Shown here: positions 1 through 9,968 of the stretch, piece after piece
Layout of the letters: each line of letters starts with the position of its first letter
Numbering within the stretch: the stretch's first letter is position 1
Origin: an uncultured archaeon
GTDB taxonomy: Archaea > Iainarchaeota > Iainarchaeia > Iainarchaeales > CSSED10-239
Reading direction: 5' to 3'
Length of the DNA stretch: 9,968 nt
Assembly (NCBI GenBank): GCA_964468895.1
Contig: CAYXWT010000001.1
Location: 40,855-50,822 of the forward strand
Position numbers and translations under genes: made by a program
Notes under the pieces: generated by a model
The model's database searches: none
Told to the model about the DNA's origin: nothing
The model's input: the letters and a program-made list of their open reading frames with translations, nothing else

Positions 1-1320
1 TTAATAGCTAGAAGAAATAAAAAATGTTTTATTACAGGTAATACACCATTTTCAAATATAACTTTAGATTTAACAATACCTTCAACTTTTAAAGATAAAC
101 CAGTTATAATTGGAGGTAAAGTTCAAGATAAAATATATGGTGATTTTACTAAAGAAGTAGAATTATTTAATAAATGTTTATTAGAAGTTTATGAAGATGG
201 TGATGCAAATAAAGCTGTTTTTACTTTTCCTATACCAACAATAAATATTACTAAAGATTTTAATTGGGATAGTATACTAGCAGATAAAGTTTTAGATATA
301 ACTTCTAAATATGGTACACCTTCTTTTTGTAATTATGTAAATTCAGATCTTAATCCAGAAGATGCAAGAAGTATGTGTTGTAGATTAAGATTAGATAATA
401 GAGAACTACATAAAAGAGGTGGTGGTTTATTTGGTTCAAGCCCACTTACTGGTTCTATAGGTGTAGTTACTATTAATATGGGTCAATTAGGTTATCTTTC
501 TAAAGATGAAAATGATTTTTTAGAAAGATTAAGTCACTTGATGGATATAGCTAAAAATTCTTTAGAAATTAAAAGAAAAATTATTGAAAAATATACTGAT
601 GATGGATTATATCCTTATTCTAAATATAATTTAAGAAATATTAAAAAAAGATTTGGTACTTATTGGCAAAATCATTTTTCTACTATAGGTTTATTAGGTA
701 TGAATGAAGCTTTATTGAATTTATTTGGTTATGATTTAACTTCTAAAGATGGAGAAAAGTTTACTTTAAAAACCTTAGATTTTATGAGAGATAAAATGTT
801 AAAATATCAAGAAGAAACAGGTAATTTGTTTAATTTAGAAGCAACTCCTGCAGAAAGTACTACTTATAAATTTGCAAGATATGATAAAGAACATTATCCA
901 GATATAATTGTTGCTAACGAAAAAGAATATAGAGATGGTGCAGAACCATATTATACAAATTCAAGTCAAATGCCAGTTGGTTTTAGTGATGATGTGTTTG
1001 AAGCATTAGATATTCAAGATGATATTCAATGTAAATATACAGGTGGTACTATACTTCACATTTTTATTGGAGAAAAGAAACCAGATAAATTATCTATAAA
1101 ATCATTAATTCAAAAAGTTTGTAAAAATTATAAATTACCTTATTTTACAATTAGTCCTACTTTTAGCATTTGTCCTAAACATGGTTATATATTTGGAGAA
1201 CATAACTATTGTCCAAAATGTGATGATGAAATAAATTATAAAAAAGAACTTGAAAAAATAGAATTAGAAGAAAAAAATAAAATTATAAAAAATAAAAAAG
1301 AGGTTGATGATTTTGAATAG
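1..1320 (+). CDS. nrdD: Anaerobic (class III) ribonucleoside-triphosphate reductase NrdD, catalytic body. The 5' end is cut by the window edge. The ORF stops (TAG 1318-1320) before the glycyl-radical motif.
   Basis: Frame 1 has no stop from base 1. My translation is LIARRNKKCFITGNTPFSNITLDL...AVFTFPIPTINITKDFNWD...NPEDARSMCCRLRLD, so Met373 is internal. NrdD hallmarks present: SMCCRLRLD (373-399, thiyl-radical Cys region), GGGLFG, NLEATPAES, YYTNSSQ, and a C-terminal Zn-ribbon CPKH(x11)CPKC (1171-1221). The expected C-terminal RVxGY glycyl-radical motif is missing from this frame. Confidence 0.9.
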   Translation, partial: LIARRNKKCFITGNTPFSNITLDLTIPSTFKDKPVIIGGKVQDKIYGDFTKEVELFNKCLLEVYEDGDANKAVFTFPIPTINITKDFNWDSILADKVLDITSKYGTPSFCNYVNSDLNPEDARSMCCRLRLDNRELHKRGGGLFGSSPLTGSIGVVTINMGQLGYLSKDENDFLERLSHLMDIAKNSLEIKRKIIEKYTDDGLYPYSKYNLRNIKKRFGTYWQNHFSTIGLLGMNEALLNLFGYDLTSKDGEKFTLKTLDFMRDKMLKYQEETGNLFNLEATPAESTTYKFARYDKEHYPDIIVANEKEYRDGAEPYYTNSSQMPVGFSDDVFEALDIQDDIQCKYTGGTILHIFIGEKKPDKLSIKSLIQKVCKNYKLPYFTISPTFSICPKHGYIFGEHNYCPKCDDEINYKKELEKIELEEKNKIIKNKKEVDDFE

Positions 1321-1340
1321 AACTGAATTGGAAGAAAAAA
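1261..1340 (+). repeat. Pair of 16-nt direct repeats, GAATT[A/G]GAAGAAAAAA, at 1261-1276 and 1325-1340. They are offset by 64 nt and bracket the nrdD frame break.
   Basis: Read directly: gaattagaagaaaaaa versus gaattggaagaaaaaa, 15/16 identical. Each encodes ELEEK in its own reading frame (frame 1 and frame 2). The sequence is purine-rich and low-complexity, so a chance match is not negligible. Confidence 0.5.
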
Positions 1341-1453
1341 GAACTAAATGTGATGTTTATAGTAGAGTTGTAGGTTATGTTAGACCTGTAAGACAATGGA
1401 ACTATGGTAAACAAGCAGAATTTAAAGATAGAAAATTATTTAAAATAGAATAA
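1307..1453 (+). CDS. Mini-ORF (48 aa) encoding the NrdD glycyl-radical C-terminal domain. It lies in the +1 frame relative to the nrdD body and overlaps it by 14 nt.
   Basis: It is not in the ORF track because it is too short. Frame 2 is open from 1289 (after TAA 1286-1288) to TAA 1451-1453. From ATG 1307 it reads MILNRTELEEKRTKCDVYSRVVGYVRPVRQWNYGKQAEFKDRKLFKIE. The segment YSRVVGYxRPVxxWNxGKxxEFKDRK matches the conserved NrdD C-terminus carrying the radical glycine (GGT 1373-1375). GAGGT at 1300-1304 is SD-like. ATG 1307 is only 2 nt downstream of it, whereas in-frame TTG 1313 has a more typical 8-nt spacing, so the exact start is uncertain. Confidence 0.75.
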   Translation: MILNRTELEEKRTKCDVYSRVVGYVRPVRQWNYGKQAEFKDRKLFKIE

Positions 1454-1476
1454 TAATAAATAAAAATGTTTAATTT

Positions 1477-2142
1477 ATGAACTTAAAAATAGGTTACTTA
1501 CAAAAATTTTCAACATTGGATTATCCTTCTAAACTTAGTTGTATATTATTTTTAAAAGGTTGTAATTTTAGATGTGGTTTTTGTTATAATAAAAATTTTG
1601 TTTTACCAGAGTTATTAGATGAAACTCCAGATATGCCTTCAGAGGAATTTTTTAAATTTTTAGATTCTAGAAAAGGAAAGTTAGATGGTGTTGTAATAAC
1701 TGGTGGTGAACCAACTATTTATGGTGAAGAACTTATAAATTTAATTAAAAAAATTAAAGAAAAAGGTTTTTTAGTAAAATTAGATTCAAATGGTTCTAAT
1801 CCTAATATTCTTAAAAAAATAATTTCAAATAAATTAGTGGATTATATTGCAATGGATCTTAAACAAGTATTTCCAAAATATAATTTATTTACTAATATAT
1901 CTCCAAAAGATATAGAACAATCTTTTAATATTGTTAAAAATACGAATATACTTCATGAATTTAGAATTACAACTCATCCTGAATTAAATTTAGACGATTT
2001 TAATAAAATTATAGATTTAGCAAATGGACAAAAGATTTTTGTACAGAATTTTTTAAACAAAAATACAATTAAAAATTATGATAATCCTAAAACTATATTT
2101 TCTAAATTAGATGTTAATTCTAGTAAATATATTCTTAGATAA
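1477..2142 (+). CDS. nrdG: Anaerobic ribonucleotide reductase activating protein NrdG (radical SAM)
   Basis: It has the CxxxCxxC radical-SAM cluster motif CNFRCGFC near the N-terminus and a GGEPT SAM-binding motif (VVITGGEPTIYG). At about 220 aa it has the size typical of archaeal/Thermotoga-type NrdG. It lies 23 nt downstream of the nrdD glycyl-radical ORF. Confidence 0.9.
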   Translation: MNLKIGYLQKFSTLDYPSKLSCILFLKGCNFRCGFCYNKNFVLPELLDETPDMPSEEFFKFLDSRKGKLDGVVITGGEPTIYGEELINLIKKIKEKGFLVKLDSNGSNPNILKKIISNKLVDYIAMDLKQVFPKYNLFTNISPKDIEQSFNIVKNTNILHEFRITTHPELNLDDFNKIIDLANGQKIFVQNFLNKNTIKNYDNPKTIFSKLDVNSSKYILR

Positions 2143-2158
2143 TTAGTATGTGGTATTT

Positions 2159-4261
2159 ATGACTATTAAAGTTAAAGATAAAGATAATATATTAACAGAT
2201 TTTTCTAAAGAAAAGATTACAATTCATCTATTTGAACTTATGTGTTATATAGGTGATCCTAATTTAAAATTGGCTGAAAAATTGGCTTCTACAATAAACG
2301 ATAATTTATATTCCGAAAATATTTCTGAAATTACAACTAATGATTTAGAATTAATTATTAAAGAAATTTTAAAAGAAAAGCATTCTGAATTATTACAAGC
2401 ATTTATTTTAAGAAAAGATGATTCTAGTAATAAATTAAATGTAGATTTAGATTTAAAATATAAATTATTACAAAATATGTTTAATTTAGATTCTTCAGAT
2501 AAAGTTGATAATTATTTGTACCTTATTAGAAATAAATTAATAACTAAAGATCCTAATAATAAAAATTTGTATACTTTGATATTTAAATATATTAATGAAG
2601 GTTTATTTTATCCTTCTACTAATATTTTAGTAAATCTTAACTCTAATTCTAATAATTTATTTAGCTCTTATAATTTAAAAATACAAGATACTCTTGAAAG
2701 TATATTTTCAAAATTAAGTATGTCAGCAACTATTGAAAAAAAAACAGTTAATACTTCTATAAATTTATCTGATATAAGATCTAAAAAAGAAATTGTAAAC
2801 TCAATTAATAAAAATGCTTGCGGACCTATAAAAGTAATAGATTTATTTATATCTGCACATAATTTAATAAATTATAATTCTACAATGAATTCTAATAATT
2901 TATTTTATATAAATATAGAACATCCAGATATATTTGATTTTATTAAGAAAAGTGGAGAGTCTACTAATTTTAATTTTAGTATATTGATAACTAATAGATT
3001 TATGAAAAATTTATTAGCACAAAAAGTATATAGTTTCTCACAAAATAGTAATACTAATAATAATACTGTACAAAAAAAGATGAATTTAGATAACGTTGAA
3101 GAAAAGAATTGTGATTCAAATTATATTGTAGATCCAAATGCAATAATCGATTTTTTAGCAACAAATATTTATAATTCTAATAACATAAATATTATATTTA
3201 TAGATAAACTTAAAGAAAAAAGTTGTTTTTTAAATTATAAAAATACAGAAATATCTCCAATAGGTAATCAGCTCATTTTTGAAAACAATGGTTTTGTTAG
3301 TGGTGTAATAGATCTTTCTAAATTTGTAAATAAAATGGGATCTATAAGATTATTTGATTGGAATAAATTTAAAAAAGTAATTATGGATTCTATTAAATTT
3401 TTAGATAATATCATCGATATATCTTCGTTTATTGATGATAATTTTGAAAATAATATTAAAAATACAAGAAATATTTATTTGTCAATTACAGGTTTTGCAA
3501 CTCTTTTAAGTAAATTAAATATACCATATAATAGTTCTGATGCTCTTTTATTTGGAGAAAAGATTTCTGAATTTATAAGTTATTATTCTAAATATAAATC
3601 TATGTTACTTTCAAAACAAAAAGGTCCATTTTTAAAATACATTAAAAGCAAGTATGATTCTATGAATTTTTCTTTTGATACTTATCCAATTCAAAAAACT
3701 TTATTTTCTGATCAGAAACTTGCAAAAAAGTTATTAGCAAATAAAGCTATTGTTGATTGGGATGAATTAAAAAATAATATTAAAAAGTATGGTATTAGAA
3801 ATGCAACAACATATAGTGTTATTTTTTCAGATTTATTTAGTGTTGCTAATGATTCTACTAATTCAATTAATCCTTTAGAAAAATTAAAATATAGTTATGA
3901 TATAAGTAAAACTGAATTCACAAAAATAAATTCTGATTTATTATTAAATTTAAATGATGTTGATAAAAATATTACTACTGAAGAATTAGAAGAAAAGCTA
4001 AGTCCTAATCTTAAAAAATTATTTGTAACTTATAAAGATATAAAAGCAGAGTTTTATTTAAAGTTACAACATTCTTTTGAAAAATATTGTGATGGTATTT
4101 GTAATATAAATACATATGTTACAAAGGATAATTCTATTAGTGATATTAAAAATCTTATTATAAAAAGTTATGAATATAATAACGTAGGATTTTTTCCAAA
4201 AACAAAAGTAAACTCAACTTTATTTTCAACAAATAATCCTGAATTCAGAAAAAGCTTATAA
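2159..4261 (+). CDS. Class II (NrdJ-like) ribonucleotide reductase homologue with an N-terminal ATP-cone-like domain. Catalytic residues appear substituted, so it is a putative pseudoenzyme.
   Basis: The track ORF starts at GTG 2150, but in-frame ATG 2159 (MTIKVKDKDN...) is the more likely start. The N-terminal ~85 aa follow the ATP-cone pattern (IKVxDKDNxxxxFSKEKI...ITTNDLELIIKEILKE...LQAFILRK). The rest follows the RNR large-subunit barrel consensus block by block:
- FYPSTNILVN, LFSSYNLKIQDTLESIF, SINLSDIRSKK, ACGPIKVIDLF
- NIEHPDIFDFIKK, NFSILITNRFM, EISPIGNQLIFENNGFVSGVIDLSKFV
- FDWNKFKKVIMDSIKFLDNIID, TRNIYLSITGFATLL, QKGPF
- GIRNATTYSV, ICNINTYVTKDNSISDIKNLI. Confidence 0.75.
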   Translation: MTIKVKDKDNILTDFSKEKITIHLFELMCYIGDPNLKLAEKLASTINDNLYSENISEITTNDLELIIKEILKEKHSELLQAFILRKDDSSNKLNVDLDLKYKLLQNMFNLDSSDKVDNYLYLIRNKLITKDPNNKNLYTLIFKYINEGLFYPSTNILVNLNSNSNNLFSSYNLKIQDTLESIFSKLSMSATIEKKTVNTSINLSDIRSKKEIVNSINKNACGPIKVIDLFISAHNLINYNSTMNSNNLFYINIEHPDIFDFIKKSGESTNFNFSILITNRFMKNLLAQKVYSFSQNSNTNNNTVQKKMNLDNVEEKNCDSNYIVDPNAIIDFLATNIYNSNNINIIFIDKLKEKSCFLNYKNTEISPIGNQLIFENNGFVSGVIDLSKFVNKMGSIRLFDWNKFKKVIMDSIKFLDNIIDISSFIDDNFENNIKNTRNIYLSITGFATLLSKLNIPYNSSDALLFGEKISEFISYYSKYKSMLLSKQKGPFLKYIKSKYDSMNFSFDTYPIQKTLFSDQKLAKKLLANKAIVDWDELKNNIKKYGIRNATTYSVIFSDLFSVANDSTNSINPLEKLKYSYDISKTEFTKINSDLLLNLNDVDKNITTEELEEKLSPNLKKLFVTYKDIKAEFYLKLQHSFEKYCDGICNINTYVTKDNSISDIKNLIIKSYEYNNVGFFPKTKVNSTLFSTNNPEFRKSL

Positions 4262-4275
4262 TTATTTTTTAAAAA
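4262..4275. terminator. Compact bidirectional oligo-T terminator candidate between convergent genes
   Basis: Only 14 nt (TTATTTTTTAAAAA) separate the TAA of the RNR-like gene (4259-4261) from the TAA of cdc48 (complement of 4276-4278). This gives a T6 tract on the plus strand and a T5 tract on the minus strand immediately after the respective stops, matching the archaeal oligo-T termination signal. AT-rich background limits significance. Confidence 0.35.
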
Positions 4276-6555
4276 TTAATGAACCATAGAATTGTCTTCT
4301 TTATTTGTTTTATCTAAACAAATGTGATTTCTTTTTTTGATTTTTGAAATCTTTTCTATAGCTTCTTTAAATTCTTTGATTGTAATTTTTGGAATTTCTA
4401 TTTTGTGGTTTTTTTCATTTTGTTTTTTCTTTTTAACTATTGTTCTAATAGTTATCATTGCTGCTTCATTACAAATTGCTTCGATATCAGCACCAGAAAA
4501 TTTATTTTTATTTTCTTGTTTAAATATTAATTTTGAAAGCTCTTTTATTTTTATATTTTTGTCTACATTTATTTTTTTTAAATAAACTGCAAATATTTTT
4601 TCTATTGATTTTTCATCAGGTAAAGGAATATATAGTAATTTATCAAATCTTCCAGGTCTTAAGAAAGCATCATCAATAATATCTATTCTATTAGTAGCTC
4701 CAATTATAATTACATCTTTTAATCTTGAAACGTCATCAATTTCTGTTAATAGTTGTGCTGTAACATTATTATTAGTACCACTACTTACACTTGTATTTTT
4801 ACGATTACCAGTAATAGCATCAATTTCATCAAAGAAAATTATACTTGGTGCTAGTTGTCTAGCTTTTTTAAAAAGTTCTCTTATTTTTCGTTCACTTTCT
4901 CCAACCCATTTATTAAATATTTCTGGTCCTTTTACAGAAATAAAATTTGCATTAGATTCATTTGCTATAGCTTTAGCTAGAAGAGTTTTGCCAGTTCCAG
5001 AAGGTCCATAAAGTAAAATTCCACTTGGTGCATTAATACCAGTTTTTTCAAAAATATTTTTATATTTAATAGGCCATTCAATTATTTCTTTTAATTCTTG
5101 TTTTTGCTTATCTAAGCCACCAATATCATCCCATTTTGTATTTGGGATTTGTACTTGTACTTCTCTAATTGCACTTGGTTCAATTATATGTAGAGCATCA
5201 TCAAAATCATTTTGATTTATTATTAATTCATCAAGTATTGTTTTTGAAAGTGTGTTATTAATTTCTTTGTCAATTTTAGGTTTTAATCTTTTTATAGTTT
5301 TTAGAGCAGCCTCTTTACAAAGCATATTTAAGTCAGCTCCAGAAAAGCCATTAGTGTATTCAACAATTTTATTTAAGTTTATTGTATCATCTAATCTCAT
5401 ACCTCTGGTGTGAACTTTCAATATTTCTAAACGTCCAACTTTATTTGGTATTCCAAACTCAATTTCTCTATCAAATCTTCCTGGTCTTCTAAGTGCTTCA
5501 TCTATTGAATTTGGTCTATTAGTTGTTGCCATAACTATAACATTACTTCTAGAACTTAATCCATCCATTAAAGTTAATAATTGAGCAACTATTCTTTTTT
5601 CTGTATCTCCATGAGTATCATCTCTTTTTGGAGCAATAGCATCTATTTCATCTATAAAAATAATAGATGGTGCTTTTTCTTCAGCTTCTTTAAATATATT
5701 TCTTAAATTTTCTTCACTTTTACCATAAACTCCACTTACTATTTCAGGGCCATTAATTGTAATAAAGTTTGCTTCAGTTTCATTAGCTATAGCTTTAGCT
5801 AAAAGAGTTTTACCAGTTCCTGGAGCTCCATAAAGTAAAACACCTTTAGGTGGAGTTATACCTAGTCTAATAAATACTCCTGGTCTTTTTAATGGTAATT
5901 CTATCATTTCTCTGATTTGTTCAATTTCTTTTTTTAAACCACCTATGTCATCATAAGTAATACCAATAAAACCAGTTTGCATTTTTTCTGCAATTGTTAT
6001 ATTTGTTTGTTCAGTAATTCTTACCGGTCCTTTAGGATTTGTTTGTGTAATGATTAATTGAAGGTCTTTAGTTCTTCCATCTTTAGTAGGAATTCCAATT
6101 CTTGGAATTCTAACAATATTATTTTCAAGAAAATTTTTATGTAATAATGTGTTTTTTATATAACCAAGTATGTCAGATCTATTAAGTCCCTTAAGTATTG
6201 CTTGTATGTTTTCTTTATTATTTAATTCTTCGCTAACAATTGGTGCAAGATGTATATTTTTAGAAATTTGACAGTCTATTTTTTCTATATATACTTCTTC
6301 ATCTATTGTTGAGTTTGTATTATATCTAATAGAAGCATCAAATCTAATAATATTTGTACCACCATCATTTATTTTACCTTTTATAGCGTAAGCAATAGTT
6401 TTTTTTTTACTTTTACTTCCAGTTATTTGAATAGTGTCACCAGTACTTAATTTAAATTTTTTAAAAACAAGAGGGTCTATTTTAGCTATCCCCTTACCAA
6501 CTTCAGAAATATCAATTTCTTTTACATTCAAATATGCTTTTTCCATAATAATCAT
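4276..6555 (-). CDS. cdc48: Cdc48/VAT/p97-family AAA+ ATPase (N-domain plus D1 and D2 ATPase modules)
   Basis: There are two complete AAA modules. Walker A motifs are GAPGTGKT and GPSGTGKT. Walker B motifs are [10 protein letters not shown] and [10 protein letters not shown]. Second-region/Arg-finger motifs are [10 protein letters not shown] and [10 protein letters not shown]. The D2 pore loop is KWVGESE. The N-terminus resembles the CDC48 N-domain (LNVKE...[25 protein letters not shown]). An alternative start is ATG 6546 (MEKAYL...). Confidence 0.93.
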
Positions 6556-6610
6556 CTTTATATTTTACAAAGGCAAGTTATTAAAAATTAATAATAATAT
6601 AATTTTGTAG

Positions 6611-6638
6611 AAAAAGGGTTTTAAGTTTTTTGGAAAAA
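6611..6638 (-). terminator. Oligo-T tracts downstream of topA (candidate archaeal terminator); the cdc48 promoter presumably also lies in the 6556-6671 spacer
   Basis: On the minus strand the 116-nt spacer reads ...CTCTTTTTCCAAAAAACTTAAAACCCTTTTTCTAC... This places two T5 tracts (complements of 6634-6638 and 6611-6615) 34-61 nt after the topA stop. No convincing stem-loop is visible. TATA-like A/T boxes occur further downstream but cannot be told apart from background. Confidence 0.3.
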
Positions 6639-6671
6639 GAGATATCAAATTTTGCTTTTTAGAATATTAAA

Positions 6672-8759
6672 TTAACTTTTTTTAGAATATTTATTTTTAG
6701 TATCTTCTTCTTCTTTTTTAGATTTCTCTTTTTCTTTAATAGCATTAAAGTAATCTTCTTTACTTTTACACTTATGGTTCAAACACATTTCATAAGTTTT
6801 TCTACCATTTAACACTTTGATAATAGGGTTATTACAAAATTCACAAATTTTATCTGTTTTTAGAATTTTTTTATTTTGTGGAAGAGGAAATGTGTTTTTA
6901 CATTTAGGATAGCCACTACAACCTACAAACTGTTTATTATTTCTACTAATTCTTATAAGTAAAGGTTTGCCACATTTTTGGCAAATACCAATTATATCAT
7001 CAGATCTTGCAGCAGCTCTTAATTCTTCTGCAATTTTATTTCTTTCATCTTTTAAAATTTTAATTATTGTTTTTAAGTAATTTCTATTTTCATCAACAAC
7101 TTCTGTTTTATTTTTTTTACCAGCAGCAATTTCATCCATTTCTTTTTCAGTTTGAGAAGTAAGTTTAGGTTTAGTTATTAGTGGACAGTGTTTACCTAAA
7201 ACACCACAAACTGATATAGCAATATCTTTAGCACTAATTTGTTTAGTACCTTCAATATAACCCCTATCTCTTAGCTTTTTAATAATAGCAGGTCTAGTAG
7301 ATTTAGTGCCTAAGTTTTGATCTTCCATTAGTTTAATTAATCCACCTTCAGTATAATGATTTGGAGGTGTTGTCTGTTTATCTTCTTTTATTGGTTCAAT
7401 TATTTTAACTAAATCATCTTTTTTAAGTTCTGGTAAAATAATTTCATTTAATTTAGAAAATATATATATTTCTTTCCAACCTAATTCTAAAATTCTTTGT
7501 CCAGTAACTATAAATGGTTCTTTATTAACATTAATTGTTGCAGATATATTTTCTGTTTTTGCATCTTTAGAAAGTGTAGCTAAAAATCTTCTTACAATTA
7601 AATCATAAATTTTAAGTTCTAACCCATTTAGATTAGCATTATAATCTACTGGGTGTATTGGTGGATGATCTGTAGTTTCTTTTTTACCTCTTGAGGCACT
7701 AATAGGTTGTGATAGAATGTCTTTAATAAACTGACTATAAATTTTATCAGAACTTAATTTATTTAAAATTTCTTTAAAATCTAAACTGTTAGGATATACT
7801 GTATTATCAGTTCTAGGATAACTAATTAAACCTTGTTGATATAAACTTTCTGCTATATTCATTGCATGACTAGTATTAATATTCATACTACTGGCAGCTC
7901 TTAAAAAACTAGTTGTATTAAAAGGTGCTATTTTTTGAATAGTTTTTTTAGTTTTAGAAACAGATTTTACAATACCTTCAGTTTGATTTTTTATATTATC
8001 AAATATTTCTTTAGCTTTACTTAAATCAAATATTTTTCCAAGTTTATGAAGTCCTTCAAATTTAATTTTATTTTTTTCAAAAATTATTTTTAAAATATTA
8101 AAAGGTTCAGAAATAAAAGCCTTTCTTTCAAGTTCTCTTAAAACTATAAAATTTAATAATGGTGTTTGTACTCTTCCAGCTGATAAAAATCTTTTTCCTT
8201 TTCTATTAGCAATTACAGATAAATATCTTGTAAGAATTGCACCCCATAGTAAATCAATTTCTTGTCTTGCAAATACAGAATTTGCATAATTAAAATCTAC
8301 ATCTTTTAATTTTTTAAAAGCATTTTCAATTTCACTTTTAGTAAGTGCACTAAAATAAGCTCTTTTAAGTATAAAGTTTTTATTTTTTTTACAGACATAC
8401 TCTTGAGCTTCTACACCTATAGCTTCACCTTCTCTATCAGCATCTGTTGCAATAATAACAGTTTTAAGATCTTTTCTTTCTTTTTTTAATTGAGCTATAA
8501 TTTTTTTTTCAACAGGTATATAAAGTAATTTTTCTTTAACTAAAGTATCTAAACCAAAAATAGACCAGTATTTATTTTCTCCAGAAAAGTCAACTGTGTT
8601 AATATGACCTCTTAAAGGTATAACTAAGTAATCTTCCTTATCTTTTTTAAATTGAAAACAATTTATACCATCACGATTTTTTATTTCTAATGTGTTATTA
8701 GATAAAATGGTAGCAATTCTTTTACCAGCAATTGCTTTTTCAGAAATTATAAGATTCAT
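6672..8759 (-). CDS. topA: DNA topoisomerase, type IA (TopA / Topo III-like), with C-terminal zinc ribbons
   Basis: The TOPRIM domain is present (N-terminal IISEK Glu, and IIATDADREGEAIG). The catalytic tyrosine motif is LISYPRTDN. Other type IA blocks include LSAGRVQTPLL and TDHPPIHP. There are two C-terminal Zn-ribbons: CQKCGKPLL...VGCSGYPKCKNTFPLP and CEFCNNP...CLNHKCKSK. It has no helicase module, so it is not reverse gyrase. Confidence 0.93.
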   Translation of the reverse strand: MNLIISEKAIAGKRIATILSNNTLEIKNRDGINCFQFKKDKEDYLVIPLRGHINTVDFSGENKYWSIFGLDTLVKEKLLYIPVEKKIIAQLKKERKDLKTVIIATDADREGEAIGVEAQEYVCKKNKNFILKRAYFSALTKSEIENAFKKLKDVDFNYANSVFARQEIDLLWGAILTRYLSVIANRKGKRFLSAGRVQTPLLNFIVLRELERKAFISEPFNILKIIFEKNKIKFEGLHKLGKIFDLSKAKEIFDNIKNQTEGIVKSVSKTKKTIQKIAPFNTTSFLRAASSMNINTSHAMNIAESLYQQGLISYPRTDNTVYPNSLDFKEILNKLSSDKIYSQFIKDILSQPISASRGKKETTDHPPIHPVDYNANLNGLELKIYDLIVRRFLATLSKDAKTENISATINVNKEPFIVTGQRILELGWKEIYIFSKLNEIILPELKKDDLVKIIEPIKEDKQTTPPNHYTEGGLIKLMEDQNLGTKSTRPAIIKKLRDRGYIEGTKQISAKDIAISVCGVLGKHCPLITKPKLTSQTEKEMDEIAAGKKNKTEVVDENRNYLKTIIKILKDERNKIAEELRAAARSDDIIGICQKCGKPLLIRISRNNKQFVGCSGYPKCKNTFPLPQNKKILKTDKICEFCNNPIIKVLNGRKTYEMCLNHKCKSKEDYFNAIKEKEKSKKEEEDTKNKYSKKS

Positions 8760-8793
8760 AAATTATCCATTTAGTAGATTTAAATTCAAATAT

Positions 8794-9276
8794 TTAAAAT
8801 GTCGTTTGTAATATTTTTCTAGGTAAGTTTTTACTTTTTTTATGTTCTTCGAGAACTGTAAGTATACTAATTTTAGTAATACCATCTGTTTTGAAAATAT
8901 TATCTAAAAGTATCTTAAGATCGTTTTTATCTAAAGCCATTATTTTAATAATAATATTATATTCTCCAGTAACTTCTAATATTTCTTTTATATCTTCATT
9001 TTCACTTAATTTTTTTAGAATTTCTTTTCTTTTAGAAGGATCTATAGATATTAATAATTCTGCTTTTTCATTAAATCCTAATACTTCATAATCAATTTCT
9101 GCAGATATTGCTTTCATTATTCCTCTTTGAAATAACCTATCTAATCTTTTTTTAATTGCAACATCTGTTAAATTTATTTCTTTTGCAATATTTGCAAAAG
9201 ATGTCCTTCCATTAATAGTTAATTGTTCAAGTATATATTTGTCAATTTTGTCTATAACATGCATAGTAAACACCAT
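8794..9276 (-). CDS. Lrp/AsnC-family transcriptional regulator
   Basis: The N-terminal winged HTH pattern is DKIDKYILEQLTINGRTSFANIAKEINLTDVAIKKRLDRLFQRGIM. It is followed by an ~80-aa RAM/ligand-binding-like half. At about 155-160 aa the size is typical for the family. The alternative start ATG 9264 (MHVIDK...) is preceded by GGTG with 6-nt spacing and may be the true start. Confidence 0.88.
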   Translation of the reverse strand: MVFTMHVIDKIDKYILEQLTINGRTSFANIAKEINLTDVAIKKRLDRLFQRGIMKAISAEIDYEVLGFNEKAELLISIDPSKRKEILKKLSENEDIKEILEVTGEYNIIIKIMALDKNDLKILLDNIFKTDGITKISILTVLEEHKKSKNLPRKILQTTF

Positions 9277-9293
9277 TTTTATTTTTTTTAATT

Positions 9294-9968
9294 TTATTTA
9301 TTTTGTGGTTTTAATAAATTATATTTATCTAAATATATTTCAGTTTTTAAAATTTCAATAAAAGGAATTACAAATAATACAAAAAATATGTTAGATATAA
9401 TTGTACCTCCAAAAACTCCAAATATTACATCTATTACATATGTAATTAGAACTAATATAAAGCAACTAATAAATAAATATATTAAGTATAAATAATTTCT
9501 TTTAATATAATTAAAATTAATTACTAGTGCATGAATTGCTTTTTCTTTTTCTAAAACAATTATTTGTGGTATGAACCAAAATAATATACTTATTATAAAT
9601 AATATCAAATTTGTGAAGATATTATCTAATAATCCAATTTCATATAAAAAAGAACTAAGTAATACTATAATTAAGTAATAAATAATATTAAATTGAAATA
9701 ATTCTATAAAGCTTTTTCTAATGTCAGAAATAGGATATTTTTCAAAAGCGTAAGAATCTTCTACCCTGTATATTAATATAACTTGTAATAATGTAAATAT
9801 TAAAATAAAAGTAGTAATTGCAATTAATGTTATTATTATACTTATAGGATTTTCTAAAAATAAATTGTAAGAAATATCTAAACTACCACCAGTTATTTTA
9901 AATAAAGGATTTATAGCAAATAAAGTAAATATAAATAAAACACTTGTTAATAATACAAATTTTATATT
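9294..9968 (-). CDS. Polytopic integral membrane protein of unknown function; the 5' end runs off the window
   Basis: The track calls 9294-9608 from a TTG codon (complement of 9606-9608). I translated the same minus-strand frame codon by codon up to 9968 and found no stop: NYKFVLLTSVLFIFTLFAINPLFKITGGSLDISYNLFLENPISIIITLIAITTFILIFTLLQVILIYRVEDSYAFEKYPISDIRKSFIELFQFNIIYYLIIVLLSSFLYEIGLLDNIFTNL, continuing into ILFIISILFW... It has at least 5-6 hydrophobic helices. A 225-codon open frame in DNA this AT-rich is unlikely by chance. I recognise no family motif. Confidence 0.6.
   Translation of the reverse strand, partial: NIKFVLLTSVLFIFTLFAINPLFKITGGSLDISYNLFLENPISIIITLIAITTFILIFTLLQVILIYRVEDSYAFEKYPISDIRKSFIELFQFNIIYYLIIVLLSSFLYEIGLLDNIFTNLILFIISILFWFIPQIIVLEKEKAIHALVINFNYIKRNYLYLIYLFISCFILVLITYVIDVIFGVFGGTIISNIFFVLFVIPFIEILKTEIYLDKYNLLKPQNK

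What the first reader, a model, noticed from the sequence alone, without database searches (positions are those of the whole stretch)
1171..1453. The NrdD glycyl-radical domain is detached from the catalytic body and encoded in the +1 frame as a 48-codon overlapping mini-ORF
In class III RNRs the radical glycine sits in a conserved RVxGY...WNxGKxxExxxR tail at the extreme C-terminus of the same polypeptide, just after the Zn-ribbon.

Here the frame-1 ORF runs through the Zn-ribbon (1171-1221), then a Lys/Glu-rich stretch (INYKKELEKIELEEKNKIIKNKKEVDDFE), and stops at TAG 1318-1320. The perfectly conserved tail (CDVYSRVVGYVRPVRQWNYGKQAEFKDRKLF) lies in frame 2 (1289-1453). That frame has an ATG at 1307 inside an ATGATTTTGAATAG start/stop overlap and an SD-like GAGGT at 1300-1304.

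I see three readings:
- Genuine two-piece enzyme. The radical-bearing peptide would be made separately. GrcA/YfiD, which substitutes for the oxygen-cleaved glycyl-radical domain of pyruvate formate-lyase, is a conceptual precedent for a cheaply replaceable radical module.
- One-base indel, real or a sequencing artefact. Removing a single A from the A6 run at 1294-1299 fuses the frames into one ORF (...KNKKRLMILNRTELEEKRTKCDVYSRVVGY...).
- Recoding. This would be a +1 ribosomal shift, or polymerase slippage on the A-run of the kind that rescues genes in other AT-rich reduced genomes, although A6 is short for that.

The tail shows no degradation and nrdG downstream is intact, which argues against a decaying pseudogene.
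Basis: partly seen in the sequence, partly recalled or inferred. Interest (0 to 1): 0.7.

Follow-up and report, generated by a model that had tools for sequence, protein, structure and literature searches.

The report
Two-gene anaerobic ribonucleotide reductase
In this archaeon, and in many other tiny-celled archaea and Elusimicrobia, the glycine that carries the radical of the anaerobic DNA-precursor enzyme is made as a separate ~5 kDa peptide, and viruses, including one found in the same samples as this organism, carry the gene for that peptide alone.

Summary
The nrdD body stops at TAG 1318-1320, after the Zn-ribbon. The RVVGY glycyl-radical tail is a 46-48 codon ORF (1307/1313-1453) in the +1 frame, followed by nrdG.

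It is a real, conserved two-gene enzyme, not an indel, artefact or frameshift signal:
- Eight assemblies of this species (98.8-100% identical) carry the identical junction.
- The closest other species (82% aa identity) has an 86-88 nt spacer instead of an overlap.
- 25 of 80 species-representative genomes with this NrdD subtype are split at the same protein position. These are DPANN archaea and Elusimicrobiaceae.
- Their frame offsets are 0, 1 or 2 and their gaps run from -20 to +156 nt.
- 28 of 31 tail ORFs have their own Shine-Dalgarno motif, and tail dN/dS is about 0.17.
- Contiguous relatives carry a helix-loop-helix linker at this site, and the break falls in its loop.

Viral contigs carry the tail gene alone:
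- A head-tailed virus from the same samples has an 89%-identical copy.
- 75 of the 80 best IMG/VR matches are orphan tails.
- The published ANMV-1 virus has one as well.

I found no paper describing a split class III RNR. I rate it a new variant of a known kind, of high interest, with no biochemical test yet.

The parts
1..42 (+). Last 14 codons (LIARRNKKCFITGN) of a 322-aa LAGLIDADG intein inserted in nrdD. The +1 extein residue Thr is at 43-45.
   Evidence: The full gene was seen in L002 636-3581 (981 aa). The intein is CLSEDTEIL...CFITGN|T, inserted at PTRVGFQ|TPFSNITLD. Intein-free orthologs are about 675 aa.
43..1320 (+). nrdD body: the C-extein part of the catalytic subunit of the class III ribonucleotide reductase. 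It ends at TAG 1318-1320 and has no glycyl-radical motif.
   Evidence: Pfam NRDD E 1.6e-119, covering profile positions 156-533 of 562. It contains the Cys loop SMCCRLRLD. It is 65-82% identical to orthologous bodies that stop at the same place.
1171..1221 (+). Zn-ribbon CPKH-x10-CPKC, retained on the body.
   Evidence: Translation. It aligns with T. maritima NrdD 4COI up to CPVCG609. C611, P612, H614, G615, C624, P625 and C627 are invariant in alignment A1.
1222..1317 (+). Lys/Glu-rich C-terminal extension of the body (DDEINYKKELEKIELEEKNKIIKNKKEVDDFE). It is the first half of a former helix-loop-helix linker.
   Evidence: Contiguous relatives P0023, P0025, P0030, P0037 and P0112 have CDxEIGY, about 30 aa, then LExKRxxCEVYSRVVGY. 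In the AF2 model of P0112 this is helix 669-677, loop 678-683, helix 684-692, with pLDDT about 77-86.
1294..1299 (+). A6 run. It is incidental and not a recoding site.
   Evidence: It is identical in all 8 assemblies. It is absent or irrelevant in orthologs whose tail gene is separated by 4-156 nt or lies in another frame.
1300..1304 (+). Shine-Dalgarno-like GAGGT serving the tail cistron.
   Evidence: 28 of 31 distinct split loci have an SD-like motif at -16 to -4 of the tail ATG, against 14% background, p = 4e-21.
1307..1453 (+). Tail gene encoding the free-standing glycyl-radical peptide. It is 48 aa from ATG 1307, or 46 aa from TTG 1313. It overlaps the body stop by 14 nt (or 8 nt).
   Evidence: Pfam NRDD positions 530-562 of 562, E 3.9e-10. 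The identical protein was called on 7 other contigs. There are 51 close clusters, all 44-65 aa. dN/dS has a median of 0.17.
1373..1375 (+). GGT codon of the radical glycine (G23 of the 48-aa product, in RVVGY).
   Evidence: Read from the sequence. It aligns with RIVGY of T. maritima NrdD. The Gly is invariant in all 29 tails compared.
1477..2142 (+). nrdG, the radical-SAM activase.
   Evidence: NCBIfam TIGR02495 NrdG2 at 170.9 bits, above the 131.15 cut-off. Pfam Radical_SAM and Fer4_12. It follows the tail gene in every cellular split locus whose called gene context I viewed.
2150..4261 (+). Downstream class II-like RNR gene (ATP-cone plus Ribonuc_red_lgC). It is the same-strand neighbour, conserved in relatives.
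   Evidence: Pfam Ribonuc_red_lgC 1e-59. NCBIfam NrdJ_Z at 223 bits, below the 400-bit cut-off. The same neighbour is present in L008-L011, L014, L095, L099 and L101.

Best explanation
This is a natural two-subunit class III ribonucleotide reductase.

The large gene makes the catalytic barrel with its Cys loop, allosteric ATP-cone and Zn-ribbon, after an intein is spliced out. A second, separately initiated cistron makes a 46-48 aa peptide that carries the radical glycine. The peptide's start is translationally coupled to the body's stop by an overlap in this species. In other species the tail gene follows the body stop directly or after a spacer of up to 156 nt.

Inferred steps:
- The peptide docks non-covalently into the barrel, where the C-terminal glycyl-radical domain of ordinary NrdD sits.
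- NrdG installs the radical on it.
- The enzyme then works like ordinary NrdD.

The break lies in the loop of a helix-loop-helix linker that contiguous relatives carry between the Zn-ribbon and the radical strand. One helix is therefore left on each piece.

The likely pay-off, also inferred: oxygen cleaves glycyl-radical proteins at the radical glycine. Here that would destroy only a 5 kDa peptide rather than a 700-1000 aa, intein-containing protein. A free peptide may also be easier for the activase to reach.
For: Shown:
1. Body and tail abut exactly in the NRDD profile and in T. maritima NrdD, between G609 and K610.
2. The identical junction is found in 8 assemblies of this species.
3. The nearest species, L095/L096 (82% aa identity), has an 86-88 nt spacer plus AAGGTGA-ATG. 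L099/L101 have 9 or 18 nt, in frame 0.
4. All relatives at 64-72% identity end after CPxCDxEIGY..., and each is followed by a 45-54 aa tail gene and nrdG.
5. 25 of 80 GTDB species-representative loci are split. By record title they are Woesearchaeota, Pacearchaeota, Nanoarchaeota, Nanobdellota, Micrarchaeota, unclassified archaea and 8 Elusimicrobiaceae. Frame offsets are 0, 1 and 2, and gaps run from -20 to +156 nt.
6. SD motifs lie upstream of 28 of 31 tails, p = 4e-21.
7. The tail core is under purifying selection. Median dN/dS is 0.17, and 0.007-0.02 in close pairs. The Gly is invariant.
8. Stand-alone tails are numerous. There are 51 clusters of the window type and 514 of the Elusimicrobia type, the 120 best of which are all 60-101 aa. 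The 150 best of 4756 hits in an exhaustive search are all 42-149 aa.
9. Contiguous long-linker relatives exist, and an AF2 model shows helix-loop-helix at the break.
10. Viruses carry the tail alone. That makes sense only if the peptide works in trans.
11. There is no terminator between the body, the tail and nrdG.
Against: - There is no transcript, peptide or activity evidence, and everything comes from metagenomes and MAGs.
- The single-chain AF2 model did not place the radical domain with confidence (pLDDT below 50 from residue 697). No complex prediction was possible.
- A class II-like RNR sits in the same gene cluster, so NrdD might be dispensable. The selection signal argues otherwise.
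- ATG 1307 is only 2 nt from the SD, so the start codon is uncertain.
- A minor fused product from rare slippage at the A6 run cannot be excluded for this one species.
- I could not check whether a second, contiguous nrdD exists elsewhere in this genome.
Confidence: 0.85

Rival explanations
1. Sequencing or assembly error, or a private one-base indel. On this view the true gene is contiguous, with one A fewer at 1294-1299.
For: Removing one A restores a single ORF. Homopolymers are error-prone on some platforms.
Against: - The 40-nt junction is identical in 8 contigs from ENA, Logan and JGI assemblies. These contigs otherwise differ by up to 1.2% and have no gaps.
- Orthologs in dozens of species are broken at the same protein position but with different DNA geometry.
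- In most of them no single-base change would fuse the frames.
Confidence: 0.01
2. Recoding. A +1 ribosomal frameshift, or transcriptional slippage on the A-run, makes a fused full-length NrdD, and the mini-ORF is not translated on its own.
For: The tail is in the +1 frame and overlaps the body ORF. An A6 run lies 8 nt upstream of the ATG. The genome is very AT-rich, with 22.9% GC.
Against: - No slippery site or frame relation is conserved. Offsets 0, 1 and 2 all occur.
- Spacers of up to 156 nt contain several stops.
- The closest species has an 86-88 nt spacer.
- SD plus ATG precede nearly every tail.
- Viruses carry the tail with no body to shift from.
Confidence: 0.03
3. Decaying pseudogene. 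NrdD was inactivated and the neighbouring class II-like RNR supplies dNTPs.
For: A class II-like RNR gene follows nrdG. Reduced genomes accumulate broken genes.
Against: - The body, the tail and nrdG are intact and conserved across lineages with saturated synonymous divergence.
- Tail dN/dS is 0.007-0.25.
- The catalytic Cys loop, the Zn-ribbon and the intein splice residues are intact.
- The same architecture is maintained in at least 25 species and hundreds of protein clusters.
Confidence: 0.04
4. Functional split without any adaptive value. On this view the fission is neutral. It is tolerated because the radical domain already binds the barrel tightly, and it then spreads by drift in small-genome lineages.
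For: The break lies in a surface-type linker loop. Split genes are common in DPANN-type reduced genomes (my own knowledge, not tested here).
Against: - The split state recurs in separate parts of the NrdD tree, with at least 3 state changes in 100 of 100 bootstrap NJ trees.
- It occurs in archaea and in bacteria.
- Many viruses carry the tail gene alone. This suggests that the free peptide has value in itself.

This rival concerns only the reason for the split, not the mechanism.
Confidence: 0.3

Closest known systems
Canonical class III RNR NrdD/NrdG (for example T. maritima NrdD, PDB 4COI/4U3E, and phage T4 NrdD)
   Same: - The same catalytic barrel family (Pfam NRDD), Cys loop, Zn-ribbon and RVxGY...WNxGK radical motif.
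- An adjacent NrdG2-type activase.
   Different: The radical glycine is on a separate polypeptide of 45-100 aa instead of at the C-terminus of the same chain. In T. maritima the two parts are adjacent residues, G609 and K610.
GrcA/YfiD of E. coli and Y06I of phage T4, the autonomous glycyl-radical 'spare parts' for pyruvate formate-lyase
   Same: - A small free-standing protein carries the radical glycine and works with a large body.
- A virus-encoded version exists.
- Andorfer et al. 2021 (PMC8683613) state that only these two are validated, and speculate that other glycyl-radical enzymes may have spare parts.
   Different: - GrcA is homologous to the PFL C-terminus (my own knowledge); Pfam placed the peptide here in NRDD only.
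- GrcA backs up a PFL that keeps its own radical domain. Here the cellular body has none, so the peptide is an obligate subunit.
- Only the viral copies look like true spares.
Split class II RNR NrdJa/NrdJb of Pseudomonas aeruginosa
   Same: The RNR catalytic subunit is encoded by two consecutive genes in one operon, and the C-terminal piece is split off. Crona et al. [quoted passage not shown]
   Different: - The class and the chemistry differ.
- NrdJb carries a Zn-finger and the Cys pair for re-reduction.
- Here the Zn-ribbon stays on the body, and the split-off piece carries the radical itself.
Phage 'genes-in-pieces' RNRs (Aeh1 nrdA split by mobE; T4 nrdD intron; phiAS4 fragmented nrdD), reviewed by Dwivedi et al. 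2013 (PMC3653736)
   Same: RNR coding sequence is interrupted, yet in some cases still functional.
   Different: Those interruptions are caused by introns, inteins or homing endonucleases, or are unexplained fragmentation in single phages. Here there is no mobile element at the break. The intein lies elsewhere in the gene. The break is also conserved over phyla.

Membership tests
Class III ribonucleotide reductase (NrdD/NrdG) | Catalytic alpha/beta-barrel of the NRDD family with the finger-loop cysteine(s) | tested here: met
   Pfam NRDD E 1.6e-119. SMCCRLRLD is present. NCBIfam NF006126 gives 988 bits for ortholog P0002, above the 548-bit cut-off.
Class III ribonucleotide reductase (NrdD/NrdG) | Glycyl-radical motif RVxGY...WNxGK | tested here: met
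   It is present in the 48-aa ORF. The Gly is invariant in 29 orthologous tails.
Class III ribonucleotide reductase (NrdD/NrdG) | Radical motif at the C-terminus of the same polypeptide as the barrel (enzyme described as a homodimer of one chain) | tested here: not met
   A stop at 1318-1320 separates them. Separate cistrons are found in at least 25 species.
Class III ribonucleotide reductase (NrdD/NrdG) | Dedicated radical-SAM activase NrdG encoded alongside | tested here: met
   TIGR02495 NrdG2 at 170.9 bits, above the 131.15 cut-off.
Class III ribonucleotide reductase (NrdD/NrdG) | Glycyl radical formed and NTPs reduced | not testable with these tools
   This needs EPR and an activity assay.
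GrcA/YfiD autonomous glycyl-radical cofactor | Small free-standing protein bearing the radical glycine | tested here: met
   46-48 aa ORF with its own SD.
GrcA/YfiD autonomous glycyl-radical cofactor | Homology to the PFL C-terminal glycyl-radical domain (Pfam Gly_radical) | tested here: not met
   The Pfam scan at E <= 0.01 returns only NRDD. NCBIfam returns only NrdD models.
GrcA/YfiD autonomous glycyl-radical cofactor | Acts as a spare for a full-length enzyme that has its own radical domain | tested here: not met
   The cellular body ends before the motif. For the viral orphans this remains open.
Programmed frameshift or transcriptional slippage gene | Conserved slippery sequence and a fixed frame relation between the two ORFs | tested here: not met
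   Frame offsets 0, 1 and 2, gaps from -20 to +156 nt, and no shared motif.
Split RNR of the NrdJa/NrdJb type | Two adjacent genes that together equal one RNR catalytic subunit | tested here: met
Split RNR of the NrdJa/NrdJb type | Class II (B12) enzyme, with the split-off piece carrying a Zn-finger and a redox Cys pair | tested here: not met
   This is a class III enzyme. The Zn-ribbon stays on the body and the split-off piece carries the radical Gly.

The most novel reading that the evidence does not exclude
The NrdD radical peptide may be a freely exchangeable, separately activated protein cofactor, in effect a 'GrcA for ribonucleotide reductase'.

On this reading, cells with the split enzyme replace the oxygen-killed 5 kDa peptide instead of the whole enzyme. 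Viruses exploit the same modularity. They would carry only the peptide gene, sometimes with its own Zn-ribbon, to keep the host's NrdD bodies armed for dNTP synthesis during infection.

This would also mean that 'nrdD' calls in viral genomes such as ANMV-1 are not reductases at all, but radical spare parts.
Probability: 0.45. Interest if true: 0.9.

Novelty: new variant of a known kind. Interest (0 to 1): 0.82.

Why it matters
[quoted passage not shown] How the buried glycine becomes accessible to the activase is, to my knowledge, unsettled.

What a natural two-piece enzyme offers:
- A ready-made experimental system in which the radical carrier can be made, labelled, activated and added separately.
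- A direct test of the published speculation that glycyl-radical enzymes other than pyruvate formate-lyase have spare parts (PMC8683613).
- A second case of a split RNR in cellular organisms. The first was stated to be unique (PMC4520616).

It also changes annotation practice:
- 45-100 aa ORFs now labelled 'anaerobic ribonucleoside-triphosphate reductase' or 'hypothetical protein' are real subunits.
- Bodies lacking the RVxGY tail are not pseudogenes.
- Viral 'nrdD' hits may be peptide-only genes.

The virus and host contigs from the same samples, with an 89%-identical peptide, suggest a virus-host link for a DPANN-like archaeon. Few such links are known.

Tried and rejected
1. Heterodimeric coiled-coil tether. 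The Elusimicrobia body ends (KAERMQELEHKIKLLEEQLYSK) and tail starts (MTAQERQVVENKISELKKEL...) both show 3-4-3-4 hydrophobic spacing. Many DPANN pairs, however, have extensions of only 5-12 aa. It therefore cannot be the general docking mechanism, and I keep it only as a lineage-specific idea.

2. Tail cysteine (KC[ED]VYSRV) as an inter-subunit Zn ligand. It is invariant in the 30 genuine split loci, but also present in 47 of 54 contiguous ones, and it is replaced in some viral orphans. This is suggestive only.

3. AF2 of a contiguous long-linker relative (P0112). It gave a usable linker model but a low-confidence radical domain. I therefore ran no fold search and make no docking claim.

4. 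Relatedness of the host nrdD intein and the viral terminase intein. There is no significant similarity; the best E is 0.006 over 131 aa at 25% identity.

5. tRNA, Rfam and terminator scans of the window found nothing.

6. A cultured organism with the split. None was named among the Elusimicrobia-type hits. Among deposited phages only ANMV-1, which is uncultured, has an orphan. PhiF1 and the Oceanotoga phage have full-length nrdD.

The figure of 25 in 80 is therefore a fraction of the best-matching subset and not a census.

8. The NJ/Fitch count of origins is crude. The deep nodes are unresolved, so I claim only more than one origin.
Full report
**1. The observation.**
The window has 22.9% GC. 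Its genes are:

| Gene | Coordinates | Strand |
|---|---|---|
| 3' part of nrdD | 1-1320 | + |
| 48-codon ORF | 1307-1453 | + |
| nrdG | 1477-2142 | + |
| Class II-like RNR | 2150-4261 | + |
| CDC48 | 4276-6555 | - |
| Topoisomerase I | 6672-8759 | - |
| Lrp/AsnC regulator | 8794-9276 | - |

 The gene content looks archaeal.

- The Zn-ribbon CPKH...CPKC lies at 1171-1221.
- A Lys/Glu-rich extension follows, and TAG lies at 1318-1320.
- The tail ...KCDVYSRVVGYVRPVRQWNYGKQAEFKDRKLF is in the +1 frame, which is open from 1289.
- ATG is at 1307, GAGGT at 1300-1304 and the A6 run at 1294-1299.

Pfam NRDD covers the body up to profile position 533 of 562 (E 1.6e-119). It covers the mini-ORF from 530 to 562 (E 3.9e-10), so the two ORFs are the two halves of one family profile. 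On T. maritima NrdD (4COI/4U3E) the break falls between G609 (CPVCG) and K610 (KAKVDEYMRIVGY).

**2. Not an artefact and not private to one assembly.**
- Exact-protein look-ups found the same tail on seven other contigs, from ENA, Logan and JGI assemblies.
- These contigs are 98.8-100% identical to the window, without gaps, and carry the identical 40-nt junction.
- Some of the assemblies may derive from the same samples. They are nevertheless different pipelines and visibly different strains.

**3. The break is conserved, but its DNA geometry is not.**
I searched with an intein-free, frame-repaired NrdD. All nearest relatives (64-72% identity; about 675 aa, or about 995 aa with the intein) cover only about 90% of the query. 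They end just after CPxCDxEIGY.... Relatives at 57-60% identity are contiguous.

In the contigs of four such relatives, a 45-54 aa tail gene and then nrdG follow the body:

| Locus | Junction |
|---|---|
| L009 | 4-nt overlap |
| L012, L014 | 4-nt gap |
| L010 | 44-nt gap |

The nearest other species behave the same way:
- L095/L096 are 82% aa identical. They have an 86-88 nt AT-rich spacer full of stops, then AAGGTGA-N5-ATG.
- L099/L101 have 9 or 18 nt, in frame 0.

A scan of one genome per GTDB species returned 80 loci of this NrdD subtype, of which 25 are split. By record title they are:

| Group | Split loci |
|---|---|
| Woesearchaeota | 6 |
| Pacearchaeota | 3 |
| Nanoarchaeota | 1 |
| Nanobdellota | 1 |
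| Micrarchaeota | 1 |
| Unclassified archaea | 5 |
| Elusimicrobiaceae | 8 |

The other 55 are contiguous. They include Bathyarchaeia, Syntrophomonas, Syntrophus, Omnitrophota and Bacteroidales.

Over the 30 distinct genuine split loci in that table (including the window and four relatives from other searches; an apparent 31st, L052, is a script artefact and is contiguous):
- The tail is in frame 0, +1 or +2 relative to the body (10, 12 and 8 loci).
- Gaps range from -20 to +156 nt.

In a slightly different set of 31 distinct split loci, 28 have an SD-like motif upstream of the tail ATG. The background frequency is 14% (p = 4e-21).

No frameshift, slippage or read-through mechanism fits this pattern. 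Independent initiation does.

**4. The tail is under selection and is abundant.**
- Over the 28-codon core, median dN/dS is 0.17. Close pairs give 0.007-0.02 with saturated dS. The radical Gly is invariant.
- A word-indexed search with the window's tail found 51 clusters, all 44-65 aa.
- The Elusimicrobia-type tail found 514 clusters, and the best 120 are all 60-101 aa.
- An exhaustive HMMER search of 1.84 billion representatives gave 4756 hits. The best 150 are all 42-149 aa. A few of these may be truncated calls at contig ends.
- GenBank already lists such ORFs, for example HNW05486.1 (49 aa, 'anaerobic ribonucleoside-triphosphate reductase').
- NCBIfam has no model for them. They match only the last 30-35 positions of full-length NrdD models, far below the cut-offs.

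**5. Where the break lies and how it probably arose.**
A contiguous sister form has a roughly 30-aa insertion at exactly this place. It is seen in P0023, P0025, P0030, P0037 and P0112 (Micrarchaeota), with the pattern CPKCDxEIGY-...-LExKRxxCEVYSRVVGY.

An AF2 model of P0112 (mean pLDDT 74) shows this insertion as follows:
- Helix 669-677, loop 678-683 and helix 684-692, with pLDDT about 77-86.
- Then the strand that leads to G705.
- The radical domain itself is modelled with low confidence.

The split forms end after the first helix and restart with the second. One example is the split locus labelled Micrarchaeota, L044...EIGYTQLKQKMEVKN* followed by MNEEEIKDLEKKRTKC.... L044 groups with the long-linker proteins in the tree. 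The most likely history is therefore a linker insertion followed by fission in the linker loop.

Bootstrap NJ trees need at least 3 changes between split and contiguous states in 100 of 100 replicates. The Elusimicrobia sequences sit among contiguous bacterial ones. The method is crude, so I conclude only that the split arose, or was transferred, more than once.

**6. Mechanism.**
Shown: there are two cistrons in one operon, each intact and conserved, with nrdG immediately after and no terminator in between.

Inferred:
- The peptide occupies the place of the C-terminal glycyl-radical domain inside the barrel.
- NrdG activates it. Because the Zn-ribbon stays on the body, activation probably happens on the assembled complex.
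- Catalysis then proceeds as in ordinary NrdD.

Why the enzyme is split is also inference. Oxygen cleaves glycyl-radical proteins at the radical glycine. This is established for PFL, where GrcA and T4 Y06I replace the lost piece (PMC8683613). With a detached peptide, only 5 kDa has to be remade. In this species the body is 981 aa and needs intein splicing, which raises the stakes. A purely neutral fission remains possible.

**7. Viruses carry the tail alone.**
A tail 89% identical to the window's (P0125, 51 aa) is not next to any nrdD. It shares 83% nt identity over 134 nt with window 1331-1462.

It sits in the head module of a head-tailed virus, between a portal/Mu-F fusion protein and the capsid genes. 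A terminase with an intein lies upstream. Twenty kilobases of that contig contain no NrdD body, NrdG or NrdJ. Six of its seven source samples also hold contigs of the window's species.

In IMG/VR, 166 loci match a tail profile. The best 80 break down as follows:
- 75 are orphan tails with stop-to-stop ORFs of 43-173 aa. They have no NrdD body and no NrdG within up to 10 kb on either side, by tblastn and by a body HMM.
- 3 are full-length nrdD genes (L121, L143, L173).
- 1 is a 159-aa C-terminal fragment (L165).
- 1 (L181) did not match my tail pattern and showed no NrdD body.

Phage hallmark genes flank the five orphan loci of the first IMG/VR scan: baseplate, DNA polymerase, clamp loader and endolysin. 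Nine of the 64 distinct orphan ORFs have a CxxC within 30 residues upstream of the tail.

The published archaeal virus ANMV-1 (KP703175.1) has such a protein. It is AJP62049.1, 144 aa, with CHDC...CPKC plus ...CEMYSRIVGY.... No NrdD body or NrdG occurs anywhere in its 38.5 kb record. The original paper read this ORF as 'an oxygen-sensitive ribonucleotide reductase' (PMC4372165).

These orphans are the strongest indirect evidence that the peptide works in trans. They also suggest a virus-encoded spare part for class III RNR.

**8. Comparison with what is known, and novelty.**

| Source | Statement |
|---|---|
| Crona et al. [quoted passage not shown]
| Burnim et al. 2022 (PMC9669993) | Split domains are treated as particular to class II. 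|
| Andorfer et al. 2021 | Only the PFL spare parts are validated. |
| 2026 review of glycyl-radical enzymes | My term search of it found no passage on a split or free-standing radical domain in class III RNR. |
| Dwivedi et al. 2013 | Lists only intron, intein, homing-endonuclease or fragmented phage nrdD genes. |

Nine full-text searches found no description of this architecture. The library does not hold most subscription journals, so an earlier mention cannot be excluded.

The enzyme belongs to class III RNR by every sequence feature except the single-chain architecture. It works like a GrcA-type system but is not a GrcA homolog. I rate it a new variant of a known kind.

**9. Verdict.**
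- Confidence that this is a genuine, functional two-subunit NrdD is about 0.85.
- Interest is 0.82.
- The main gap is the complete lack of transcript, protein or activity data.

Noticed in passing
L103 9872-10027 (also L104-L109); compare window 1331-1462: A head-tailed virus carries a stand-alone 51-aa NrdD radical peptide, 89% aa identical to the window's. The contig also encodes a terminase with an intein, a portal/Mu-F fusion, a major capsid protein and Mtd_N. There is no NrdD body, NrdG or NrdJ in 20 kb. Six of its seven source samples also hold contigs of the window's species, which suggests a virus-host pair.
   Followed up: yes
L116-L195 (IMG/VR loci): 75 of the 80 best viral matches to the tail profile are orphan tail ORFs with no NrdD body or activase within up to 10 kb on either side. 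Nine of the 64 distinct orphan ORFs have a CxxC within 30 residues upstream of the tail. L165 is a 159-aa fragment (body positions 560-667 plus the tail).
   Followed up: yes
L199 (KP703175.1, ANMV-1 virus) 25525-25959, minus strand: The gene published as nrdD of this archaeal virus is only 144 aa: a Zn-ribbon-like CHDC...CPKC plus the radical tail. The 38.5 kb record has no NrdD body or NrdG. The paper's statement that the virus encodes an oxygen-sensitive RNR seems to need revision.
   Followed up: yes
window 1-42; L002 1338-2303: nrdD carries a 322-aa LAGLIDADG intein (Cys1, terminal Asn, +1 Thr, penultimate Gly instead of His) inserted at PTRVGFQ|TPFSNITLD. Relatives occur with and without it (about 995 versus about 675 aa).
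   Followed up: partly
L002 519-638: The ATP-cone of nrdD (IISRKNKLIDYNIYKIKLAVLKALDAINNPD) reads in frame upstream of the called ATG (636), back to a TGA at 519-521. No ATG, GTG or TTG lies in between. This could mean a non-canonical start (ATT/ATA) or an N-terminally shortened cone.
   Followed up: no
window 1307-1315: The tail's start codon is ambiguous. ATG 1307 lies 2 nt after GAGGT. TTG 1313 lies 8 nt after it, and its product aligns exactly with the ortholog of the nearest species (MNKNELEEKRTKC in L095).
   Followed up: partly
L056, L057, L075, L077, L078, L080, L090, L094 (Elusimicrobiaceae): The body ends with a heptad-patterned helix (KAERMQELEHKIKLLEEQLYSK) and the tail starts with one (MTAQERQVVENKISELKKEL). 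The tails end in Cys-rich strings (GCSCGCDK, and in some an Asn/Thr/Ser-rich run). The spacers are 93-156 nt, and 7 of 8 keep frame 0. This may reflect a coiled-coil tether and a redox or metal tail.
   Followed up: partly
window 2150-4261: The class II-like RNR next to nrdG scores below NCBIfam's NrdJ cut-offs (223 versus 400 bits) and has Asn-rich stretches. The same neighbour is conserved in relatives. I did not examine whether it is an active B12 enzyme.
   Followed up: no
L103 4375-7161: The viral terminase large subunit carries an intein with a LAGLIDADG domain. It is not detectably related to the host nrdD intein (best E 0.006).
   Followed up: yes
L112 3-5102 (IMG/VR): A viral contiguous nrdD reading frame of 1699 aa has the NrdD homology in at least four separated blocks. 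This suggests several inteins in one gene.
   Followed up: no

Follow-up and report, generated by a model that had tools for sequence, protein, structure and literature searches.

An archaeal gene related to ribonucleotide reductase (RNR) encodes what appears to be a conserved pseudoenzyme. Its product, here called pseudo-NrdJ, is a full-length homolog of the class II alpha subunit in which the catalytic and substrate-binding side chains have been replaced, whereas the residues that anchor the dNTP effector persist. Judging from its sequence, pseudo-NrdJ is probably now a nucleotide-binding helper and not an enzyme. On a more specific reading, this class II paralog would have been kept as a non-catalytic dimer that binds dNTPs and serves the class III system as partner or regulator; the chances of this seem evenly balanced.

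Gene, fold and genomic setting

The window, that is, the whole 9,968-nt stretch of DNA that was analyzed, carries the pseudo-NrdJ gene on its forward strand at positions 2150–4261, with the stop codon at 4259–4261. The product comprises 703 aa from a GTG at 2150 or 700 aa from an ATG at 2159. A first, sequence-only reading had placed the start at the ATG; the GTG is likelier, as the N-terminus that it yields, MVFMTI, fits the orthologous N-termini, M[VAS]FVxTI. Across the same region, the longest open runs in the remaining five frames span 19–88 codons, and the list of open reading frames (ORFs) holds none of 60 aa or more on the opposite strand. Neither Rfam nor tRNA scans gave a match in the window.

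By sequence profiles and a predicted structure, pseudo-NrdJ is a full-length RNR alpha subunit for which class II scores best, in line with the first reading. Pfam Ribonuc_red_lgC (PF02867) matches residues 174–676 (E = 1e-59). The top phmmer match in the PDB is Thermotoga maritima NrdJ (1xje; E = 4e-30), aligned without gaps around the motifs, and MAFFT agrees with this register, both with 6 canonical NrdJ sequences and with 55, the latter serving as the reference set for conservation columns. The AlphaFold2 (AF2) model (pLDDT 83.7, pTM 0.81) again finds 1xje as its best PDB match in Foldseek (E = 8e-34; TM 0.66/0.74), so that sequence and structure lead to the same top match; Pfam, AF2 and Foldseek all point to the ten-stranded RNR alpha/beta barrel. 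Among NCBIfam models, NrdJ_Z (TIGR02504) scores 223.3 bits, short of its equivalog cut-off of 399.95, and NrdE_NrdA scores 147 bits; all 19 matching RNR models leave the protein under their cut-offs. The match to NF005401 (PRK06948, "ribonucleotide reductase-like protein") is weak, at 66.6 bits against a cut-off of 906, and pseudo-NrdJ is not a member of that family. Fold and domain order are shared with T. maritima NrdJ (1XJE, 3O0O), as are the HPD, FLD, R..L..G and RN motifs, and the finger loop lies in a GxQP context resembling that of class II NrdJ. Unlike T. maritima NrdJ, however, pseudo-NrdJ belongs to a class III operon.

This operon begins, within the window, with the body of nrdD, the class III catalytic subunit (1–1320, forward strand), the frame of which is open from base 1, its 5' end being cut by the window. 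The body matches Pfam NRDD (E = 2.5e-92) and ends just past the Zn ribbon, at a C-terminus reading ...CPKHGYIFGEHNYCPKCDDE..., without a glycyl-radical loop; on NF006126 (cut-off 548), the full-length body of an ortholog reaches 996 bits. The loop (..VYSRVVGYVRPVRQWNYGKQAEFKDRK..) lies instead in a 48-aa ORF at 1307–1453 of the forward strand, in another frame and overlapping the nrdD end, which matches positions 549–579 of the 581 in the NCBIfam NrdD profile. NrdD is thus split in this lineage, with the glycyl-radical loop on its own gene of ~48 aa, which is a distinct ORF in all of the related cellular loci examined. Viral contigs commonly carry orphan copies of the glycyl-radical peptide. 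On one of them (L029), a 781-aa gene upstream of the peptide was considered as a divergent form of the NrdD body or as an RNR barrel and rejected, having a portal/Mu-F-like match and zero similarity to NrdD. Next in the window comes nrdG, the radical-SAM activase (1477–2142, forward strand; Pfam Radical_SAM and Fer4_12), with 7 nt between its stop codon and the GTG of pseudo-NrdJ. The order nrdD, small glycyl-radical ORF, nrdG and pseudo-NrdJ is constant across cellular loci, and the spacing behind nrdG, always on the same strand, is 7–20 nt, which suggests co-translation.

Catalytic and substrate positions

The replacements described in this section are numbered on the 703-aa protein and the reference positions on T. 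maritima NrdJ. The former finger loop and its redox partner occupy 3254–3295 of the forward strand, as placed by phmmer and MAFFT with a codon check. SPIGN (3254–3268) stands for NPCGE, with Asn320 replaced by Ser369, Cys322 by Ile371 and Glu324 by Asn373, and redox Cys333 is replaced by Phe382 (3293–3295); residues and coordinates alike agree with those first read from the sequence. Across the pseudo-NrdJ clade, Ser is invariant at the Asn320 position, Phe occupies the Cys333 position in 94% of members, and the Glu324 position is variable. The thiyl position (Cys322) holds I, V or K, against 100% Cys in the 55 canonical NrdJ. The partner redox cysteine had also been judged lost, and it is, but its proposed replacement, Tyr174 (2669–2671), lies one codon off: the true equivalent of Cys134 is Ser173 (2666–2668, forward strand; ungapped phmmer alignment, MAFFT and codon check). 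This column is Cys in 100% of the canonical set and Ser in 67% of the clade, and every clade member lacks a cysteine there.

The two glycine-containing loops have been replaced as well, as the first reading had proposed. GGGVG reads TVNTS (2744–2758), with loss of the GGGxG motif, and loop 2 persists as the remnant INYNSTMNSNN (2867–2899, forward strand; phmmer and MAFFT). There KQGSRRRGALM has become NYNSTMNSNNL, QG..RRGA is gone and the equivalent of Arg207 is Met/Asn; the loop 2 columns, R 98% and G 98% in canonical NrdJ, carry N, T or S in the clade. MAFFT places IFSD (3821–3832, forward strand) where the substrate-phosphate loop APTG would be. The canonical columns are A 98%, P 100%, T 98% and G 100%, and those of the clade I 89%, F 94%, S 94% and D 100%. 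SKTIN, in turn, reads NINTY. In T. maritima NrdJ, substrate roles are assigned to Asn320, Glu324, the phosphate loop and Arg207, the last being a substrate-phosphate residue (PMC4728125, Table 4). The C-terminal cysteine-rich domain, which provides the re-reduction cysteine pair in ~70% of NrdJ (PMC5704485), is absent, and pseudo-NrdJ stops ~25 residues past the barrel in a Cys-free tail, ..FRKSL. In total, 138 columns are at least 80% conserved in the 55 canonical NrdJ; the clade has lost 96 of them, including the three Cys, Asn320, Glu324, GGGxG, the RRGA of loop 2, APTG and SKT.N, and has kept 42.

In profile and multiple alignments, every family member lacks cysteine at the thiyl and redox positions, and the Asn/Glu pair is missing throughout from the ribose-binding positions. 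Adenosylcobalamin binding, for its part, is not marked by any simple sequence motif. These losses support the prediction, already made in the first reading, that pseudo-NrdJ would be unable to carry out thiyl-radical reduction. Barrel and finger-loop architecture are retained, which might leave room for a reductase, or another radical enzyme, working through unconventional residues or an unconventional cofactor. Such an activity is scarcely credible, given that the substrate-phosphate loop and the loop 2 Arg are absent along with the cysteines and Asn/Glu, that the radical position varies within the clade, and that the protein falls under every NCBIfam RNR cut-off.

Effector site, N-terminal cone and selection

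In contrast to the catalytic and substrate side chains, of which none of six is kept, all three anchors of the specificity site remain. Asp180 (2687–2689), Lys197 (2738–2740) and Arg210 (2777–2779), located by codon check within 2687–2779 of the forward strand, are identical to T. maritima Asp141, Lys158 and Arg171, which anchor the dNTP effector's ribose and phosphate groups in 1XJE (PMC4728125, Table 4). They are invariant in 17/17 clade members (D177, K194 and R207 in the 700-aa numbering), and the lost GGGxG sits between them; for comparison, conserved columns overall are kept at 42/138. Since loop 1 is invariant too, as are parts of the helices that form the dimer, pseudo-NrdJ likely dimerizes and binds a (d)NTP. 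Loop 2, the contact for the effector base, has been remodeled, and the Asp/Lys/Arg trio could have a structural role instead.

The N-terminal domain (residues 7–90; 2168–2419, forward strand) is a degenerate ATP-cone-like module. Pfam ATP-cone (PF03477) scores 21.8 bits on the window protein, below the gathering cut-off of 25.8, and in ten orthologs the result ranges from no match to 35.9 bits, with 5/10 exceeding the cut-off. The nucleotide-binding KRDG motif, for which the expected pattern is K-R-(D/N)-G...E...K, reads DKDN in the window protein and HKNG..E..K in the main subclade, and the cone bears a clade-specific motif, IG(E/D)PNLxLAEKL. A special kinship with the NrdD cone of the same genome, considered on account of a shared motif (xPN/DLxLAE/D), was ruled out by BLAST. 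The pseudo-NrdJ cone scores 25–45 bits to NrdD and NrdJ cones alike, which indicates that it is just degenerate, without special affinity to either; functional NrdJ and NrdD cones, mostly at 40–72 bits, diverge less from each other than this cone does from them. At three loci (L003, L007 and L016) NrdD lacks an ATP-cone, and there the pseudo-NrdJ cone scores low or is absent; low scores also occur where NrdD has a cone, e.g., in P0007. NrdD of most genomes in the lineage has its own ATP-cone, so the need for an extra sensor is not obvious.

The same residue losses are carried by at least 18 sequence clusters, all from one DPANN lineage. Operon-bearing contigs include ones of 813, 520, 429 and 382 kb in near-complete MAGs, and the samples include digester and groundwater material. 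Among 1.84 billion representatives, searched exhaustively with HMMER, 4 score 437 bits or more, and the next match after the clade, at 249 bits, is a canonical NPCGE enzyme. On viral contigs (IMG/VR), the clade was not found, and only canonical RNRs, at 19–32% identity, appeared. Every orthologous locus recovered has an intact frame, and 98 columns are invariant across 17 clade members. In the main subclade, dN/dS is 0.07–0.15, a constraint comparable to that on nrdG when the same pairs of genomes are compared. Among pairs with unsaturated dS, the 25 least diverged give 0.07–0.18, again near nrdG, and the closest pair (L002–L013) gives 0.070 for pseudo-NrdJ, 0.105 for nrdG, 0.033 for nrdD and 0.048 for cdc48. 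In the window's own subclade, pseudo-NrdJ evolves at ~2x the nrdG rate: relative to L007, its identity is 51% (nrdG 69%) and its dN/dS 0.53 (nrdG 0.25). Values of 0.45–0.53 for distant pairs, in which the window is set against other subclades, were not read literally because dS is ~0.8–1.1 in very AT-rich DNA, and closer pairs were used.

The intact frames and the dN/dS of the main subclade support purifying selection on a non-catalytic role, as the first reading had argued. A decaying pseudogene or functionless relic, still open by luck, would be an extraordinary accident, even though three features lean toward one. The G+C content of the gene, 18–21%, is below that of adjacent genes; within the neighborhood it evolves fastest (41–51% identity vs 57–83% for the others); and an Asn-rich, low-complexity insertion of variable length (3044–3115, forward strand; alignment columns 430–500), with AF2 pLDDT below 50 at residues 296–319, is found in the window's subclade only. 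Against decay, the probability of 703 stop-free codons arising by chance at the gene's own base composition is ~4e-34, and neither frame disruptions among orthologs nor neutral dN/dS were found. Furthermore, many lost residues have given way to new invariant or near-invariant ones (S366, F379, D385, Y440, S442, F556, S557, D558 and N564), and the replacements at the old active site are conserved and frequently bulkier.

Candidate roles and inactive counterparts

The first reading had left the non-catalytic role wide open, listing nucleotide sensing or regulation, scaffolding or chaperoning of the class III enzyme, and other binding functions. The retained effector site may narrow this list somewhat, toward nucleotide binding. 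In the proposed mechanism, pseudo-NrdJ would retain dimer formation and (d)NTP binding at the old specificity site and would act on the presumably co-expressed class III reductase as a nucleotide-binding regulator or scaffold. The dNTPs of the cell would come from the class III enzyme, not from pseudo-NrdJ.

An unlikely but serious alternative is that pseudo-NrdJ helps the split class III enzyme in a purely structural way, as scaffold or chaperone without nucleotide binding; it might join the body of NrdD, the free glycyl-radical subunit of 48 aa and/or NrdG. Pseudo-NrdJ and split NrdD occur together in every cellular locus examined, the former active-site cavity has been refilled by conserved bulky residues, and several clade-specific, conserved stretches (IGEPNLxLAEKL, IQKTLFS, GPFLKFIKSKY and the C-terminal ..SL) are candidate interaction surfaces. 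Such a role would not explain, however, why the three side chains that anchor the effector are invariant, and viruses and mobile elements have the glycyl-radical peptide without pseudo-NrdJ, so the peptide does not require it in cis. A closer partnership, in which barrel and free peptide are parts of one mechanism and the peptide docks in the former adenosylcobalamin pocket, is very unlikely. In class III enzymes, the glycyl-radical domain sits at the position of the adenosylcobalamin pocket. A peptide docked in pseudo-NrdJ would face Ile, Val or Lys, incapable of hydrogen donation, in place of the thiyl cysteine of a working enzyme, and the barrel would then be a station at which an activated or spare glycyl-radical peptide is held, protected or handed over. 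The retained dNTP site, when occupied, might gate this.

Pseudo-NrdJ could also have been repurposed outside nucleotide reduction altogether, its place behind nrdG being a leftover of an ancestral nrdDG-nrdJ cluster. Gene order is kept throughout the whole neighborhood in this narrow lineage, which makes adjacency to nrdDG weak evidence of functional coupling, and new conserved motifs have arisen in the clade. There is precedent in betaherpesviruses, where the R1 homologs HCMV UL45 and MCMV M45 are inactive and used in host signaling (PMC5469499, PMC11772975). Nevertheless, repurposing is rather improbable: Pfam and NCBIfam detect the RNR barrel and cone only, with no extra domain or extension, the short same-strand spacing after nrdG points to co-translation, and the effector anchors are kept. 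The viral R1 proteins, among them HHV-6B RNR, resemble pseudo-NrdJ in being enzymatically inactive yet retained and functional (PMC5469499, PMC11772975). They differ in being viral, derived from class I and directed at host innate-immune signaling, whereas pseudo-NrdJ is cellular (archaeal), derived from class II and encoded beside a functioning class III RNR; the two have independent origins. RNR alpha fold, catalytic loss and retention under selection are all found in pseudo-NrdJ, which places it with the inactive R1 proteins in a functional category, not in a homologous family.

For the preferred reading, a nucleotide-binding partner of the class III enzyme, yeast Rnr4 offers the same type of role. 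Rnr4 is an inactive paralog of the small RNR subunit and pairs with active Rnr2 in a heterodimer, serving as a structural or assembly partner; it is a beta (radical-generating) subunit, and pseudo-NrdJ is an alpha subunit for which no active partner of class I or II has been seen. In the literature searched, no report was found of a dead NrdJ, of an archaeal or DPANN RNR pseudoenzyme or of RNR in Iainarchaeota, nor of any cellular, class II-derived dead RNR subunit.

RNR is among the allosteric enzymes that have been studied most closely, and catalogs of the family center on the invariant radical cysteine. A strongly constrained alpha subunit without catalytic residues but with effector anchors would be a natural split of the allosteric from the catalytic module. 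Archaea, to our knowledge, generally lack the bacterial repressor NrdR. A pseudo-NrdJ that does bind dNTPs and acts on the class III reductase would represent a new type of archaeal RNR regulator, with relevance to dNTP supply in very small symbiotic archaea. Together, pseudo-NrdJ, split NrdD and virus-borne glycyl-radical peptides suggest that the class III system of this lineage is unusual and modular.

Ancestry and distribution of the NrdJ-like protein

The reading frame ending at 4261 (+), directly 3' of nrdG (1477-2142, +), encodes a protein with the ribonucleotide reductase (RNR) alpha fold that descends from class II enzymes, is non-catalytic and is under purifying selection. Because the resulting N-terminus, MVFMTI, fits the M[VAS]FVxTI of the orthologues, GTG 2150, 7 nt past the nrdG stop, is the likely start in preference to ATG 2159. 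The frame stays open for 703 codons (chance about 4e-34 at the gene's own base composition), the longest open runs in the remaining five frames span 19-88 codons, and the antisense of the gene holds no ORF of at least 60 aa. G+C along the window, which has an archaeal look, is about 18-29%, this gene being the lowest. Genes for CDC48, a type IA topoisomerase and an Lrp/AsnC regulator follow on the opposite strand (-), and Rfam and tRNA scans of the window gave zero matches. A hydrophobic 104-aa ORF (9294-9608, -) adjoins the Lrp/AsnC gene, and in L003, a locus from a relative, a gene of equal length is called upstream of nrdD.

The sequence-only reading had taken the protein for a full-length class II RNR homologue, and Pfam, phmmer, NCBIfam and an AlphaFold2 model agree. 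Pfam places the RNR barrel domain at residues 174-676 (E=1e-59) and, below threshold, an ATP-cone at residues 7-90; the N-terminal domain reads as a recognisable but degenerate cone. Against all PDB sequences, phmmer ranks Thermotoga maritima NrdJ top (E=4e-30) and human R1 lower (E=4e-15). The best NCBIfam model, NrdJ_Z, reaches 223 bits against a 400-bit cut-off, and every other RNR model with a match likewise scores under its own cut-off. The match to NF005401 (PRK06948), curated as a 'ribonucleotide reductase-like protein', is weak (66.6 bits, cut-off 906), and this family may be another non-canonical RNR-like group. The AlphaFold2 model, built from a 24-sequence alignment (pLDDT 83.7, pTM 0.81), is matched best in the PDB by T. 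maritima NrdJ (E=8e-34, TM 0.66/0.74) and next by class I alpha subunits.

The orthologues form a narrow clade. A search of 5.8 billion proteins recovered 17 further members (42-70% identity, 436-1020 bits), after which comes a steep drop to canonical NrdJ, none above 151 bits. An exhaustive HMMER search of 1.84 billion cluster representatives returned only four clade representatives, the next match, at 249 bits, carrying NPCGE. Ten GTDB species representatives, all uncultured archaeal MAGs, carry the gene, one of them titled Candidatus Iainarchaeum (DPANN, phylum Iainarchaeota). On IMG/VR viral contigs, a search for the clade found just distant canonical RNRs.

Catalytic losses and the retained effector site

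The catalytic residues of T. maritima NrdJ are replaced throughout. Numbered from GTG 2150, Asn320, Cys322 and Glu324 correspond to Ser369, Ile371 and Asn373, Cys333 to Phe382, and Cys134 to Ser173 (2666-2668); GGGVG becomes TVNTS, loop 2 (QG.RRGA) YNSTMNSN, APTG IFSD, and SKTIN NINTY. The phmmer alignment has no gaps around these motifs, and two MAFFT alignments, one with 6 and one with 55 canonical NrdJ sequences, concur. The positions read by eye for SPIGN (3254-3268) and the redox-site Phe (3293-3295) were exact. For the partner cysteine the earlier reading was right that it is absent and wrong in naming Tyr174 (2669-2671) as the aligned residue, a slip that leaves the conclusion unaffected. 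In these alignments all clade members lack cysteine at each of the three catalytic positions; its presence there would have spoken against a dead enzyme.

In a comparison of 55 canonical NrdJ with 18 clade members, the clade retains 42 of the 138 columns at least 80% conserved in the former and has lost 96, among them all of the catalytic and substrate-binding machinery. At many of the lost positions new invariant or near-invariant residues have taken over, several of them bulkier: numbered from ATG 2159, Asn to Ser366, Cys to Phe379, Asn to Asp385, Gly to Tyr440, Gly to Ser442, Ala to Asn564, and Pro-Thr-Gly to Phe556-Ser557-Asp558. The radical and Glu324 positions vary within the clade. Because the replacements are new, invariant and often bulkier, we infer that the former active-site cavity was probably remodelled or filled before becoming fixed. 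That the protein is an unconventional enzyme is scarcely credible.

The allosteric specificity site has fared differently. In the T. maritima structure 1XJE, Asn320, Glu324, Ser91 and Arg207 anchor the substrate, and the effector is held by Asp141 (3'-OH) and by Arg171 and Lys158 (phosphates; Zimanyi et al., 2016, Table 4, PMC4728125). The effector anchors are invariant across the clade (Asp180, Lys197 and Arg210 in the window), so that three of three are kept against none of six catalytic and substrate side chains. Loop 1, between the effector anchors, and a CGP at the start of helix alphaB are strongly conserved, and helix alphaA has four invariant positions. Conservation is distributed along the whole protein, clade-specific segments (IGEPNLxLAEKL, GPFLKFIKSKY, IQKTLFS and LRNNIKKYGLRN) included. 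A variable Asn-rich low-complexity insertion (3044-3115, NSNTNNNTVQKKMNLDNVEEKNCD; AlphaFold2 pLDDT below 50) is confined to the window's own subclade and is far longer in P0002, a related protein. Insertions of this sort are typical expansions in very AT-rich genomes.

Selection on the gene was estimated as Nei-Gojobori dN/dS on codon alignments. In the closest informative pair of loci, L002-L013 (dN 0.057, dS 0.81), the ratio is 0.070 for this gene, 0.105 for nrdG, 0.033 for nrdD and 0.048 for cdc48. Across the 25 least-diverged pairs, mainly of the main subclade, it is 0.07-0.18, nrdG tracking the homologue. None of the orthologous loci recovered has a disrupted copy, which together with the low ratios rules out a decaying pseudogene and upholds the purifying selection first proposed from the open frame and the retained structural blocks; a functionless relic is highly improbable. 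Constraint is weaker than on neighbouring genes, and evolution is faster in the subclade of the window: against L007, the nearest sampled locus (dS about 0.8), dN/dS is 0.53 versus 0.25 for nrdG, and amino-acid identity 51% versus 69% for NrdG. A closer relative, P0002 (70% identity), was recovered as a protein only, not as a locus.

A two-gene class III reductase and orphan glycyl-radical peptides

Every cellular locus carries, on one strand, the nrdD body, a small glycyl-radical ORF, nrdG and the NrdJ-like gene, the last two 4-20 nt apart. Adjacency alone is weak evidence of functional coupling, because the whole neighbourhood, including integrase, TFIIE, CDC48, topoisomerase and Lrp genes, is syntenic in this narrow lineage. 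Loci of the main subclade have one or two short same-strand ORFs (92-94 aa; one weak 2TM match) after the gene (L002 12074-12352, L004 10066-10636, L022 9922-10200); the window has none, and CDC48 follows directly.

The class III genes give every appearance of full function, with 996 bits for the NrdD body on NF006126 and a dN/dS of 0.03-0.07 for nrdD. Two-thirds of nrdD, the 3' part, lie in the window (1-1320, +; the frame is open from base 1), and the body stops directly past its Zn ribbon. The glycyl-radical loop (..YSRVVGYVR..WNYGKQAEFKDRK..; YSRVVGYVRPVRQWNYGKQAEFKDRK) is a separate ORF of 43-50 aa in all cellular loci (48 aa, 1307-1453, +, in the window; the pair spans L002 7095-9321, L003 5425-7326, L004 4161-7309 and L007 3779-5617). 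It lies in any of three relative frames and at spacings of -17 to +50 nt, a variety that neither a sequencing error nor one frameshift could produce, so the split is a genuine two-gene arrangement. A nucleotide-independent assembly helper for the split NrdD is an unlikely role for the NrdJ-like protein, whose effector anchors are invariant.

Some relatives have nrdD bodies of 994-1017 aa, rather than about 560-690 aa, with the Pfam NRDD match in two stretches (L004 4161-7145, L015 2086-5139, L022 3963-6956), which suggests an insertion of ~320 aa, possibly an intein. Three sublineages have NrdD without the N-terminal ATP-cone present in others (L003 5425-7191, L007 3779-5461, L016 3452-5101). 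In L003 and L007, which this comparison covers, the cone of the NrdJ-like protein scores low or not at all, but scores are also low where NrdD has a cone, and no clear correlation is seen.

A protein search with the glycyl-radical peptide returned 51 clusters, all of 44-65 aa, several of them on what look like viruses or small mobile elements, where nrdD body, nrdG and NrdJ-like gene are all missing from the surroundings (L029 6001-6156; L031 1168-1317; L026 594-767, also L033-L035; L116 1783-1944). In L029, portal/Mu-F-like and HK97-type capsid genes adjoin a peptide 89% identical to that of the window. Relatives of the peptide are encoded by 336 stretches in IMG/VR; of the best 80 loci (L118-L197), 59 have it as an orphan ORF of at most 110 codons and lack an NrdD body inside 4 kb, nrdG being near in only one. 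GrcA/YfiD is an autonomous glycyl-radical 'spare part' of pyruvate formate-lyase. By analogy, the orphan peptides may serve viruses as a 'spare part' where class III RNR is split or has been damaged by oxygen.

Possible roles of a non-catalytic NrdJ homologue

The protein stands outside functional NrdJ. It lacks the thiyl cysteine, redox pair, substrate anchors and C-terminal redox domain, falls short of the equivalog score, and shares the fold and effector-site residues. A dead RNR subunit has a precedent in yeast Rnr4, a beta subunit. A full-text literature search, of incomplete coverage and hence absence of evidence only, found no such protein described in archaea or other cells. It is a pseudoenzyme of the same kind as the RNR-alpha-derived UL45 and M45 of betaherpesviruses, whose R1 homologues were repurposed away from dNTP synthesis (PMC5469499, PMC11772975); a similar role outside dNTP synthesis is improbable here. 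The most likely reading, about as probable as not, is that the protein still dimerises via the alphaA/alphaB helices and binds a (d)NTP at the specificity site it has kept; it would then serve the class III system as a nucleotide-binding partner, either regulating it or acting as a scaffold.
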